Shown in pieces: positions 1 to 64,000 of a stretch of DNA of 64,000 nt. The DNA comes from Escherichia phage BF15. The translations under genes and the position numbers were made by a program. The stretch lies in sequence record MW822007.1; one strand, given 5' to 3'. The notes beneath the pieces are model-generated. The model saw only the letters and a program-made list of their open reading frames with translations. It was not told where the DNA came from and did not search any database. Positions within the stretch are counted from its first letter, which is position 1; each line of letters begins with the position of its first letter.

Positions 1-671
1 TGCTGGAAATCAACCGTGAAGTTGTTGATTGGATTAACTACTCAGCTCAGGTTGGTAAATCTGGTATGACCCTGACTCCAGGTTCTAAAGCTGGTGTATT
101 TGACTTCCAGGATCCGATTGATATTCGTGGTGCTCGCTGGGCGGGTGAATCCTTTAAAGCTCTGTTGTTCCAGATTGACAAAGAAGCAGTTGAAATTGCT
201 CGTCAGACCGGTCGTGGTGAAGGTAACTTCATTATCGCTTCCCGTAACGTAGTTAACGTTCTGGCTTCAGTTGATACCGGCATTTCTTATGCTGCACAGG
301 GTCTGGCTACCGGCTTTAACACTGATACTACCAAGTCAGTATTTGCTGGTGTTCTGGGTGGTAAATACCGTGTATATATCGACCAGTATGCTAAACAGGA
401 TTATTTCACTGTAGGTTATAAAGGTCCGAACGAAATGGATGCTGGTATTTACTATGCTCCATATGTAGCTCTGACTCCGCTGCGTGGTTCCGATCCGAAG
501 AACTTCCAACCAGTAATGGGATTCAAAACTCGTTACGGTATCGGTATCAACCCATTTGCAGAATCCGCTGCTCAGGCTCCGGCTTCTCGCATCCAGAGCG
601 GTATGCCTTCTATTCTGAATAGCCTTGGTAAAAACGCTTACTTCCGCCGTGTATATGTTAAAGGTATCTAA
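1..671 (+). CDS. 23: major capsid protein gp23, C-terminal portion (5' end lies outside window)
   Basis: Frame open from window edge to stop at 669-671; translation resembles T4-type major head protein C-terminus; hairpin terminator follows. Confidence 0.85.
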   Translation, partial: LEINREVVDWINYSAQVGKSGMTLTPGSKAGVFDFQDPIDIRGARWAGESFKALLFQIDKEAVEIARQTGRGEGNFIIASRNVVNVLASVDTGISYAAQGLATGFNTDTTKSVFAGVLGGKYRVYIDQYAKQDYFTVGYKGPNEMDAGIYYAPYVALTPLRGSDPKNFQPVMGFKTRYGIGINPFAESAAQAPASRIQSGMPSILNSLGKNAYFRRVYVKGI

Positions 672-686
672 TCTTTGACGATTTAA

Positions 687-716
687 GGGACCTTCGGGTC
701 CCTTTAGTTGTTTTTA
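687..716 (+). terminator. rho-independent terminator after gene 23
   Basis: GGGACC-TTCG-GGTCCC hairpin followed by T-rich run. Confidence 0.6.
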
Positions 717-719
717 TGG

Positions 720-727
720 TATAAATA
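720..727 (+). promoter_or_regulatory. T4-type late promoter (TATAAATA) for gene 24
   Basis: Exact TATAAATA about 28 nt upstream of the gene 24 ATG. Confidence 0.55.
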
Positions 728-754
728 AATCATATAAACCAAAAGGAAAGCGCA

Positions 755-2038
755 ATGGCTAAAATCAACGAACTTCTGCGCGAATCAACCACAACGAATA
801 GCAACTCAATCGGTCGCCCAAATCTCGTTGCTTTGACTCGCGCTACCACTAAATTAATATATTCTGACATTGTAGCAACGCAAAGAACTAATCAACCTGT
901 TGCTGCTTTTTATGGTATTAAATACCTTAACCCAGATAACGAATTTACATTTAAAACTGGTGCTACTTACGCTGGCGAAGCTGGGTATGTAGACCGAGAA
1001 CAAATCACAGAATTAACAGAAGAGTCTAAATTAACTCTCAATAAAGGCGATTTATTCAAATATAATAATATCGTTTATAAAGTATTAGAAGATACACCAT
1101 TTGCTACCATTGAAGAAAGCGATTTAGAATTAGCTCTTCAGATTGCAATTGTTCTTTTAAAGGTTCGTCTATTTTCTGACGCAGCGTCAACGAGCAAATT
1201 TGAAAGCTCTGATAGTGAAATTGCGGATGCTAGATTCCAGATTAATAAATGGCAAACTGCAGTTAAATCTCGTAAACTTAAAACTGGCATCACAGTTGAA
1301 TTAGCACAAGATTTAGAAGCAAATGGATTCGATGCTCCTAATTTCCTGGAAGATTTGCTTGCAACTGAAATGGCGGATGAAATCAATAAAGATATTTTAC
1401 AGTCTTTGATTACAGTATCAAAACGCTATAAAGTTACAGGAATTACTGATACTGGATTCATTGATTTGAGCTATGCATCTGCACCTGAAGCTGGTCGTTC
1501 ATTATACCGAATGGTATGTGAAATGGTTTCACATATCCAAAAAGAATCAACTTATACAGCAACGTTCTGTGTTGCTTCAGCTCGTGCCGCTGCGATTCTT
1601 GCTGCATCAGGTTGGTTAAAACATAAACCAGAAGATGATAAATATCTTTCACAAAATGCCTACGGGTTCTTAGCTAATGGTTTACCGCTTTATTGCGATA
1701 CTAACAGCCCATTAGATTATGTAATCGTTGGTGTAGTAGAAAATATCGGCGAAAAAGAAATTGTTGGATCAATTTTCTATGCTCCGTATACAGAAGGTCT
1801 TGACTTAGATGACCCTGAACATGTAGGTGCATTTAAAGTTGTAGTTGATCCAGAAAGTTTGCAGCCATCTATCGGTTTATTAGTTAGATATGCTTTATCT
1901 GCAAATCCTTACACTGTAGCAAAAGATGAAAAAGAAGCAAGAATAATTGATGGTGGAGACATGGATAAAATGGCGGGTCGTTCAGATTTGTCTGTTTTAT
2001 TAGGTGTTAAGCTACCAAAAATTATCGTTGATGAATAA
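755..2038 (+). CDS. 24: head vertex protein gp24 (gp23 paralog)
   Basis: 427 aa, same length and position as T4 gp24; RBS AAGGAAA upstream. Confidence 0.9.
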   Translation: MAKINELLRESTTTNSNSIGRPNLVALTRATTKLIYSDIVATQRTNQPVAAFYGIKYLNPDNEFTFKTGATYAGEAGYVDREQITELTEESKLTLNKGDLFKYNNIVYKVLEDTPFATIEESDLELALQIAIVLLKVRLFSDAASTSKFESSDSEIADARFQINKWQTAVKSRKLKTGITVELAQDLEANGFDAPNFLEDLLATEMADEINKDILQSLITVSKRYKVTGITDTGFIDLSYASAPEAGRSLYRMVCEMVSHIQKESTYTATFCVASARAAAILAASGWLKHKPEDDKYLSQNAYGFLANGLPLYCDTNSPLDYVIVGVVENIGEKEIVGSIFYAPYTEGLDLDDPEHVGAFKVVVDPESLQPSIGLLVRYALSANPYTVAKDEKEARIIDGGDMDKMAGRSDLSVLLGVKLPKIIVDE

Positions 2039-2044
2039 AACAAA

Positions 2045-2069
2045 GGGACCTTTCGGTCCCTTTTTATTT
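2045..2069. terminator. bidirectional terminator between gene 24 and rnlB
   Basis: GGGACC-TTTC-GGTCCC hairpin with T-runs on both strands. Confidence 0.5.
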
Positions 2070-3072
2070 AACTTACCAATTCAATCCAAGCCGGACGAAG
2101 TACATCTTGTACCATTTTAACTAATTCCTTTTTAACCAAAGAAGGATTATCCGCTTGAGTTAGAGTAATACCTTCACGAGAAGTTTCTTCCAAAATATCT
2201 TGAACAGTTAGCCCCATCACCTTTCCAAAATCCTTCGGACCAATTTCGCCAATTTTAGAAATAACGTTATTTACTCGGTTCAGTGTAACGTAGCAAGCTA
2301 AAATTCCCAGCAATTTATTATCAGCTTCTGACAACTCAACTTTAGCTTTAATAGGCTTATCAGACTTTTTCTTTTCACTAAATTTAGAGTTCTTGCATTT
2401 AATAGCTACACGATTGCCATTAGGCATCCAAGAAGGATAACAAGGTTTCAATACATAGCCTTCAGCGGTAAATACTTCGCCTTTTGCTTCGGCATTCCAG
2501 ACGTATTTATTTGCATAAACTAATCCAGCATGGTCTACCGTAAAATTATAATCCTGGACTACAGAATCTAAATCATTTGGCAATTTAATAAGCTCTTCAA
2601 ATTTACCACGACCTAAAAGTGGAGCCATTTTAAATTTAAATGTATTACAGAATGATTCCATCATATAATCATCGACATAAGTCACATCACCACTTTCGGT
2701 AGTAACAATAATGTCAAATACATAAAAATCTTTATCACCATAATCGATATTCTTCTGAATGCCAGGTCCAGCAAATTCGCCAAAGACTTGATAAGATACA
2801 ACTGCCGAAGTTTCCATAATATCTTGTACTGCTTTAATGGAATCAGCGTAATTCTTTAGAATAATTTCATACCCAAAGAAATCTTCAGCAGGAAGAATCG
2901 GTCCAGTACGTTTAGCACAAGTTGCTTTATCGCGCTCAATAATCAACGAGAAATTTGTACCATGAATCTTTTCACGAGCTACCCATTCGCCGCCAGTCAA
3001 TCCTAAACTATAAAGTTTTTCAATGAATTTAAAATTGTAATGATTTTCAAGACTGCTATACTTTTTAAACAT
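2068..3072 (-). CDS. rnlB: RNA ligase 2 (Rnl2)
   Basis: 334 aa; nucleotidyltransferase motif KIHGTN near N-terminus; matches T4 Rnl2 in length and position. Confidence 0.9.
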
Positions 3073-3081
3073 AATTAATCC

Positions 3082-3360
3082 TCAAAATGTAATTTCTAAC
3101 CAATCACCATCACGCTGGTCACTATTGACTTTAAAGCTAAATCCTTCTTTTCTCAGCCAATCACCAATTTCTTCAGTAATCAATTTATCACGAGCAGTAC
3201 AATAATAACTAAAATATGTTTTACCTTGTTCAGCTGCTTTATTAGCAAGTTCCGAAAAATCTTTAATAAAACACTCTAGCTTAAACTGTTTGCTTTTAAG
3301 TGCTTTTTCGCGTAATTGATTAGCAAAAGATTCATTTTCATAAAGATCATACTGTTCCAT
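3082..3360 (-). CDS. hypothetical protein (position of T4 24.2)
   Basis: 92-aa ORF, tightly packed in the rnlB-hoc operon. Confidence 0.5.
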   Translation of the reverse strand: MEQYDLYENESFANQLREKALKSKQFKLECFIKDFSELANKAAEQGKTYFSYYCTARDKLITEEIGDWLRKEGFSFKVNSDQRDGDWLEITF

Positions 3361-3562
3361 TTTTCACCTTTTTATTAATATGTCTTTTTCTATAGACAAC
3401 TTTTTCTCGAGTCTCAAATTTATTCTTAGCAGTCATAGCTCGAGCCCATAATACAGCCACTTCCTTTGCCTGTAAGTTCAATTCACGAGCAATTTCAATG
3501 AATGACTTTCCAGACTCATGGAGTGTAAACACCACAACCTCAGTTCTCATAATCAATCTCAT
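3347..3562 (-). CDS. small putative helix-turn-helix protein (position of T4 24.3)
   Basis: 71-aa ORF; segment ESGKSFIEIARELNLQAKEV resembles an HTH. Confidence 0.45.
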   Translation of the reverse strand: MRLIMRTEVVVFTLHESGKSFIEIARELNLQAKEVAVLWARAMTAKNKFETREKVVYRKRHINKKVKNGTV

Positions 3563-3616
3563 GCTATCGAGTTGGTGCCATTATATACATCGTTTTCTGA
3601 TTGCGTTTTGTGTGCT

Positions 3617-3645
3617 TTCAAAATGAAGAAAGGGGCCGAAGCCCC
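3617..3645 (-). terminator. rho-independent terminator downstream of hoc
   Basis: GGGGC-TTCG-GCCCC hairpin on the minus strand followed by T-rich run. Confidence 0.55.
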
Positions 3646-3650
3646 TGAGA

Positions 3651-5069
3651 TTATGGATAGGTATAGATGATACCAGTTTCTAAAGCAGTTTTATGAATGA
3701 TGTATCCATTACGCGATTCTTGAACATCAACTTCTGGATAGTCTTTCATCATCTTCTGAAGAGTGTAACGATGCAAGTAGTATTTACTATCTGGATCTTC
3801 AGTTTTCCAATCTTTACCTTCTTCAGTCATTTTTTGGATTTCATCCATAACCCACCAACCGCACCAGATATAAGCTGAGCTACGATGTGGAAGAGGATGA
3901 ACATAAGGTAATTCACCTTCTGGTTCCGGAGCAACTTTATCAGTCACTTGAACTTGACCTGTGGCTTTAACTGTTTTACTATCATAGTCAGTTGCTGTAA
4001 CGACAGCAGTAACTTCAATAGTTTGACTTCCAATAGATGAGGTATCAACAGTATATACGTTAGTTGACCCTTCCACAGGAGAAGAATCTTTCTTCCATGA
4101 GTAAGTAATTTGTGCTGCTTCAGGTGCGCCAGTAACATTAGCAGTAAATGTAGCCGAAGCATCTTGCTGAACATTAATAGAAGGAGGAGTCAATGTAACC
4201 TGTGGATTCATTGTCTTCTTATTAACTGTCAATGATACTTCATTGGAAGTAACTTCCTTTTCATTATAATTTTCTGCAGTTACTTGGGCTACGCATTTAA
4301 TTCTTTTTACTCCACTTGTAGTTGGAGTATAGTTAAATGTAGAGTTAGTTTCTCCACCAACTTGTGAATCATCTACATACCACTGATACGTGGCAGACGC
4401 TCCATCAGGTTGAGAAGCTAAGGCAGCAGTAAATTGAACCGGGGTTCCAATTACTCCAGCAGCAGGACTAGCAGGAGTTACTGCCAAGGTAGTTGTCTGT
4501 GTCTTTTTATTAACCGTTAATGATACTTCATTGGAAGTAACTTCCTTTGCATCATAATCTGTCGCGGTTACTTGAGCTACACACTTAATTGTTTTAACTC
4601 CGCTTGTGGAAGGAGTGTAATTGAATGTAGCAGAAGTTGCTTCGCCCACAGGAGAACCGTCAACGTACCATTGATACGTAGCAGATGCGCCTGATGGCTG
4701 CGAAGCTAAGGCAGCAGTAAATTCAACGGCTGTTCCGATTACTCCTTCTGGAGGACTATTAGGAGTTATAGCTAAGGTAGTTGTTTGTGTCTTATTTTGA
4801 ACTGTGATAGTTGTACTAATTTCAGCTGTTTCAGCTTCAGAATCAGGAATAGTATTTGTTGCAACTACCTTAATAGTCTTTTGACCAGCAGGTCCTTTTA
4901 ATACATAATCAAAAGTTGCTGCTGATCCTTCTTGGGGAGCATTATCTACGCTCCAAGCATATGTAATAGTTCCACCTCCAGTTTCACCACTGGGTGTAGC
5001 AGTAAACTGCTGAGTCTGATCTATAACTCCAGTAGGTGTTTTAGGAGTTATATCAACTGTAAAAGCCAT
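3651..5069 (-). CDS. hoc: highly immunogenic outer capsid protein Hoc, extended form with an extra Ig-like domain
   Basis: 472 aa; T4-like Hoc N-terminus and C-terminal capsid-binding region; repeated Ig-like modules. Confidence 0.9.
   Translation of the reverse strand: MAFTVDITPKTPTGVIDQTQQFTATPSGETGGGTITYAWSVDNAPQEGSAATFDYVLKGPAGQKTIKVVATNTIPDSEAETAEISTTITVQNKTQTTTLAITPNSPPEGVIGTAVEFTAALASQPSGASATYQWYVDGSPVGEATSATFNYTPSTSGVKTIKCVAQVTATDYDAKEVTSNEVSLTVNKKTQTTTLAVTPASPAAGVIGTPVQFTAALASQPDGASATYQWYVDDSQVGGETNSTFNYTPTTSGVKRIKCVAQVTAENYNEKEVTSNEVSLTVNKKTMNPQVTLTPPSINVQQDASATFTANVTGAPEAAQITYSWKKDSSPVEGSTNVYTVDTSSIGSQTIEVTAVVTATDYDSKTVKATGQVQVTDKVAPEPEGELPYVHPLPHRSSAYIWCGWWVMDEIQKMTEEGKDWKTEDPDSKYYLHRYTLQKMMKDYPEVDVQESRNGYIIHKTALETGIIYTYP
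4221..4796. repeat. 288-bp tandem duplication inside hoc (two copies, about 80 percent identical)
   Basis: Unit 4509-4796 vs unit 4221-4508; encodes two consecutive 96-aa Ig-like domains starting KTQTTTLA. Confidence 0.8.
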
Positions 5070-5078
5070 AAGTTATCC

Positions 5079-5759
5079 TTATTTTAATGTTACGAAAGAA
5101 GAGTTGCGTGTTTCACGAATTAAAACTGATCCGTCACGGTTAATGTAGTAAATTAAGCTAAATAAAGTTTGGTGTGCTGACGCGTGTTCAAAACTAGTTG
5201 GGTGAGATTTCCAATCCGGAGTTTCAGCAATCCATTGATAAATCCACCAAGGAACCGTACAGAATCCTGGATTTTTTCCAATCAGCTGAAGATTTGGACT
5301 AAAGTTTTCCGGAAGAGTAAATACAGACGGCTTTTCAGATTCAATAATCTCAGCTACAGCCTGTTCGAATTTTTCTTCAACAAAAGGAGTATCTTCAATC
5401 AAAACATCGGTATTTTCAGGAATTTTATCCGTTTCTACTACTTCAATTTTAATGTCAGATTTAACCGGAGAATCAATCAGAAGTGCTGCTTCTGGATTGA
5501 CTTCTTCATCGTCATATTTTAACCCTTCTGCGGCATCAGCAGCATCGATTAAGTCTTTAATAGATAACCCATCAGTCTCTGGCATAGGTTCACTAGCGAG
5601 CTTCTGGAGGGCTTCTTCAATATCAATAACGATATTATCAAAAGATTTATTCTTTTTGACCTTTATACCAAACTGTTCAGCATATTCAGCTAATTTAGCT
5701 TTAGCTTCTTTATTATCATCAAGAGCCTTCAGCTCTGCAATATAATCTTTATCTATCAT
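5079..5759 (-). CDS. inh: inhibitor of prohead protease (Inh)
   Basis: 226 aa, same length and position as T4 Inh between hoc and uvsW. Confidence 0.75.
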   Translation of the reverse strand: MIDKDYIAELKALDDNKEAKAKLAEYAEQFGIKVKKNKSFDNIVIDIEEALQKLASEPMPETDGLSIKDLIDAADAAEGLKYDDEEVNPEAALLIDSPVKSDIKIEVVETDKIPENTDVLIEDTPFVEEKFEQAVAEIIESEKPSVFTLPENFSPNLQLIGKNPGFCTVPWWIYQWIAETPDWKSHPTSFEHASAHQTLFSLIYYINRDGSVLIRETRNSSFVTLK

Positions 5760-5772
5760 AATATTTCCTCAG

Positions 5773-5780
5773 TATAAATA
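5773..5780 (+). promoter_or_regulatory. late promoter TATAAATA upstream of uvsW
   Basis: Exact TATAAATA about 30 nt upstream of the uvsW ATG. Confidence 0.5.
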
Positions 5781-5809
5781 TAGATATATTTATTACATGG
5801 TATTTAGAC

Positions 5810-7321
5810 ATGACTGACATTAAAGTACATTTTTATGATTTTAGTCACGTGAGAATTGATTGTGAAGAAAGTACATTTCATGAACTCCGTGATTTCTTTA
5901 GCTTTGAAGCTGATGGATATCGTTTTAATCCGAAATACAAATATGGTCACTGGGATGGACGAATCCGTCTATTAGATTATAATCGCCTTCTTCCATTCGG
6001 CTTAGTTGGGCAAATTAAAAAGTTCTGTGATAACTTTGGCTATAAAGCCTGGATTGACCCGCAAATTAACGAAAAAGAAGAATTATCAAGAAAAGATTTT
6101 GATGAATGGCTTTCTAAATTAGAAATCTATTCAGGAAATAAAAGAATTGAACCACACTGGTATCAAAAAGATGCAGTGTTCGAAGGATTAGTTAATCGTC
6201 GTAGAATTCTTAATCTTCCAACATCCGCAGGTAAATCTTTAATTCAAGCTTTGCTTGCACGTTATTATTTGGAAAATTATGAAGGTAAAATTCTTATCAT
6301 TGTTCCAACAACTGCTCTGACAACTCAGATGGCTGATGACTTTGTTGACTATCGTTTATTCAGTCATGCAATGATAAAGAAAATCGGCGGCGGAGCATCA
6401 AAAGATGATAAATATAAAAATGATGCACCGGTAATTGTTGGTACATGGCAAACTGTAGTAAAACAACCAAAAGAATGGTTCTCACAGTTTGGAATGATGA
6501 TGAATGATGAATGTCATCTTGCTACAGGAAAAAGTATTTCATCTATCATATCAGGTTTAAATAACTGCATGTTCAAATTTGGTCTATCAGGTTCATTACG
6601 TGATGGCAAAGCTAATATCATGCAGTATGTTGGAATGTTTGGTGAAATATTTAAGCCAGTAACGACTTCTAAATTGATGGAAGATGGACAAGTAACTGAG
6701 TTAAAAATTAATAGTATTTTTCTTCGCTATCCCGATGAGTTCACTACTAAATTAAAGGGAAAAACTTACCAAGAAGAAATAAAAATTATTACTGGGCTCA
6801 GTAAAAGAAATAAATGGATCGCTAAATTAGCTATTAAACTTGCGCAAAAAGATGAAAACGCTTTTGTCATGTTTAAGCATGTATCACATGGTAAAGCTAT
6901 TTTCGATTTAATTAAAAATGAATACGATAAAGTTTATTACGTATCAGGGGAAGTTGATACTGAAACACGCAACGTAATGAAAACCTTAGCTGAAAATGGT
7001 AAAGGAATAATTATAGTAGCTAGTTATGGTGTATTTTCTACTGGTATTTCAGTTAAAAATCTACATCACGTTGTTTTAGCGCATGGTGTTAAATCTAAAA
7101 TTATTGTATTGCAAACAATAGGTCGCGTATTACGTAAGCATGGTTCTAAAACAATCGCAACGGTCTGGGACCTCATAGATGACGCGGGCGTAGTTTCTAA
7201 ATCAAAAACATCTTCTAAAAAATACTCGCATTTAAACTATCTTTTAAAACATGGACTTGATCGTATTCAGCGTTATGCTGATGAGAAGTTTAATTATGTG
7301 ATGAAAGAGGTTAAACTTTGA
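5810..7321 (+). CDS. uvsW: UvsW recombination/repair helicase (SF2)
   Basis: 503 aa; Walker A motif TSAGKS, DExH-like box NDECH. Confidence 0.9.
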   Translation: MTDIKVHFYDFSHVRIDCEESTFHELRDFFSFEADGYRFNPKYKYGHWDGRIRLLDYNRLLPFGLVGQIKKFCDNFGYKAWIDPQINEKEELSRKDFDEWLSKLEIYSGNKRIEPHWYQKDAVFEGLVNRRRILNLPTSAGKSLIQALLARYYLENYEGKILIIVPTTALTTQMADDFVDYRLFSHAMIKKIGGGASKDDKYKNDAPVIVGTWQTVVKQPKEWFSQFGMMMNDECHLATGKSISSIISGLNNCMFKFGLSGSLRDGKANIMQYVGMFGEIFKPVTTSKLMEDGQVTELKINSIFLRYPDEFTTKLKGKTYQEEIKIITGLSKRNKWIAKLAIKLAQKDENAFVMFKHVSHGKAIFDLIKNEYDKVYYVSGEVDTETRNVMKTLAENGKGIIIVASYGVFSTGISVKNLHHVVLAHGVKSKIIVLQTIGRVLRKHGSKTIATVWDLIDDAGVVSKSKTSSKKYSHLNYLLKHGLDRIQRYADEKFNYVMKEVKL

Positions 7322-8006
7322 ATTATAAATTAATATACGATAATTTAATTAATAGAGCCCAGAATCGGGCTCGCCTTAATGGATACACTGAAACTCATCA
7401 TATAATTCCTAGATGTATGGGCGGTACGGATGATAAGTGTAATTTGGTAGAACTAACAGCTGAAGAGCATTTTATAGCTCATAAACTTTTAGCTAAAATT
7501 CATCCAAACCATTACGGTATAATTAAAGCCGTTATATGTATGGGGATGAATTCAAAGACTCATGAAAGACACGTTAATAAATCTTACGCCTGGGAACGTC
7601 GTAAAATGGCAGAACTTCAATCAGGTGAAGGTAATCCATTTTACGGAAAACACCATACGGAAGAACATAAACAATATATGTCAAAACTCATGAAAAATCG
7701 TCCAATTACGTGGGGAAGTAAAATTAGTAAAACTAAAAGAATGAACCCAACAAAATGGACTGAAGAAGCTAAAAGATTGCATTCTATCAATCAGGTAAAA
7801 ATAATGGCATGTATGGAAGGAAACATTCCGCTAAATCTATTCAGAAAATTAAAGATAACATGCCAGATAATTCAGGAGCTAATAACCCAGCTGCTAAACC
7901 TATAGAAGTAAATGGTGTTAAGTATAAATGCATGAAAGATGCTTCTAAAGCTACTGGATTATCAATGTACAAACTAAGAATACTTAGAAAAACAGTTAAT
8001 TTATAA
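7318..8006 (+). pseudogene. HNH homing endonuclease with NUMOD-type C-terminal DNA-binding repeats, disrupted by a frameshift
   Basis: Frame 1 ORF 7318-7905 carries the HNH motif (ETHHIIPR…NLVELTAEEHFIAH) and one repeat (GEGNPFYGKHHTEEHKQYM); the next repeat and HTH tail continue in another frame (7771-8006); TTG start overlapping the uvsW stop. Confidence 0.7.
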
Positions 8007-8031
8007 GGGCTTCGGCCCTTTGGAGAAAAAG

Positions 8032-8262
8032 ATGTTACTAGAATTTAAACAATTTCTTTATGAAGCTTCTATTGATGAATTTATGGGTAAAATTGCATCA
8101 TGCCAAACATTAGAAGGTCTAGAAGAACTTGAAGCTTATTATAAGAAAAGAGTTAAAGAAACTGAATTAAAAGATACTGATGACATCTCTGTGAGAGATG
8201 CTTTGGCAGGAAAAAGAGCTGAATTAGAAGATTCAGACGATGAAGTAGAAGAAAGCTTTTAA
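8032..8262 (+). CDS. uvsW.1: UvsW.1 small acidic helical protein
   Basis: 76 aa from ATG at 8032 with GGAG RBS; the track's longer ORF uses an upstream TTG. Confidence 0.75.
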   Translation: MLLEFKQFLYEASIDEFMGKIASCQTLEGLEELEAYYKKRVKETELKDTDDISVRDALAGKRAELEDSDDEVEESF

Positions 8263-8317
8263 ATTAAAAAAGGCCCAACCAAAAAGGAAGGGCCAAAACT
8301 ATAGACTAAAGGTCACA

Positions 8318-8485
8318 CTATAGCAAAAGTTGTGTTTCATTTAATTGTTCTTCCGAACTTTCTGAAACTGGTAGTTCTTTAATGTAATTATAACAAGGCC
8401 CAGGATGTACAGGACCTTTGTCTGTTTCAACAACCAATGCAGAATCGATTGGAGTTTTACAGACAACACAAATCTTATCTGACAT
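8318..8485 (-). CDS. small Cys-containing protein (position of T4 uvsY.-2)
   Basis: 55-aa ORF translated by hand from the minus strand (MSDKICVVCKTPIDSALVVETDKGPVHPGPCYNY…); below the ORF-track size cutoff. Confidence 0.45.
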   Translation of the reverse strand: MSDKICVVCKTPIDSALVVETDKGPVHPGPCYNYIKELPVSESSEEQLNETQLLL

Positions 8486-8510
8486 GATTGTCTCCTCTAA
8501 ATTATATATC

Positions 8511-8518
8511 TATTTATA
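8511..8518 (-). promoter_or_regulatory. late promoter TATAAATA (minus strand) upstream of the small ORF at 8485
   Basis: Forward TATTTATA about 25 nt upstream of the minus-strand ATG. Confidence 0.4.
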
Positions 8519-8738
8519 TAACTCTCATATGCATATCAATGCCCATATCTTTGGAATAAAAATATTCATCAAGATATCCGGCAAATTTTCCTTTAATATA
8601 AAGTACATCTTCACCGCATGGGTGGTCAGCCAGGATACGAATATCCTGACGCTTGAGATTATACTTTTTCATTAAGAATTGAATTTCCGTTTCGAATTCT
8701 TCTTCATAATTAAAAGCATCATCAATGCTATATTTCAT
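8514..8738 (-). CDS. hypothetical protein (position of T4 uvsY.-1)
   Basis: 74-aa ORF immediately downstream of uvsY. Confidence 0.55.
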   Translation of the reverse strand: MKYSIDDAFNYEEEFETEIQFLMKKYNLKRQDIRILADHPCGEDVLYIKGKFAGYLDEYFYSKDMGIDMHMRVI

Positions 8739-9151
8739 TATTTTCCAGCCTCAAATGCTCGCATGTCTTGAATATGCTTAATAGCAAATCCACGTGATTT
8801 AATAGCATCAAGAGCTCCGCTACAGAAATCTAATAAAATTCCCCAATATTGTAATGAAGTATCAACTTTTAAAACATCCTTATCAGCTGATAGAACTGTC
8901 TTCATTTCTGATTTCTCGTAACGATCCATACTAAATTCATCACCATCTCCTCGTCCCGAGTAGTAGTCTAATTTAGCTTTAAGAGCAACTTTTTTCTGTG
9001 CATCAATTCTAAGCATTTCCTTTTTAATACTTGAATGCTTATTAAGCCATTTACTATATAACATCACATTATTAGCTGCTTCATACTGTAATTTAGTCGA
9101 ATCTATAAACACATCTTTCTTCAATTCTTCTTGAAGATCTTCTAATTTCAT
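8738..9151 (-). CDS. uvsY: UvsY recombination mediator protein
   Basis: 137 aa, same length and position as T4 UvsY. Confidence 0.9.
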   Translation of the reverse strand: MKLEDLQEELKKDVFIDSTKLQYEAANNVMLYSKWLNKHSSIKKEMLRIDAQKKVALKAKLDYYSGRGDGDEFSMDRYEKSEMKTVLSADKDVLKVDTSLQYWGILLDFCSGALDAIKSRGFAIKHIQDMRAFEAGK

Positions 9152-9218
9152 ATTGTTCTCTATTCAATTGTTATTGGATTGGACTTAGATTCATTATACC
9201 ACGTTTATACGTGAAGCA

Positions 9219-9617
9219 TTATACTCTGTTACTAGAAGCCAGTTGCAGTTTTATCTGCTCAATATCATCAGGGTTATCGATGACCGAAAAGCGTATTTCT
9301 ACTATCAGAGTATAATCATCATAAACTGGTATTACATTAACTGCTAATTTATCAATACGCGGCTCGTAGTTTCTTACTGCGCTTTCAATGTTACGCTCAA
9401 CCGTATCAGCAGTAAGAGGAGTCATATTCTCAAAAAGTTGATCAGATAAATCGCAACCAAATTCTGGGTCAAACGGTCTCGACCCTTTTCTGGTTGTAAT
9501 AATTCCCAAAAGGCTATTTTTAATTGACCTTAATCCAAGAGATCTAGAAACATCTTTGTCCCAATCCATTTTCATTTCTGGGTCAATGTCAGAATAAAGC
9601 TTATTAATATTTGCCAT
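9219..9617 (-). CDS. 25: baseplate wedge protein gp25
   Basis: 132 aa; sits in the conserved 25-26 / 51-27-28-29 divergent baseplate cluster. Confidence 0.85.
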   Translation of the reverse strand: MANINKLYSDIDPEMKMDWDKDVSRSLGLRSIKNSLLGIITTRKGSRPFDPEFGCDLSDQLFENMTPLTADTVERNIESAVRNYEPRIDKLAVNVIPVYDDYTLIVEIRFSVIDNPDDIEQIKLQLASSNRV

Positions 9618-10243
9618 TACAATAGCTCAAAGAATTCTTTGAGTCCTCTTATTACATGAGCGTGAGTTTTTCCACACTCTGGACACTTAATTGGAACAGC
9701 CAAATAAACAGTAGGCTTTAAAAGCATATCTTTTATAGCTACAATATCTGACTCTGTGATGATAGAATATAAATCTTCCAGTTCCTTTTCATTTAAGTCT
9801 TCAACTGGAATGCTTTCCCCGTTAGCATGAATCGTTTCTATGCATGATACTATCATGTGGGCTATATTTTTATCATCAAAAATTTTAGGGTAATGGAACT
9901 TAATTTTAATGTCACCCAGTGTATACCAGAGGTCTTCTGGTGCATCTATTTGTGTATGTAATAGATTTATATGGGTTGGTATTTCAGTTCCACAGGTGCA
10001 CTTCCAGGAGTTTTCATGATTAACTTCTCCAAGAGAATGCGCCCATAAATGAATCAACAATAGTTCTGATTCTTGGCGGTTTAAATCTTTTGCATTTGTA
10101 CAGTCTTTAATTAGCTTTTTAACAATTTCTTCGACTGAACCGTTCTTTTTAGCAGTAATAAGTTCTAGATATTCTTTAAGAGTAAATGCGCGACAGTTGA
10201 TTATTTTAGAACCAACTCTCACGTCAAATTTGTATTCATACAT
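9617..10243 (-). CDS. 26: baseplate hub protein gp26
   Basis: 208 aa; start/stop overlap with gene 25. Confidence 0.8.
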
Positions 10244-10264
10244 ATTTAGCTCCTTTATTTATCA

Positions 10265-10276
10265 TATTTATAAATA
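10265..10276. promoter_or_regulatory. overlapping divergent late promoters (TATTTATAAATA) for gene 26 (minus) and gene 51 (plus)
   Basis: 12-nt sequence holds TATAAATA on both strands between divergent late genes. Confidence 0.55.
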
Positions 10277-10293
10277 GAATAAAAGGAGCATCT

Positions 10294-11043
10294 ATGGCAA
10301 ACATTATTCGTTGTAAATTACCAGATGGTGTTCATCGTTTTAAACCATTTACGGTAGAAGATTATCGAGATTTTTTGTTAGTTCGAAACGATATAGAACA
10401 TCGGTCACCACAAGAACAAAAAGAAATAATTGCTGATTTAATTGCCGATTATTTTGGAGACTATCCGAAGACTTGGCAACCATTTATATTTTTGCAGGTA
10501 TTTGTAGGGTCAATAGGTAAAACTAAAGTACCAGTCACATTTGTATGTCCAAAATGTAAAAAAGAAAAGACAGTTCCATTTGAAATATATCAAAAAGAAC
10601 TAAAGGAACCTGTTTTTGATGTAGCTAATGTTAAAATTAAATTAAAGTTTCCTTCTGAGTTTTATGAAAATAAAGCAAAGATGATTACTGAAAATATTCA
10701 TTCTGTTCAAGTAGATGAAACATGGTATGATTGGAAGGAAATTAGTGAATCAAGTCAAATAGAACTTGTTGATGCCATCGAGATAGAAACATTAGAAAAA
10801 ATTCTCGATGCATTGAATCCTATTAATTTAACGCTACATATGTCCTGCTGTGATAAGTATGTAAAAAAATACACTGATATAGTAGATGTGTTTAAGCTAT
10901 TAGTTAACCCAGATGAGATATTTACTTTTTATCAAATTAATCACACACTCGTAAAAAGTAATTATAGCTTAAATTCAATAATGAAAATGATTCCTGCCGA
11001 GCGCGGATTCGTATTAAAACTGATTGAGAAGGATAAACAATAA
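10294..11043 (+). CDS. 51: baseplate hub assembly protein gp51
   Basis: 249 aa; RBS AAGGAG; first gene of the hub operon. Confidence 0.85.
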
Positions 11044-12218
11044 TGAGTATGTTGCAACGCCCAGGATATCCAAATCTCAGCGTTAAATTATTTGATAGCT
11101 ACGACGCTTGGAGTAATAATAGATTTGTTGAATTAGCTGCTACTATTACCACATTAACTATGCGGGATTCTCTTTATGGCCGAAATGAAGGAATGCTGCA
11201 GTTTTATGATTCTAAAAACATCCATACAAAAATGGATGGAAATGAAATAATTCAGATTTCTGTAGCTAATGCAAACGATATTAATAATGTTAAAACAAGA
11301 ATTTATGGATGTAAGCATTTTTCTGTGTCAGTAGATTCAAAGGGTGATAACATCATTGCTATTGAATTGGGAACTATTCATTCTATAGAAAATCTTAAAT
11401 TTGGCAGACCGTTTTTCCCTGATGCAGGTGAATCTATAAAGGAAATGCTTGGCGTCATTTATCAAGACCGCACATTATTAACTCCAGCAATAAATGCTAT
11501 AAATGCTTATGTTCCTGATATTCCGTGGACTAGTACATTTGAAAACTATTTGTCATATGTCAGAGAAGTTGCTCTAGCTGTAGGAAGTGACAAATTTGTA
11601 TTTGTATGGCAAGACATCATGGGAGTTAACATGATGGACTATGATATGATGATAAATCAAGAACCGTATCCAATGATTGTCGGTGAGCCATCTTTAATAG
11701 GTCAATTCATCCAAGAATTAAAATATCCATTGGCATATGATTTCGTTTGGTTGACTAAATCGAATCCTCACAAACGTGACCCAATGAAAAACGCTACTAT
11801 CTATGCTCATTCATTTTTAGATTCTTCATTGCCAATGATTACTACAGGAAAGGGCGAAAACTCTATTGTAGTGTCAAGGTCAGGTGCTTATTCTGAAATG
11901 ACTTATAGGAATGGATATGAAGAAGCTATTCGTCTTCAAACTATGGCGCAATACGATGGCTATGCTAAATGTTCTACTGTCGGTAATTTTAACTTGACAC
12001 CTGGCGTTAAAATTATTTTTAATGATAGTAAAAACCAATTTAAAACAGAATTTTACGTTGATGAAGTCATCCATGAATTATCCAATAATAATTCAGTAAC
12101 TCATCTATATATGTTCACTAATGCAACGAAACTGGAAACAATAGACCCAGTTAAGGTTAAAAATGAATTTAAATCTGATACTACCACTGAAGAAAGTAGT
12201 TCTTCCAATAAGCAATAA
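11043..12218 (+). CDS. 27: baseplate hub protein gp27
   Basis: 391 aa; ATG overlaps the gp51 stop. Confidence 0.9.
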
Positions 12219-12696
12219 AGAAGTTTCTATTCCTAAAATGGGTCTTAAACATTATAACATTTTAAAAGATGTTAAAGGTCCTGATGAAAATTTAAAACTT
12301 CTTATTGATTCTATTTGTCCGAATTTATCACCGGCAGAAGTTGATTTCGTTTCTATTCATTTATTGGAATTTAATGGAAAGATTAAATCTCGTAAAGAAA
12401 TAGATGGTTATACTTATGACATTAATGATGTTTATGTATGCCAAAGATTGGAATTTCAATACCAAGGAAATACATTTTATTTTAGACCGCCTGGAAAATT
12501 TGAACAATTTTTAACTGTGAGCGATATGTTATCCAAATGCTTGCTTAAGGTCAATGATGAAGTTAAAGAAATTAATTTTCTTGAGATGCCAGCATTCGTT
12601 TTAAAATGGGCAAATGATATTTTTACAACTTTAGCAATTCCTGGCCCTAATGGTCCAATAACCGGAATTGGCAATATTATTGGATTATTTGAATGA
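12163..12696 (+). CDS. 28: baseplate hub distal protein gp28
   Basis: 177 aa; overlaps the 3' end of gene 27 as in T4. Confidence 0.85.
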
Positions 12697-14465
12697 AAAA
12701 GCCACAAGAAATGCAAACGATGCGTAGAAAAGTTATTTCAGATAATAAACCAACACAGGAAGCGGCTAAATCCGCTTCCAACACTTTATCTGGACTTAAT
12801 GATATATCTACGAAATTGGATGATGCTCAAGCTGCTTCTGAATTAATTGCTCAAACTGTCGAAGAAAAATCGAATGAAATAGTTGGAGCAATTGATAATG
12901 TAGAAAGCGCAGTGAGTGATACTACTGCTGGTTCTGAGTTAATTGCTGAAACTGTCGAAATTGGCAACAATATTAATAAAGAAATCGGTGAATCACTCGG
13001 GAGCAAATTAGATAAATTAACAAGTTTATTAGAGCAAAAAATTCAGACAGCTGGAATTCAACAAACAGGAACCAGTTTAGCCACTGTTGAAAGCGCTATT
13101 CCTGTTAAAGTTGTTGAGGATGATACAGCTGAATCTGTGGGTCCTTTATTACCGGCTCCTGAAGCAGTTAATAATGATCCTGATGCTGATTTTTTCCCTA
13201 CCCCTCAGCCAGTTGAACCTAAACAAGAATCGCCAGAAGAAAAACAGAAAAAAGACGCATTTAACTTAAAATTATCTCAAGCTTTAGATAAATTAACAAA
13301 GACTGTTGATTTTGGATTTAAGAAATCCATTTCAATTACTGATAAAATATCAAGCATGTTATTTAAGTACACCGTCAGTGCTGCTATTGAAGCTGCTAAA
13401 ATGACTGCAATGATATTGGCTGTTGTTGTTGGAATAGACCTGTTGATGGTTCATTTTAAATATTGGTCAGATAAATTTTCACAGGCTTGGGATTTGTTTA
13501 GTACAGACTTTACTAAATTCTCTAGCGAAACCGGAACATGGGGTCCTTTATTACAGAGCATCTTTGGTTCTATCGATGAAATTAAAAAATTCTGGGAAGC
13601 GGGAGATTGGGGTGGTTTGACGGTAGCTATTGTAGAAGGGCTTGGAAAGGTTCTTTATAATTTAGGTGAACTTATTCAGCTTGGAATGGCTAAATTATCT
13701 GCGGCAATTCTTCGAGTTATTCCTGGTATGAAGGATACCGCTGATGATGTAGAAGGAAGAGCACTAGAAAATTTCCAAAATACTACAAATGCTTCTCTTA
13801 GCAAAGAAGACCAAGAAAAAGTTGCAAATTATCAATATAAAAGAATGAATGGAGAACTTGGTCCGATAGCAAAAGGACTAGACAAAATTGCGAACTGGAA
13901 AACTCGCGCATCTAACTGGATTCGTGGTGTTGATAATAAAGAAGCACTAACGACTGATGAAGAGAGAGAAGAGGAAGAAGAAAAATTAAAGCAACTTTCT
14001 CCGGAGGAAGCTAAAATTGCTTTAATGAAAGCTAATGAAGCTCGTGCTGCTATGAATCGTTTTGATGAATACGCTAATTCGGCTGATATGAGTAAAGATT
14101 CAACAGTTAAATCAGTTGAAGCTGCCTATGAAGACCTTAAAAAACGGATGGATGACCCGGATTTAAATAATTCACCGGCAGTTAAAAAAGAACTTGCTGC
14201 TAGATTTTCTAAAATTGATGCTACTTATCAAGAACTAAAGAAAAATCAACCTAATGCCAAACCTGAAACTTCTGCTAAATCGCCAGAAGCAAAACAAGTC
14301 CAGGTAATAGAAAAGAACAAAGCACAGCAAGCTCCTGTTCAACAAGCATCTCCTTCGATCAATAATACTAATAATGTTATTAAGAAAAATACTGTCGTTC
14401 ATAATATGACACCTGTTACGAGTACAACTGCTCCCGGTGTATTTGACGCGACTGGAGTTAATTAA
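12693..14465 (+). CDS. 29: baseplate hub / tail tube length determinator gp29
   Basis: 590 aa; extended helical Ala/Glu/Lys-rich regions typical of tape-measure-like proteins. Confidence 0.9.
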   Translation: MKKPQEMQTMRRKVISDNKPTQEAAKSASNTLSGLNDISTKLDDAQAASELIAQTVEEKSNEIVGAIDNVESAVSDTTAGSELIAETVEIGNNINKEIGESLGSKLDKLTSLLEQKIQTAGIQQTGTSLATVESAIPVKVVEDDTAESVGPLLPAPEAVNNDPDADFFPTPQPVEPKQESPEEKQKKDAFNLKLSQALDKLTKTVDFGFKKSISITDKISSMLFKYTVSAAIEAAKMTAMILAVVVGIDLLMVHFKYWSDKFSQAWDLFSTDFTKFSSETGTWGPLLQSIFGSIDEIKKFWEAGDWGGLTVAIVEGLGKVLYNLGELIQLGMAKLSAAILRVIPGMKDTADDVEGRALENFQNTTNASLSKEDQEKVANYQYKRMNGELGPIAKGLDKIANWKTRASNWIRGVDNKEALTTDEEREEEEEKLKQLSPEEAKIALMKANEARAAMNRFDEYANSADMSKDSTVKSVEAAYEDLKKRMDDPDLNNSPAVKKELAARFSKIDATYQELKKNQPNAKPETSAKSPEAKQVQVIEKNKAQQAPVQQASPSINNTNNVIKKNTVVHNMTPVTSTTAPGVFDATGVN

Positions 14466-14473
14466 GGAATAAT

Positions 14474-15568
14474 ATGGCAATTGTTAAAGAAATAACTGCT
14501 GATTTAATTAAAAAGTCCGGTGAGAAAATTTCAGCCGGACAGAGTACTAAATCAGAAGTAGGAACTAAAACATACACTGCCCAGTTTCCAACTGGGCGTG
14601 CTAGTGGTAATGACACTACAGGGGACTTCCAGGTAACAGATCTATATAAGAATGGATTATTATTTACTGCATACAATATGTCATCTAGGGATTCTGGAAG
14701 TCTTAGATCGATGAGATCTAACTACTCTTCTTCATCTTCGAGTATTTTACGTACAGCCAGAAACACTATCAGTAATACAGTATCAAAACTGTCAAATGGA
14801 TTAATATCAGATAATAATTCAGGAACAATAAGTAAAGCTCCTGTGGCAAACATTCTTTTACCGAGATCTAAATCTGACGTTGATACATCATCACATAGAT
14901 TTAATGATGTTCAAGAAAGTCTTATCAGTAGAGGCGGAGGAACTGCTACTGGTGTGCTAAGTAATATTGCTTCAACTGCAGTATTTGGAGCACTGGAAAG
15001 TATAACACAAGGTATAATGGCTGATAATAATGAACAGATTTATACGACAGCCAGAAGTATGTATGGTGGTGCTGAGAATAGAACTAAAGTGTTTACATGG
15101 GATTTGACTCCACGTTCCACAGAAGATTTAATGGCTATTATTAATATCTATCAATATTTTAACTATTTTTCTTATGGTGAAACGGGCAAATCTCAATATG
15201 CTGCTGAAATAAAGGGGTATTTAGATGATTGGTATCGTTCTACGTTAATTGAACCTTTATCTCCGGAAGACGCAGCTAAAAATAAAACACTGTTTGAGAA
15301 AATGACATCGAGTTTAACTAACGTCCTAGTAGTTTCAAACCCGACAATTTGGATGGTGAAAAACTTTGGTGCAACATCTAAGTTTGATGGAAAAACGGAA
15401 ATATTTGGCCCATGCCAAATACAAAGCATCAGATTTGATAAAACGCCTAATGGTAACTTTAACGGATTAGCTATTGCTCCAAACCTCCCTAGTACATTTA
15501 CTCTTGAGATTACTATGAGAGAAATTATCACGTTAAACCGTGCTTCTTTATATGCGGGGACTTTTTAA
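14474..15568 (+). CDS. 48: baseplate-tail tube junction protein gp48
   Basis: 364 aa; position after gene 29. Confidence 0.85.
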   Translation: MAIVKEITADLIKKSGEKISAGQSTKSEVGTKTYTAQFPTGRASGNDTTGDFQVTDLYKNGLLFTAYNMSSRDSGSLRSMRSNYSSSSSSILRTARNTISNTVSKLSNGLISDNNSGTISKAPVANILLPRSKSDVDTSSHRFNDVQESLISRGGGTATGVLSNIASTAVFGALESITQGIMADNNEQIYTTARSMYGGAENRTKVFTWDLTPRSTEDLMAIINIYQYFNYFSYGETGKSQYAAEIKGYLDDWYRSTLIEPLSPEDAAKNKTLFEKMTSSLTNVLVVSNPTIWMVKNFGATSKFDGKTEIFGPCQIQSIRFDKTPNGNFNGLAIAPNLPSTFTLEITMREIITLNRASLYAGTF

Positions 15569-16533
15569 TGTATTCTTTAGAGGAATTTAATAATCAAGCA
15601 ATAAACGCAGATTTCCAACGTAATAATATGTTTAGCTGTGTTTTTGCGACAACTCCATCAACTAAAAGCTCTTCGTTGATAAGTTCAATTAGCAACTTTT
15701 CTTATAATAACTTGGGTCTAAATTCAGATTGGTTAGGATTGACTCAAGGCGATATTAATCAGGGAATTACCACGCTAATTACAGCTGGCACACAAAAACT
15801 GATAAGAAAATCAGGAGTTAGTAAATATCTTATTGGTGCCATGAGTCAACGTACAGTTCAAAGTTTATTAGGCTCATTTACAGTTGGTACATATTTAATT
15901 GACTTCTTTAATATGGCATATAACTCATCTGGATTGATGATATATTCTGTAAAAATGCCAGAGAATAGATTATCCTATGAAACTGACTGGAACTATAATT
16001 CTCCTAATATTCGTATAACCGGGAGAGAATTAGACCCTTTGGTTATTTCATTTAGAATGGATTCAGAGTCGTGTAATTATCGTGCAATGCAAGACTGGGT
16101 TAACGCTGTTCAAGACCCAGTAACTGGATTACGCGCTTTGCCACAAGATGTCGAGGCAGACATTCAGGTTAATCTTCATGCTCGTAATGGATTACCTCAT
16201 ACTGCTGTGATGTTCACCGGATGCATTCCAGTGTCAGTGAGCGCTCCTGAGTTATCATATGATGGAGATAACCAAATAACTACATTTGATGTTACTTTTG
16301 CGTATAGAGTCATGCAGGCTGGAGCAGTTGATAGACAAGCTGCGCTTGAATGGCTTGAATCCGCTGCTATAAACGGTATTCAAAGCGTTCTCGGAAATAG
16401 CGGAGGCGTTACTGGACTATCTAATTCGCTTTCACGACTTAGTAGATTAGGAGGAACTGCTGGAAGCATTTCAAACATTAATACTATGACGGGAATTGTC
16501 AACTCGCAAAGTAAAATATTAGGAGCAATATAA
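15568..16533 (+). CDS. 54: tail tube initiator protein gp54
   Basis: 321 aa; ATG overlaps the gp48 stop. Confidence 0.85.
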   Translation: MYSLEEFNNQAINADFQRNNMFSCVFATTPSTKSSSLISSISNFSYNNLGLNSDWLGLTQGDINQGITTLITAGTQKLIRKSGVSKYLIGAMSQRTVQSLLGSFTVGTYLIDFFNMAYNSSGLMIYSVKMPENRLSYETDWNYNSPNIRITGRELDPLVISFRMDSESCNYRAMQDWVNAVQDPVTGLRALPQDVEADIQVNLHARNGLPHTAVMFTGCIPVSVSAPELSYDGDNQITTFDVTFAYRVMQAGAVDRQAALEWLESAAINGIQSVLGNSGGVTGLSNSLSRLSRLGGTAGSISNINTMTGIVNSQSKILGAI

Positions 16534-16537
16534 CAAT

Positions 16538-16568
16538 GGGGACCGAAAGGTCCCCATATTTTTATTTA
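16538..16568. terminator. bidirectional terminator after gene 54
   Basis: GGGGACC-GAAA-GGTCCCC hairpin followed by ATATTTTTATTT. Confidence 0.6.
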
Positions 16569-16852
16569 CGGAATGAAATAAAAGCAGCAACTGAAGCAAC
16601 TAAACTGTCTTCAATATAAACTTCAATTTTTACCGGAGCTTCTGACTCAAATTTACCTGTTACTACACCTTGGAAAATGCTTTCAGTCTGTTCTGGCTTT
16701 GAAAAATTTTCAGAAGGAAAAATTCCGAACTTTTTATCTGTTCCAAAAATTTTGATAAATTCATCATAAACTGCTTCATTAAAAGCGTTATCAGCAGGAA
16801 TAACGCCTTCAACTACAAGTTCTTGACCTAAAAAGCGCAAAGAAGATTTCAT
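16562..16852 (-). CDS. hypothetical protein (position of T4 alt.-3)
   Basis: 96-aa ORF downstream of a strong early promoter with GAGGA RBS. Confidence 0.55.
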   Translation of the reverse strand: MKSSLRFLGQELVVEGVIPADNAFNEAVYDEFIKIFGTDKKFGIFPSENFSKPEQTESIFQGVVTGKFESEAPVKIEVYIEDSLVASVAAFISFRK

Positions 16853-16860
16853 TTTGTGTT

Positions 16861-16913
16861 CCTCATGTTATGTCAGTAAGTCTACTATAACACAACACGA
16901 GGGACTTGTAAAC
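16861..16913 (-). promoter_or_regulatory. T4-type early promoter plus 5' leader; 53-bp cassette identical to the one upstream of alc
   Basis: Minus strand reads GTTTAC-17 nt-TTATAG…CATGAGGA; exact copy at 32288-32340. Confidence 0.55.
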
Positions 16914-18970
16914 TACATCTTGAACTTTTTAGACATTCCATTGATGTTAACCAAAGAAGCCAAGATTTGAGAAACTTCGTTTTCCTCTTCTTTTGATTCT
17001 TCTACAAGGAATTGATTAAACCCAGCCATTGGACGAACTTCACCAGTTTCCATTAGATGGTCGCCATCATATACCGATTCTTCTAATTGTTCAGAAGGAG
17101 GAACGATTGTGCCTTCGATTAGATACTTGTTATAAGCAGTTTCTTTCATCATGTACGTACTCACTTTATTAATCTTCAGCAAAATTCCACGTGGTAAAAT
17201 AACTTCAGCTTCTGATGGAAATCCTGATAAATGTCCTGGAACGATAACTTTGATTCGCTCAGCTCCTTTAATTACCATACCCACGCTAGTTTCAGCATCT
17301 TCATTGGCATACGCAGAATGACTACCCATATGCATTAAATCTTCAGCGTCAACAGAACCTTCTCCTTCACCAGAAAATACTGCACCGGAATCATCTAGAG
17401 CCATATAGTTTTTACCATACTCACCGAAGATATTTGGTTTAAGCGATGTGGATACGAAGTTCTTGAAGTAGAACATTTTATTTTCAATATTATGACGTAA
17501 AGTTTTAAAGGTAACTTCTTGTCCACGGTAAAGTGTAGTTCCTGGAGGAAGAACTGATCCTTTGGCAAAGGCAGAATCCATTGTCTCGATGTGTTTAATA
17601 GCTCGTTCCATATATTCTTCACGGGTAGAATCCGGTTTACCTAAAAGGAATGAGTTCATTTCAACATATGAATCTGCACAATAATCTTCAATTACATCAG
17701 ACTCAGCCTGAGTTAATCCTTTTGGAGTTACTTCAGTACTTGCATATTCATACGCTTGAGAAGCAGACTCATTAATCAATTTATAAACGCCATTCATGAC
17801 AAATTGAACAATAGCTACCTTTTCATCTGGTGTGGCTTTAGAACCTTTAACTAAATCATTGACAATTTTCTTAATAACATCAAAGCTATTAGAAATATTA
17901 ATGTCAGCAAGATCACTTAAAATTTTATCAGTTTTATAATCAAAAAATTCTTTATTCTTTAAATATTCTTGAGAACCTTGATATGATATATCGCTCTGTA
18001 ACTTGATAGATGGATCACGTAAACGCGCATGAGCCAATGCAATATGATTTCGGAAGCTTTCTAATTCATAATCACTAGATTTAAAACGGGAAGCACTCCT
18101 CATACCACCGATAGCTCCTTTGCTGAAGTTTGAACCAACCTGAATAACGCCAGAGTTCATTGGTCCTTCTGCTTTATATACCGGAACTTTAGATTCAAAC
18201 TCTTGATATTTCTTAGCAGCGAAGCTATCACCCTGAAGTGAAGCATCGACAGTAGAGTATTGAGCTTGTGCTGCTAATCGACGACTAATTTTAGTTTTCT
18301 GAATAACAGCTTGATCCGTGCGCTTATCATTTTCTAAAGCAATAGAAGCAGCAACAGCGACAGCTTTAGGAACAGCATTACCTGTTTTAACGTCTACATA
18401 AACATCACCAACCTTTGATTCAACTTTTGTGAATAACTCAGTTGAAATAGGAGGTACACCTGGAATGTCTTCTAAATTAGCATTTTTACGGTAAACCATA
18501 ATATATGCGTACTTTTTATCGTAATCCCAGATTTCCTTTAAAAGAACATATCGACCTGCTCCTTTAGTACGTACTAAACGGTCGGCAATAACTTGCATTT
18601 GACGAGCTGCACCATTTGTTTTACTCTTTAGTACGCGGAATAAGCATGCGTCAATTTTATACTGTTTCATTGTTTGAAGAGCAGTATCAAAAACGGCATT
18701 AATGACGCCAATTGGATTTCCACCTAAGTTTTTAAGTTTAACTAATGATAGTTTCTCATTAACACCTATCATTACGATATGCATCATTTTATCGCCTGGC
18801 TTAACGTTTTTATTTGTATCACCGCCAGAGGTGTATGTACAAAATCTAAATCCAGGAAGCACACTTTCTTCGCCTGCTTGAATAGCAAAAATTTGAGGTA
18901 TTTTATGCTTAGGATTTAAGTTAACAACCGGCGCCGAAGCGCCGTCAAATAATTCTGTAATAAGTTCCAT
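16913..18970 (-). CDS. Alt-like mono-ADP-ribosyltransferase, paralog 2
   Basis: 685 aa; N-terminus about 65 percent identical to the adjacent alt; C-terminal ART motifs YRGQ / FVSTS / SEAEVILPRG (R-S-ExE). Confidence 0.75.
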   Translation of the reverse strand: MELITELFDGASAPVVNLNPKHKIPQIFAIQAGEESVLPGFRFCTYTSGGDTNKNVKPGDKMMHIVMIGVNEKLSLVKLKNLGGNPIGVINAVFDTALQTMKQYKIDACLFRVLKSKTNGAARQMQVIADRLVRTKGAGRYVLLKEIWDYDKKYAYIMVYRKNANLEDIPGVPPISTELFTKVESKVGDVYVDVKTGNAVPKAVAVAASIALENDKRTDQAVIQKTKISRRLAAQAQYSTVDASLQGDSFAAKKYQEFESKVPVYKAEGPMNSGVIQVGSNFSKGAIGGMRSASRFKSSDYELESFRNHIALAHARLRDPSIKLQSDISYQGSQEYLKNKEFFDYKTDKILSDLADINISNSFDVIKKIVNDLVKGSKATPDEKVAIVQFVMNGVYKLINESASQAYEYASTEVTPKGLTQAESDVIEDYCADSYVEMNSFLLGKPDSTREEYMERAIKHIETMDSAFAKGSVLPPGTTLYRGQEVTFKTLRHNIENKMFYFKNFVSTSLKPNIFGEYGKNYMALDDSGAVFSGEGEGSVDAEDLMHMGSHSAYANEDAETSVGMVIKGAERIKVIVPGHLSGFPSEAEVILPRGILLKINKVSTYMMKETAYNKYLIEGTIVPPSEQLEESVYDGDHLMETGEVRPMAGFNQFLVEESKEEENEVSQILASLVNINGMSKKFKM

Positions 18971-18973
18971 GAT

Positions 18974-21067
18974 TTATCCTTGAACGAACTTGTAAGGCAT
19001 GTTTGCAATATCTATGCAAGATGCAATAATTCCAAGAGATGATTCTACTTTTTGTTTAACATTTGATGAAACAAATGATGCAAAGTCAACTCTGTCTTCT
19101 ATTTCAATATCACCTGTCATTGCAACTACTTCGCCGGTTTCCATTAGACGGTCACCGTCATAAATTACTGATTCGGTGAGTTCTTCCGTAGTCATAACTT
19201 CAGCTTGAATGAGTTTTGTATTATTAGATGTTGTTCCGTCATTATTAGAAGCATCAGTTATTTTATTAACTTTGACCATCAATCCGCGTGGTAGAATAAC
19301 TTCAGCTTCTGTTGCTATTCCGAGACTTCCTGGATATACAACATTAACTTTATGAGCTCCATCAATTGCCCATCCTATTTGAACTTTAACGTATTCAGGA
19401 TTTTCTTTATACGCTCTTATTTCGTTTGGATTAATAGTTATTCCTTCTTCATTTTTATCAACTGTCAATTCATTACGAGCTTCTGGTTCTAAAAGACCAA
19501 TACCAGCATGTGTAATTCCAAAACGTCCAAAAATGATAGGAGTTAAAGAAGTAGATACAAAATTTCTGAAATAGAACACTTTATTTTTAACTAGTGCTTC
19601 GTATATAGGAGCAGTCATGCTTTGAGCACGATAAACTGTAATGCCTTCTGGTATACGGTCACCATTTTCAAAAGCTGAATCTAAATTATTTATCGCAGAT
19701 TCAATTTCTTTTTCACTCATTACATCATATCGTTCTGGATTGTAGCGGCCTAAAAGAAGATTATTGATGTCAGTATATCCTGATCCACAATACTCTCTAA
19801 TGCCGCGCTTTTGCGATGGAGTATATTTAGAACCATCACGGGCAATAGTAATATCAATCATTGGACCTGCACCAATTCCAGAAAAGCTATAAATCATTCG
19901 TTTGAGGAATTTAGTTTTTGCTGCGTTCCAGGAATTTTTAGTTATTTCTTCCCAGACTTCATCTGGCTGCCCTTTACGAGTTTTATTATGTTTATCAAGC
20001 CAATTATCTTTATATTCTTCAAAGAATTTATTAACAGCTGCTGCGTATTTCTCTAAACATTTTATTGAAGTAGTTGGTTCATTTTTGATCGCGTTAAAAA
20101 TTACATCTTTAATTTTTTCAGAAACTTCATCAACCTCACTTTTTGGAAAGAATTTATAGTCATAGTGAAGTTCATCTGCGGTTCCTTCGGCAATGATTTT
20201 TGCTGCCTTAGTTTTAGAAGCTAATGAATTAATTCCAAGCTTCATTTCTTCTGCTTCGGGAATTAAAGGAGCAGTAGCAGGTTTATTGAAATTAGCTGCA
20301 GTAGATTCATACTTCTGGAATAATTCGCTTTCAAATCTAGAAGATTCTAATGATTGACTTTGCGCAATTGCTCTACGGGAAATTTTAACTTTAACAATAA
20401 CAGCTTGGTCAGAACGTTTATCGTTTTCTTGCGCAATAGATGCTGCAATTGCCTCATTTTTAGTTACTTGAGCTCCAGTATCTTTATTGATATAAACATC
20501 GCCGACTTTCGATTCAACTTTAGTAAAGAGCTCGGTACTAATTTCTGGAACTCCTGGAATGTCTTCTAATGATACATTTTTGCGATGTATAAGAATATAT
20601 GCATACTTTTTATCGTAATCCCAGAGTTCCTTAAGAAGGACGTATCTGCCACCTGAACGACTACGGATAAGTCTATCAGCAATAACTTGAATTTGTCGAG
20701 CTTGACCAGCAGTTTTAGACTTAAGAATACGAAGCATGCAGGCATCAATTTTATACTGACGCATCGTTTGCATCGCAACAGTAAAAACTGAATTGATATA
20801 ATTAATTGGGCTTGGACCGAGACCTTTTAATTTAGCAATTGAACCTTTAGCAGTTAATGTAAAAGGAACAATATGCATCATTTTATCGCCCATTTTTAAA
20901 TCACGGTTAGTATCACCTCCAGATGTATAGGTACATAAACGAAAGCCTGGTTGTTCAATTGCGTCATCGACATGAACTGAAAAAATTTGTGGTATTTTCT
21001 TCTTTGGATTTAAGTTTGTAATCGGAAGAGTAGTATCTTCGTCAAATAATTCTGTAATAAGTTCCAT
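18974..21067 (-). CDS. alt: Alt, virion-packaged RNA polymerase ADP-ribosyltransferase
   Basis: About 697 aa from the second Met; ART motifs YRAQ / FVSTS / TEAEVILPRG; late promoter upstream. Confidence 0.85.
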   Translation of the reverse strand: MELITELFDEDTTLPITNLNPKKKIPQIFSVHVDDAIEQPGFRLCTYTSGGDTNRDLKMGDKMMHIVPFTLTAKGSIAKLKGLGPSPINYINSVFTVAMQTMRQYKIDACMLRILKSKTAGQARQIQVIADRLIRSRSGGRYVLLKELWDYDKKYAYILIHRKNVSLEDIPGVPEISTELFTKVESKVGDVYINKDTGAQVTKNEAIAASIAQENDKRSDQAVIVKVKISRRAIAQSQSLESSRFESELFQKYESTAANFNKPATAPLIPEAEEMKLGINSLASKTKAAKIIAEGTADELHYDYKFFPKSEVDEVSEKIKDVIFNAIKNEPTTSIKCLEKYAAAVNKFFEEYKDNWLDKHNKTRKGQPDEVWEEITKNSWNAAKTKFLKRMIYSFSGIGAGPMIDITIARDGSKYTPSQKRGIREYCGSGYTDINNLLLGRYNPERYDVMSEKEIESAINNLDSAFENGDRIPEGITVYRAQSMTAPIYEALVKNKVFYFRNFVSTSLTPIIFGRFGITHAGIGLLEPEARNELTVDKNEEGITINPNEIRAYKENPEYVKVQIGWAIDGAHKVNVVYPGSLGIATEAEVILPRGLMVKVNKITDASNNDGTTSNNTKLIQAEVMTTEELTESVIYDGDRLMETGEVVAMTGDIEIEDRVDFASFVSSNVKQKVESSLGIIASCIDIANMPYKFVQG

Positions 21068-21090
21068 CATATCCTCTCTAGTGTTTATTC

Positions 21091-21098
21091 TATTTATA
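21091..21098 (-). promoter_or_regulatory. late promoter TATAAATA (minus) upstream of alt
   Basis: Forward TATTTATA about 25 nt upstream of the alt ATG. Confidence 0.45.
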
Positions 21099-21103
21099 AA
21101 ATT

Positions 21104-21121
21104 AAAGGCCCGAAGGCCTTT
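21104..21121 (-). terminator. terminator hairpin downstream of gene 30 / the 62-aa ORF
   Basis: AAAGGCC-TTCG-GGCCTTT hairpin on the minus strand with flanking T-rich run. Confidence 0.5.
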
Positions 21122-21308
21122 AATAATCTAGTGGTAAGAGAGTACGATATATTTCAAACTTTGGCCCTTTTTCATAGGCATCAAATGTTTCTGTAAATTT
21201 ATTATAAGCATATGCATCTACAAATTCGAGAACGATTTGTGATACAGAAGTAGAAACATCTCCACCTTCTTTTTGAGCCACGACAATTGTTTCTAAGTAA
21301 GCTTTCAT
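21120..21308 (-). CDS. hypothetical protein
   Basis: 62-aa ORF between DNA ligase and alt. Confidence 0.4.
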   Translation of the reverse strand: MKAYLETIVVAQKEGGDVSTSVSQIVLEFVDAYAYNKFTETFDAYEKGPKFEIYRTLLPLDY

Positions 21309-22765
21309 AAACCAGTTACCTCATGAAAATCACCAAATACATCCTCAAATGTATTAGCTTTAGTTTTATCTTCACGTAAACGAATCGCAATCGGAAGAAA
21401 TAATTTAACGTAATCAGTGCGGCCATCAGATTTTAACCAACCATTGCATTCGCACTCTAGAATTTTTCCAATATAATAATTTTGGTTTTCCATAATGCGA
21501 GTACGGTCAAGTTCATGTGATTTTACGCCAGCTTTATCTTTTAAGCCTGAACCTGCATTTACTTTAATTTTTCCACACTCTGATTCAAGAATAAATCCAC
21601 CCGCTTTAGTAGGGTCTTTACGGTGAGGATAAATTCCTACAATTTTTAAATCAACATCAATTACTTCTTTAAATTTATAAAGATTTTTTGAACGAGCATT
21701 TTCCCACAATCCATCGATATTTTTGAGAATAATACCTTCAAGACCTTGGTCAATATACTTTTTATAAATTACCTTAGCTTCATCTAGGTTATTTACTACC
21801 TGGTTTTCAATTAAAATTACTTTATCATATCCTGATGTCATTTGTTCTAGTTTAGAAAAACGTACATCATATTTTAAACGAAACGCCGGAAGACCGTATA
21901 TTTCTACCAACGGAACATAATCCCAGACCTGAAACTTCATGCATTTGGCTTCTTTTTCTGAAATAGTTCCCTTTAAAGATTTATTGGCGATTCCATTAGA
22001 AGCAGTACGAGATTCAGCTACTTCGGCAAACTCTTTAGCTTTACTATTTTCAGGAGCATCAAAAAGAAAATCTAGGCCTTCTGGTTCCTTTTCAACTTGC
22101 TCATGGTATACCAATTCGCCATCGATTAACACGCCTTCTGGATGAATCTGGCGGGCTTCAGCAGTCATTTTGATTAACTCTTCCTTAAGAAGATCTAATC
22201 CTAGGTATTCATTGCCAGCTCGTGATAAAAGACGAACATCATCTAATTCATCACCTCTGACTTCAGCAAAACACCGAGCTCCATCTGCTTTTAACTGCGC
22301 AAAAGCTGGAAACTTGATATTCTTACTAATGCCTTTTTCATCATAAGAACTTGCCAGCATTTGAGGTTGTTCAGGAATTAAACCTGGCCAAACTTTGTTT
22401 GCAATAGATACTGAAGCACCGCATTCAAGGTCTCGCATCATAACTCGACGCAAAACTTCAACATCATCCTTTTTACCATCGGTGATATATCCAGTTAATT
22501 CCTCAATTGCTGCATTGCCAGTTAATTTCCGAGTAGCTAACGTAAATTCAATAAAGTCAAGCATATCGGTAATAGTCAGCATTCCAAAACTCTGGGTAGC
22601 AATACCAGGTTTAGGCCATTTCTTGATATAATACTGTAACCCACGAGAATAAGTCAGACGATATACTCGTTTAAGCAATTCATTATTTTTATTCTTTTCA
22701 AGAATTGCTTGCTTCTGTTTAGTTGATCCAATAGATGCTATTTCATTCAGAATTTTAAGAATCAT
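21305..22765 (-). CDS. 30: ATP-dependent DNA ligase gp30
   Basis: 486 aa; adenylation motif KADGAR; T4 DNA ligase-like throughout. Confidence 0.95.
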   Translation of the reverse strand: MILKILNEIASIGSTKQKQAILEKNKNNELLKRVYRLTYSRGLQYYIKKWPKPGIATQSFGMLTITDMLDFIEFTLATRKLTGNAAIEELTGYITDGKKDDVEVLRRVMMRDLECGASVSIANKVWPGLIPEQPQMLASSYDEKGISKNIKFPAFAQLKADGARCFAEVRGDELDDVRLLSRAGNEYLGLDLLKEELIKMTAEARQIHPEGVLIDGELVYHEQVEKEPEGLDFLFDAPENSKAKEFAEVAESRTASNGIANKSLKGTISEKEAKCMKFQVWDYVPLVEIYGLPAFRLKYDVRFSKLEQMTSGYDKVILIENQVVNNLDEAKVIYKKYIDQGLEGIILKNIDGLWENARSKNLYKFKEVIDVDLKIVGIYPHRKDPTKAGGFILESECGKIKVNAGSGLKDKAGVKSHELDRTRIMENQNYYIGKILECECNGWLKSDGRTDYVKLFLPIAIRLREDKTKANTFEDVFGDFHEVTGL

Positions 22766-23031
22766 TGTTCATCCTTCAGAGTTTGATTTACATCTCTATT
22801 ATAAATCAATTCATCATTAAGCTCAGGCAAAGACTTATGATATGTCGTTCTAACTTTATTTCCTTGCATCCAGTGCTTGACGTAAATGAAACCTTGCTCT
22901 ACACATTTTTTAAAAATTCGTTCGTCTTTTTGAGCACGGAATTCTGGATTGCATCTAAAAAATTGATTTACGTGACCGTAATCACGTGTAGTATTACCTT
23001 CATTTTCATAAATAGTATGAACAACAAACAT
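22762..23031 (-). CDS. hypothetical protein (30.1 position)
   Basis: 89-aa ORF, stop/start overlaps with neighbours. Confidence 0.5.
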   Translation of the reverse strand: MFVVHTIYENEGNTTRDYGHVNQFFRCNPEFRAQKDERIFKKCVEQGFIYVKHWMQGNKVRTTYHKSLPELNDELIYNRDVNQTLKDEQ

Positions 23032-23870
23032 TAGAATGCTCCTTGAAAAATATTATCACCACTAGTAGGTCTATTATACAAATACTCTATGCCACCAGGT
23101 TTAATATAGTTCCATGTCTGAAACGGATGTGTCTGATATGGATGATATAGATGATTATAAGGATTAAATCCAGGCGTTCTCCAGGTAGTGTTCCAAGGAA
23201 AAGAATCGTTTTTAACCATCTTCTCAATTAAATCTTTTATAGCTTTTTCACTATCAAAACTTTCTTTATTTTCCTTCGGCGAAAAAAGCTTATTTTCTAC
23301 ATCATTCCATGTATAAACTCGCTGCGCAGTTTTTGGAATATTATCACGCTCCCCTCGAGCCATCCAATAAACAGGAACATTTAATATTTCACTCGCATGA
23401 TCGCAGTGATGAGCGAGATCGTCAATATAACAAATTACGTTATATTTCTCTTTTGCCTTTTTGAACAGCTCTTCTTTTGAAGAATCATGACCACACATCA
23501 TTACTTCCGAGAAAGCACCAGGAAAAAGAGCATTCAAATTAAATTGACGATTCAATAAAGCGTCAATAGAATCACCCAATGCTGTAACAGCAACAAAATT
23601 ATAATCTTCTTTTAATTTGTTAATTACACACAGGGCATCTTTATACGGAGACAAGTAACGAATAAAATCTGAACGATTGTATTTTTCAATTAACTTGACG
23701 CCAAGTTCTTCGTCACAATTAAAGAGTTTACCTGGAGAAATAAATTTCTCATCTTGGATCATTTTTAAAATATGTTCTAACGGAAGATTATATTTCTGAG
23801 CAAAATAAGGAAGGCCTGATTGCCAGCTTAAACATACTCCATCAATATCAGTCAAAATAGTTGGTTTCAT
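23031..23870 (-). CDS. HAD-superfamily-like phosphatase (30.2 position)
   Basis: 279 aa; N-terminal LTDIDGV motif resembles HAD motif I (DxDG). Confidence 0.5.
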   Translation of the reverse strand: MKPTILTDIDGVCLSWQSGLPYFAQKYNLPLEHILKMIQDEKFISPGKLFNCDEELGVKLIEKYNRSDFIRYLSPYKDALCVINKLKEDYNFVAVTALGDSIDALLNRQFNLNALFPGAFSEVMMCGHDSSKEELFKKAKEKYNVICYIDDLAHHCDHASEILNVPVYWMARGERDNIPKTAQRVYTWNDVENKLFSPKENKESFDSEKAIKDLIEKMVKNDSFPWNTTWRTPGFNPYNHLYHPYQTHPFQTWNYIKPGGIEYLYNRPTSGDNIFQGAF

Positions 23871-24331
23871 AGAGAGTCTCTTAATAGGTTTAACACATCA
23901 ATAAATTCAGCTTCGGTTAGTATTGTATCATCTTTTGTTAGACCACTAGCCATGCTGTGCTTCAAAACTTTTCCTTTCGAGGCTTGTAATGCATCACGAA
24001 AACCCCTGTTTTGGATCGCTGCTTCAAAATATGCATTTGTGTATAATTCTTTCCATGCTTCGGAATATCTTGAAAACGGAGTTCCAAGCCAGAACAACGT
24101 GCCACGGTCCTGAGCTCTTGCATAAGCTCGTCCAGCTTTTTGCGCGTCCAACCCGGACATCCCAAATATACGTCTTTGCTGTTCAACATTTTTCACCTTA
24201 CATCCTTGGAGGAATCCTTCTAGACCTCCAAATTGAATACCATCCATAACGAAAGGCCATTGGGCGAAATTGCTTAATGCACATGATGGCCATTTAAAAT
24301 TGCTTCTAATCTCTAACTCAGACATTTTCAA
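23867..24331 (-). CDS. NADAR/YbiA-like (DUF1768-like) protein (30.3 position)
   Basis: 154 aa; segment ALSNFAQWPFVMDGIQFGGLEGFLQGCK resembles the YbiA core DFSNFAAWPIKVDGKTWPTSEHYFQAQK. Confidence 0.5.
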   Translation of the reverse strand: MKMSELEIRSNFKWPSCALSNFAQWPFVMDGIQFGGLEGFLQGCKVKNVEQQRRIFGMSGLDAQKAGRAYARAQDRGTLFWLGTPFSRYSEAWKELYTNAYFEAAIQNRGFRDALQASKGKVLKHSMASGLTKDDTILTEAEFIDVLNLLRDSL

Positions 24332-24524
24332 TACTTATAATTTCAACATCAGCCCAATGACCATAGCAAGGAAGACGAAATTCAACTGGCCAGTTAGGGT
24401 CCTTTTCTAATATAATAGACTGAACTTGTGACTCTTCATATTCATCGGTATACGGACCTTTATACGTTACTTTATATGTGACCTTAATGTACTGAATTCC
24501 AAAAATCTTATTAATTATATTCAT
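24318..24524 (-). CDS. hypothetical protein
   Basis: 68-aa ORF in the 30.x cluster. Confidence 0.4.
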   Translation of the reverse strand: MNIINKIFGIQYIKVTYKVTYKGPYTDEYEESQVQSIILEKDPNWPVEFRLPCYGHWADVEIISIENV

Positions 24525-24718
24525 ACTAATTCCTTTAATCCGTAAATAGGAGATAATTCATCACCCATACGAAGGTCTTCATTTCCATCTACCCAGGAAA
24601 CAATATAAGCCTCTTTTATTTGAATACCACTCCATTTAAATGGAGATAGAACCTTAGAAATTAATCCAGGTATACCAACTCCCTTTAATTCAACAGTTTG
24701 ACCTAAAAAGAATTTCAT
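24521..24718 (-). CDS. hypothetical protein
   Basis: 65-aa ORF in the 30.x cluster. Confidence 0.4.
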   Translation of the reverse strand: MKFFLGQTVELKGVGIPGLISKVLSPFKWSGIQIKEAYIVSWVDGNEDLRMGDELSPIYGLKELV

Positions 24719-25005
24719 TAGAACCTCATCTGAAAACCGTGCGATTTAACATTACCACCACCAATGTCAGAAATATTAATTTCACGCGCAATTGAAGGGT
24801 CAATGTCAATTTCACGATTGAGTTTAACGATAGCTAAAGTATCGCGCCCATTTACACTACGGAACTCTAAGGGGCAGACTACATTAACGTAGTTTTTAAT
24901 CGATTCACTGGTAGGTTGCAAATGAGCAGGAAGGCCTTTAGGCGCCTTTGAGAAAACCACTTCACAGAAATTTTTACGGGTATCAAAATAAGTAGTCATA
25001 AACAT
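24718..25005 (-). CDS. hypothetical protein
   Basis: Likely start at the internal Met (MFMTTYFD) preceded by GAGGA RBS; the longer track ORF would span a GC hairpin. Confidence 0.45.
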   Translation of the reverse strand: MFMTTYFDTRKNFCEVVFSKAPKGLPAHLQPTSESIKNYVNVVCPLEFRSVNGRDTLAIVKLNREIDIDPSIAREINISDIGGGNVKSHGFQMRF

Positions 25006-25045
25006 AGTATTTTCCTCAGTAAGGGGCCGAAGCCCCTGTTTTATT

Positions 25046-25411
25046 TTAAATATCAAATTCGTTAAGAACTACATCAAAGATTGCTTTAAGATGCTCAGGT
25101 TTAGCTCTGTTACTCAGAATATGACGAATCCAAGTTTTAACCAGAAGCTTACGATTGACGCCATTCCAGCAAGGATGAGTACCTAAATCACGTTGACGGA
25201 AATCATCATCTAATGCGATTTTAAAAGAAGAACCTTCTTTCGTGATTGAAACCGTGATGCCATTTTCAAATCGCATATAAACGTAGTTAGGAGTCATATA
25301 CTGTTCAATTTCACATACTGATCCATTTTGATGTTTCCAAAGGCAGATAGTATCAATAGAACCTGCAATACCGTTAGAAACATATTTACGTTCAAAGTTA
25401 ATGTAGTTCAT
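25046..25411 (-). CDS. hypothetical protein
   Basis: 121-aa ORF downstream of an early promoter. Confidence 0.5.
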   Translation of the reverse strand: MNYINFERKYVSNGIAGSIDTICLWKHQNGSVCEIEQYMTPNYVYMRFENGITVSITKEGSSFKIALDDDFRQRDLGTHPCWNGVNRKLLVKTWIRHILSNRAKPEHLKAIFDVVLNEFDI

Positions 25412-25437
25412 TTTTATTCTCCGAGATATTTAATTGC

Positions 25438-25477
25438 GGTACAGGTATATAATATCATATCCTGTACCAAAGTAAAC
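25438..25477 (-). promoter_or_regulatory. early promoter with 8-bp inverted repeat flanking the -10 element
   Basis: Minus strand GTTTAC-17 nt-TATTAT; GGTACAGG (25438-25445) and CCTGTACC (25461-25468) bracket the -10 region. Confidence 0.5.
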
Positions 25478-25479
25478 AA

Positions 25480-25812
25480 TTATTTTACTACTTTCCAATG
25501 TTGCATGTCAAGTTTACCAACTTTTTTCATCTTCTCAATTAAGCGTTCGGCACGCTGGCGAGCTGTAACATAATACCATTCACCTAATTCATTTTGTTCA
25601 ATTTTTCCAACGATTACTGTATTCAATTCATAAATCCAACCAGTAAAGAAATTATGAACTTGGATTGTAAAGGTGAAATCTGTTCCCATACCTTCTGTTG
25701 TTTCTACTTCAATAATATCACCTTCAACTGCCATTAAGAACCACATAGTTTCGTTATATTCACCATTGAAGCATTTAGTTTTAACTGTGGCGTTCAGATT
25801 AATCGTTTTCAT
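25480..25812 (-). CDS. hypothetical protein
   Basis: 110-aa ORF with upstream early promoter. Confidence 0.5.
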   Translation of the reverse strand: MKTINLNATVKTKCFNGEYNETMWFLMAVEGDIIEVETTEGMGTDFTFTIQVHNFFTGWIYELNTVIVGKIEQNELGEWYYVTARQRAERLIEKMKKVGKLDMQHWKVVK

Positions 25813-25839
25813 TTTATTCTCCTTTGTTTGTGTAAGATA

Positions 25840-25869
25840 ATACTATCACAAAGGAACTATACTGTAAAC
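25840..25869 (-). promoter_or_regulatory. early promoter
   Basis: Minus strand GTTTAC followed at about 18 nt by TAGTAT. Confidence 0.4.
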
Positions 25870-25888
25870 AACTTTATGCAATCTTTGG

Positions 25889-25917
25889 AAAATAAAAAAG
25901 GACTCCCGAAGGAGTCC
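25889..25917 (-). terminator. rho-independent terminator
   Basis: GGACTCC-TTCG-GGAGTCC hairpin on the minus strand followed by TTTTTTATTTT. Confidence 0.6.
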
Positions 25918-25922
25918 TCAAC

Positions 25923-26096
25923 TTATGCTTTCTGCTTACCAAAACGAGAAGCATCATCTCGAAGAACCGCACGTGCTCGGCGCATGATCTTCTCAACAGT
26001 TTGATTGATACGAGAGTTCGACCCACGCTTGTAACCAGCGCGTTTAGAATCACCAACTTTCTTTTCAACTGCTTTCTTTGCTTTAGCTTGTTTTGC
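25923..26096 (-). CDS. small highly basic protein
   Basis: About 58 aa from MAKQAKAKKAVEKK…; Lys/Arg-rich; start site uncertain (the track offers a longer form to 26141). Confidence 0.4.
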   Translation of the reverse strand, partial: AKQAKAKKAVEKKVGDSKRAGYKRGSNSRINQTVEKIMRRARAVLRDDASRFGKQKA

Positions 26097-26495
26097 CATT
26101 ATAAATTCTCTTTTAAATGAAAATGCAGGACTTATTGGCATTGCCTGCGAAAGCCCTCAAGGGGTACTTAGGTTTTGAATATTTACCGACAGGATAACCA
26201 TAAACCCGTCATCATACCTTATAGCTCTTATCTGTTGCACACCGTTAGCTTAAAGGTTCCGGGTTCGATTTCTCGAGGATAAGATATATACTGATGGATA
26301 TATAGGCCTTGAGGCGTACTCCCAATTGGCCATCACCTCGGGGTAGCATGCACTTGCCGCTATAAGAATAACATTCAAGAGGTACACCATAAAACTGCCG
26401 GGGTCTTAAAACTATAATGATTCGCAAATCATTAATCAGACAGTTCGATGGCTCCTCGATTTTAGCTCACACTAAGGCAGTGAATCTCCAATAAA

Positions 26496-26744
26496 TTACT
26501 TCAGTGTTACCACAAAGTGACGAACTGCTTTTCGTGCAGCAGAAGCCAGAGGCTTAGCATACTTAAGTTCATCTTTTTCCTGAAGCTCAGCAGCTAATGC
26601 AGTTTGAGCAGGATTCAGATGTTTGAAATAACGCAGGATTTCAAGAGCTTCGGCTTCAACATCAATAGATGCGCCATAGTTTTCGTGACCATTATTCCAT
26701 GCGTTTCGTTGCAGTTCAAGAGCGTGTTGTAATTGTTTAATCAT
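26496..26744 (-). CDS. rIII: rIII lysis inhibition accessory protein
   Basis: 82 aa, same length and position as T4 rIII upstream of gene 31. Confidence 0.75.
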   Translation of the reverse strand: MIKQLQHALELQRNAWNNGHENYGASIDVEAEALEILRYFKHLNPAQTALAAELQEKDELKYAKPLASAARKAVRHFVVTLK

Positions 26745-26883
26745 TTAAAAATTCTCGTTAGAGATTAAAACTCGGTAGTCACGTTCTTCTGAATTTCATC
26801 TTCTTTCGACAGATCTCTCAGTTGTAGACTACCACATAGAATTGTTCGGTTAACTTATTATTCCGACACCCAATTCATATTAT

Positions 26884-26891
26884 TATTTATA
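26884..26891 (-). promoter_or_regulatory. candidate late promoter TATAAATA (minus) downstream of gene 31
   Basis: Forward TATTTATA just past the gene 31 stop; about 140 nt upstream of rIII. Confidence 0.3.
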
Positions 26892-27227
26892 TCACTTATA
26901 AAGACACGGAATAGCTTTATAGTGACAGGTAACGAATTTTTGTTTAATTTCTTTTGGCTGCTTAAGACCCAGAGCTACAAAAGGATGCGGAACGTTTCGA
27001 ATTTGACCAACTGGAAGAGAAGTCAAATCACCAACTTCGCAGAAACCTTCAGGAACATCAGGACCAACAGAGTGAACTACACACAGTTCAGGAACTTCAC
27101 CTTGAACACGTTTACCGATAATGAGTCCTGATTCTGTAACTTCTTCATCACCGGCTTGTGCAGGTTCAGAAACTAAAATAACATATTCACCGACAGCACG
27201 AATTGGTAGCTGTTGTACTTCAGACAT
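26892..27227 (-). CDS. 31: gp31 co-chaperonin (GroES analog)
   Basis: 111 aa, same length and position as T4 gp31. Confidence 0.9.
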
Positions 27228-27257
27228 CGTTTTTCCTTTTTGTTAACAGATGAATTA

Positions 27258-27282
27258 ATAATAACAAATAATTCTTAAAGCA
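27258..27282 (-). promoter_or_regulatory. MotA-dependent middle promoter for gene 31
   Basis: Minus strand MotA box TGCTTTA, 12-nt spacer, -10 TATTAT, about 30 nt upstream of the gene 31 ATG. Confidence 0.5.
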
Positions 27283-27283
27283 T

Positions 27284-27592
27284 TTATTTACCAATAAATT
27301 GAAGCAAATGCTCAACTTTCATGCCATTAACGGAAATCAATTTGTCAATAGAAAAACCTCGCCATGCACCAAGCTCAACATCAAATACTGGAATCATATC
27401 AGTAGATTCTTTACGAGTAGATTCAGTCAATTTACCGGTTTGCATGGTTGGCATAAAGTCTGCATCACGAGTACCTTTCATAGTACGAATAGTACCATCA
27501 GACTTTTCAAAAACTACGTTTGAAATACCCATGGACAATTTAGTTTTCAAAATTTCACGAATTGCTACTTTTTGTTCAGTCGTCAGTTTCAT
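27284..27592 (-). CDS. hypothetical protein (31.1 position)
   Basis: 102-aa ORF. Confidence 0.5.
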   Translation of the reverse strand: MKLTTEQKVAIREILKTKLSMGISNVVFEKSDGTIRTMKGTRDADFMPTMQTGKLTESTRKESTDMIPVFDVELGAWRGFSIDKLISVNGMKVEHLLQFIGK

Positions 27593-27829
27593 TTATTTAC
27601 CTATTACAGTTTTAATATGGGTTGTTCCACGTTCTTTAAGAGTGGAAAGCAATTTTTGGCATTTTTCTAAATCAGATTTCCAACTATATGGTCTATCAAT
27701 ACAAACCCATTCTGACTTATAATACTGCTTCCATTTAGAGAAAAAATATTTCTTATACTCTACAGCAAATGAAATATTCTCATTAGAATAAGAACTAATT
27801 GCTGTGAGTTGTACCAAACGAAATTTCAT
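27593..27829 (-). CDS. hypothetical protein (31.2 position)
   Basis: 78-aa ORF. Confidence 0.45.
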   Translation of the reverse strand: MKFRLVQLTAISSYSNENISFAVEYKKYFFSKWKQYYKSEWVCIDRPYSWKSDLEKCQKLLSTLKERGTTHIKTVIGK

Positions 27830-28410
27830 TATTCACCACAGAATTCGTTGATATTTTCCCAATTTAACTTATTCAAGTTTTTCTTAGGAACATTAAACAC
27901 TTCAATACCCGCATTTCGCAGAATATCATCCCAGCCAGGTTTATTTTTATCGTATGTTTCACAATAAACCAACTTTTTAATTCCAGATTGAGCTATCGCT
28001 TTTGCACAATCTGGGCAAGGAGAAAGTGTTACATACATAGTAGCACCTTCAATTGAAGAACCATTTCGTGCAGCAAACAAAATCGCATTTAGTTCAGCAT
28101 GAATTTCATTTTTAGACGACCATTCAGAGTGAGCGCTGCGGTGTTCTTTCGCCAAAACAAAACGATCAGTTGAACAAAATGATACACATTCGGGCTTATG
28201 ACCTTGAATGATAGTATGTTTAGGCTTATTCAGCAACCAACCTTGCTCAGCAGCATAATCGCAGCAATTCACACCACCAGCCGGAGAACCGTTATATCCA
28301 GTAGAAATAATACGTCCATTCTTTTCAATTACTGCTCCTACCTTCCAGGAGCAACACTTTGATTCTTGTGATACTAAATATGCAATTTGAAGTACTGTAC
28401 TCGCTTTCAT
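27829..28410 (-). CDS. cd: dCMP deaminase
   Basis: 193 aa; zinc-binding deaminase motifs HAE…PCPDC. Confidence 0.9.
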   Translation of the reverse strand: MKASTVLQIAYLVSQESKCCSWKVGAVIEKNGRIISTGYNGSPAGGVNCCDYAAEQGWLLNKPKHTIIQGHKPECVSFCSTDRFVLAKEHRSAHSEWSSKNEIHAELNAILFAARNGSSIEGATMYVTLSPCPDCAKAIAQSGIKKLVYCETYDKNKPGWDDILRNAGIEVFNVPKKNLNKLNWENINEFCGE

Positions 28411-28745
28411 TTCATAATCACCAGATAAGCAGATTTAGCAGTTTCAACACGATAAATTTCGTGACGAAGTTTAGTTATACTTTTAATAACAGAACTAATT
28501 ATATTCTGCCCATCTTTAAAGCGGTTTTTCTTATCAATAAAAATTGCACCAGCCATCTTTTTGTGAAGCTCAACTGGATACTTCGTCACAATAATAGCAT
28601 CATACACAGAAGGATGAATACTATTCACTAGAGTATCATTCATTAAAGTTATTCTAATGAACTGTGCTGTTTCAGAGTCAAGCGCTCTATGATCGCCAGT
28701 ATCATTTTCAAGACAATTATCAATTATATCAGTTAAATTCATCAT
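28407..28745 (-). CDS. hypothetical protein (cd.1 position)
   Basis: 112-aa ORF. Confidence 0.45.
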   Translation of the reverse strand: MMNLTDIIDNCLENDTGDHRALDSETAQFIRITLMNDTLVNSIHPSVYDAIIVTKYPVELHKKMAGAIFIDKKNRFKDGQNIISSVIKSITKLRHEIYRVETAKSAYLVIMK

Positions 28746-28978
28746 AGTACGCCATACACCCTTTGTGCTTCAACTAATCCATCAAAATCCAATTTGAGAT
28801 GTGTTATTTGGTCACCATCACCTGGATTCACAATTACTAATACTGAACGAGGAGTTTCGGTAATAACACGAACCGATGTTTCAGGAAATCGTTCAGAAAC
28901 CTTATTTACCAATTCCTGAGCAAATAGTTTAACTTTTTCTTGGAATTCTTTAACAGTAATTGGTTTTTCACTTAGCAT
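28742..28978 (-). CDS. hypothetical protein (cd.2 position)
   Basis: 78-aa ORF with upstream early promoter. Confidence 0.45.
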   Translation of the reverse strand: MLSEKPITVKEFQEKVKLFAQELVNKVSERFPETSVRVITETPRSVLVIVNPGDGDQITHLKLDFDGLVEAQRVYGVL

Positions 28979-28998
28979 TTCAATTTCCTCATTTGTTT

Positions 28999-29037
28999 GG
29001 TAGAGCTATAATATCACAACTCTACCGTAAAGTAAAC
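28999..29037 (-). promoter_or_regulatory. early promoter with 7-bp inverted repeat flanking the -10 element
   Basis: Forward GGTAGAG…CTCTACC bracket CTATAATATCACAA; GTTTAC -35 on the minus strand. Confidence 0.45.
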
Positions 29038-29039
29038 TA

Positions 29040-29315
29040 TTAAATTGCTTTGAATTCTGATGTCTGTGATTCAAAGCGAATATCGCCTTTGATAACTAAC
29101 TCAGCATCAAGACCAAATACGACAATGATATGCGCGGAACCTGGATACAGCGTAATTGCAATAGAATCCACTTGGTCTGGAAGCAAAGCGTTCAATACAT
29201 GAGTCACTTGAGCGTGGATTCGAAGTTCAGCTGCATTATCAAGCTTTTCAAACATATTATTAGCGATAATTTGGCTAAACACTACTTCTACGATTTTAGA
29301 ATAAGTCGGAAACAT
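29040..29315 (-). CDS. hypothetical protein (cd.3 position)
   Basis: 91-aa ORF. Confidence 0.45.
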   Translation of the reverse strand: MFPTYSKIVEVVFSQIIANNMFEKLDNAAELRIHAQVTHVLNALLPDQVDSIAITLYPGSAHIIVVFGLDAELVIKGDIRFESQTSEFKAI

Positions 29316-29317
29316 AT

Positions 29318-29518
29318 TTACCTCACATAATTTTCTTCAAGCCAATCAATAACATCCAAAGCGTTATCAAAAATTGAACCATCTACTTTGTCTTCTGTTT
29401 CATAATCAAGAACATCTAAGCCTACTCTTCCGTCAACAATAGGCCATAGACAAAATAGATATTTCTTTTCTTTTTCAATTTTATCACAAAGACGATAAAT
29501 CTTTTCTAGATTATTCAT
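29318..29518 (-). CDS. hypothetical protein (cd.4 position)
   Basis: 66-aa ORF. Confidence 0.4.
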   Translation of the reverse strand: MNNLEKIYRLCDKIEKEKKYLFCLWPIVDGRVGLDVLDYETEDKVDGSIFDNALDVIDWLEENYVR

Positions 29519-29707
29519 AAGTTTTCCATGGTAAAGGCAGTTTAGTTTTCTTTACTGTTAGTTCAGCATCAGGATTCTTTTCTCTTAATTTAAGACATTC
29601 CTCCCAAGCTCTGTTTTCACTAGTGAATACACAAAATTGCCCATTACTAGTACCAACTAAACCGCTATTTACAATAACAATAGCCCAAGTTTCATGATGC
29701 AAAGCCA

Positions 29708-29708
<1 letters not shown>
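29511..29708 (-). CDS. hypothetical protein (cd.5 position)
   Basis: 65-aa ORF. Confidence 0.4.
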
Positions 29709-30908
<1,200 letters not shown>

Positions 30909-30912
<4 letters not shown>

Positions 30913-31139
30913 TTATTTTTCTCAACCAATGATTGAATATAATCATGCAGGTCTTTAGATGCTTTACCCCACTTATTTTGGTATTCATTTTTAAGATTAG
31001 CACGTGATTGAGCTAATAAAACATCATTAGTTGGAGGTAAAGATTCTAATCGTTGAATCTGGCGTCCATAAATCATTGCAGCCATCTCGGATTCATAAAT
31101 CAATCCTTTGAGATGTTCAAATTGATGCCATGAAATCAT
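30909..31139 (-). CDS. hypothetical protein
   Basis: 76-aa ORF. Confidence 0.4.
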
Positions 31140-31435
31140 TTACATTTATCCTCTTTTAGCTCTTGACGATAATAACATATCATAGTTTTTTGGTCATGTA
31201 CATATCGTTTTACATCATTAAGCCAAATACGAAATTCCTGGGAATCTTCAAATGGCATACCAACCCAAGCTTTACCATCAATAACTTTAACTTGCCAGGA
31301 TAGTTTAGCTTCATCATATGACTTTATTTGTACTGGCCAATTAGGATGAACTGTTTCTTTCTTTACTTCTAAAGGCTTTGTCGAACAACCAACTAGAAGA
31401 CCAATAGATAATATTACTGCTGATAGTTTAATCAT
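31136..31435 (-). CDS. putative lipoprotein
   Basis: 99 aa; N-terminal signal peptide with lipobox-like LLVGC. Confidence 0.5.
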   Translation of the reverse strand: MIKLSAVILSIGLLVGCSTKPLEVKKETVHPNWPVQIKSYDEAKLSWQVKVIDGKAWVGMPFEDSQEFRIWLNDVKRYVHDQKTMICYYRQELKEDKCK

Positions 31436-31785
31436 TTAGAAAGGTCCTGGATGTCTTCTGCGAACTTGTTGAAGGAGTTGTTGATTTGTTTTTCAACCAA
31501 TCCTGGCTTATGAGCCACCACATCCGCCTTCTTTGCATCTTTGCGCAGTTTTTCATTTTCACGCTCAATAGCAGCAATTGCCTCACGATTTTTATTATTC
31601 ATCGCATCAATATAATTATACTGAATTCGCAAATTATCTAATGCTAAAGCGTTTTCATTGGCCGTTTTTGTAATTTCAGTAACCGATGTTTCTAATCTTT
31701 CTACCTTATTTTTTAAAATAATAGATGTTCCGCCAAATGCTATTACAAGTAATAGCAATCCAGCTGTAAAATTACTTACATGCAT
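31432..31785 (-). CDS. membrane-anchored coiled-coil protein
   Basis: 117 aa; N-terminal hydrophobic helix then heptad-like charged region. Confidence 0.45.
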   Translation of the reverse strand: MHVSNFTAGLLLLVIAFGGTSIILKNKVERLETSVTEITKTANENALALDNLRIQYNYIDAMNNKNREAIAAIERENEKLRKDAKKADVVAHKPGLVEKQINNSFNKFAEDIQDLSK

Positions 31786-32279
31786 AAAGTTTTAATAACC
31801 TCTACAATATCGTCTTGAGAAAGACCGTTAATTAAAATATGATGTTCAGCTGGAGATTTAGAAATTTTAAAACATGCCTCAACATCTTCTGCCATATCTG
31901 ATGCACTACGATTTGGATTACTAATTCCAAGACGATGTTTTCCCGTCAAAGGATTAACGATGATGTAGCATTTACAGTTGTTAATATGAACATTAGGTTG
32001 AGTCTGATTAATGAACACATCACAATCATATTTCGCAAGCTGATTTTCTAAAAAGACTTTCATCTCCTCAACTGCGTCAGGAAGCATATCACGGGCTTGC
32101 TCAAGACGACGATTTCGATATTCTTTGATGGTCGTTTTCCGCTTGACTTGCTTAGCTAAATCTTTCTTAAGATCGGTGATATATCCAACTCGACGATTTC
32201 CTTTAAATACAGAAATCCCATCTGTAGTATCACCGTATGCTTCAACGACCATTTCAGTAGTAATAAGCTGTAAATCCAT
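31776..32279 (-). CDS. alc: Alc, inhibitor of host transcription on cytosine-containing DNA
   Basis: About 167 aa from the second Met; position between pseT.x and rnlA as in T4; strong early promoter upstream. Confidence 0.75.
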   Translation of the reverse strand: MDLQLITTEMVVEAYGDTTDGISVFKGNRRVGYITDLKKDLAKQVKRKTTIKEYRNRRLEQARDMLPDAVEEMKVFLENQLAKYDCDVFINQTQPNVHINNCKCYIIVNPLTGKHRLGISNPNRSASDMAEDVEACFKISKSPAEHHILINGLSQDDIVEVIKTLCM

Positions 32280-32287
32280 CATAAAGT

Positions 32288-32340
32288 CCTCATGTTATGT
32301 CAGTAAGTCTACTATAACACAACACGAGGGACTTGTAAAC
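32288..32340 (-). promoter_or_regulatory. early promoter plus leader; identical copy of the 16861-16913 cassette
   Basis: 53 nt identical to the cassette at 16861-16913, including -35 GTTTAC, -10 and GAGGA RBS. Confidence 0.55.
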
Positions 32341-32343
32341 AGC

Positions 32344-33931
<1,588 letters not shown>

Positions 33932-33939
33932 AATAAAAT

Positions 33940-33953
33940 GGGCCTTGCGGCCC
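33940..33953 (-). other. intercistronic RNA hairpin between nrdB and denA
   Basis: GGGCC-GCAA-GGCCC hairpin on the minus strand between the nrdB stop and the denA RBS. Confidence 0.45.
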
Positions 33954-33958
33954 ACTCC

Positions 33959-35137
33959 TTAAAAATATTTTTTAAAACTCATCATAACTTTATCATCAAC
34001 ATCATTATCAATCTGTGCTACAAGGTAAGATGATAGTTCTACTTCTTGCGGCGCGGATTGAACATTATCAGAATTAAGGTATTCACGAATCCAAGGATAT
34101 GGATGTTTAACCGGAGCATCGGTAATTGGGCATGGAAGACCGCACTGTTTCATACGAGATACAGTTAAGTAATCAATAAAGCTCCACATGCTATTTGTAT
34201 TTAATCCAGGAACATCACCATCTTTAAATAAATGAACTGCCCAATCTTTTTCTTGGCGGTTAACTTCCATGAAAATATCAACTGCTTCTTGTTCACACTC
34301 TTGGGCAATTTTAACCCATTCATCACCATCAGTGCCAAGCTGAAGTTGACGAATAATATATTGGGTGCCTTTAAGGTGAAGCTGCTCATCACGAGCAATG
34401 AACTTCATAATCTTGGCATTACCTTCCATGATTTCCATGTTCTTATGGAAGTTAAAGGTACATGCGAAAGATACATAAAAACGAATAGCTTCCAATGCGT
34501 TGATTACATGAAGGCAAAGATAAAGAGATTTCATTAGTGCTCGTTTAGCTTCGGCTTCTTGTTTAATAGCTCGATTTAAACGAAAATCAGCATCAGGAGA
34601 TTCTTTAGCTAGTTCTACAAATTCTTTAGCATTTTCCCATTCACGGGTCTTCTTAAGAACATCATCGTAATAGCGACCAATGGACTCAGCGCGTTTCATA
34701 ATATCTTCATCTAATACAATCTCATCAAATACCTTTGATGGGTCAGTATAAAGATTTCGCATGATATGAGTATATGAACGACTGTGAATAGTTTCACTAA
34801 AAGTCCATGTAGCAACCCATGTATCAAGGCTTGGGTCTGAAATTAATGACATAAGTACTGCAGACGGTGCACGACCCTGAATGCTATCTAGAAGTGATTG
34901 ATACTTCAGGTTATTAGTAAAAATATCTTGCTGATACTGAGGAAGCTTGTTAAATTGTGCAGCATCCATCATCAAGTTTACTTCTTCAGGGCGCCAGAAA
35001 AATGATAATTGCTTTTCGGTTAAATCTTCAAAAACTTTATGGCGTTGAATATCATAACGCGCAATACCAAGACCTGAACCGAAGAACATAGGTTCTTTTA
35101 AAACATCAACTGGATTTGTATTAAAAACTGTGCTCAT
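33959..35137 (-). CDS. nrdB: ribonucleotide reductase small subunit NrdB (uninterrupted, no intron)
   Basis: 392 aa in a single continuous frame. Confidence 0.9.
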   Translation of the reverse strand: MSTVFNTNPVDVLKEPMFFGSGLGIARYDIQRHKVFEDLTEKQLSFFWRPEEVNLMMDAAQFNKLPQYQQDIFTNNLKYQSLLDSIQGRAPSAVLMSLISDPSLDTWVATWTFSETIHSRSYTHIMRNLYTDPSKVFDEIVLDEDIMKRAESIGRYYDDVLKKTREWENAKEFVELAKESPDADFRLNRAIKQEAEAKRALMKSLYLCLHVINALEAIRFYVSFACTFNFHKNMEIMEGNAKIMKFIARDEQLHLKGTQYIIRQLQLGTDGDEWVKIAQECEQEAVDIFMEVNRQEKDWAVHLFKDGDVPGLNTNSMWSFIDYLTVSRMKQCGLPCPITDAPVKHPYPWIREYLNSDNVQSAPQEVELSSYLVAQIDNDVDDKVMMSFKKYF

Positions 35138-35188
35138 AAATTTTCCGCTTAGTTAATAGATAGTGACTCGTCCGTGAGTCAAATTATA

Positions 35189-37453
35189 TCATAATTTACA
35201 GGATGAACAATCTTCAGCTTTTGGAGTTTCTATTTCATAATCATCAGTACCAGAACCATCACGGGTATTATGATAATAGAAATTTTTTCCGCCAAAATAC
35301 CAAAAGTACAAAAGGTCATCAATCATTACAGACATTGGAACCTTTCCTTTTGGAAAAATCTGCGGGTCATAATATGTATTCGCTGAAGCTGATTGACACA
35401 CCCATTTCAGCATAATAGCTACCTGCGTAAGATAAGGTTTATTACCTTTCTTAGCTAATTTCCACGTATAATCATAGAGGTCTATGTTATGCTCAATATT
35501 GGGCACGACTTGATTAAAGGAACCCTCTTTTGATTCTTTAACAGAGACTGGTCCACGTGGAGGCTCGATACCGTTTGTACTGTTAGAAACTTGGGAAGAT
35601 GACTCACATGGCATAAGTGCTGATAATGTGCTATTACGGATGCCAAAGAGCTTAAGGTCTTCCCGCAGCGCCGACCAGTCACAAACGTATTTTGGAGCTG
35701 CGATTTGGTCAATCTTTTTATTGTACCAGTCGATAGGTAATTCGCCTCGAGACCAACGAGTGTCTGAATAATATTCGCAAGGTCCTTTTTCTTTGGCGAG
35801 CTTAATGGATGCTTTAATGAGTCCATACTGTAATCTCTCAAATAGTTCATGTGTTAAATCGTTAGCATCTTCATAAGAAGCAAAGTTACTTGCCAGCCAA
35901 GCTGCATAGTTAGTAACACCTACGCCAAGGTTTCGACGTTTTTTAGCTTTTTCTGCTTCAGGAACTGGATATCCTTGGTAGTCCAAAAGATTATCAAGAG
36001 CGCGAACTTGGACTTCTGCCAATTCATTAATTTTATCTTGGTCTTGCCAATCGAAGTTATCCAACACAAATGCAGACAATGTACACAATCCAATTTCGGC
36101 ATCAGGACTATTCACGTCATTTGTTGGAATAGCAATTTCACAGCACAAGTTACTCTGGCGAATAGGTGCCTTTTCACGAATAAACGGAGTATAGTTATTC
36201 GTATTATCAATGAACTGTACATAAATCCTTGCTGTTCCTGATCGTTCAGTCATGAGCAATTCAAACAGTTCACGGGCTTTAATACGCTTTTTACGAATAT
36301 TAGGGTCTTTTTCTGCGGCTTCATATAATTCACGGAAACGGTCTTGGTCTTTAAAATAAGAATAATAAAGCTCGCCACCCATTTCATGTGGACTAAACAA
36401 AGTAATGTAATCGTTCTTTCCAAAACGTTCCATCATCAAATCATTCAGCTGGACACCATAATCCATATGACGGATACGGTTTTCTTCTACGCCTTTGTTA
36501 TTTTTCAAAACGAGAAGATTTTCAACTTCCAAATGCCAAATAGGATAATAAGCAGTAGCAGCGCCGCCACGAATTCCGCCCTGTGAACATGATTTAACAG
36601 CAGTCTGAAAATGTTTCCAAAAAGGAATAACACCAGTATGACGCACTTCACCTGTGCCAATCTTAGAACCTTCGGCACGAATCATACCAACGTTAATGCC
36701 GATTCCAGCTCGTTTGGAGATATATTCAACAATTGAAGCAGAAGCTTTGTTGATAGACTTCAGCGAATCACCTGCCTCAATAACAACGCATGAACTAAAC
36801 TGCCGAGTTGGAGTACGACAACCAGCCATAATAGGAGTTGGCAATGAAATCTGTCGAGTAGATACTGCTTCATAAAAACGAATAACATGTTTTAATCTAT
36901 CAACAGGTTCATCTTGATGCAATGCCATTCCAATAGTCATAAATGCAAACTGTGGAGTTTCATAAATTTGACCAGTGGTTTTATCTTTAACTAGATATTT
37001 TTCTTTTAACTGCATCGCCCCGGAATAAGTAAATTCCATATCCCGCTCGTGCTTAATTTTTGATTCTAAAAATGTAATTTCTTCTGCTGAATATTTTGAC
37101 AACAGTTCAGGGTCGTATTTACCTTCATTTACGCAGTAAGAAATATGGTCAATAAATGAACGTGGTTCATATTGCCCGTAAACATGCTTACGAAGAGCGA
37201 ACATTAAACAGCGCGCAGCTACATATTGATAATCAGGCTCTTCAACTGAAATAGAATTCGCAGCAGCCTTAATTACAATGGTTTGAATGTCATCAGTTGT
37301 CATTCCATCACGGAGATATGATTTAATATTTTCATATAATTCATAAGGATCTACAGATGTTCCTTCAGCTGCCCAAGATAAAACTTTAATAATTTTTTGT
37401 GGGTCAAAGCTTTGAGAAACACCGCTACTTTTGATAACATTAATTAATTGCAT
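35189..37453 (-). CDS. nrdA: ribonucleotide reductase large subunit NrdA
   Basis: 754 aa; class I RNR large subunit with C-terminal Cys pair. Confidence 0.95.
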   Translation of the reverse strand: MQLINVIKSSGVSQSFDPQKIIKVLSWAAEGTSVDPYELYENIKSYLRDGMTTDDIQTIVIKAAANSISVEEPDYQYVAARCLMFALRKHVYGQYEPRSFIDHISYCVNEGKYDPELLSKYSAEEITFLESKIKHERDMEFTYSGAMQLKEKYLVKDKTTGQIYETPQFAFMTIGMALHQDEPVDRLKHVIRFYEAVSTRQISLPTPIMAGCRTPTRQFSSCVVIEAGDSLKSINKASASIVEYISKRAGIGINVGMIRAEGSKIGTGEVRHTGVIPFWKHFQTAVKSCSQGGIRGGAATAYYPIWHLEVENLLVLKNNKGVEENRIRHMDYGVQLNDLMMERFGKNDYITLFSPHEMGGELYYSYFKDQDRFRELYEAAEKDPNIRKKRIKARELFELLMTERSGTARIYVQFIDNTNNYTPFIREKAPIRQSNLCCEIAIPTNDVNSPDAEIGLCTLSAFVLDNFDWQDQDKINELAEVQVRALDNLLDYQGYPVPEAEKAKKRRNLGVGVTNYAAWLASNFASYEDANDLTHELFERLQYGLIKASIKLAKEKGPCEYYSDTRWSRGELPIDWYNKKIDQIAAPKYVCDWSALREDLKLFGIRNSTLSALMPCESSSQVSNSTNGIEPPRGPVSVKESKEGSFNQVVPNIEHNIDLYDYTWKLAKKGNKPYLTQVAIMLKWVCQSASANTYYDPQIFPKGKVPMSVMIDDLLYFWYFGGKNFYYHNTRDGSGTDDYEIETPKAEDCSSCKL

Positions 37454-37770
37454 AAGTCCTCAACTTGAAAATCGTCTTTAAACAATCGGTTAACTATATG
37501 AGCTATTATATCACCATGACACGGCTTTGGTTTACATGTGCATCCTAGCCTCATTCCACGTAAAGGCTCTAAATGTGCTTTAGTTATTTCTCCGGATTTA
37601 ATTCGACGTATAAAATCTTTTTTGAATAATTCAATGGCAGCCTCCCGGCTGCCAGCATCTTTACCGACGTAATTTCCCCAAAATGTACCACGGTGAATAT
37701 TAACATCAAAGTCGGATTTATATTTATTCACTACCCGGCATAGACGGCCCACGCTGGAATAATTCGTCAT
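37444..37770 (-). CDS. hypothetical protein with C-x-C…PCHGD motif (nrdA.1 position)
   Basis: 108 aa; motif [12 protein letters not shown]. Confidence 0.5.
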
Positions 37771-37987
37771 ATTGTTTTTCCGTTAAAACAGTAATATCAT
37801 AATAACAATCAGAAGAAGTTTTAACTGTGGAAATTTTATTATCAAAATACTCACGAGTCATTTTATGAGTATAATATTTTTTGCCATAAATGATAATAGG
37901 CTGTTCTGGCCCTGGAACTTCTAACTCGCTTGGGTTAGGAAGTGTAAAAAGAACTACACCAGAAGTATCTTTAAATCGTAAAATCAT
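37724..37987 (-). CDS. hypothetical protein (nrdA.2 position)
   Basis: 87-aa ORF. Confidence 0.45.
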
Positions 37988-38010
37988 ATATCCTCACAAT
38001 TAATAATTAA

Positions 38011-38871
38011 TTACACCGCCATTTTTCCTTTAATAGGAGGGTGTGATTCGTAACCTTTAAGAACGAAATCTTTAGGCCTGAGTTTAAGAACATATTCCAA
38101 TTGTTCTTTAGTAGAAAGATGGCGGAATTTATAAGGCAATCCGCCTATTACCAGTTCACAAAGCTCTTTAGGTTCACGACGTAAAATTTCTTTACATTGT
38201 TCCACGTGATTCATATAGATATGAGTATTACCGCCAGAAAATATCAAATCTCCAGGAATAAGATTACACATCTTAGCTACAATATGAACTAATGCAGCAT
38301 ATGATGCAATATTAAATGGAAGACCGAGGAAAACATCTACCGAACGTTGATACCACTGCAAATCCAAATAGCCATTACGCACATTAAACTGATAGAACAT
38401 ATGACAAGGCGGTAATGCCATATATTTAAGTTCAGCTGGATTCCACGCAGAAACAATTTGACGCCTATCATTTGGTAGTTTTTTAATACGATCAACAACT
38501 TCTACAATTTGGTCTACACCGCCAAAATCACGCCACTGTTTTCCATAAATTGGACCAAGTTCACCACTATGATATCCTAAATCTTTTGCTTGATTTTCGT
38601 AATTTTCATCCCAGACTGTTTTGCCTTGAATTAATGAATCATGTTGAATTAATCGCAAATCATTGACATTTGTGCTTCCTGATAAAAACCATATTAGCTC
38701 AGCGATGCAAGCTTTCCAAGCGAGCTTCTTAGTCGTTACTGCAGGAAAACCTTTAGTTAAATCCCAGCGTAATTTAGTACCGAACAAAGCAATTGTTCCT
38801 GTGCCTGTTCGGTCATCGGTTTCATAGCCGTTTTCAAAAATGTCTTTAATTAAATCTTGGTATTGTTTCAT
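38011..38871 (-). CDS. td: thymidylate synthase (uninterrupted, no intron)
   Basis: 286 aa; active-site region ALPPCHMFYQF; single continuous frame. Confidence 0.95.
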   Translation of the reverse strand: MKQYQDLIKDIFENGYETDDRTGTGTIALFGTKLRWDLTKGFPAVTTKKLAWKACIAELIWFLSGSTNVNDLRLIQHDSLIQGKTVWDENYENQAKDLGYHSGELGPIYGKQWRDFGGVDQIVEVVDRIKKLPNDRRQIVSAWNPAELKYMALPPCHMFYQFNVRNGYLDLQWYQRSVDVFLGLPFNIASYAALVHIVAKMCNLIPGDLIFSGGNTHIYMNHVEQCKEILRREPKELCELVIGGLPYKFRHLSTKEQLEYVLKLRPKDFVLKGYESHPPIKGKMAV

Positions 38872-38916
38872 TTAGTACCTTATATAAATTATAATACATT
38901 TTATGAAGCTAAATAA

Positions 38917-39276
38917 TCAATACGGTTTAGCATCAAATTTTCTTTCGATTTCAGGAGTGAAATATAATTCTTTACCACGCTTGGAAAAGCGACCAATAAT
39001 ATGATAATTATTCTCATCAAACGTGATATTGCCAATATCCATAGCTTTCAACCAAATATCGATATTTCTATCCAGCTTTATATCAAAATTCCAATACGGA
39101 GAACTATTACCGAAAATACTGCAAGCGGATTCAGTGAAACAACTGCTATAAATCTTGTCTTTAGGAACTACTAATTGATAGACACCTTTAATAAACTGAG
39201 GACCCTGCCATTTTGGTTGTTTCGCGTCTTTTTCCAATAGAATAGGGTAATAATTAAAGCTCATATTTTCCGCCAC
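38917..39276 (-). CDS. hypothetical protein inserted between frd and td
   Basis: 119-aa ORF with no recognisable motif occupying the frd-td junction. Confidence 0.5.
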   Translation of the reverse strand: MAENMSFNYYPILLEKDAKQPKWQGPQFIKGVYQLVVPKDKIYSSCFTESACSIFGNSSPYWNFDIKLDRNIDIWLKAMDIGNITFDENNYHIIGRFSKRGKELYFTPEIERKFDAKPY

Positions 39277-39284
39277 GCGTTATT

Positions 39285-40111
<827 letters not shown>

Positions 40112-40119
40112 ATTATCTC

Positions 40120-40455
40120 CTAATATAAAGGATCGGGAACATATCCACTGGCTTTAATCATTTTAATTAACGTTAACATTCCTTTATTAACTGCTCGTGA
40201 GATTTCATCAAAAACTTCATCACTAAAAAGTTCTAACACACCCTTCTGAACTTTTAATTTACATCCAACGATTTCGTCATCGCCTATAATAAATTCATTT
40301 CCGCCAATTCCACCGAAAAACTTAATTACACCAGTTAACTGTCTTCCACGAGAATATGGGTCGTGTGATAAAGTAATATGAGTCACCCCAGGTACAGTTT
40401 TAAATTGGCAGCGGATGTTTACTTGGGCAATTCCAGTTACGTGAATGTCAGACAT
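40120..40455 (-). CDS. hypothetical protein (frd.x position)
   Basis: 111-aa ORF. Confidence 0.45.
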   Translation of the reverse strand: MSDIHVTGIAQVNIRCQFKTVPGVTHITLSHDPYSRGRQLTGVIKFFGGIGGNEFIIGDDEIVGCKLKVQKGVLELFSDEVFDEISRAVNKGMLTLIKMIKASGYVPDPLY

Positions 40456-40465
40456 AATATTTTCC

Positions 40466-40708
40466 TCAAACAGACTTTTTCACAATTTTCCAATCAGCTT
40501 TAAACTGATCGACGTCAGAATGGTAAATCCAGAATCCTGCGCTTTCTCCATCCTCATAAAGAGGGCATCCATCGCATTCATCTTCCCATCCCATATCACG
40601 CAAAAGACGTTCAGCTTTTTCAACAAGTTCAGAATCTTTACCGATGATATTAAAATACCATTTACCCCTAACTTCTGAATCTTTAATGCTCTGACGTTGT
40701 AATCTCAT
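40466..40708 (-). CDS. hypothetical protein (frd.x position)
   Basis: 80-aa ORF with early promoter upstream. Confidence 0.45.
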   Translation of the reverse strand: MRLQRQSIKDSEVRGKWYFNIIGKDSELVEKAERLLRDMGWEDECDGCPLYEDGESAGFWIYHSDVDQFKADWKIVKKSV

Positions 40709-40726
40709 TTTATTCTCCTTAGTTGA

Positions 40727-40763
40727 TAGGGTAATAATATCACACTACTACCCTACTGTAAAC
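40727..40763 (-). promoter_or_regulatory. early promoter with 7-bp inverted repeat flanking the -10 element
   Basis: Forward TAGGGTA…TACCCTA bracket ATAATATCACACTAC; GTTTAC -35 on the minus strand. Confidence 0.45.
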
Positions 40764-41128
40764 TACTTTTTGAAAGTTTTTCGCAAAAGTTCAATGATTT
40801 CATCTACATTGTTTTCGTCTACAATGCAATGAATTTTTGTTACGCCAGAAATCTTGTCTTCGACTTCATCTTCTTCAGAAATCGGTTCTTTATACTCGCG
40901 GAAACAATGAAATTCGTCTTCGCAGACGTTGAAGTAAAAATGCTTTCCATTTGCGCATTCAATGTGTTTTATTACTCTAAATCCATCAGCAGAGAAAGCT
41001 TCTTTAACTTCAAACCATCCACCATTTTCTTGAATAATTTTAACTATTGATGAATTAGAACGTGGGCGATAATTAATAAATGTATTAATAAGTCTTGGAA
41101 CAAGCTCATACTTTTTGCCAATATACAT
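40763..41128 (-). CDS. hypothetical protein
   Basis: 121-aa ORF. Confidence 0.45.
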   Translation of the reverse strand: MYIGKKYELVPRLINTFINYRPRSNSSIVKIIQENGGWFEVKEAFSADGFRVIKHIECANGKHFYFNVCEDEFHCFREYKEPISEEDEVEDKISGVTKIHCIVDENNVDEIIELLRKTFKK

Positions 41129-41171
41129 TGCGTTTTCCTCATTTTAACGGGGCTTGATAGCCCCTTGATAA

Positions 41172-41420
41172 TTACTGCTCAATAAATCCTGTGTAAAATT
41201 CTACATCTTCAGCATCCATACCGTCACAATATTCATTAACCATAAATTGTTTAAGACGATTTAAAGGGCCTTCAATAACAACTGAAACATTGCAATTGGG
41301 GTCATTTAGTGCGCTTGTAATACGGAGTTCAGGATAACGATTACGAATAATTTCTTCAATATATTCAAAATCAACAACATCAATATCAATTTTAGCCATG
41401 TTATTTTCCTCTTTAATCAT
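41172..41420 (-). CDS. hypothetical protein
   Basis: 82-aa acidic ORF; early promoter upstream. Confidence 0.45.
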
Positions 41421-41443
41421 CAGCAGTATTGCCGATAGTTGTA

Positions 41444-41490
41444 TAGTACCACAAAGCTTTATGCTTGTAAACAGTTTTGTGAAAAAATTT
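41444..41490 (-). promoter_or_regulatory. early promoter, member of the conserved GATAGTTGTATAGTACCACA family
   Basis: Minus strand A-rich UP element, GTTTAC, then TGGTACTATACAACTATC; near-identical to copies near 58039 and 61676. Confidence 0.5.
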
Positions 41491-41521
41491 TGAAATAAAA
41501 AAGGGGACCTCTAGGGTCCCC
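41488..41521 (-). terminator. rho-independent terminator downstream of gene 32
   Basis: GGGGACC-CTAGA-GGTCCCC hairpin on the minus strand followed by TTTTTTATTT. Confidence 0.65.
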
Positions 41522-41543
41522 AATTAATTAGTAATATAATCTA

Positions 41544-42452
41544 TTAAAGGTCATTCAAAAGGTCATCCAGGTCCGTGTCATCAGCACTAGATGAACTGCC
41601 AGAGCTTGAGCTCATAAAATCATCTTCAGTTTTTGTTTTGAAGTCATCAACATTGAATGCATCCAAATCATCAGCAACTTTATCAGCTTTCTTAGCGGCA
41701 GTTGCTGCGGCACCACCCATAGCAGCAGTTCCCATAACTTGACTGAACTTAGTGCTCAGTTCTTCAAACGATTTGAATTTATCTTTAGAAGTCATTTCAG
41801 AAAGGTCAACCATTTGTTCGAACAATTCTTTCTGGAAAGATTCATCATCAATGTTTGGAATCGCAGATTGATTCAGGAATTTAGATTCGTCGTAGTTACT
41901 AAAACCAGAAACTTGTTTAACTTTCAGTACAAAGTTAGCACCTTCCCACGGACAAGTTACATCAACCGGAGTTTCACCCATTTCAACATCAACTGCAATC
42001 ATTGCATTGATTTTATCCCAGATTTTCTTACCGAAACGGTATTTAAATACTTTACCTTCATTTTCTGGAGCAGCTGGGTCTTTTACTACAAGAATGTTAG
42101 CCCAGTAAGAAGTTTTACGTTTAACAAGACCGTACTCTTTATTGTCAGTGTTGTACAAATCATTTTTACTGATGTACTGACATACTGGACAAGAATCGTA
42201 ATCACCGTGGGTAGATGAACAGTTTTCAATATACCATTTACCATTTTTCTTGAAACCGTGATTTACAAGAATTGCGAATGGCGCTTGTTCATCATTTTTA
42301 GACGGAAGAAAACGAATTACTGCTTGACCGTTACCCGCATTATCGAGTTTCAGTTTCCACTCGCCTTTATCTTCAGAAGAAAAACCACCTTTATTTCCAG
42401 CCAGTTTAGCCATTTGTGCAGCGAGTTCAGCAGTAGATTTACGTTTAAACAT
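41544..42452 (-). CDS. 32: single-stranded DNA-binding protein gp32
   Basis: 302 aa; acidic Ser/Asp-rich C-terminal tail; position and length as T4 gp32. Confidence 0.95.
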
Positions 42453-42530
42453 TTTTATTTCCTTTTTAATTTAATTAACAGTTGGTGCTATGACGATGTA
42501 TGACCTCATAGCTGGTCAGTGAGATAATTA
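42453..42530 (-). promoter_or_regulatory. gene 32 autoregulatory translational operator (5' leader pseudoknot plus A/U-rich gp32 binding tract)
   Basis: Leader reads …GACCAGCTATGAGGTCATACATCGTCATAGC… then TTAAATTAAAAAGGAAATAAAA-ATG, matching the known T4 gene 32 operator layout. Confidence 0.55.
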
Positions 42531-42535
42531 TAATC

Positions 42536-42543
42536 TATTTATA
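42536..42543 (-). promoter_or_regulatory. late promoter TATAAATA (minus) upstream of gene 32
   Basis: Forward TATTTATA about 85 nt upstream of the gene 32 ATG. Confidence 0.45.
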
Positions 42544-42551
42544 ATAAGCAA

Positions 42552-43205
42552 TTAATACTTGCAAGATTTCACAGTTTCAATGAAAACACTTTTAGCTTTC
42601 TGTGAATCAATATTTAAAATTTTTCTATAAGCCTTTAACTTTATAGAATAATTATTCCAGACTAAATTATCAGTCTGTTCATCATGTTTATCAATTATAT
42701 TTAAAAACGAATCAAGCAAGATAAACGTCTCAAACGAAATTATATTCGATTGAAGTAGTTTAAAAATATAACTTGATTGAACTTTTGGATTATACTCAAA
42801 GATTTCTTTAAAAGCAGAAACTTCAACTTTTTTACTAAAATAATAAATGTTGCGAATATCTTCTTCAAACTTAAATTTAATTTGCTTTAAGCGTCCGATA
42901 TATTCACGATAAAACACAAGTGCATCAGCGTCAGAGATGTCACCAATCCAAGCATCCTGGTTAGCAACAAGATTGCTTATAAAGATTAAAGCAAGTTCCT
43001 TTAATTTATATTTTTCTGATAACTTCTGGAAAAAATACTTATCCCTTCGCTTTTGATAAGCGGCATCAGACACCCGCATGCACCAATTATACTTAATTAC
43101 ATCATACTTTCCATTCATATGTTGTTTTATCATTAAGTATAATTTATAAACTGATTTACCATCAATGTATCTTTCACCACCAGCAGGCATGCGGAGTTTA
43201 ATCAT
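42552..43205 (-). CDS. 59: gp59 helicase loader
   Basis: 217 aa, same length and position as T4 gp59. Confidence 0.9.
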   Translation of the reverse strand: MIKLRMPAGGERYIDGKSVYKLYLMIKQHMNGKYDVIKYNWCMRVSDAAYQKRRDKYFFQKLSEKYKLKELALIFISNLVANQDAWIGDISDADALVFYREYIGRLKQIKFKFEEDIRNIYYFSKKVEVSAFKEIFEYNPKVQSSYIFKLLQSNIISFETFILLDSFLNIIDKHDEQTDNLVWNNYSIKLKAYRKILNIDSQKAKSVFIETVKSCKY

Positions 43206-43540
43206 AGTAGAAAATCTAATGTATTAGTTTTTTCACAACGAACAACAGAAGGACGTAAAAGATTTTCGTCAATAGCTTCTGACTGAATTTTTTCAATTAT
43301 ACCCGAAGGAATAAATTTAGCAAATTGAGTTTCAGGAATAGAATTTTCTTCCAAGAATGCTGTTGTAGCTTCAAGATAACTCATTCCAAACTCTTCTACC
43401 ATTTTTTCAATAATAAATCCATTTTCTTGACGATCAAGCAGTTTTGCTATTTCATCCTTTTCTTTCTTAATTGAAAGTTCTTTTTCTGAAAGACCGGTCT
43501 CATCGACCGGACGAATATCATTTAGAGAAAACTGTGTCAT
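43202..43540 (-). CDS. 33: gp33 late transcription co-activator
   Basis: About 112 aa from MTQFSLND…; acidic; position between dsbA and 59. Confidence 0.8.
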   Translation of the reverse strand: MTQFSLNDIRPVDETGLSEKELSIKKEKDEIAKLLDRQENGFIIEKMVEEFGMSYLEATTAFLEENSIPETQFAKFIPSGIIEKIQSEAIDENLLRPSVVRCEKTNTLDFLL

Positions 43541-43787
43541 AAAGTTCAACTACCTCTTCGGTTTCAGCTTCAAACACATCACGGTTATCTTTATGATACA
43601 AAGCTAAAAGACGATTAAACATCTTACCATCAACGCCAAGTTCATCTTTGGCGCGAATTCGAATATCTTTAATCAATTCATTATAACCAGAAATTTTCAG
43701 TTTATGATCAGATGCTTCTTTGATAAATTTAGCCAAGTCTTCGCCATGGATAGCTTCATCAAATTCAACCATTTCTTTTTTAGCCAT
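43518..43787 (-). CDS. dsbA: DsbA double-stranded DNA-binding protein
   Basis: 89 aa, same length and position as T4 DsbA. Confidence 0.8.
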   Translation of the reverse strand: MAKKEMVEFDEAIHGEDLAKFIKEASDHKLKISGYNELIKDIRIRAKDELGVDGKMFNRLLALYHKDNRDVFEAETEEVVELYDTVFSK

Positions 43788-43795
43788 TATTCACC

Positions 43796-44713
43796 TCAAA
43801 ATTCATTAATGCTATTAGTTAATTTAGAAAGACCCGCTTTTACAAAATATGAATAAATTTTGCCACGCGGTGGTAATTTATATGAATTATAGTAATTCAC
43901 AATGTTTGAAGCAATATTATCAGGAATATAATCAAAATCAATTAGAACTAAATTTTCTTTATATCGATTATATTCAGATTCAGTGAGAAGCACCTTAGCT
44001 TGCTCACGGTCATTAGCAATAGCTTCAACAACAGATGTTTTCATTGAAGGAGTTCGTTCACCTTCAACTCTGGTAAACCAAAAGTCAGATCGTACTTTAA
44101 CTGAAGCAACGTTATCCTTTTTGTCGCCTTTAAGGATTTTAGTCATGCAGTCAATTTCAGCAGAACCGCTTTTAATTTTAACCCATTTCTTGTGCATCGG
44201 TGACCATTGCTTAACATTTGGATACTTGTGAAGTTGAGTAAAGTCACCATCCGATGAAATGATTAAAATTTTATGTCCTTCTAAAGAGAACTTTTTAACA
44301 AGAACAGCAATGTGATCATCTGCTTCATACTTATCAATATCCATAACAATGTATGGCATATAAGCTTTCAATTCATCTATAACTTTATGACTGGATTCAA
44401 AATAACCTTCCCAGTCCCAAGTAGATTCTTCTCGTGCTTTTCCACGGTTTTTCTTATAATAATAAGCAAAATCACGACGCCAGTATCCAGATTTCGCGTT
44501 ATCGATACACAGTATAATTTTAGTGTATCCAAGAGTTTTTGCTTTTTTGACATTAAACTTAATTGAGTTCAATATCAAATGACGAACCATTGATAAATTA
44601 ATTTTTTCTTTATCTGGAAAGTTTACTAGAGCAGTCGAAAGTGCAATTTGACTAAAGTCAATTAAGCAAATTCCTTCTTTGTAATCTTCATCCAGCATCA
44701 TTTCTAAATCCAT
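43796..44713 (-). CDS. rnh: RNase H (5'-3' exonuclease, FEN family)
   Basis: About 305 aa from MDLEMM…; upstream of the divergent gene 34. Confidence 0.85.
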   Translation of the reverse strand: MDLEMMLDEDYKEGICLIDFSQIALSTALVNFPDKEKINLSMVRHLILNSIKFNVKKAKTLGYTKIILCIDNAKSGYWRRDFAYYYKKNRGKAREESTWDWEGYFESSHKVIDELKAYMPYIVMDIDKYEADDHIAVLVKKFSLEGHKILIISSDGDFTQLHKYPNVKQWSPMHKKWVKIKSGSAEIDCMTKILKGDKKDNVASVKVRSDFWFTRVEGERTPSMKTSVVEAIANDREQAKVLLTESEYNRYKENLVLIDFDYIPDNIASNIVNYYNSYKLPPRGKIYSYFVKAGLSKLTNSINEF

Positions 44714-44775
44714 ATGAACCTCGTTCAATTAGTGAGATTTTTATTATATACCATCCGAATCTTAAAGTAAACAAG

Positions 44776-44783
44776 TATAAATA
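44776..44783 (+). promoter_or_regulatory. late promoter TATAAATA for gene 34
   Basis: Exact TATAAATA about 35 nt upstream of the gene 34 ATG; RBS GGAG. Confidence 0.55.
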
Positions 44784-44817
44784 CTTATTATTGAAAACAC
44801 AATAGGAGCCCGGGAGA

Positions 44818-47800
44818 ATGGCCGAGATTAAAAGAAAGTTCAGAGCAGAAGACGGTCTGGACGCAGGTGGCGATAAAATAATCAACGTAGCTTTAGCTGA
44901 TCGTACCGTAGGAACTGACGGTGTTAACGTTGATTACTTAATTCAAGAAAACACAGTTCAACAATACGATCCAACTCGTGGATATTTAAAAGATTTTGTA
45001 ATCATTTATGATAACCGCTTTTGGGCTGCTATAAATGATATTCCAAAACCGGCAGGAGCTTTTAATAGCGTACGCTGGAGAGCATTACGTACTGATGCTA
45101 ATTGGACAACCGTTTCATCAGGACCTTATCAATTAAAGTCAGGCGAATCAATTTCAGTTGATACTGCAGCTGGTAATGACATTACATTTACTTTACCATC
45201 TTCCCCAATTGATGGAGATACTATCGTTCTCCAAGACATTGGAGGAAAACCTGGTGTTAACCAAGTTTTAATTACAGCTCCGGTGCAAAGCATTGTAAAT
45301 TTTAGAGGTCAGCAAGTACGATCAGTACTAATGACTCATCCAAAATCGCAGATAGTTTTAATTTTTAGTAATCGTCTGTGGCAAATGTATGTTGCTGATT
45401 ATAGCAGAGAAGCTGTAGTTGTGACGCCGGCAAGTCTTTATCAAGCGCAATCTAACGATTTTATCGTGCGCAGATTTACTTCAGCCGCGGCGATTAATAT
45501 TAAACTTCCGAGATTTGCTAATCATGGCGATATTATTAATTTCGTCGATTTGGACAAATTAAATCCACTTTATCATACAATTGTCACAACATACGATGAA
45601 ACGACATCAGTACAAGAAGATGGAACTCATTCTATTGAAGGACGTACATCGATTGATGGTTTCTTGATGTATGATGATAATGAAAAATTGTGGAGATTGT
45701 TTGACGGGGATAGTAAAGCACGTTTACGTATTATAACAACTAATTCAAATATTCGTCCAAATGAAGAAGTTATGGTATTTGGTGCGAATAACGGAACAAC
45801 TCAAGCAATTGAACTTCAGCTTCCAACCGATATTTCTATTGGTGATACTGTTAAAATTTCCATGAATTACATGAGAAAAGGCCAAACAGTTAAAATCAAA
45901 GCTGCCGGTGAAGATAAAATTGCTTCTTCAGTTCAATTGCTGCAATTCCCAAAACGTTCAGAATATCCGCCTGAAACTAAATGGGTGACTGTTCAAGAAT
46001 TAGTTTTTAACGGCGAAACCAATTATGTTCCAGTTTTACAGCTTGCTTATATAGAAGATTCTGATGGAAAATACTGGGTGGTGCAGCAAAACGTGCCAAC
46101 AGTTGAAAGAGTTGATTCTTTAAATGATTCTACTAGAGCAAGATTAGGCGTAATTGCTTTAGCTACACAAGCTCAAGCAAATGCTGATTTAGAAAATTCT
46201 CCGCAAAAAGAATTAGCAATTACACCAGAAACATTAGCTAACCGTACTGCCACAGAAACTCGTAGAGGTATCGCAAGAATAGCAACTACTGCCCAAGTGA
46301 ACCAGGATACTACATTCTCTTTTGCTGATGATATTATCATCACTCCTAAAAAGCTGAATGAAAGAACTGCCACAGAAACTCGTAGAGGTGTTGCTGAAAT
46401 TGCTACACAGCAAGAAACTAATGCAGGTACTGATGATGCTACAATCATCACTCCTAAAAAGCTTCAAGCTCGTCAAGGTTCTGAATCATTATCTGGTATT
46501 GTAACCTTTGTATCTACCGCAGGAGCTACTCCAGCTTCTAGTCGTGAATTAAATGGTACAAATGTTTATAATAAAAACACTAATAATTTAGTTGTTTCGC
46601 CTAAAGCTTTGGATCAGTATAAAGCTACTCCAACACAACAAGGTGCAGTAATTTTAGCAGTTGAAAGTGAAGTAATTGCTGGACAAAGCCAAGAAGGATG
46701 GGCAAATGCGGTTGTAACGCCAGAAACGCTACATAAAAAGACATCAACTGATGGAAGAATTGGTTTAATTGAAATTGCTACGCAAAGTGAAGTTAATACA
46801 GGAACTGACTATACACGTGCAGTCACTCCTAAAACTTTAAATGACCGTAGAGCAACTGAAAGTTTAAGTGGTATAGCTGAAATTGCGACACAAGTTGAAT
46901 TCGACGCAGGCGTCGACGATACTCGTATCTCTACACCATTAAAAATTAAAACCAGATTTAATAGTACTGATCGTACTTCTGTTGTTGCTCTATCTGGATT
47001 AGTTGAATCAGGAACTCTCTGGGACCATTATACCCTTAATATTCTTGAAGCAAATGAGACACAACGTGGTACACTTCGTGTAGCTACACAGGTCGAAGCT
47101 GCTGCAGGAACATTAGATAATGTTTTAATAACTCCTAAAAAGCTTTTAGGTACTAAATCTACTGAAGCGCAAGAAGGTGTTATTAAAGTTGCAACTCAGT
47201 CTGAAACTGTGACTGGAACATCAGCAAATACTGCTGTATCTCCAAAAAATTTAAAATGGATTGCGCAGAGTGAACCTACTTGGGCAGCGACTACTGCGAT
47301 AAGGGGCTTTGTTAAAACTTCATCTGGTTCAATTACGTTCGTTGGTAATGATACAGTCGGTTCTACTCAAGATTTAGAACTGTATGAGAAAAATAGTTAT
47401 GCAGTATCACCATATGAATTAAACCGTGTATTAGCAAATTATCTGCCGTTAAAAGCAAAAGCTGTAGATAGTAATTTATTGGATGGTCTAGATTCATCTC
47501 AGTTCATTCGTAGGGATATTGCACAGACTGTTAATGGTTCACTAACCTTAACCCAACAAACGAATCTGAGTGCCCCTCTTGTATCATCTAGTACTGCTAC
47601 GTTTGGTGGATCAGTTACGGCAAATAGTGTACTAACTATTTCTAATACTGGAACAGAAACTCATCTGATTTTTGAGAAAGGACCTCAAACTGGAACTAAC
47701 CAAGCACAGACGGTGACTATTAGAGTGTGGGGTAATCAATTTAGTGGGGAATCAGACACAACACGTTCTACTGTATTTGAAGTTGGTGATGAAACATCTA

Positions 47801-48687
47801 ATCACTTTTATTCTCAACGTGATAAAGCTGGAAATATAACATTTAATATCAATGGTACAGTAACACCTATAAATGTTAATGCTTCAGGAACATTGAATGC
47901 AAATGGTGTAGCAACATTTGGTAATTCAGTCACTGCAACTGGTGAAATTATTTCTCGAAGCGCAAATGCTTTCCGTGCTATTAACGGAAATTATGGTTTC
48001 ATTGTTCGCAATGACGGGTCAGTAACGAATTTTATGCTTACTGCATCGGGTGATCAGACTGGCGGATTTAATGGATTGCGTCCTTTAGCTATTAATAATG
48101 CATCTGGCCAAGTAACGATTGGTGAAAGCTTAATCATTGCCAAAGGTGCTACTATAAATTCAGGCGGTTTGACTGTTAACTCGAGAATTCGTTCTCAGGG
48201 CACTAAAACATCTGATTTATACACTCGCGCACCAACATCTGATACAGTAGGATTCTGGTCAATCGATATTAACGATTCAGCCACTTATAACCAGTTCCCT
48301 GGTTATTTTAAAATGGTTGAAAAAACTAATGAAGTGACTGGACTTCCATACTTAGAACGTGGCGAAGAAGTTAAATCTCCTGGTACACTGACCCAGTTTG
48401 GTAACACACTTGATTCGCTTTACCAAGATTGGATTACTTATCCAACAACACCAGAAGCACGTACCACTCGTTGGACACGCACATGGCAGAAAACCAAAAA
48501 CTCTTGGTCAAGTTTTGTTCAGGTATTTGATGGAGGTAACCCTCCTCAGCCATCTGATATTGGTGCTTTACCATCTGATAATGCTATAATGGGGAATCTT
48601 ACTATTCGTGATTTCTTACGAATTGGTAATGTTCGCATTGTTCCTGACCCAGTGAATAAAACGGTTAAATTTGAATGGGTTGAATAA
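44818..48687 (+). CDS. 34: long tail fiber proximal subunit gp34
   Basis: 1289 aa; repetitive beta-rich fiber sequence. Confidence 0.95.
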   Translation: MAEIKRKFRAEDGLDAGGDKIINVALADRTVGTDGVNVDYLIQENTVQQYDPTRGYLKDFVIIYDNRFWAAINDIPKPAGAFNSVRWRALRTDANWTTVSSGPYQLKSGESISVDTAAGNDITFTLPSSPIDGDTIVLQDIGGKPGVNQVLITAPVQSIVNFRGQQVRSVLMTHPKSQIVLIFSNRLWQMYVADYSREAVVVTPASLYQAQSNDFIVRRFTSAAAINIKLPRFANHGDIINFVDLDKLNPLYHTIVTTYDETTSVQEDGTHSIEGRTSIDGFLMYDDNEKLWRLFDGDSKARLRIITTNSNIRPNEEVMVFGANNGTTQAIELQLPTDISIGDTVKISMNYMRKGQTVKIKAAGEDKIASSVQLLQFPKRSEYPPETKWVTVQELVFNGETNYVPVLQLAYIEDSDGKYWVVQQNVPTVERVDSLNDSTRARLGVIALATQAQANADLENSPQKELAITPETLANRTATETRRGIARIATTAQVNQDTTFSFADDIIITPKKLNERTATETRRGVAEIATQQETNAGTDDATIITPKKLQARQGSESLSGIVTFVSTAGATPASSRELNGTNVYNKNTNNLVVSPKALDQYKATPTQQGAVILAVESEVIAGQSQEGWANAVVTPETLHKKTSTDGRIGLIEIATQSEVNTGTDYTRAVTPKTLNDRRATESLSGIAEIATQVEFDAGVDDTRISTPLKIKTRFNSTDRTSVVALSGLVESGTLWDHYTLNILEANETQRGTLRVATQVEAAAGTLDNVLITPKKLLGTKSTEAQEGVIKVATQSETVTGTSANTAVSPKNLKWIAQSEPTWAATTAIRGFVKTSSGSITFVGNDTVGSTQDLELYEKNSYAVSPYELNRVLANYLPLKAKAVDSNLLDGLDSSQFIRRDIAQTVNGSLTLTQQTNLSAPLVSSSTATFGGSVTANSVLTISNTGTETHLIFEKGPQTGTNQAQTVTIRVWGNQFSGESDTTRSTVFEVGDETSNHFYSQRDKAGNITFNINGTVTPINVNASGTLNANGVATFGNSVTATGEIISRSANAFRAINGNYGFIVRNDGSVTNFMLTASGDQTGGFNGLRPLAINNASGQVTIGESLIIAKGATINSGGLTVNSRIRSQGTKTSDLYTRAPTSDTVGFWSIDINDSATYNQFPGYFKMVEKTNEVTGLPYLERGEEVKSPGTLTQFGNTLDSLYQDWITYPTTPEARTTRWTRTWQKTKNSWSSFVQVFDGGNPPQPSDIGALPSDNAIMGNLTIRDFLRIGNVRIVPDPVNKTVKFEWVE

Positions 48688-48695
48688 GAGGTATT

Positions 48696-49814
48696 ATGGA
48701 AAAATTTATGGCAGAGTTTGGACAAGGATATGTCCAAACGCCATTTTTATCGGAAAGTAATTCAGTAAGATACAAAATAAGTATAGCGGGTTCTTGCCCG
48801 CTTTCTACTGCAGAAGGACCATACGTTAAATTTCAGGATAATCCTGTAGGAAGTCAAACATTTAGCGCAGGCCTTCATTTAAGAGTTTTTGACCCTTCCA
48901 CAGGAGCATTAGTTGATAGTAAGTCATATGCTTTTTCGACTTCAAATGATACAACATCTGCCGCTTTTGTTAGTTTCATGAATTCTTTGACGAATAATCG
49001 AATTGTTGCTATATTAACTAACGGAAAGGTTAATTTTCCTCCTGAAGTAGCATCTTGGCTAAGAGCCGCGGGAACGTCTGCTTTTCCATCTGACTCTGTA
49101 TTGTCAAGATTCGACGTATCATATGCTGCTTTTTATACTTCTTCTAAAAGAGCTATCGCATTAGAGCATGTTAAATTAAGTAATAGAAAAAGCACAGATG
49201 ATTATCAAACTGTTTTAGATGTTGTATTTGACAGTTTAGAAGACGTCGGAGCTACCGGGTTTCCAAGAAGAACATATGAAAGCGTTGAGCAGTTTATGTC
49301 AGCGGTTGGTGGAACTAATAACGAAATTGCACGTTTACCAACTTCATCCGCGATAAGTAAATTATCTGATTATAATTTAATTCCTGGCGATGTTCTTTAT
49401 CTTAAAGCACAGTTATATGCTGATGCCGATTTACTTGCGCTTGGAACTACAAATATATCTATCCGTTTTTATGATGAATCGAATGGATATATTTCTTCAA
49501 CACATGCTGAGTTTACTGGACAAGCTGGGTCATGGGAATTAAAGGAAGATTATGTAGTTATTCCAGAAAACGCAGTAGGATTTACGATATATGCACAAAG
49601 AACTGCTCAAGCTGGTCAAGGCGGCATGAGAAATTTAAGCTTTTCTGAAGTATCAAGAAATGGTGGAATTTCAAAACCTGCTGAATTTGGCGTCAATGGT
49701 ATTCGAGTTAATTATGTCTGTGAATCTGCTTCACCTCCGGATATAATGGTACTTCCTACGCAAGCATCGTCTAAAACTGGTAAAGTGTTTGGACAAGAAT
49801 TTAGAGAAGTTTAA
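48696..49814 (+). CDS. 35: long tail fiber hinge protein gp35
   Basis: 372 aa; follows gene 34. Confidence 0.9.
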   Translation: MEKFMAEFGQGYVQTPFLSESNSVRYKISIAGSCPLSTAEGPYVKFQDNPVGSQTFSAGLHLRVFDPSTGALVDSKSYAFSTSNDTTSAAFVSFMNSLTNNRIVAILTNGKVNFPPEVASWLRAAGTSAFPSDSVLSRFDVSYAAFYTSSKRAIALEHVKLSNRKSTDDYQTVLDVVFDSLEDVGATGFPRRTYESVEQFMSAVGGTNNEIARLPTSSAISKLSDYNLIPGDVLYLKAQLYADADLLALGTTNISIRFYDESNGYISSTHAEFTGQAGSWELKEDYVVIPENAVGFTIYAQRTAQAGQGGMRNLSFSEVSRNGGISKPAEFGVNGIRVNYVCESASPPDIMVLPTQASSKTGKVFGQEFREV

Positions 49815-49819
49815 ATTGA

Positions 49820-49845
49820 GGGAGCCTTCGGGTTCCCTTTTTCTT
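49820..49845 (+). terminator. terminator after gene 35
   Basis: GGGAGCC-TTCG-GGTTCCC hairpin followed by T-run. Confidence 0.55.
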
Positions 49846-49853
49846 TATAAATA
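49846..49853 (+). promoter_or_regulatory. late promoter TATAAATA for gene 36
   Basis: Exact TATAAATA about 24 nt upstream of the gene 36 ATG. Confidence 0.55.
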
Positions 49854-49876
49854 CTATTAAAATAAAGGGGCATACA

Positions 49877-50533
49877 ATGGCTGATTTAAAAGTAGGTTCA
49901 ACAACTGGAGGCTCTGTCATTTGGCATCAAGGAAATTTTCCATTGAATCCAGCCGGTGACGATGTACTCTATAAATCATTTAAAATATATTCAGAATACA
50001 ATAAACCACAAGCTGCTGATAACGATTTCGTTTCTAAAGCTAATGGTGGTACTTATTTAAATAGAGTAATTTTTAATAATGGAATAACGATTCCATTAGC
50101 AAGTAATTCTGGAAATGGTATATATCCTGGTAATGATGATGGAGCAACATTTGATACTACAAATATGGATATTGTTTCGTGGTATGGTATTGGTTTTAAA
50201 TCATCACAAGGTTCAGCAGACCGAACTGTTGTAATTAACACTCGAAATGGAGATATTAGCTCAAAGGGCGTAATTGAAGCATCACAAATCCGTGTAACTT
50301 CGTTATCACCAGTAAATAATTATGACCTTACACGGAAAGATTATGTTGATGGAGCAATAAATATTGTTACAGCAAACGCAAACTCTAGGGTATTACGCTC
50401 TGGAGACACTATGACAGGAAATTTAACTGCGCCAAACCTTTTTTCACAGAATCCCGCATCTCAACCTTCACATGTTCCACGATTTGACCAAATCGTGATT
50501 AAGGATTCTGTTCAAGATTTCGGCTATTATTAA
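49877..50533 (+). CDS. 36: long tail fiber distal connector gp36
   Basis: 218 aa; position between 35 and 37. Confidence 0.85.
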   Translation: MADLKVGSTTGGSVIWHQGNFPLNPAGDDVLYKSFKIYSEYNKPQAADNDFVSKANGGTYLNRVIFNNGITIPLASNSGNGIYPGNDDGATFDTTNMDIVSWYGIGFKSSQGSADRTVVINTRNGDISSKGVIEASQIRVTSLSPVNNYDLTRKDYVDGAINIVTANANSRVLRSGDTMTGNLTAPNLFSQNPASQPSHVPRFDQIVIKDSVQDFGYY

Positions 50534-50541
50534 GAGGACTT

Positions 50542-53500
50542 ATGGCTACTTTAAAACAAATACAATTTAAAAGAAGCAAAACTGCAGGAGCACGTCCTGC
50601 CGCTTCAGTATTAGCCGAAGGTGAATTGGCTATAAACTTAAAAGACCGTGTACTTTTTACTAAAGATGACCAAGGAAATATTATCGATCTGGGTTTTGCT
50701 AAAGGCGGTAGTATTGACGGGAATGTTATTCATACAGGCAATTATAACCAAACTGGCGATTATACTTTAAATGGCACCTTCACTCAGACTGGTAATTTTA
50801 ATTTAACTGGTATTGCTCGAGTAACTCGCGATATTATTGCCGCTGGGCAGATTATGACTGAAGGCGGAGAACTTATTACAAAAAGTTCAGGTACAGCGCA
50901 TGTTCGTTTTTTCGATAACAATAGTCGCGAACGTGGAATCATTTATGCCCCGGCTAATGATGGTTTAACTACACAAGTACTTAATATCAGGGTTCAAGAC
51001 TACGCCGCTGGTGATGAAAGCACCTATGCATTTTCGGGCAGTGGCCTATTTACTTCACCTGAAGTATCAGCATGGAAATCTATTTCGTCTCCACAAATTC
51101 TGACCGATAAAGTTATTACAAATGGGAAGAAGACAGGCGATTATGATATATCTTCATTAGCAAATAATAATTCTGATACAGATAAAAACTATTTGCGCAT
51201 TGTACGTACCGACCCAGCGGCCGCAATGCTCCATGAAATTTGCGAAAATAACGGCATCAGTTGGTATTCCGGTTCAACCCCTACTGATTACATGTTGTCT
51301 TTTGCTTATTCAGGTGGTTTTCAAGCTGGGCATTCGATTGCAGTAGGTATGGAATCAGGGCCTATAACATATTCAGCCTTAGGTAAAGGTTCTATTGCTC
51401 TTGGCGATAATGACACCGGGCTAAAATGGCATCAGGATGGATATTTTTTTACGGTAAGCAACGGTACAAAAACTTTCCTTTCTGGTCCGGCGGAAACCAC
51501 TAGCCTTAGAAAAATGGTTATGGGTTATTCTGTAAATGGTACTGATTTGACTACTCCTCCAACTGAAAATTATGCTCTTGCAACTGTAGTTACTTACCAT
51601 GATAATAACGCGTATGGTGACGGTCAGACTCTTTTAGGATATTATCAAGGTGGTAATTACCACCACTATTTCCGTGGTAAAGGCACTACAAATATTAACA
51701 CTGCAGGCGGATTGTTAGTTACTCCAGGCAATATTGACGTTATTGGTGGTTCTGTTAATATCGATGGTAGAAATAATTCTTCTACGCTGATGTTTAGAGG
51801 TAACACAACAGGATACAGCTCAGTTGATAATATGGATATTAAAGTTTGGGGTAATACTTTTGTTGATCCAAGCGAAGGCACCCGTAAAAATATCATGGAA
51901 ATTTCTGATGCAACTAGTTGGATGAGCTATATTCAAAGACTTACAACAGGTGAAGTAGAAATGAACGTTAACGGTTCATTTGAATCATCTGGTGTTACTG
52001 CTGGAAATAGAGGAGTTCACACAACAGGCGAAATTTCATCTGGAGCAGTGAATGCGCTTCGCATTTGGAACGCAGATTATGGAGCTATTTTTAGACGTTC
52101 AGAAGGTAGTCTTCATATTATTCCAACTGCTTATGGTGAAGGTAAACATGGTGATATCGGTCCACTTCGCCCGTTTAGTATGGCTTTAGATACTGGTAAA
52201 GTTACTATTCCAGATTTACAATCAAGTTACAATACGTTTGCAGCAAACGGTTATATTAAATTTACTGGTCACGGCGCAGGCGCGGGCGGTTATGATATTC
52301 AATATGTTCAAGCAGCTCCTGTTTTCCAAGAAATCGATGATGATGCTATAAGCAAATATTATCCTATTGTTAAACAGAAGTTTTTAAACGGTAAAGCCGT
52401 TTGGTCTTTAGGTACTGAAATTAATTCGGGTACATTTGTTTTACACCATATCAAAGAAGATGGATCACAAGGACATACATCTCGTTTTAATCAAGACGGT
52501 ACGGTTAATTTCCCTGATAATGTTCAGGTTGGTGGTGGTGAAGCTACTATTGCTCGCAACGGTAACATCTGGTCTGATATCTGGAAAACGTTTACTTCAG
52601 CAGGAGACACCACAAATATTCGCGATGCAATAGCTACCCGTGTTTCTAAAGAAGGCGACACGATGACCGGCACTCTTTGGATTAATAAAGATGCTGCTGG
52701 AATAGTTCTTAATCCTCCTTTGGCCAGTGATTCATCATTTATTCGTTCCGATACGGCCGGGGTAAATAATTGGTATATTGGTAAAGGCGGTGCCGACAAT
52801 GGTCTAGGTTTTTACAGTTATGTTACACAAGGCGGTGTATATATAACAAATAACGGAGAAATATCACTTTCTCCTCAAGGCCAAGGAACATTTAATTTTA
52901 ATAGAGACCGCCTCCATATAAACGGTACACAATGGACCGCACACCAGGGAGGTGGTTGGGGAAATCAATGGAATCAAGAAGCACCGGTATTTGTAGATTT
53001 TGGTAATGTTGGTAATGATAGTTATTATCCTATTATTAAAGGAAAATCCGGTATTACTAATGAAGGATACGTATCTGGTGTAGATTTTGGTATGCGACGC
53101 ATTACTAATACATGGGCACAAGGTATTATTCGTGTAGGTAATCAGGAAAATGGTTATGACCCACAAGCTGTATATGAATTCCATCATAACGGTACTTTTT
53201 ATGCTCCAAGCTTACTTAAGAGCAGTAGAGTATCAGCTGGTGGTGGTGACCCAGCATGGGGCAGTCCTTGTATTGTATTAGGTGACAATGATACCGGATT
53301 TCTTTGGGAAGCAGATGGTATTTTCAACGCATATGCAAACGGCCAAGGCGTATTCAGTTTTAGAGCTGGTCTCGCACAAACGTTCGGTAACGTTAACTTC
53401 CACTGTAACGCCGGTATGTATGTTCGTGATAACATTGATGTTAACGATGTTTATATCCGTTCTGATATTCGTTGTAAGTCAGAAATTAAGCTTATTAAGA

Positions 53501-53781
53501 ACGCTCAAGAGAAATCTAAACTCTTAGGCGGCTATACTTATCTGCTTAAAAACCCTGTTACAGACGAAGTTAAACCGTCTGCAGGTTTAATTGCTCAGGA
53601 AGTTCAAGAAGTATTACCTGAACTTGTTTCTGAAGATAAAGAGACCGGCTTACTTCGTTTAAACTATAACGGTATTATCGGTTTAAATACTGCTACTATC
53701 AACGAGCATACTGACGAAATCAAGGAATTGAAATCTGAAATTGCTGAGTTGAAAGCATTAATTAAATCATTGATAAAATAA
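50542..53781 (+). CDS. 37: long tail fiber distal subunit gp37 with C-terminal intramolecular chaperone domain
   Basis: 1079 aa; last 106 aa (from 53461) start S-D-I-R-C-K and contain GLIAQEVQEVLPELV, resembling auto-cleaving chaperone domains of phage fibers. Confidence 0.9.
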   Translation: MATLKQIQFKRSKTAGARPAASVLAEGELAINLKDRVLFTKDDQGNIIDLGFAKGGSIDGNVIHTGNYNQTGDYTLNGTFTQTGNFNLTGIARVTRDIIAAGQIMTEGGELITKSSGTAHVRFFDNNSRERGIIYAPANDGLTTQVLNIRVQDYAAGDESTYAFSGSGLFTSPEVSAWKSISSPQILTDKVITNGKKTGDYDISSLANNNSDTDKNYLRIVRTDPAAAMLHEICENNGISWYSGSTPTDYMLSFAYSGGFQAGHSIAVGMESGPITYSALGKGSIALGDNDTGLKWHQDGYFFTVSNGTKTFLSGPAETTSLRKMVMGYSVNGTDLTTPPTENYALATVVTYHDNNAYGDGQTLLGYYQGGNYHHYFRGKGTTNINTAGGLLVTPGNIDVIGGSVNIDGRNNSSTLMFRGNTTGYSSVDNMDIKVWGNTFVDPSEGTRKNIMEISDATSWMSYIQRLTTGEVEMNVNGSFESSGVTAGNRGVHTTGEISSGAVNALRIWNADYGAIFRRSEGSLHIIPTAYGEGKHGDIGPLRPFSMALDTGKVTIPDLQSSYNTFAANGYIKFTGHGAGAGGYDIQYVQAAPVFQEIDDDAISKYYPIVKQKFLNGKAVWSLGTEINSGTFVLHHIKEDGSQGHTSRFNQDGTVNFPDNVQVGGGEATIARNGNIWSDIWKTFTSAGDTTNIRDAIATRVSKEGDTMTGTLWINKDAAGIVLNPPLASDSSFIRSDTAGVNNWYIGKGGADNGLGFYSYVTQGGVYITNNGEISLSPQGQGTFNFNRDRLHINGTQWTAHQGGGWGNQWNQEAPVFVDFGNVGNDSYYPIIKGKSGITNEGYVSGVDFGMRRITNTWAQGIIRVGNQENGYDPQAVYEFHHNGTFYAPSLLKSSRVSAGGGDPAWGSPCIVLGDNDTGFLWEADGIFNAYANGQGVFSFRAGLAQTFGNVNFHCNAGMYVRDNIDVNDVYIRSDIRCKSEIKLIKNAQEKSKLLGGYTYLLKNPVTDEVKPSAGLIAQEVQEVLPELVSEDKETGLLRLNYNGIIGLNTATINEHTDEIKELKSEIAELKALIKSLIK

Positions 53782-53811
53782 TAAAAGGGCCTTCGGGCCC
53801 TGGAGGTTTAT

Positions 53812-54591
53812 ATGGCAGTAGTAGGAATCCCTGGTTGGATTGGGACTTCAGCCGTCGCTGAAACAGGCCAACGTTGGATGACAGCAGCTTCTAGAGAATT
53901 GCGTCTTGGTAACCCATCTTGGATGTCCCAATTCGCAGGCCGCTCAAGAGAAATTATTCACACACTTGGAGCAGACCATAACTTCAATGGTCAATGGTTC
54001 CGAGATAGATGTTTTGAGGCAGGTAGTGCACCTATAGTGTTTAATATTACAGGTGATTTAGTATCATATTCTAAAGATGTTCCTTTATTTTTCATGTATG
54101 GAGATACACCGAATGAATATGTTCAGTTGAATATACACGGCGTAACGATGTATGGACGTGGCGGTAATGGCGGTAGCAATAGTCCTGGCTCAGCTGGAGG
54201 TCATTGTATTCAAAACGATATTGGTGGGAGACTAAGAATTAATAATGGTGGAGCTATTGCAGGCGGCGGTGGCGGCGGTGGCGGCGGTAACAGGGGTAGA
54301 CTAGTATTTGGTGGCGGCGGTGGTCGTCCATTTGGTGCTGGTGGGTCTTCCTCTCATATGAGTGCTGGTGCAACCGCTGGCACCATTTACGCTCCGGGTG
54401 CAGGATCTGTCGGTGAGGGGTCTCTTAGTGCATATACAGGCGGGTCTGGTGGTGAAGTAGGTTCCGCGGGAGGTAGATGTAATACTCACGGTGCCGGTAC
54501 AGAATATAACGGCGGAGCTGCTGGTTATGCTGTTATAGGGTCTGCTCCAACGTGGATAAATGTTGGAGCAATATATGGTCCAAGAGTATAA
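53812..54591 (+). CDS. 38: T2-type gp38 tail fiber adhesin with glycine-rich motifs
   Basis: 259 aa; conserved N-terminal attachment region then poly-Gly motifs ([25 protein letters not shown]) separated by variable segments. Confidence 0.85.
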
Positions 54592-54621
54592 TTTGAATAA
54601 ATATCCTTAAAAGGAGGGTCT

Positions 54622-55278
54622 ATGGCAGCACCTAGAATATCATTTTCGCCCTCTGATATTCTGTTTGGTGTTCTAGATCGCTTGTTCAAAGATAACGCTA
54701 CCGGGAAAGTTCTTGCTTCCCGGGTAGCTGTCGTAATTCTTTTATTTATGATGGCGATTGTTTGGTATAGGGGAGATAGTTTCTTTGAGTACTATAAGCA
54801 ATCAAAGTATGAAACATACAGTGAAATTATTGAAAAGGAAAGAAATGCACGCTTTGAATCTGTCGCCCTGGAACAACTCCAGATAGTTCATATATCATCT
54901 GAGGCAGACTTTAGTGCGGTGTATTCTTTCCGCCCTAAAAACTTAAACTATTTTGTTGATATTATAGCATACGAAGGAAAATTACCTTCAACAATAAGTG
55001 AAAAATCACTTGGAGGATATCCTGTTGATAAAACTATGGATGAATATACAGTTCATTTAAATGGACGTCATTATTATTCCAACTCAAAATTTGCTTTTTT
55101 ACCAACTAAAAAGCCTACTCCCGAAATAAACTACATGTACAGTTGTCCATATTTTAATTTGGATAATATCTATGCTGGAACGATAACCATGTACTGGTAT
55201 AGAAATGATCATATAAGTAATGACCGCCTTGAATCAATATGTTCTCAGGCGGCCAGAATATTAGGAAGGGCTAAATAA
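54622..55278 (+). CDS. t: holin T
   Basis: 218 aa; single N-terminal transmembrane helix and large periplasmic domain; RBS AAGGAGG. Confidence 0.9.
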   Translation: MAAPRISFSPSDILFGVLDRLFKDNATGKVLASRVAVVILLFMMAIVWYRGDSFFEYYKQSKYETYSEIIEKERNARFESVALEQLQIVHISSEADFSAVYSFRPKNLNYFVDIIAYEGKLPSTISEKSLGGYPVDKTMDEYTVHLNGRHYYSNSKFAFLPTKKPTPEINYMYSCPYFNLDNIYAGTITMYWYRNDHISNDRLESICSQAARILGRAK

Positions 55279-55551
55279 TTATTTGTTTGTATACATCTCT
55301 AGATATCGATATACACCCTCAAAACCCTCGTTGAATTCGTCGATGAGGGTTTTCTTATCTTCTTGGGTTAATTCAGAAACAATTTTACGGAATGAATTCT
55401 GATTTAACTTTCTACCTTCATGCGTTACTCCAATCTCATTCAGAAATGCAATAAAATTAGCACGATTCTCAACAATATCTTCTCTGGAAAATTTAATCAA
55501 AATAGACGCAACAGTAATAATTTCACGAACTGTATCAATGTTTTTATTCAT
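55279..55551 (-). CDS. asiA: AsiA anti-sigma-70 factor
   Basis: 90 aa, same length and position as T4 AsiA. Confidence 0.9.
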   Translation of the reverse strand: MNKNIDTVREIITVASILIKFSREDIVENRANFIAFLNEIGVTHEGRKLNQNSFRKIVSELTQEDKKTLIDEFNEGFEGVYRYLEMYTNK

Positions 55552-55563
55552 TAACTATACCAC

Positions 55564-55716
55564 TCAATTAGTTGACTTTATTATAATATCATCAGACACT
55601 TGATTTGTAAACTGGTCTGTGTTATTTTCTTCAAAAATTTTTTCTACGAATTCTTTGAACGACTCACGTTCCTGAGCTACATTATGCTCGATTACCTTTT
55701 CAAGATTATGACTCAT
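55564..55716 (-). CDS. small hypothetical protein
   Basis: 50-aa ORF translated by hand; its ATG overlaps the arn stop (ATGA). Confidence 0.35.
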   Translation of the reverse strand: MSHNLEKVIEHNVAQERESFKEFVEKIFEENNTDQFTNQVSDDIIIKSTN

Positions 55717-55991
55717 TCGAAATAATCTTCAATTTCGTAATCATGGACATAAATCATTATAGCTTTTAATACATCATCAATACTTTTTCCTGGAGCTGGA
55801 ATTACGTAAAAATACCCCGCCTTTGAGTTATCTTTATAAGTTCCAACCAAGAAATCATTATTCTCAAGATGTAGTTCTTCAACTAATTCATCGACAATTG
55901 AGTGGTATAAATTTGGTAGAAACTTATATAGCTTTTCTAGAATATCAATTTTGATTGTATATTGAACCACAGATTGAGAATCAATAATCAT
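55713..55991 (-). CDS. arn: Arn anti-restriction protein (McrBC inhibitor)
   Basis: 92 aa acidic protein; length and position as T4 Arn. Confidence 0.75.
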   Translation of the reverse strand: MIIDSQSVVQYTIKIDILEKLYKFLPNLYHSIVDELVEELHLENNDFLVGTYKDNSKAGYFYVIPAPGKSIDDVLKAIMIYVHDYEIEDYFE

Positions 55992-56074
55992 AGACCTTCC
56001 CCTTATGTTTCTGTTTGCGATTAGATTCTTTAAACGCTTTCTTCTTATCTTTATGAACAGAAGCTTTATTAAAA

Positions 56075-56293
56075 TTATGTTTTGCGACTAAATTGTTCAT
56101 AGTGCTGAATTACCTCTCTTAAACATTTGCATGTGAATGAAAACTTTTTAGCTACACCACATTCAAATATATGTTCTCTTAAATCACGTGTATCAGTATA
56201 TCCCATCTCAACAATAAAATGCCGTATTAGATTTTTATCTTTATCGTTGAGGGAATTAAAATAATCGGATTTTGAATTAATTTCCCTGGCCAA
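56075..56293 (-). CDS. hypothetical protein
   Basis: 72-aa ORF. Confidence 0.4.
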   Translation of the reverse strand: MAREINSKSDYFNSLNDKDKNLIRHFIVEMGYTDTRDLREHIFECGVAKKFSFTCKCLREVIQHYEQFSRKT

Positions 56294-56573
56294 ATTGAAT
56301 CGCCTTCAGTTGACGTTTTAGTTCTTTTATCATTTCTTCGTTCATCGCAATATAAAGATCACGTAAAGCAGGTTTTAGCATTCCATTTACTGGAGAACTA
56401 AATGGACATACATAATCTTTTCCTACAAGCTTTTTAGTTAATTCCATGTCACAAAACTGAAATGCTGGTTCATTGGCATAAATTCCCCAATTGGTTGACA
56501 TCATTTTATTGGCATATTCCAATGCCTGGATTTGATTAGTAATTCCATCAATTTGAAACTTTTTAATATTCAT
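56277..56573 (-). CDS. hypothetical protein
   Basis: 98-aa ORF. Confidence 0.45.
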   Translation of the reverse strand: MNIKKFQIDGITNQIQALEYANKMMSTNWGIYANEPAFQFCDMELTKKLVGKDYVCPFSSPVNGMLKPALRDLYIAMNEEMIKELKRQLKAIQFGQGN

Positions 56574-57034
56574 TAGTAAAGGTCCTCAGAGTAAAGTTCT
56601 TTTTCACTACCACCACGTTCAATACGTACTTGTCCAGCGTAAGTTGCAATAATCATTGCTTCTTCACGTGTCCAATAATTACTATATTGGTCAATAAACC
56701 CTTGATCATCATCACAAACTTGCTGAGTAACTAATTGAGGTTTAACTACATCTAAAACTGCTGCCATATCTTTAGAATAATGACGAGCACCTGGAATAAC
56801 AAGAGTTCGTCCATCTTTTAATTTAAAACGGTTGGCTGCGCAAACAATCCGTCGTTGGTACTTTTGGTTTTCATCCCAGTATGCGGTTTGCCAACAAATT
56901 TCCGGAACTTCTGCAAGAATATCTTCTTCTGTGCATTTATAACCATGTGCTTTAAATTTTTGAACAAGACTTTCTGGAGTTTCACGAGATAAAGGAACAT
57001 TCAGCATTTTTAAACGATTAATAAATGGATTCAT
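56573..57034 (-). CDS. hypothetical protein
   Basis: 153-aa ORF. Confidence 0.45.
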
Positions 57035-57360
57035 TTAAACCATCCTTTAATACGTTGCCACAAAGTTTTCTGTTGAGCTTTGTTAACACCAATTGAGCGA
57101 ATAACCGGTTGAGATTCCTGGAATTCTTTATAATCGGCAAGGTAAATTTCGTAAGCTGAATCTGTAAAGGAACTTATAGCTGCCATGAAATTATTGCGAA
57201 TGCCTACTGGAGCATCTTTACTTTCACGAATAATCATGTATTTACCAGTCTTAATCTTTACGATAGTTCCAAGATAAGCTCCATGATACCAGATGTCCCA
57301 CCCCTCTTGAGTGGGTTCTGCACAACGACGAAGTTCATTGACAATTTCTAACTTGTTCAT
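57031..57360 (-). CDS. hypothetical protein (motA.1 position)
   Basis: 109-aa ORF. Confidence 0.45.
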
Positions 57361-57370
57361 TATTTATTCC

Positions 57371-58006
57371 TCATAGTTCAGATGCTACAGTGATTACAGC
57401 TTCAATGTTTTCTGCTGAGCGTTTAATGTCAAGATACACATTACCGTTTTTAGCGATTTTACATGACATTCCGATGTCAGTAAATTTCTGAATATGATGT
57501 TCCATCATTTTGTATCCAAAAATTCGCATATTTCCATTGTTGTTAATTTCAAAATTACGAATTCCGTGAGTGCGTTTTTCTAAAATAGCGAGATAGTTAC
57601 TGCGATAAGTTTCAACCTTTTTAAGAACAAATCCATTTTCATCTAAAAGTTTTAACATGAAGTCTTTATCTTCTTCCATATCAGAAGTAATCTCACGAGC
57701 TTTACGAGTTGCTCGTTTTTTCAGCAGTTCCGGAGCGTTTTCCTGTGCGTATAAAGTTGCTGCATTTGAAATAATATCCTGAGCTTCACCAGTAATGATT
57801 AATCCATCACCAGATTTCTCCACCAGGCCTTTTTTAATCAATACCCCAATATTACTATTAACTACTGCGTTACCTAAATCTGGATGCACCTCACGAACTT
57901 CTGCAGCTGTAATGAAATCTTTCTTAGCAATGGTAATTAAAATCGCAGCAGTTTTTTCATTCAGAACATCGTTAGAAGCTTTGATGATGTAAGTTACTTT
58001 AGACAT
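57371..58006 (-). CDS. motA: MotA middle-transcription activator
   Basis: 211 aa, same length and position as T4 MotA. Confidence 0.9.
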   Translation of the reverse strand: MSKVTYIIKASNDVLNEKTAAILITIAKKDFITAAEVREVHPDLGNAVVNSNIGVLIKKGLVEKSGDGLIITGEAQDIISNAATLYAQENAPELLKKRATRKAREITSDMEEDKDFMLKLLDENGFVLKKVETYRSNYLAILEKRTHGIRNFEINNNGNMRIFGYKMMEHHIQKFTDIGMSCKIAKNGNVYLDIKRSAENIEAVITVASEL

Positions 58007-58038
58007 TTTCTAATCTCCGTAATTCTGTATCAGTAGTT

Positions 58039-58100
58039 GATAGTTGTATAGTACCACAGTATGCTTTGGTTGTAAACCGTTTTGTGAAAAAATTTTAAAA
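58039..58100 (-). promoter_or_regulatory. early promoter for motA (conserved family)
   Basis: Minus strand AAAATTTTTTCACAAAACG-GTTTAC-18 nt-TACTATACAACTATCAACTAC. Confidence 0.55.
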
Positions 58101-58126
58101 TAAAAAGGGAGAGCCGAGGCTCTCCC
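58095..58126 (-). terminator. rho-independent terminator
   Basis: GGGAGAGCC…GGCTCTCCC hairpin on the minus strand followed by TTTTTATTTT. Confidence 0.6.
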
Positions 58127-58131
58127 TAAAA

Positions 58132-58281
58132 TTACTGCATGACTGTGATAACTGTCATGATAACACGTTGAATGCCGAACGCAAGAAGACCTCCTGCTAC
58201 GGCTGGAACAACACCTAACCCCGCCAGTAAAATGCTACCAGATACTAACGCCGCGCTTGTAATACCAATGAATGGACTCAT
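58132..58281 (-). CDS. small hydrophobic membrane peptide
   Basis: 49-aa ORF translated by hand (MSPFIGITSAALVSGSILLAGLGVV…); ATG overlaps the gene 52 stop (ATGA). Confidence 0.4.
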   Translation of the reverse strand: MSPFIGITSAALVSGSILLAGLGVVPAVAGGLLAFGIQRVIMTVITVMQ

Positions 58282-59606
58282 TTGATTTCCTCTAAATCTT
58301 TGGTGTATTCGGTAACTACATCAGTAGTTTTCCAATATTCGTTTTCTTCTTTCTTAGCTTTAGCTTCTTCAGCAAGTTTCTTTGCTTCGTCGGAAGTCAT
58401 ATGAAAAATATTCATTCCGACTAGTTTATCGACATAAGAAGAATACATCTCAATTTTAGAAAGTTCTTCGGTCAGTTCTTTGCGAGTTTTACCCTGCACA
58501 ACAATTTCACCTGAAATTACTTTCTTAATGAAATGTGCCTTGGCAAAGGCTAAACGAAATGCTGATTCAGTTTCTTTGATTTTGTTATCAATTCGCTTTT
58601 GGACATAAGTTTTACGAACTTCAACGAAGTCTTTAATTAAATCAACTACGTTATCGTAAACTTGTAACTTTCCTTTCTCGTTGATGACTGTAATATTTTG
58701 GGAACGACGCTCAATCAACCCAAAGTCTTTCATAATTTTTGCATGGCGTTCTTCTTCGTTATCGCTCAAAGAATATTCTTTGCGGAATTTAACTTTGAAG
58801 CCAAAACCATGCTCACCGCAAGCATCATCCCATGTAATGAAGCCCTTATCTTCAAGCGGGTCTAAGATTTTACTCACATAAGTTTCACGATCATACTTAT
58901 ACGGAATCTCAGTGATATTCATTTGAGTTCGTGAAGTAAACTTATATGTTCCACGAATTTCATATTGCCCGTCAATCTCAACGACTTCACCACGAAATTC
59001 TGGGAATTCTACCTTCGGTTTAGTTACTTTCTTTCCTTGAAGAGCTTGTAGTACAGCTTTCTTGACAGAAGAAACACTATGAGGAAGAATGTAAGTTGCA
59101 TAACCAGTTGCAATACCGGAAACACCATTAAGAAGAACAGTAGGAATAATAGGCAAATAGAAAGCAGGAGGAATGTGTTCTTTATCTTGATGTACCGGAG
59201 CATATTCAGTATCTTTATATACGTTATAGAAATTTTTACTTACACGAGCAAAAATATAACGGCTTGCCGCTGCTTTTTGAACGGTACGAGAACCAAAGTT
59301 TCCTTGACCATCTAACAAAGGAAAGTTATTATTCCAAGTGTTAGCCATCAAAGCCCCCGCATCTTGTGCAGAGTTTTCGCCATGATGATATCCAAGGTCA
59401 GCTACACCACCTGCAATAGAAGCGAGTTTGTGAAACTTATCTTTATTTCCCCGTGCCAAATCAAGAGCTCGAGCGATAACAAATCGTTGAACTGGCTTAA
59501 ATCCATCAATCATATTTGGAATAGCACGATTTTCAACCGTGTACATAGCATAAGCCAATGCTTCATTATCAATGATACTTTTTAAATCGCGATTATTCAG
59601 TTGCAT
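58278..59606 (-). CDS. 52: DNA topoisomerase II medium subunit gp52
   Basis: 442 aa, same length and position as T4 gp52. Confidence 0.9.
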   Translation of the reverse strand: MQLNNRDLKSIIDNEALAYAMYTVENRAIPNMIDGFKPVQRFVIARALDLARGNKDKFHKLASIAGGVADLGYHHGENSAQDAGALMANTWNNNFPLLDGQGNFGSRTVQKAAASRYIFARVSKNFYNVYKDTEYAPVHQDKEHIPPAFYLPIIPTVLLNGVSGIATGYATYILPHSVSSVKKAVLQALQGKKVTKPKVEFPEFRGEVVEIDGQYEIRGTYKFTSRTQMNITEIPYKYDRETYVSKILDPLEDKGFITWDDACGEHGFGFKVKFRKEYSLSDNEEERHAKIMKDFGLIERRSQNITVINEKGKLQVYDNVVDLIKDFVEVRKTYVQKRIDNKIKETESAFRLAFAKAHFIKKVISGEIVVQGKTRKELTEELSKIEMYSSYVDKLVGMNIFHMTSDEAKKLAEEAKAKKEENEYWKTTDVVTEYTKDLEEIK

Positions 59607-59610
59607 AAAT

Positions 59611-59751
59611 TTACCATACTAGTGAATGTAGTGCCATAATAACATCAGAAATGAAAAGCACGACTTGAATTAATCCGAACATTACTCCATAATATAGTGC
59701 TACCAATAAAGCAGCAAGGGCTACCGAGTAGCCCAAGATTTTCTTAATCAT
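59611..59751 (-). CDS. small hydrophobic membrane peptide
   Basis: 46-aa ORF translated by hand; start overlaps the ac stop. Confidence 0.35.
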   Translation of the reverse strand: MIKKILGYSVALAALLVALYYGVMFGLIQVVLFISDVIMALHSLVW

Positions 59752-59899
59752 TAGATAACAACGCAAATGTTAAATATGCACACATACCCTGAGCTAAAGC
59801 TTGCGAAAACACACTGCTAGCATCTATACAGATAGTTAAAACACATGCTACTATCCAACAAATAAATGAAATAACTCCTAATAATTTTGCAATATTCAT
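59744..59899 (-). CDS. ac: Ac-like small membrane protein (acridine sensitivity locus)
   Basis: 51-aa hydrophobic ORF translated by hand; size and position between stp and 52 fit T4 ac. Confidence 0.5.
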   Translation of the reverse strand: MNIAKLLGVISFICWIVACVLTICIDASSVFSQALAQGMCAYLTFALLSND

Positions 59900-59906
59900 A
59901 TTTTCC

Positions 59907-59987
59907 TCACTGGCGTCCGAAGACGCCTTTAGTTTTAAGATTATTACGATAGAACTGCATCACGTGTTCGTTGTGGAAATTACTCAT
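59907..59987 (-). CDS. stp: Stp peptide (modulator of the host EcoprrI / PrrC anticodon nuclease)
   Basis: 26-aa [29 protein letters not shown] translated by hand; ATG overlaps the ndd stop (TAATG). Confidence 0.85.
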
Positions 59988-60442
59988 TAATATGCCTGCA
60001 AAACGAATTTAAAATTATCAGCCAACATACGGTTCATTTCTTCAAGTGTTTGATACTCAGAATGATGATTACGAGTAAACGCTAAAGCTAACTGTCCTTT
60101 TCCAAATCCCGTCGTCAGAGGTTTCATCTTAGAAGCAGGCAGATAAAATACTGTGTATGGAACATTGTTATTTGCAATAGTACGTGCAAGCTGAGATCGA
60201 CGTTGACGAATATGACTTAGAACTGCACTGAATCCTTGCTTAGAACGCTGATTACCTACATAAAATCGTGCTGACACACATGGATTACTAAATGGACGAC
60301 CATCTAATTTACTTACTAAAAAGTAAAATCCAGGTTTAGATAAAATATCTTTATGCGGAGTTCCCAAAAACCACTCACCACCCTTGATTGTACCAATAAC
60401 AGTAGCGCCTGCGTTGTTCAGATCAGTAACAGTCATGTATTT
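59987..60442 (-). CDS. ndd: Ndd nucleoid disruption protein
   Basis: About 151 aa from MKYMTVTD…; the track's longer ORF has an unsupported N-terminal extension. Confidence 0.85.
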
Positions 60443-60503
60443 CATATTAATTTCCTCTAAATTATTTTCTACTCCATGGCCGCATGAATACGCGGCCATT
60501 AAA

Positions 60504-60719
60504 TTAATCGTCGCAGTCGACGCTCAATTCCCAAAACTCTTCTACGGTATAAGTTTCAGTATCATTTTCAATACAGAAACGTTCATTACTGTTATTTGCT
60601 AAAGTAGCATTAACTGTCGGTTTCTCGCTAGTGCTCTTAAGAGGTGAAATACGAATTAACTGATCACCGTTATCTAAACAGAAAATTTCACCAACTTTTA
60701 CATCTTTAAAGATTTTCAT
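60504..60719 (-). CDS. hypothetical protein (ndd.x position)
   Basis: 71-aa acidic ORF. Confidence 0.45.
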
Positions 60720-60730
60720 AATTCACCTCA

Positions 60731-60838
60731 AGGAGTATAAAATCCGAATGCAGTTGTTGACCATCCCATCCAATATGGGAAATTTGCACCAATGTAAAAC
60801 ATGAGAATATAAAACCAACCACTCAGCAAATTCATCAT
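60731..60838 (-). CDS. tiny hydrophobic peptide
   Basis: 35-aa ORF translated by hand (MMNLLSGWFYILMFYIGANFPYWMGW…); ATGA overlap with the upstream ORF. Confidence 0.3.
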
Positions 60839-61053
60839 TTTACACCATTCCAAATTGTTTCAACTACAGATTTTAAGCCATTTTGATGAATGTCCATTCC
60901 GACAACTGCCATCAAATAGATTCCAACTACAACTGAACCTAAGGCGAAAATCAGCATGAAAATGAATAAAGCCGGAAAAATATTATCGAAAAACCATTCA
61001 ATAAATGTAAAAGCACTGCGTTTACGCTTCATATTTTCCTCACATAAATCCAA
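60835..61053 (-). CDS. small membrane protein
   Basis: 72-aa ORF with a hydrophobic helix. Confidence 0.45.
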   Translation of the reverse strand: MDLCEENMKRKRSAFTFIEWFFDNIFPALFIFMLIFALGSVVVGIYLMAVVGMDIHQNGLKSVVETIWNGVK

Positions 61054-61153
61054 AGTAAGCGTTTAATACATCAATCATTAAAACGATTGGGAATATACTC
61101 AAAACTACTAGTATTATAACTACATTCCATATAGCTTTAACAATCTTTTTCAT
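61040..61153 (-). CDS. small membrane peptide
   Basis: About 37 aa from MKKIVKAIWNVVIILVVL…; the longer track ORF would run through the early promoter. Confidence 0.35.
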   Translation of the reverse strand: MKKIVKAIWNVVIILVVLSIFPIVLMIDVLNAYFGFM

Positions 61154-61159
61154 TTTCTG

Positions 61160-61205
61160 TTCCTCCGTAGTTGATAGGGTAATAGTACCACGGAAGAACA
61201 GTCTT
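61160..61205 (-). promoter_or_regulatory. early promoter
   Basis: Minus strand GTTTAC then TGGTACTATTACCCTATCAACTAC, related to the conserved family. Confidence 0.4.
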
Positions 61206-61433
61206 GTAAACAACTTTTTTAAAAATATTCGTAATAAATGTGAATACCAACTACTACCGCTGAAACCTGTGCAACCCACCACGCGCAAGCAATAAGTACA
61301 GAATTCATAATTTTCATAATAACCTCATTACAAAAGTAAATGTTAAACAAATTACTGGAATACTAATTAACCAAACAAAACACCACCATAGTGAACTCAT
61401 AGTTCAATCTCAACCATTTTCATTTCATTTTAC

Positions 61434-61652
61434 TCAATAATCCGCTAAAAGATCAACGATTGCATCACGAAGACACTTATTCGCAATACGTTTAAGAGCG
61501 ATTTCAGCTTCTGGAGCATTTTGAATAATCATTGAATTCAATTCAGCTTCAGCAAACTGAAGTTCTTTAACTAATTCAGCTTTATATTTTCCTTGCCCTT
61601 TCTTAGCTTTTGCTCGTTTTAGTTCAGCTGTAGTAAACATTTTATTCTCCAA
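61434..61652 (-). CDS. hypothetical protein
   Basis: 72-aa helical ORF downstream of an early promoter. Confidence 0.45.
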   Translation of the reverse strand: MENKMFTTAELKRAKAKKGQGKYKAELVKELQFAEAELNSMIIQNAPEAEIALKRIANKCLRDAIVDLLADY

Positions 61653-61675
61653 ATCCGTATCAGTTGATAGTTGTA

Positions 61676-61720
61676 TAGTACCACAGTCCTTGTGGTATGT
61701 AAACCGTTTTGTGAATTTTT
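61676..61720 (-). promoter_or_regulatory. early promoter (conserved family)
   Basis: GATAGTTGTATAGTACCACAG…GTAAAC on the forward strand, i.e. GTTTAC…TACTATACAACTATC on minus. Confidence 0.5.
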
Positions 61721-62277
61721 TAAATGGAAAGATACCATCCGTTGTAGTTGCTTTTTCTTACAACCTTACGAAGGTCTTCTCTGTCACCGATGAACTTCGG
61801 AGTGTACTGGATGACACCTGGATGAATTTCTTTAGTGTTGAATATAATTATACAGTCAGCGACTTGATGATTTAGAATGGGCCCTAGATTTATTCCAGAA
61901 CCATATGGATACTCTCCGCTGCATCCTGTTGTTACCGAAATCCAACGTGAGTCAGTTTGATGTGTCTTAACTTCTACACGAAGCCCACAGTATTTTGGAT
62001 GTGCTAAAACATCCCATGCATATGTGTACGGATCATCGACATCTTCTTGGCCTTTATTGACATATCCGCTTAGCCAATCTGCCACAAAAAACTCTGCGTA
62101 CACAGCGATACGGCATCTTTCGATAACTTCTGCTTTATCCTGGTTCGGGTTTTGTTTTAAAGAGTATCTTGCTGTATCAGCAATTTTGACCTTCATTTCA
62201 CTAGTCAAGTCACTGTTCGATAGGGTAAATGTCGGAATCTGAAATAGTCTCTGTAAACCCGGATTCGTTTTCTGCAT
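61720..62277 (-). CDS. denB: endonuclease IV
   Basis: 185 aa, same length and position as T4 DenB. Confidence 0.85.
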   Translation of the reverse strand: MQKTNPGLQRLFQIPTFTLSNSDLTSEMKVKIADTARYSLKQNPNQDKAEVIERCRIAVYAEFFVADWLSGYVNKGQEDVDDPYTYAWDVLAHPKYCGLRVEVKTHQTDSRWISVTTGCSGEYPYGSGINLGPILNHQVADCIIIFNTKEIHPGVIQYTPKFIGDREDLRKVVRKSNYNGWYLSI

Positions 62278-62359
62278 TTAGACTTTCCTTTATGTCGGAA
62301 TCACTGATATTCATATAAATCATAATTTCTCTTAAAACAAAAGGGCCGAAGCCCTTATT

Positions 62360-62554
62360 TTATTTGAATTGTGCAATTCTTTTCTCTAAACAGTCAGCGT
62401 AAGATTTCATTGAGATGAACTGCGAAAGTAGCAGTTCTTGCTCAACTGCACTAACTGTTAGAAACTTTGCGCTTTCTAAAAATTTACTCAGTGCATTAAT
62501 TTTGAGCATTAATTGATCGTATTCTTCTTTTACTCGTGCTTGATAACCTAACAT
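62360..62554 (-). CDS. hypothetical protein (denB.1 position)
   Basis: 64-aa ORF flanked by AAGGGC-CGAA-GCCCTT hairpins. Confidence 0.45.
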   Translation of the reverse strand: MLGYQARVKEEYDQLMLKINALSKFLESAKFLTVSAVEQELLLSQFISMKSYADCLEKRIAQFK

Positions 62555-62582
62555 AATTTTCCTTAGTTAAGGGCCGAAGCCC

Positions 62583-63521
62583 TTATTTAAATTGTTCAGT
62601 AACGTCTTCAACTACTTCGTATTGGCAGGTACGCATTTTAGCGTCGTTGTAATCAATCGGAATTGATACTACATCGCGAGGATGTACTTTAACTTTTACA
62701 ACTCGGCTAGTTGAACTGCCAAAGTGACGAATATAAGATTTAGAACACACGTGCAGACCACGAGAACAAGTTTGTGTATCATCGTCATTCACACGAGTAC
62801 GTGGCATTTTAACTACTTTACCAGGACTGTTATCAAAGGTATTTGAGTGGCAGTCAAAGTAATTGCTGCGAACTACTTTCCAAGCATAGAAGTAACCATC
62901 TTCTGTAATTTCAATATCGTTTGCTACCAAGAAATCAAAGAGTCGAGACACCGCTTTTTGGCTTGGATTTTCCAGCAGATTTTCCAAGAACGGAAAATAA
63001 AATTCAAAGTTTTCGCCTTTTTCCATCGAATCGAGAATACGATCAACTAAACCAGACCGCAATTCAATGTTTTGATAGAACAAGCTTCCACCTTCAATTC
63101 GAACATCACCGGAAATATATTTTTCAACAGCGCGACGAACATTAATTTTTTGTGCCGCTTCTTCCAACTTATCCGCTACAAGCAGATTAAGAATTTCCTG
63201 GAAGTTTGAATGAGTATTAGGAGTTGCGTTATAAGTTACACCGTCAACAGTAATTGAAATGAATTTTTTAGATGCATTCCAAATAATGTCAGATTTAGCA
63301 ACTGGAGCAATAACTGCATCGCTATTAACTTTAACTGTAATATCACCGCTAATAGTAACTTTAGAGCGTTTAGCTTCTTCAGCATTTTTCAAAACACGAC
63401 GGATTGTGTCAACCGATACACCTTGCCAATCAGCCAATTCCTGTTGGGTGTAATTACCACTTGAATACAGCTTAACAATTTCAGCTTGTTCGTTTTTGGT
63501 CAGGCATTTAATATTGTACAT
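62583..63521 (-). CDS. rIIB: rIIB membrane-associated protein
   Basis: 312 aa, same length and position as T4 rIIB. Confidence 0.9.
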   Translation of the reverse strand: MYNIKCLTKNEQAEIVKLYSSGNYTQQELADWQGVSVDTIRRVLKNAEEAKRSKVTISGDITVKVNSDAVIAPVAKSDIIWNASKKFISITVDGVTYNATPNTHSNFQEILNLLVADKLEEAAQKINVRRAVEKYISGDVRIEGGSLFYQNIELRSGLVDRILDSMEKGENFEFYFPFLENLLENPSQKAVSRLFDFLVANDIEITEDGYFYAWKVVRSNYFDCHSNTFDNSPGKVVKMPRTRVNDDDTQTCSRGLHVCSKSYIRHFGSSTSRVVKVKVHPRDVVSIPIDYNDAKMRTCQYEVVEDVTEQFK

Positions 63522-63532
63522 AATTTTCCTTA

Positions 63533-64000
63533 TTAGGCCGCAAGGGCCTTCATAGTTTTAGCGATTTGGGAAACTTCATCATCACTTAAAGAGTTGCGAT
63601 ATCCGATGAAGTCGGAAACAATACGGAATTTCTTGGTAAACTCAGCAACCATTTTATCACTGTTTTTTGAAGCATTATTTGATAATACATCAAAAAGATT
63701 AGTTACTGTCCAGATGTCATGACCGATGGTATCTTTTCCACCATTAAAATATACACCCTGTAATGAACTAACCATATTAGCAAGTCGTGTATATTCTTCA
63801 GAAACTTCATCTACGCTGAAGTACTTCATCATAAAATCTAATTCAGGATACTTGATAATTTTATCAATATATCGTTTAGCTGAACTTGAATAACCTACAT
63901 ACTTATCATAATCTACATCATCAAAAGCATCTACATATAAATCACGCAAAGCTTCAAAAATACATTGGCACTGACCGAGTTCTTTTACCTTTTTCTGTAA
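63533..64000 (-). CDS. rIIA: rIIA, C-terminal portion (5' end beyond the window)
   Basis: Open frame runs to the window edge; stop at 63533-63535; hairpin between the rIIA stop and the rIIB start. Confidence 0.8.

Follow-up and report, generated by a model that had tools for sequence, protein, structure and literature searches.

The short reading frame that separates frd from td in Escherichia phage BF15 is almost certainly a real and conserved gene of the phrog_1928 family. It is the same gene as td.1 of phage T6 and RB32ORF229c, already catalogued and not a new insertion. Among the sequences searched, the family is restricted to T4-like phages and is found only between frd and td. The overlap of these two genes in T4 is, in the records compared, a minority state, T4 itself being the exception among its relatives. 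A broader account, combining a real phrog_1928 gene, an accessory partner of the dTMP cycle and a lateral re-acquisition in Tequatrovirus, is plausible, and as a whole we give it slightly less than even credence.

The frd-td junction of phage BF15

The stretch of DNA analysed, hereafter the window, comprises 64,000 nucleotides of the phage genome (MW822007.1). The block of genes that includes frd, the open reading frame (ORF) and td lies entirely on the minus strand (Table 1), and the gap 38872..39284 corresponds to the whole interval from the td start (38871) to the stop codon of frd. The initial annotation described a frame of 119 amino acids between the two genes with a spacer on either side, and both the ORF listing and the coordinates bear this out. 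The frame counts 119 codons from a GTG at 39276 and 115 from an in-frame ATG at 39264, and ends with a TGA at 38917-38919. Its translation begins MAENMSFNYYPILLEKDAKQPKWQGPQF and is the same as that first quoted. In alignment, the GTG coincides with the ATG that opens a 64%-identical homologue in the metagenomic contig L021, and the internal ATG is the start used by most GenBank records and by T6 td.1. From the frd stop, the spacer measures 8 nt to the GTG and 20 nt to the ATG, and 45 nt separate the stop of the ORF from the ATG of td. The td gene of the window is without the group I intron and I-TevI, whereas in T4 an interruption of 1017 nt follows nt 549 of td.

Table 1. Position of the features discussed, in the window and at comparable loci
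Feature	Position	Strand	Basis or remark
td.1-like ORF (phrog_1928 family, short A-type paralogue)	38917..39276	minus	ORF listing, phrog_1928 match
frd, dihydrofolate reductase, 193 aa, upstream neighbour	39285..39866	minus	94.8% identity to T4 Frd
td, thymidylate synthase, 286 aa, downstream neighbour	38011..38871	minus	uninterrupted
Left junction TAAATGAAATAACGC	39277..39291	minus	includes frd stop TGA (39285-39287)
Right junction TAAATGAAACAATAC, td start codon 38871-38869	38860..38874	minus	second direct-repeat copy
45-nt ORF-td spacer	38872..38916	minus	alignment, promoter scan
Tandem A-type and B-type loci	L001, L003-L006, L020, L021, L026-L039
Unrelated junction ORF, Dhakavirus	L015 2079-2285		phrog_9550
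Unrelated junction ORF, Lazarusvirus	L016 2037-2273		phrog_5068
Unrelated junction ORF, Krischvirus JSE	L017 2176-2445		phrog_16012

A promoter scan detected a sigma-70-like site, TTGATT-18-TATTAT, extending from 38920 in the stop region of the ORF to 38891 and matching at 9 of 12 positions. It is a candidate only, because promoter and terminator sites were no commoner in this region than in shuffled sequence. The 45-nt spacer also carries GCTTCA...TATAAT, which resembles a MotA-type middle promoter of T4. In phages carrying td.1, td might possibly have a promoter of its own. A search with Rfam yielded no RNA family across 37000-41000.

On the other side of td, the minus strand holds nrdA.1-like (108 aa) and nrdA.2-like (87 aa) ORFs (37444..37987) with a mutual overlap of 47 nt, an arrangement shared with T4. 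A DUF4326-family protein takes the slot between td and nrdA in several other genera.

Identity and selection

The initial annotation considered the frame unannotatable, a view that the catalogues contradict. The window protein matches phrog_1928 of the PHROG collection with an E value of 9.5e-36, its residues 8-115 aligning to positions 2-125 of the 126-position profile. In the T6 record AY262134.2 the gene is called td.1, and it bears the name RB32ORF229c in RB14 and RB51. T6 Td.1 occupies the same position between frd and td and is 99% identical to the window protein (S6 in the window, N6 in T6). The gene was thus already known by name in T6 and as a hypothetical protein deposited in hundreds of T-even genomes, the hundreds of Tequatrovirus entries being 97-100% identical to the window protein.

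A megablast search with the region matched 548 records, 355 of which span the ORF, including T2, AR1, PP01 and RB phages. At a protein identity of at least 90%, the ORF is present in about 360 Tequatrovirus records, T2, T6 and RB14/RB51 among them. T4 (NC_000866) has no ORF at this place: the 4 nt ATGA belong both to frd (145109..145690) and to td, which runs from 145112 downward. With a 100-nt probe across the T4 junction, an uninterrupted junction of this type was found in only 35 records, many of which are T4 itself; those listed include several T4 records together with RB55, HY03 and ECO07P1. The initial annotation was therefore right that frd and td abut or overlap in T4 and mistaken in taking this arrangement as the norm. 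Conservation of the ORF in all relatives including T4, a situation it had also envisaged, is true of most relatives and fails for T4.

Comparisons by the Nei-Gojobori method gave dN/dS ratios of 0.018 with T6 (11 synonymous and 1 non-synonymous differences), 0.048 with phage PHB12 (31 and 10, respectively) and 0.08 with the metagenomic homologue of L021. By tblastn, the window protein was recovered in 580 phage records, of which 362 show at least 90% identity (Tequatrovirus) and 218 less than 60%, the latter being phages of Klebsiella, Enterobacter, Citrobacter, Serratia, Erwinia and others. By these substitution patterns, td.1 truly encodes a protein, one on which purifying selection acts strongly. 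A chance or decaying frame without function might be suspected in an AT-rich genome with many incidental ORFs, all the more as T4 does without this one. The probability of such a frame is virtually nil in view of dN/dS ratios of 0.02-0.08, of a protein whose motifs stay invariant between genera even at about 17% identity, and of a confident predicted fold, and the selection and conservation data rule it out.

A family located between frd and td

Beyond Tequatrovirus, homologues of phrog_1928 directly follow frd in Kanagawavirus (CIP9), Jiaodavirus (JD18), Moonvirus (Merlin), Winklervirus (CHI14), Kagamiyamavirus (EcS1), Marfavirus (Potts1) and Gelderlandvirus (NP4), as well as in Serratia phage Muldoon and several metagenomic T4-like contigs. 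In all, at least eight T4-like genera other than Tequatrovirus have a family member in this frd-td slot. Synteny was assessed by running the family HMM along with Frd and Td searches on all ORFs of each fetched locus. With X denoting a family member, the order frd-X-(X)-td on one strand was found at every locus that contains a member and both flanks, about 30 loci in a count where some genomes were fetched twice. The order holds for members that are 17-25% identical to the window protein, and it is kept in L008 and L009, where identity to the proteins of the window falls to about 30% for Td and 32-35% for Frd. Outside Tequatrovirus, the starts and stops of family genes overlap their neighbours by 1-23 nt, pointing therefore to translational coupling. 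With the family HMM, the 64-kb window yielded this single copy, and the T4 segment yielded none.

Most of these genomes outside Tequatrovirus carry two tandem paralogues between frd and td, a short A-type followed by a long B-type (loci in Table 1). The B-type (CIP9_060, Merlin gp259, EcS1 gp191) shares with the A-type the frd-td slot and the pattern QKKW...HGIY...GN...GRFxKxGxE; it is set apart by some 20 inserted residues (ALVxQGxxPTIxxYKRNPxxY) and by its place immediately before td. Both the B-type and the distant member P0058 match phrog_1928. The window, like Tequatrovirus in general, has the A-type and no B-type. The most divergent genomes (L008, L009, L011 and L012) possess a single copy of the long type, which suggests that the long form is ancestral.

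In a HMMER search of 1.84 billion representative proteins, 48 matches were obtained at E <=1e-3, 46 of them stand-alone proteins of 95-148 aa, and none of the proteins searched had the family domain fused to DHFR, TS or any other domain. Two very long proteins, P0025 (3337 aa) and P0064 (3675 aa), gave 18 and 11 weak stretches of similarity, respectively, and were judged spurious, probably composition or repeat artefacts: P0025 is mostly made of He_PIG Ig-like and NHL repeats, and P0064 shows only weak, scattered similarity to unrelated families of Pfam. The C-terminal half of the family may still be distantly related to an Ig-like repeat.

Other T4-like phages do without the family. The frd gene is directly joined to td in the T4 group, in HY126 (a record without assigned genus), in Gaprivervirus VR20, in Pseudotevenvirus RB43 and in Tulanevirus Aes508, and the junction holds small, unrelated ORFs in Dhakavirus, Lazarusvirus and Krischvirus JSE (Table 1). 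The junction tolerates cargo in general, yet its usual occupant is the phrog_1928 family. Since T4, Mosigvirus, Gaprivervirus and others live without it, td.1 is dispensable.

The td gene itself has neighbours of another kind in two of the phages named above. A free-standing homing endonuclease gene on the opposite strand overlaps the 3' end of td in EcS1 (L005 3515-4273, minus strand), and a homing endonuclease gene resides inside a split td in Aes508 (L019 2716-3462), which makes td a recurrent target of mobile endonucleases.

Predicted fold and database labels

An AlphaFold2 model built with 63 family sequences reached a pLDDT of 88.7 and a pTM of 0.82. The predicted elements are strands at residues 10-16, 31-38 and 66-68, a helix at 72-80 and strands at 84-86, 90-100 and 103-108. 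Td.1 is accordingly predicted to be a small beta-barrel of about 115 aa with one helix and the element order of an OB-fold. W23, G31, G95, K99 and G101 are invariant in the 63 family members and L13, Y33, F97 and F106 nearly so, and the window protein has all of these residues; for R96, invariance is limited to a set of 21 sequences. The family has conserved aromatic and basic residues and a near neutral to mildly basic pI (median 8.45).

The initial annotation recognised no motif in the protein, and library searches agree. No match was found in Pfam, NCBIfam or PADLOC for the ORF, the B-type paralogue or the 63 family members. In PADLOC, whose library covers defence systems and not counter-defence, the A-type, the B-type and the distant member hit 0 families at E values up to 1. 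Sequence searches of the PDB with the single protein and with two profiles gave best E values of 0.06-0.6, all to unrelated proteins, and Foldseek against BFVD matched only uncharacterised proteins of T4-like phages. In the searches run, this confidently modelled fold is without a clear solved relative, and inspection of Td.1 for a catalytic or nuclease signature found none.

Several database labels nevertheless assign an activity to the ORF: "putative homing endonuclease" (BASEL phages), "dihydrofolate reductase" or "putative dihydrofolate reductase", and "putative glucose-1-phosphate adenylyltransferase". None of the searches run backs any of them, and these misleading labels are corrected here. 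The first deserves discussion, as the ORF could be a homing endonuclease or the remnant of a mobile endonuclease cassette. Besides the label itself, a variable presence beside td, a known homing target, a short flanking repeat and a GIY-like tripeptide, in KGVYQL, that aligns with the GIYQI motif of I-TevI all speak for it. Yet hhalign gave the family profile a probability of 0.7% against I-TevI, over an 11-residue GIY-like stretch only, and of 0.2% against MobE, and no GIY-YIG, HNH or other nuclease family of Pfam was detected in the 63 members. At 115 aa the protein is too small, and its predicted fold is nearly all beta, unlike the alpha/beta GIY-YIG domain. The stable synteny across many genera is not the sporadic pattern of a homing gene, and both the strong purifying selection and coexistence with the I-TevI intron in 79 records count against it. 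An endonuclease origin is thus very improbable, and endonuclease identity is effectively refuted by the profile, fold, size, synteny and selection data.

The 79 records that combine td.1 and the td intron, including T6, RB3, RB5-10 and PST, were identified with a composite probe made of the ORF and the 5' end of the T4 intron, for which full coverage was required. They also lead us to reject the idea that the ORF and the td intron with I-TevI are mutually exclusive through co-conversion loss during homing.

Origin of td.1 in Tequatrovirus

The initial annotation pictured a small gene dropped into a conserved operon. As a general statement this fails, given that the same slot is occupied in at least eight further genera. 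For Tequatrovirus it may hold: td.1 was probably re-acquired laterally there, by insertion at an ATGA-type frd/td junction. Several features of the sequence together suggest such a secondary acquisition. Only in Tequatrovirus do spacers, and not overlaps, set X apart from its neighbours, and the short paralogue alone is present there. The closer genera examined, Dhakavirus, Gaprivervirus and Mosigvirus, lack the family, with the exception of the recombinant Mosigvirus PHB12. Between the window and L021, X is 64% identical while Frd is only 48% identical, against seven other cross-genus comparisons in which X (26-43%) is less conserved than Frd (44-54%) in 7 of 7. The DNA similarity between the window and L021 begins at the start codon and stops at the stop codon.

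A direct repeat, the last of these features, brackets td.1, with TAAATGAAATAACGC at the frd stop and TAAATGAAACAATAC at the td start; the two copies have 9 perfect bases in common and agree at 12 of 15 positions. The left junction was compared by alignment with T4, T6 and PHB12. Its copy of the repeat contains a mini-frame of three codons, ATG AAA TAA (39288-39280), in frame with the ORF, which resembles the T4-type td start, ATG AAA CAA, and reads like a fossil td start. A single crossover between the repeat copies would restore the ATGA junction of T4 exactly, and the repeat consequently fits both a gain by insertion and a loss by repeat-mediated deletion. We infer that td.1 of Tequatrovirus can be lost again through recombination between these flanking repeats of 9-15 nt. 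Matches of at least 12 out of 15 arise about 8 times per window by chance, which makes the repeat suggestive and not proof of insertion, and stop/start overlaps of the form TAAATGAAA are common in this genome.

Phage PHB12 (L022, MK524178.1 36173-37329), classed as a Mosigvirus, illustrates how the region can be exchanged. The 3' end of its frd is Tequatrovirus-like and is followed by an X of 93% amino acid identity, while the 5' end of its td matches that of HY126 and not those of the T-evens. The switch lies near the td.1/td junction, and 30 nt are missing from the td.1-td spacer. This mosaic shows an inter-genus exchange by recombination near the frd-td junction.

Possible functions

The function of td.1 or phrog_1928 is not discussed in the papers found. 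The preferred reading of its genomic context is that Td.1 may be a non-catalytic partner of Frd and Td in the phage dTMP cycle, a proposal that we make tentatively and regard as doubtful in its own right. A single early transcript would yield Td.1 along with Frd and Td; Td.1 would bind Frd, Td or both, or for example tether the two within the dNTP-synthesising complex, and it would act as a dispensable, non-catalytic accessory. The proposal builds on synteny and translational coupling. Conserved gene order combined with translational coupling often marks proteins that interact physically, and an order conserved for so long would point to such partners here. Three observations weigh against it. 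Unrelated small ORFs are found at the junction in other genera, and because phrog_9550, phrog_5068 and phrog_16012 members also settle there, the slot may simply tolerate insertions. No fusion to DHFR or TS exists among the 1.84 billion representative proteins. Lastly, T4 and whole genera have lost the gene, which implies that the dTMP cycle works without td.1.

A stronger form would make phrog_1928 a third component of the thymidylate cycle, a beta-barrel adaptor that couples DHFR and TS or docks them to a replication-linked dNTP complex. This reading is rather unlikely. If true, it would explain the lock-in between frd and td and the translational coupling across deeply diverged T4-like phages, and the loss of the gene by T4 would explain its lack of study.

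The initial annotation raised a role in host range or anti-defence, for which no test run gave support. Under that hypothesis, td.1 would be an anti-defence or host-takeover gene whose product inhibits or sequesters a host factor or a defence sensor, the frd-td junction being only a permissive early slot. A family confined to this slot at about 30 loci and over a very deep divergence would be unusual for shuffled accessory cargo, and dN/dS ratios of 0.02-0.08 argue against an arms-race diversification. No PADLOC model matched, from a library of defence and not counter-defence systems; the median pI of 8.45 is not acidic as in DNA mimics; and the gene is not mentioned in the papers found. We hold this role to be improbable.

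Alternatively, Td.1 could be an OB-like nucleic-acid-binding regulator that acts on ssDNA or mRNA, for instance by tuning the translation of td, frd or nrd messages, or it could link the dNTP-synthesis enzymes to the replication fork beside gp32. These two forms are jointly quite unlikely.

Relation to known systems

The present analysis adds to the record that, in much of the T4-like group, the family keeps to the frd-td junction alone, often in two copies and with translational coupling, that td.1 is under strong purifying selection and that the overlapping junction of T4 is a minority state. The family escaped study because T4 lacks the gene. Should the partnership with Frd and Td prove true, an extra player in dTMP synthesis would have been invisible to research on T4 alone.

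Comparison with known systems helps to place td.1. GIY-YIG homing endonucleases such as I-TevI and the Seg proteins have in common with it the td neighbourhood, td being the target of I-TevI, and a GIY-like tripeptide. Lacking any domain match and differing in size and predicted fold, td.1 is not a member of this group. OB-fold nucleic-acid-binding domains (RPA/Teb1 OB, S1 and PriB/SSB) may be structural counterparts, the predicted Td.1 model having the element order of an OB-fold. A functional analogy only may be drawn with the junction peptide of the bifunctional DHFR-TS of protozoa and plants, which is likewise an element located between DHFR and TS and made with both. The bifunctional enzyme is one linked polypeptide, whereas Frd, Td.1 and Td of the phages are separate proteins, with no sequence or structural relation to it.

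Follow-up and report, generated by a model that had tools for sequence, protein, structure and literature searches.

The long tail fiber locus of Escherichia phage BF15, a Tequatrovirus, codes for a canonical fiber tip of the T2/S16 type, in which the distal subunit gp37 ends in an intramolecular chaperone (IMC) domain and is followed by a glycine-rich adhesin, gp38. The probability given to this reading, including the mechanism proposed for it, is about 0.93, and nothing contradicts the tip architecture read from the window, the 64,000-nucleotide stretch of BF15 DNA that was analysed. According to this mechanism gp37 would be made as a 116-kDa precursor whose 106-residue carboxyl-terminal IMC trimerises and nucleates folding of the trimeric beta-helical fiber. 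The IMC would then cut itself off between Arg973 and Ser974 through a Ser974/Lys979 dyad and depart, and its loss would expose a flat tip of three DVYIR strands. A single gp38 would dock on this tip by its amino-terminal three-helix domain, with Trp9, Trp22 and Trp37 entering three equivalent pockets. The carboxyl-terminal half of gp38 would fold into a polyglycine-II (PGII) sandwich made of five glycine-rich motifs, and the hypervariable loops on its distal face would bind the outer membrane receptor of the host, predicted to be OmpA. Cleavage, chaperone release, 3:1 capping and OmpA binding are extended to BF15 from its homologs. The analysis itself established which domains are present, how conserved the motifs are, the order of the genes, the borders of the mosaic and the match of the hypervariable segments to FL12.

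Gene 37 (50542..53781, + strand) is an ORF coding for the distal long tail fiber subunit precursor of 1079 residues (116.3 kDa). Its product is identical to QXN75948.1 of the BF15 GenBank entry and matches PHROG 1699, "long tail fiber protein distal subunit", over its full length (E 0). Gene 38 (53812..54591, + strand) starts 30 nt after the gene 37 stop codon and is followed by the holin gene t (ORF 54622..55278). The 259-residue gp38 (25.9 kDa) is identical to BF15 QXN75949.1, which is already named "long-tail fiber adhesin". It carries the Pfam domains Gp38_N (PF21721, residues 1–42, E 5.6e-21) and GP38 (PF05268, residues 47–259, E 1.3e-69, model positions 1–218 of 218) and matches PHROG 2056 at full length (E 6e-108). 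Against solved PGII sandwich structures, residues 39–259 match PDB 9V85, the receptor-binding domain (RBD) of PP01 gp38 (E 1e-79; identity confirmed in PMC12892980), and residues 8–256 match 6F45_D, the gp38 of S16 (E 3e-53). The original prediction, made from the DNA alone, that this gene codes for a T2-type adhesin of 259 residues is borne out by these matches. The domain and glycine motif signals of gp37 and gp38 lie far beyond chance.

The position of gene 38 directly downstream of an IMC-ended gp37 is a conserved linkage, found in 25 of the 25 IMG/VR loci that have a Gp38_N-type gene. The intercistronic region features a C(UUCG)G hairpin, A-GGGCC-UUCG-GGCCC-U (53786..53801, + strand; identified by sequence and fold), with the gene 38 Shine-Dalgarno sequence GGAGG (53802–53806, + strand) immediately 3' of it; no T-run follows the hairpin on the + strand. 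BF15 shares this hairpin stretch at 100% identity with ST2, Shf125875 and TH12. A pattern match to the T4-type late promoter box, TATAAATA (49846..49853, + strand), lies 24 nt upstream of gene 36 and is the probable start of a late transcript of genes 36, 37 and 38. Since the pattern is not enriched across the whole window (10 found versus 9.2 expected by chance), this assignment is made from the position of the box alone.

Glycine accounts for 38% of gp38 residues 115–243, whose coding DNA has a G+C content of 55% versus 36% in the window. The entropy profile of 20 distinct gp38 sequences divides this region into five glycine-rich motifs (GRM) alternating with four hypervariable segments (HVS), all given here on the + strand. 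GRM1 (residues 115–120, GRGGNG; 54154..54171) is near-invariant over the 20 sequences and is followed by the high-entropy block HVS1 (121–128, GSNSPGSA; 54172..54195). The near-invariant GRM2 (146–158; 54247..54285) has its counterpart in S16 gp38, where it is the long polyglycine helix (PMC6851490). HVS2 (159–166, GNRGRLVF; 54286..54309) combines high entropy with length variation and precedes GRM3 (167–178; 54310..54345), again near-invariant. The longest variable segment is HVS3 (179–210; 54346..54441), of high entropy and split by a conserved Pro195-Gly196. The conserved GRM4 (211–221; 54442..54474) leads to the high-entropy HVS4 (222–233; 54475..54510), while GRM5 (234–243) and the carboxyl-terminal strand (244–259), both conserved, close the protein (54511..54588). 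The alignment shows that the glycine motifs of the original prediction are real. Its further proposal that the loops between them set specificity agrees with what is established for such adhesins (PMC3157838; PMC12032242; bioRxiv 10.64898/2026.04.02.716166).

The receptor of BF15 gp38 is most likely E. coli OmpA, and gp38 would be a "type 2" OmpA adhesin. This prediction follows from experiments in which FL12 and EV240, a close relative, proved to depend on OmpA. All the HVS of BF15 gp38 are identical to those of FL12 and belong to the type of FL12, FL18 and FL20, the "type 2" OmpA group (Lutz et al. 2025). Residues 48–259 differ from FL12 gp38 by A73T, A245T and I249Q only, none of them in an HVS. 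EV240 gp38 is 93% identical to that of BF15, with 8 differences within residues 48–259, and these two proteins share with FL12 gp38 one 90% protein cluster; identity to FL20 is 90% over the whole protein. Infection is known to depend on OmpA for FL12, FL18 and FL20 (Lutz et al. 2025), for FL12 by plating on deletion mutants (PMC12032242), and EV240 gp38 swapped into phage CM8 carries OmpA specificity over (bioRxiv 10.64898/2026.04.02.716166). Neither gp37 nor gp38 comes up in the paper on BF15 (PMC10059673), and it names no adhesin or receptor.

It is rather improbable that an adhesin of the described architecture targets Tsx, OmpF, FadL, OmpC or OmpW, or that a second receptor is needed. The Tsx-binding gp38 of T6 is 82% identical overall to BF15 gp38 and has HVS1 in common with it, and Lutz et al. 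place the type 2 OmpA adhesins near Tsx binders; however, HVS2, HVS3 and HVS4 of T6 gp38 are strongly different. Lone HVS substitutions can switch the porin that is recognised, as Q206L does from OmpF to OmpW (bioRxiv 10.64898/2026.04.02.716166), and some gp38 phages require two receptors (PMC3157838). Against another receptor stand the amino acid identity of all four HVS to a phage whose OmpA dependence was determined by plating and the transfer of OmpA specificity by the nearly identical EV240 protein. OmpA is retained as the predicted receptor, and gp37 and the LPS or O-antigen context could modulate host range.

The attachment domain of gp38 (Pfam Gp38_N, residues 1–42; 53812..53937, + strand) contains Trp9, Trp22 and Trp37, which are invariant in the alignment of T2, T6, S16, FL12, FL20 and ST2 (A1) as well as in alignment A3. 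The S16 structure assigns to these three tryptophans the role of prongs that insert into pockets of gp37 (PMC6851490). PP01 gp38 failed on T2 gp37 until the amino-terminal 113 residues of T2 were supplied, a failure that the authors blame on a likely gp37-gp38 incompatibility (PMC12892980). By analogy with the PP01/T2 case, the gp38 amino terminus would have to match the gp37 tip. The partner surface would lie in gp37 residues 905–973 (53254..53460, + strand), a distal beta-helical tip that ends with the strand DVYIR and that we infer to be the docking platform for gp38. This stretch aligns with residues 22–87 of the S16 gp37 tip construct 6F45_A, whose homology spans gp37 residues 905–1079 (E 3e-30). 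The same pre-cleavage strand is present in fPS phages (PMC7917993).

The IMC domain (Peptidase_S74/ICA, 11.8 kDa; 53461..53778, + strand) extends from Ser974 to Lys1079, exactly the last 106 of the 1079 residues of gp37. Pfam Peptidase_S74 (PF13884) matches residues 974–1029 with E 1.6e-11 and 44.7 bits (cut-off 22), covering model positions 1–57 of 58. A profile of six gp37 carboxyl termini matches the MyRF ICA domain 7DC3 (E 1e-8), the tail fiber 8JOV (E 5e-7) and 3GUD (E 0.006), a released chaperone of the GA-1 neck appendage. The last ~106 residues had been said to resemble an intramolecular chaperone, and the Pfam, 6F45_A and profile matches agree on this. The single-sequence AlphaFold (AF2) model of residues 905–1079 was unusable overall (pLDDT 38), so that the chaperone fold is assigned solely from sequence and profile homology. 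The sole confident part of the model is the terminal helix (model residues 153–173, gp37 1057–1077; block pLDDT 61–83), and this region of gp37 aligns with the helix region of MyRF; in such domains the carboxyl-terminal helix makes up the trimeric coiled coil.

Autocleavage is predicted at Arg973|Ser974 (53458..53463, + strand) in the motif DVYIR|SDIRCK. The site was located by alignment with the S16 site S^SDRRIK and by the 3GUD_A chain (GA-1 neck appendage protein), which starts at a Ser-Asp aligned with Ser974. It agrees with the published cuts DLNVS^SDRRIKK in S16 and DVYIR^SDGRLK in fPS phages (PMC7917993). The putative catalytic dyad, Ser974 and Lys979 (Lys979 codon 53476–53478, + strand), lies at the amino-terminal boundary of the domain in S-x4-K spacing, as do endoNF S911/K916 and MyRF S587/K592 (PMC8326128). 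The Ser, Asp, Arg and Lys of the motif are invariant in the six aligned gp37 carboxyl termini. The pattern [IV][RS]-SD-x-R-x-K is present in the ORF upstream of the Gp38_N-type gene in every one of the 25 IMG/VR loci, 92–117 residues from the carboxyl terminus. Note that nucleotide 53461 is base 1 of the Ser974 codon, in the context ...DVNDVYIR-S974-DIRC-K979-SEIKLIKN...

It is very unlikely that the S74 domain stays uncleaved in the mature fiber, with gp38 attached elsewhere or serving as an assembly factor only. In favor of this reading, the dyad loop contains an unusual residue, Cys978, where most other types have Leu, Ile or Val. Both the dyad and the DVYIR strand next to it are nevertheless intact and conserved, and the homologous S16 domain autocleaves, which exposes the surface on which gp38 docks at the cleaved gp37 end (PMC7917993, PMC6851490). 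Processing of T2 and T6 gp37 is likewise established, and capping by gp38 follows cleavage (PMC3157838). An assembly role is also opposed by the lack of similarity to the T4 gp38 chaperone (BLASTP E 0.98, unrelated). Cleavage of BF15 gp37 and release of its chaperone, which we infer from these homologs, thus remain the preferred reading.

The original prediction also held that the locus differs from the T4 arrangement, and it does. T4 has in common with BF15 the genomic position, the overall fiber, the gp37 amino terminus and a Gp34_trimer-like domain, and the alignment of the two gp37 proteins ends at BF15 residue 636. The needle tip of T4 gp37 consists of Collar (PF07484) and His-rich fiber repeats (PF03335) and involves the chaperones gp38/gp57A, whereas BF15 gp37 has S74 instead. 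This domain is present in gp37 of T2, T6, S16 and Shf125875 and absent from T4 gp37.

The gp37-gp38 tip complex of the Salmonella Gelderlandvirus S16 (PDB 6F45; Dunne et al. 2018) has the same architecture. It features a beta-helical gp37 tip whose IMC is cut before S-D-x-R-x-K, a gp38 with three-Trp attachment domain, beta-helix and PGII sandwich, and the gene order 37-38-t, as in BF15, for which the cut is predicted. It differs by a shorter gp37 (749 versus 1079 residues), a longer IMC (113 versus 106 residues), the pre-cleavage strand DLNVS in place of DVYIR, and a gp38 that is 52% identical with other HVS. In T2 and T6 (Trojet et al. 2011) gp37 is processed at its carboxyl terminus and then receives as its cap a gp38 about 260 residues long with five GRM and four HVS, an organization in which processing and capping would be shared by BF15, and their gp37 has the same VYIR|SD motif. 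Between the gp37 shafts of T2 and BF15 the identity is only about 33%; gp38 identity is 52% for T2, HVS2–4 differ in both phages, and the receptors are FadL/OmpF for T2 and Tsx for T6. More distant, and seen only at profile level, is the kinship with the IMC of endosialidases and MyRF (3GW6, 7DC3, 3GUD), which share with the BF15 domain the S-x4-K dyad at its start and the GxIAQE core, and whose carboxyl-terminal helix probably has a counterpart in BF15. The BF15 domain differs from them in that its fiber would later be capped by a separate adhesin.

The label of "T4/T2 mosaic" given to the window is imprecise, since the locus has a T2-type architecture but its sequence does not derive from T2. 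BF15 gp37 has 33.5% identity to its T2 counterpart and 35% to that of T4, and its IMC is 40% identical to that of T2, 50% to that of S16 and 97% to those of Shf125875 and ST2. The backbone flanks are 91–98% identical to T4, come about as close to T2 and T6, and are those of a generic Tequatrovirus. A direct T4 x T2 recombinant, suggested by a T2-type arrangement inside such a backbone, is refuted at the sequence level by these identities, by the single weak 104-nt blastn match of DNA 50775–54510 to T2 and by the occurrence of the same gp37 type in Mosigvirus phages and Tequatrovirus bov9_1.

The closest relatives of the cassette formed by gene 37 and the 5' part of gene 38 are the Mosigvirus phages Shf125875 and TH12, phage ST2 and Tequatrovirus bov9_1. 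Shf125875 gp37 also has 1079 residues, and the DNA of the intergenic hairpin and gene 38 5' end is 96–100% identical in Shf125875, TH12 and ST2, while in the flanking genes these phages reach an identity of only about 72% to BF15. Sliding identity locates a likely recombination junction in gene 38 at about residues 48–77 (53954..54043, + strand). Across it FL12 identity climbs from 56–78% to 98%; Shf125875 and TH12 are still 98–100% identical there and drop downstream, their gp38 specificity domains diverging after about nt 54100. DNA 54104–54457 is 95–100% identical to FL12, with 100% in most 60-nt windows, and the DNA of the attachment domain is of Mosigvirus/ST2 type, not FL12. FL12 and EV240 (Lutz et al. 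2025; bioRxiv 2026.04.02.716166) have essentially the same specificity domain allele as BF15, but both have an attachment domain of another type (residues 1–47) and another type of partner gp37, which in FL12 is T2-like and 1179 residues long.

Judged from these identities, BF15 gp38 is a chimera, with a crossover near residue 47 between its attachment domain and a specificity domain like that of FL12. The locus is recombinant at two scales, the second being the Mosigvirus-type cassette of gene 37 and the gene 38 5' end placed in a T4-like backbone. The tip module itself is already known, being annotated in GenBank and part of textbook biology (Trojet 2011; Dunne 2018).

The locus reads, all on the + strand, g35 (48696-49814), g36 (49877-50533), g37 (50542-53781, 1079 aa), g38 (53812-54591, 259 aa) and the holin gene t (54622-55278). 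The products of g37 and g38 match exactly the GenBank entries QXN75948.1 ('long-tail fiber protein') and QXN75949.1 ('long-tail fiber adhesin') of Escherichia phage BF15. Gp38 belongs to a 29-member 90% cluster with proteins of EV240, NBG2, FL12 and Ac3, and 761 records of the phage collection have a gp38 relative. Such a fiber tip is already known and all but the prediction of OmpA as receptor is established knowledge; that prediction is a small addition because the paper describing BF15 makes no mention of gp37, gp38, adhesin or receptor (PMC10059673).

The original prediction likened the last residues of gp37 to a C-terminal intramolecular chaperone (IMC) that is cleaved off after trimerization. 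The gp37 peptides that it quoted are correct, and its start coordinate, 53461, opens the codon of Ser974 (context NIDVNDVYIR-SDIRCK-SEIKLIKN); exactly 106 residues (11.8 kDa) run from there to Lys1079. The chaperone-like character of this region is borne out by a Pfam match to Peptidase_S74 ('chaperone of endosialidase'; residues 974-1029, model positions 1-57 of 58, 44.7 bits for a curated cut-off of 22 bits) and by homology of residues 905-1079 to the crystallized S16 gp37 tip construct (6F45_A, E 3e-30). The single-sequence AlphaFold2 model of residues 905-1079 was unusable (mean pLDDT 38), so a profile of six gp37 C-termini (BF15, ST2, T2, T6, S16 and Shf125875) was searched against PDB sequences instead. 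It retrieved the MyRF ICA domain (7DC3, E 1e-8), a tail fiber (8JOV, E 5e-7) and the 129-residue chain of the GA-1 neck appendage protein (3GUD, E 0.006), whose initial residues SD align with Ser974-Asp975. The six-sequence profile was required for these three structures: phmmer with the last 113 residues of gp37 alone found in the PDB only S16 and a marginal MyRF match (E 0.069).

Ser, Asp, Arg and Lys of the motif S-D-x-R-x-K are invariant across the six aligned C-termini, and Ser974/Lys979 show the same S-x4-K spacing as the catalytic dyads of endoNF (S911/K916) and MyRF (S587/K592) (PMC8326128). The last 113 residues of S16 gp37 are autocleaved at DLNVS^SDRRIKK and the cut in related Tequatroviruses is predicted at DVYIR^SDGRLK (PMC7917993). 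The BF15 equivalent is DVYIR^SDIRCK, so that the putative cut at the Ser of SDIRCK coincides, by analogy, with the published site. More speculatively, autocleavage could be influenced by Cys978, a residue in the loop of the Ser-Lys dyad that this IMC subtype typically has.

Two further domains were observed in the fiber proteins. Gp37 residues 447-546 (51880-52179) carry a copy of the Gp34_trimer domain, with the solved gp34 fragments 4UXE and 5NXF as structural matches (E about 1e-13), and the domain is thus common to proximal and distal half-fibers; it is also present in gp37 of T2, T6 and Shf125875 but is below the Pfam cut-off in that of T4. The hinge protein gp35 has a match above the curated cut-off to ILEI (PF15711, residues 59-127, E 6.8e-9), the interleukin-like EMT inducer or FAM3-type domain, a family that one would not expect by its name in a phage fiber hinge.

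Assignment of the 259-residue gp38 as a T2-type adhesin holds. Its residues 1-42 fit the Pfam model Gp38_N (E 5.6e-21), its residues 47-259 the Pfam model GP38 (E 1.3e-69) and its full length PHROG 2056 ('tail fiber protein; host specificity'), and solved structures of PP01 gp38 (receptor-binding domain, 9V85, E 1e-79; entry identity confirmed in PMC12892980) and S16 gp38 (6F45_D, E 3e-53) are found. The three tryptophans of S16 gp38 that plug into gp37 pockets (PMC6851490) correspond to W9, W22 and W37, which are invariant in the alignments. The anticipated variable loops were delimited by an entropy profile of 20 different gp38 sequences, seven of them references and the others relatives from IMG/VR, in which five conserved glycine-rich motifs (GRMs; residues 115-120, 146-158, 167-178, 211-221 and 234-243) alternate with four hypervariable segments (HVS; residues 121-128, 159-166, 179-210 and 222-233), the same plan as described by Trojet et al. 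(PMC3157838). The DNA coding for this part has 55% G+C, compared with 36% for the window.

The organization differs from that of T4, as originally stated. T4 gp38 has no similarity to BF15 gp38 (E 0.98), which rules out that the latter is a T4-type chaperone, and T4 gp37 has Collar and fiber-repeat domains without S74, whereas gp37 of T2, T6, S16 and Shf125875 all end in S74. In all 25 IMG/VR loci coding a Gp38_N-type protein the upstream ORF has the motif [IV][RS]-SD-x-R-x-K at 92-117 residues from its end, even at loci whose downstream gene codes for a short adhesin without the polyglycine domain. The gp38 attachment domain and the IMC are thus a linked pair, which fits the published mechanism in which IMC release uncovers the docking face. 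The short proteins (155-174 aa), found on contigs of about 30-183 kb (L022-L024, L026, L027 and L029-L034), share only Gp38_N (BF15 residues 1-64 or 8-45) and are each encoded downstream of a fiber gene with a terminal SDxRxK chaperone domain; Gp38_N appears to work as a portable adaptor that can carry various adhesin heads. Note that the gp38 gene of Krischvirus FL20 (PP400781.1, 449-1228) does not adjoin g37, in agreement with the separation of about 55 kb reported between Krischvirus gp38 and gp37 (bioRxiv 10.64898/2026.04.02.716166).

The g37-g38 interval follows a double stop codon TAA TAA (53779-53784) and features a C(UUCG)G tetraloop hairpin (A-GGGCC-UUCG-GGCCC-U, 53786-53801) placed before the g38 Shine-Dalgarno. 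ST2, Shf125875 and TH12 have exactly the same DNA around it (100% identity), while the adjoining coding sequence varies. A role as + strand terminator is rejected: no T-run follows the hairpin on that strand and the terminator scan flags the - strand only; the fold z-score of its 61-nt stretch is unremarkable (-0.73). The hairpin is probably an mRNA-stabilizing or processing element, a kind reported from T4 intercistronic regions. Sigma-70-like promoters between 53300 and 55400 give no signal (6 seen, 6.1 expected), and TATAAATA late boxes are not in excess across the window (10 seen, 9.2 expected), so that the late box at 49846 is backed by position only.

The receptor of BF15 is predicted from sequence to be OmpA, with a probability of about 0.8, because the HVS of BF15 gp38 are identical to those of FL12 and because of the relatedness of the protein to EV240 gp38 and the transfer result obtained with that protein. 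Residues 48-259 differ from FL12 gp38 only by A73T, A245T and I249Q, all outside the HVS, and the DNA is 95-100% identical over 53954-54457. FL12 loses infectivity on ompA deletion and belongs to the narrower-host-range 'type 2' OmpA group (PMC12032242). EV240 gp38, 93% identical and in the same 90% protein cluster, comes from an OmpA/HepI-dependent phage, and its transfer into CM8 from HVS2 onwards switches the receptor from Tsx to OmpA; as a caveat, one change in an HVS can suffice to alter porin specificity (bioRxiv 10.64898/2026.04.02.716166).

By analogy with homologues, a four-step mechanism is inferred for BF15. The IMC would trimerize and drive folding of the gp37 beta-helix, the Ser974/Lys979 dyad would cut the Arg973-Ser974 bond with departure of the 11.8-kDa fragment, one gp38 would dock on the DVYIR tip via its three tryptophans, and the HVS loops at the distal side of the polyglycine sandwich would bind an outer-membrane protein.

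The observation underlying the original prediction is confirmed and its interpretation supported, except that 'T4/T2 mosaic' stands as a description of architecture and is imprecise as ancestry. The flanks (left to about 50052, right from 54597) are ordinary Tequatrovirus, 91-98% identical to T4 with T2 and T6 equally close. In blastn, the region of about 50709-53950 yields only a weak ~100-nt match with T4 or T2, plus a single one of 446 nt (68% identity) with T6, and gp37 is 35% identical to its T4 and 33.5% to its T2 counterpart; together these comparisons rule out direct T2 ancestry of the cassette. Close relatives of the block are found in Mosigvirus TH12 and Shf125875, phage ST2 and Tequatrovirus bov9_1, TH12 and Shf125875 having 87-92% identity along the block and 96-100% in the stretch of IMC, intergenic hairpin and 5' end of g38. 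The ST2 record (OM982647.1) is a 171-kb T4-like genome whose locus flanks are about 70-85% identical to the window; its taxonomy line, Guernseyvirinae; Kagunavirus, looks like a database mislabel. Within g38, the best match is at first of the Mosigvirus/ST2 type and later of the FL12 type, the change falling within 53954-54043, the conserved linker 3' of the attachment domain. This arrangement agrees with the finding that PP01 gp38 is non-functional on T2 gp37 until given the T2 N-terminal 113 residues (PMC12892980). In g36, similarity to FL12 and T6 breaks off at 50053-50329 and returns over 50328-50708 (g36 C-terminus and g37 N-terminus), suggesting a further small exchange patch.

The chances are about even that BF15 is a natural 'engineered' chimera, in which a whole distal half-fiber cassette (g37 shaft, IMC and gp38 attachment domain) would have moved between Mosigvirus and Tequatrovirus and another crossover, located in the conserved linker (gp38 residues about 48-77), would have joined an OmpA type-2 specificity domain to it. 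If true, this would provide a defined, naturally validated junction for adhesin-head swaps between incompatible gp37 scaffolds. The module sets host range and its significance is practical only: the sequence supports OmpA, with the narrow-host-range 'type 2' allele, as predicted receptor, and the mosaic boundaries exemplify a published rule, useful for chimeric adhesin design, by which the N-terminal domain of gp38 moves with the gp37 tip and the specificity domain is swapped separately.
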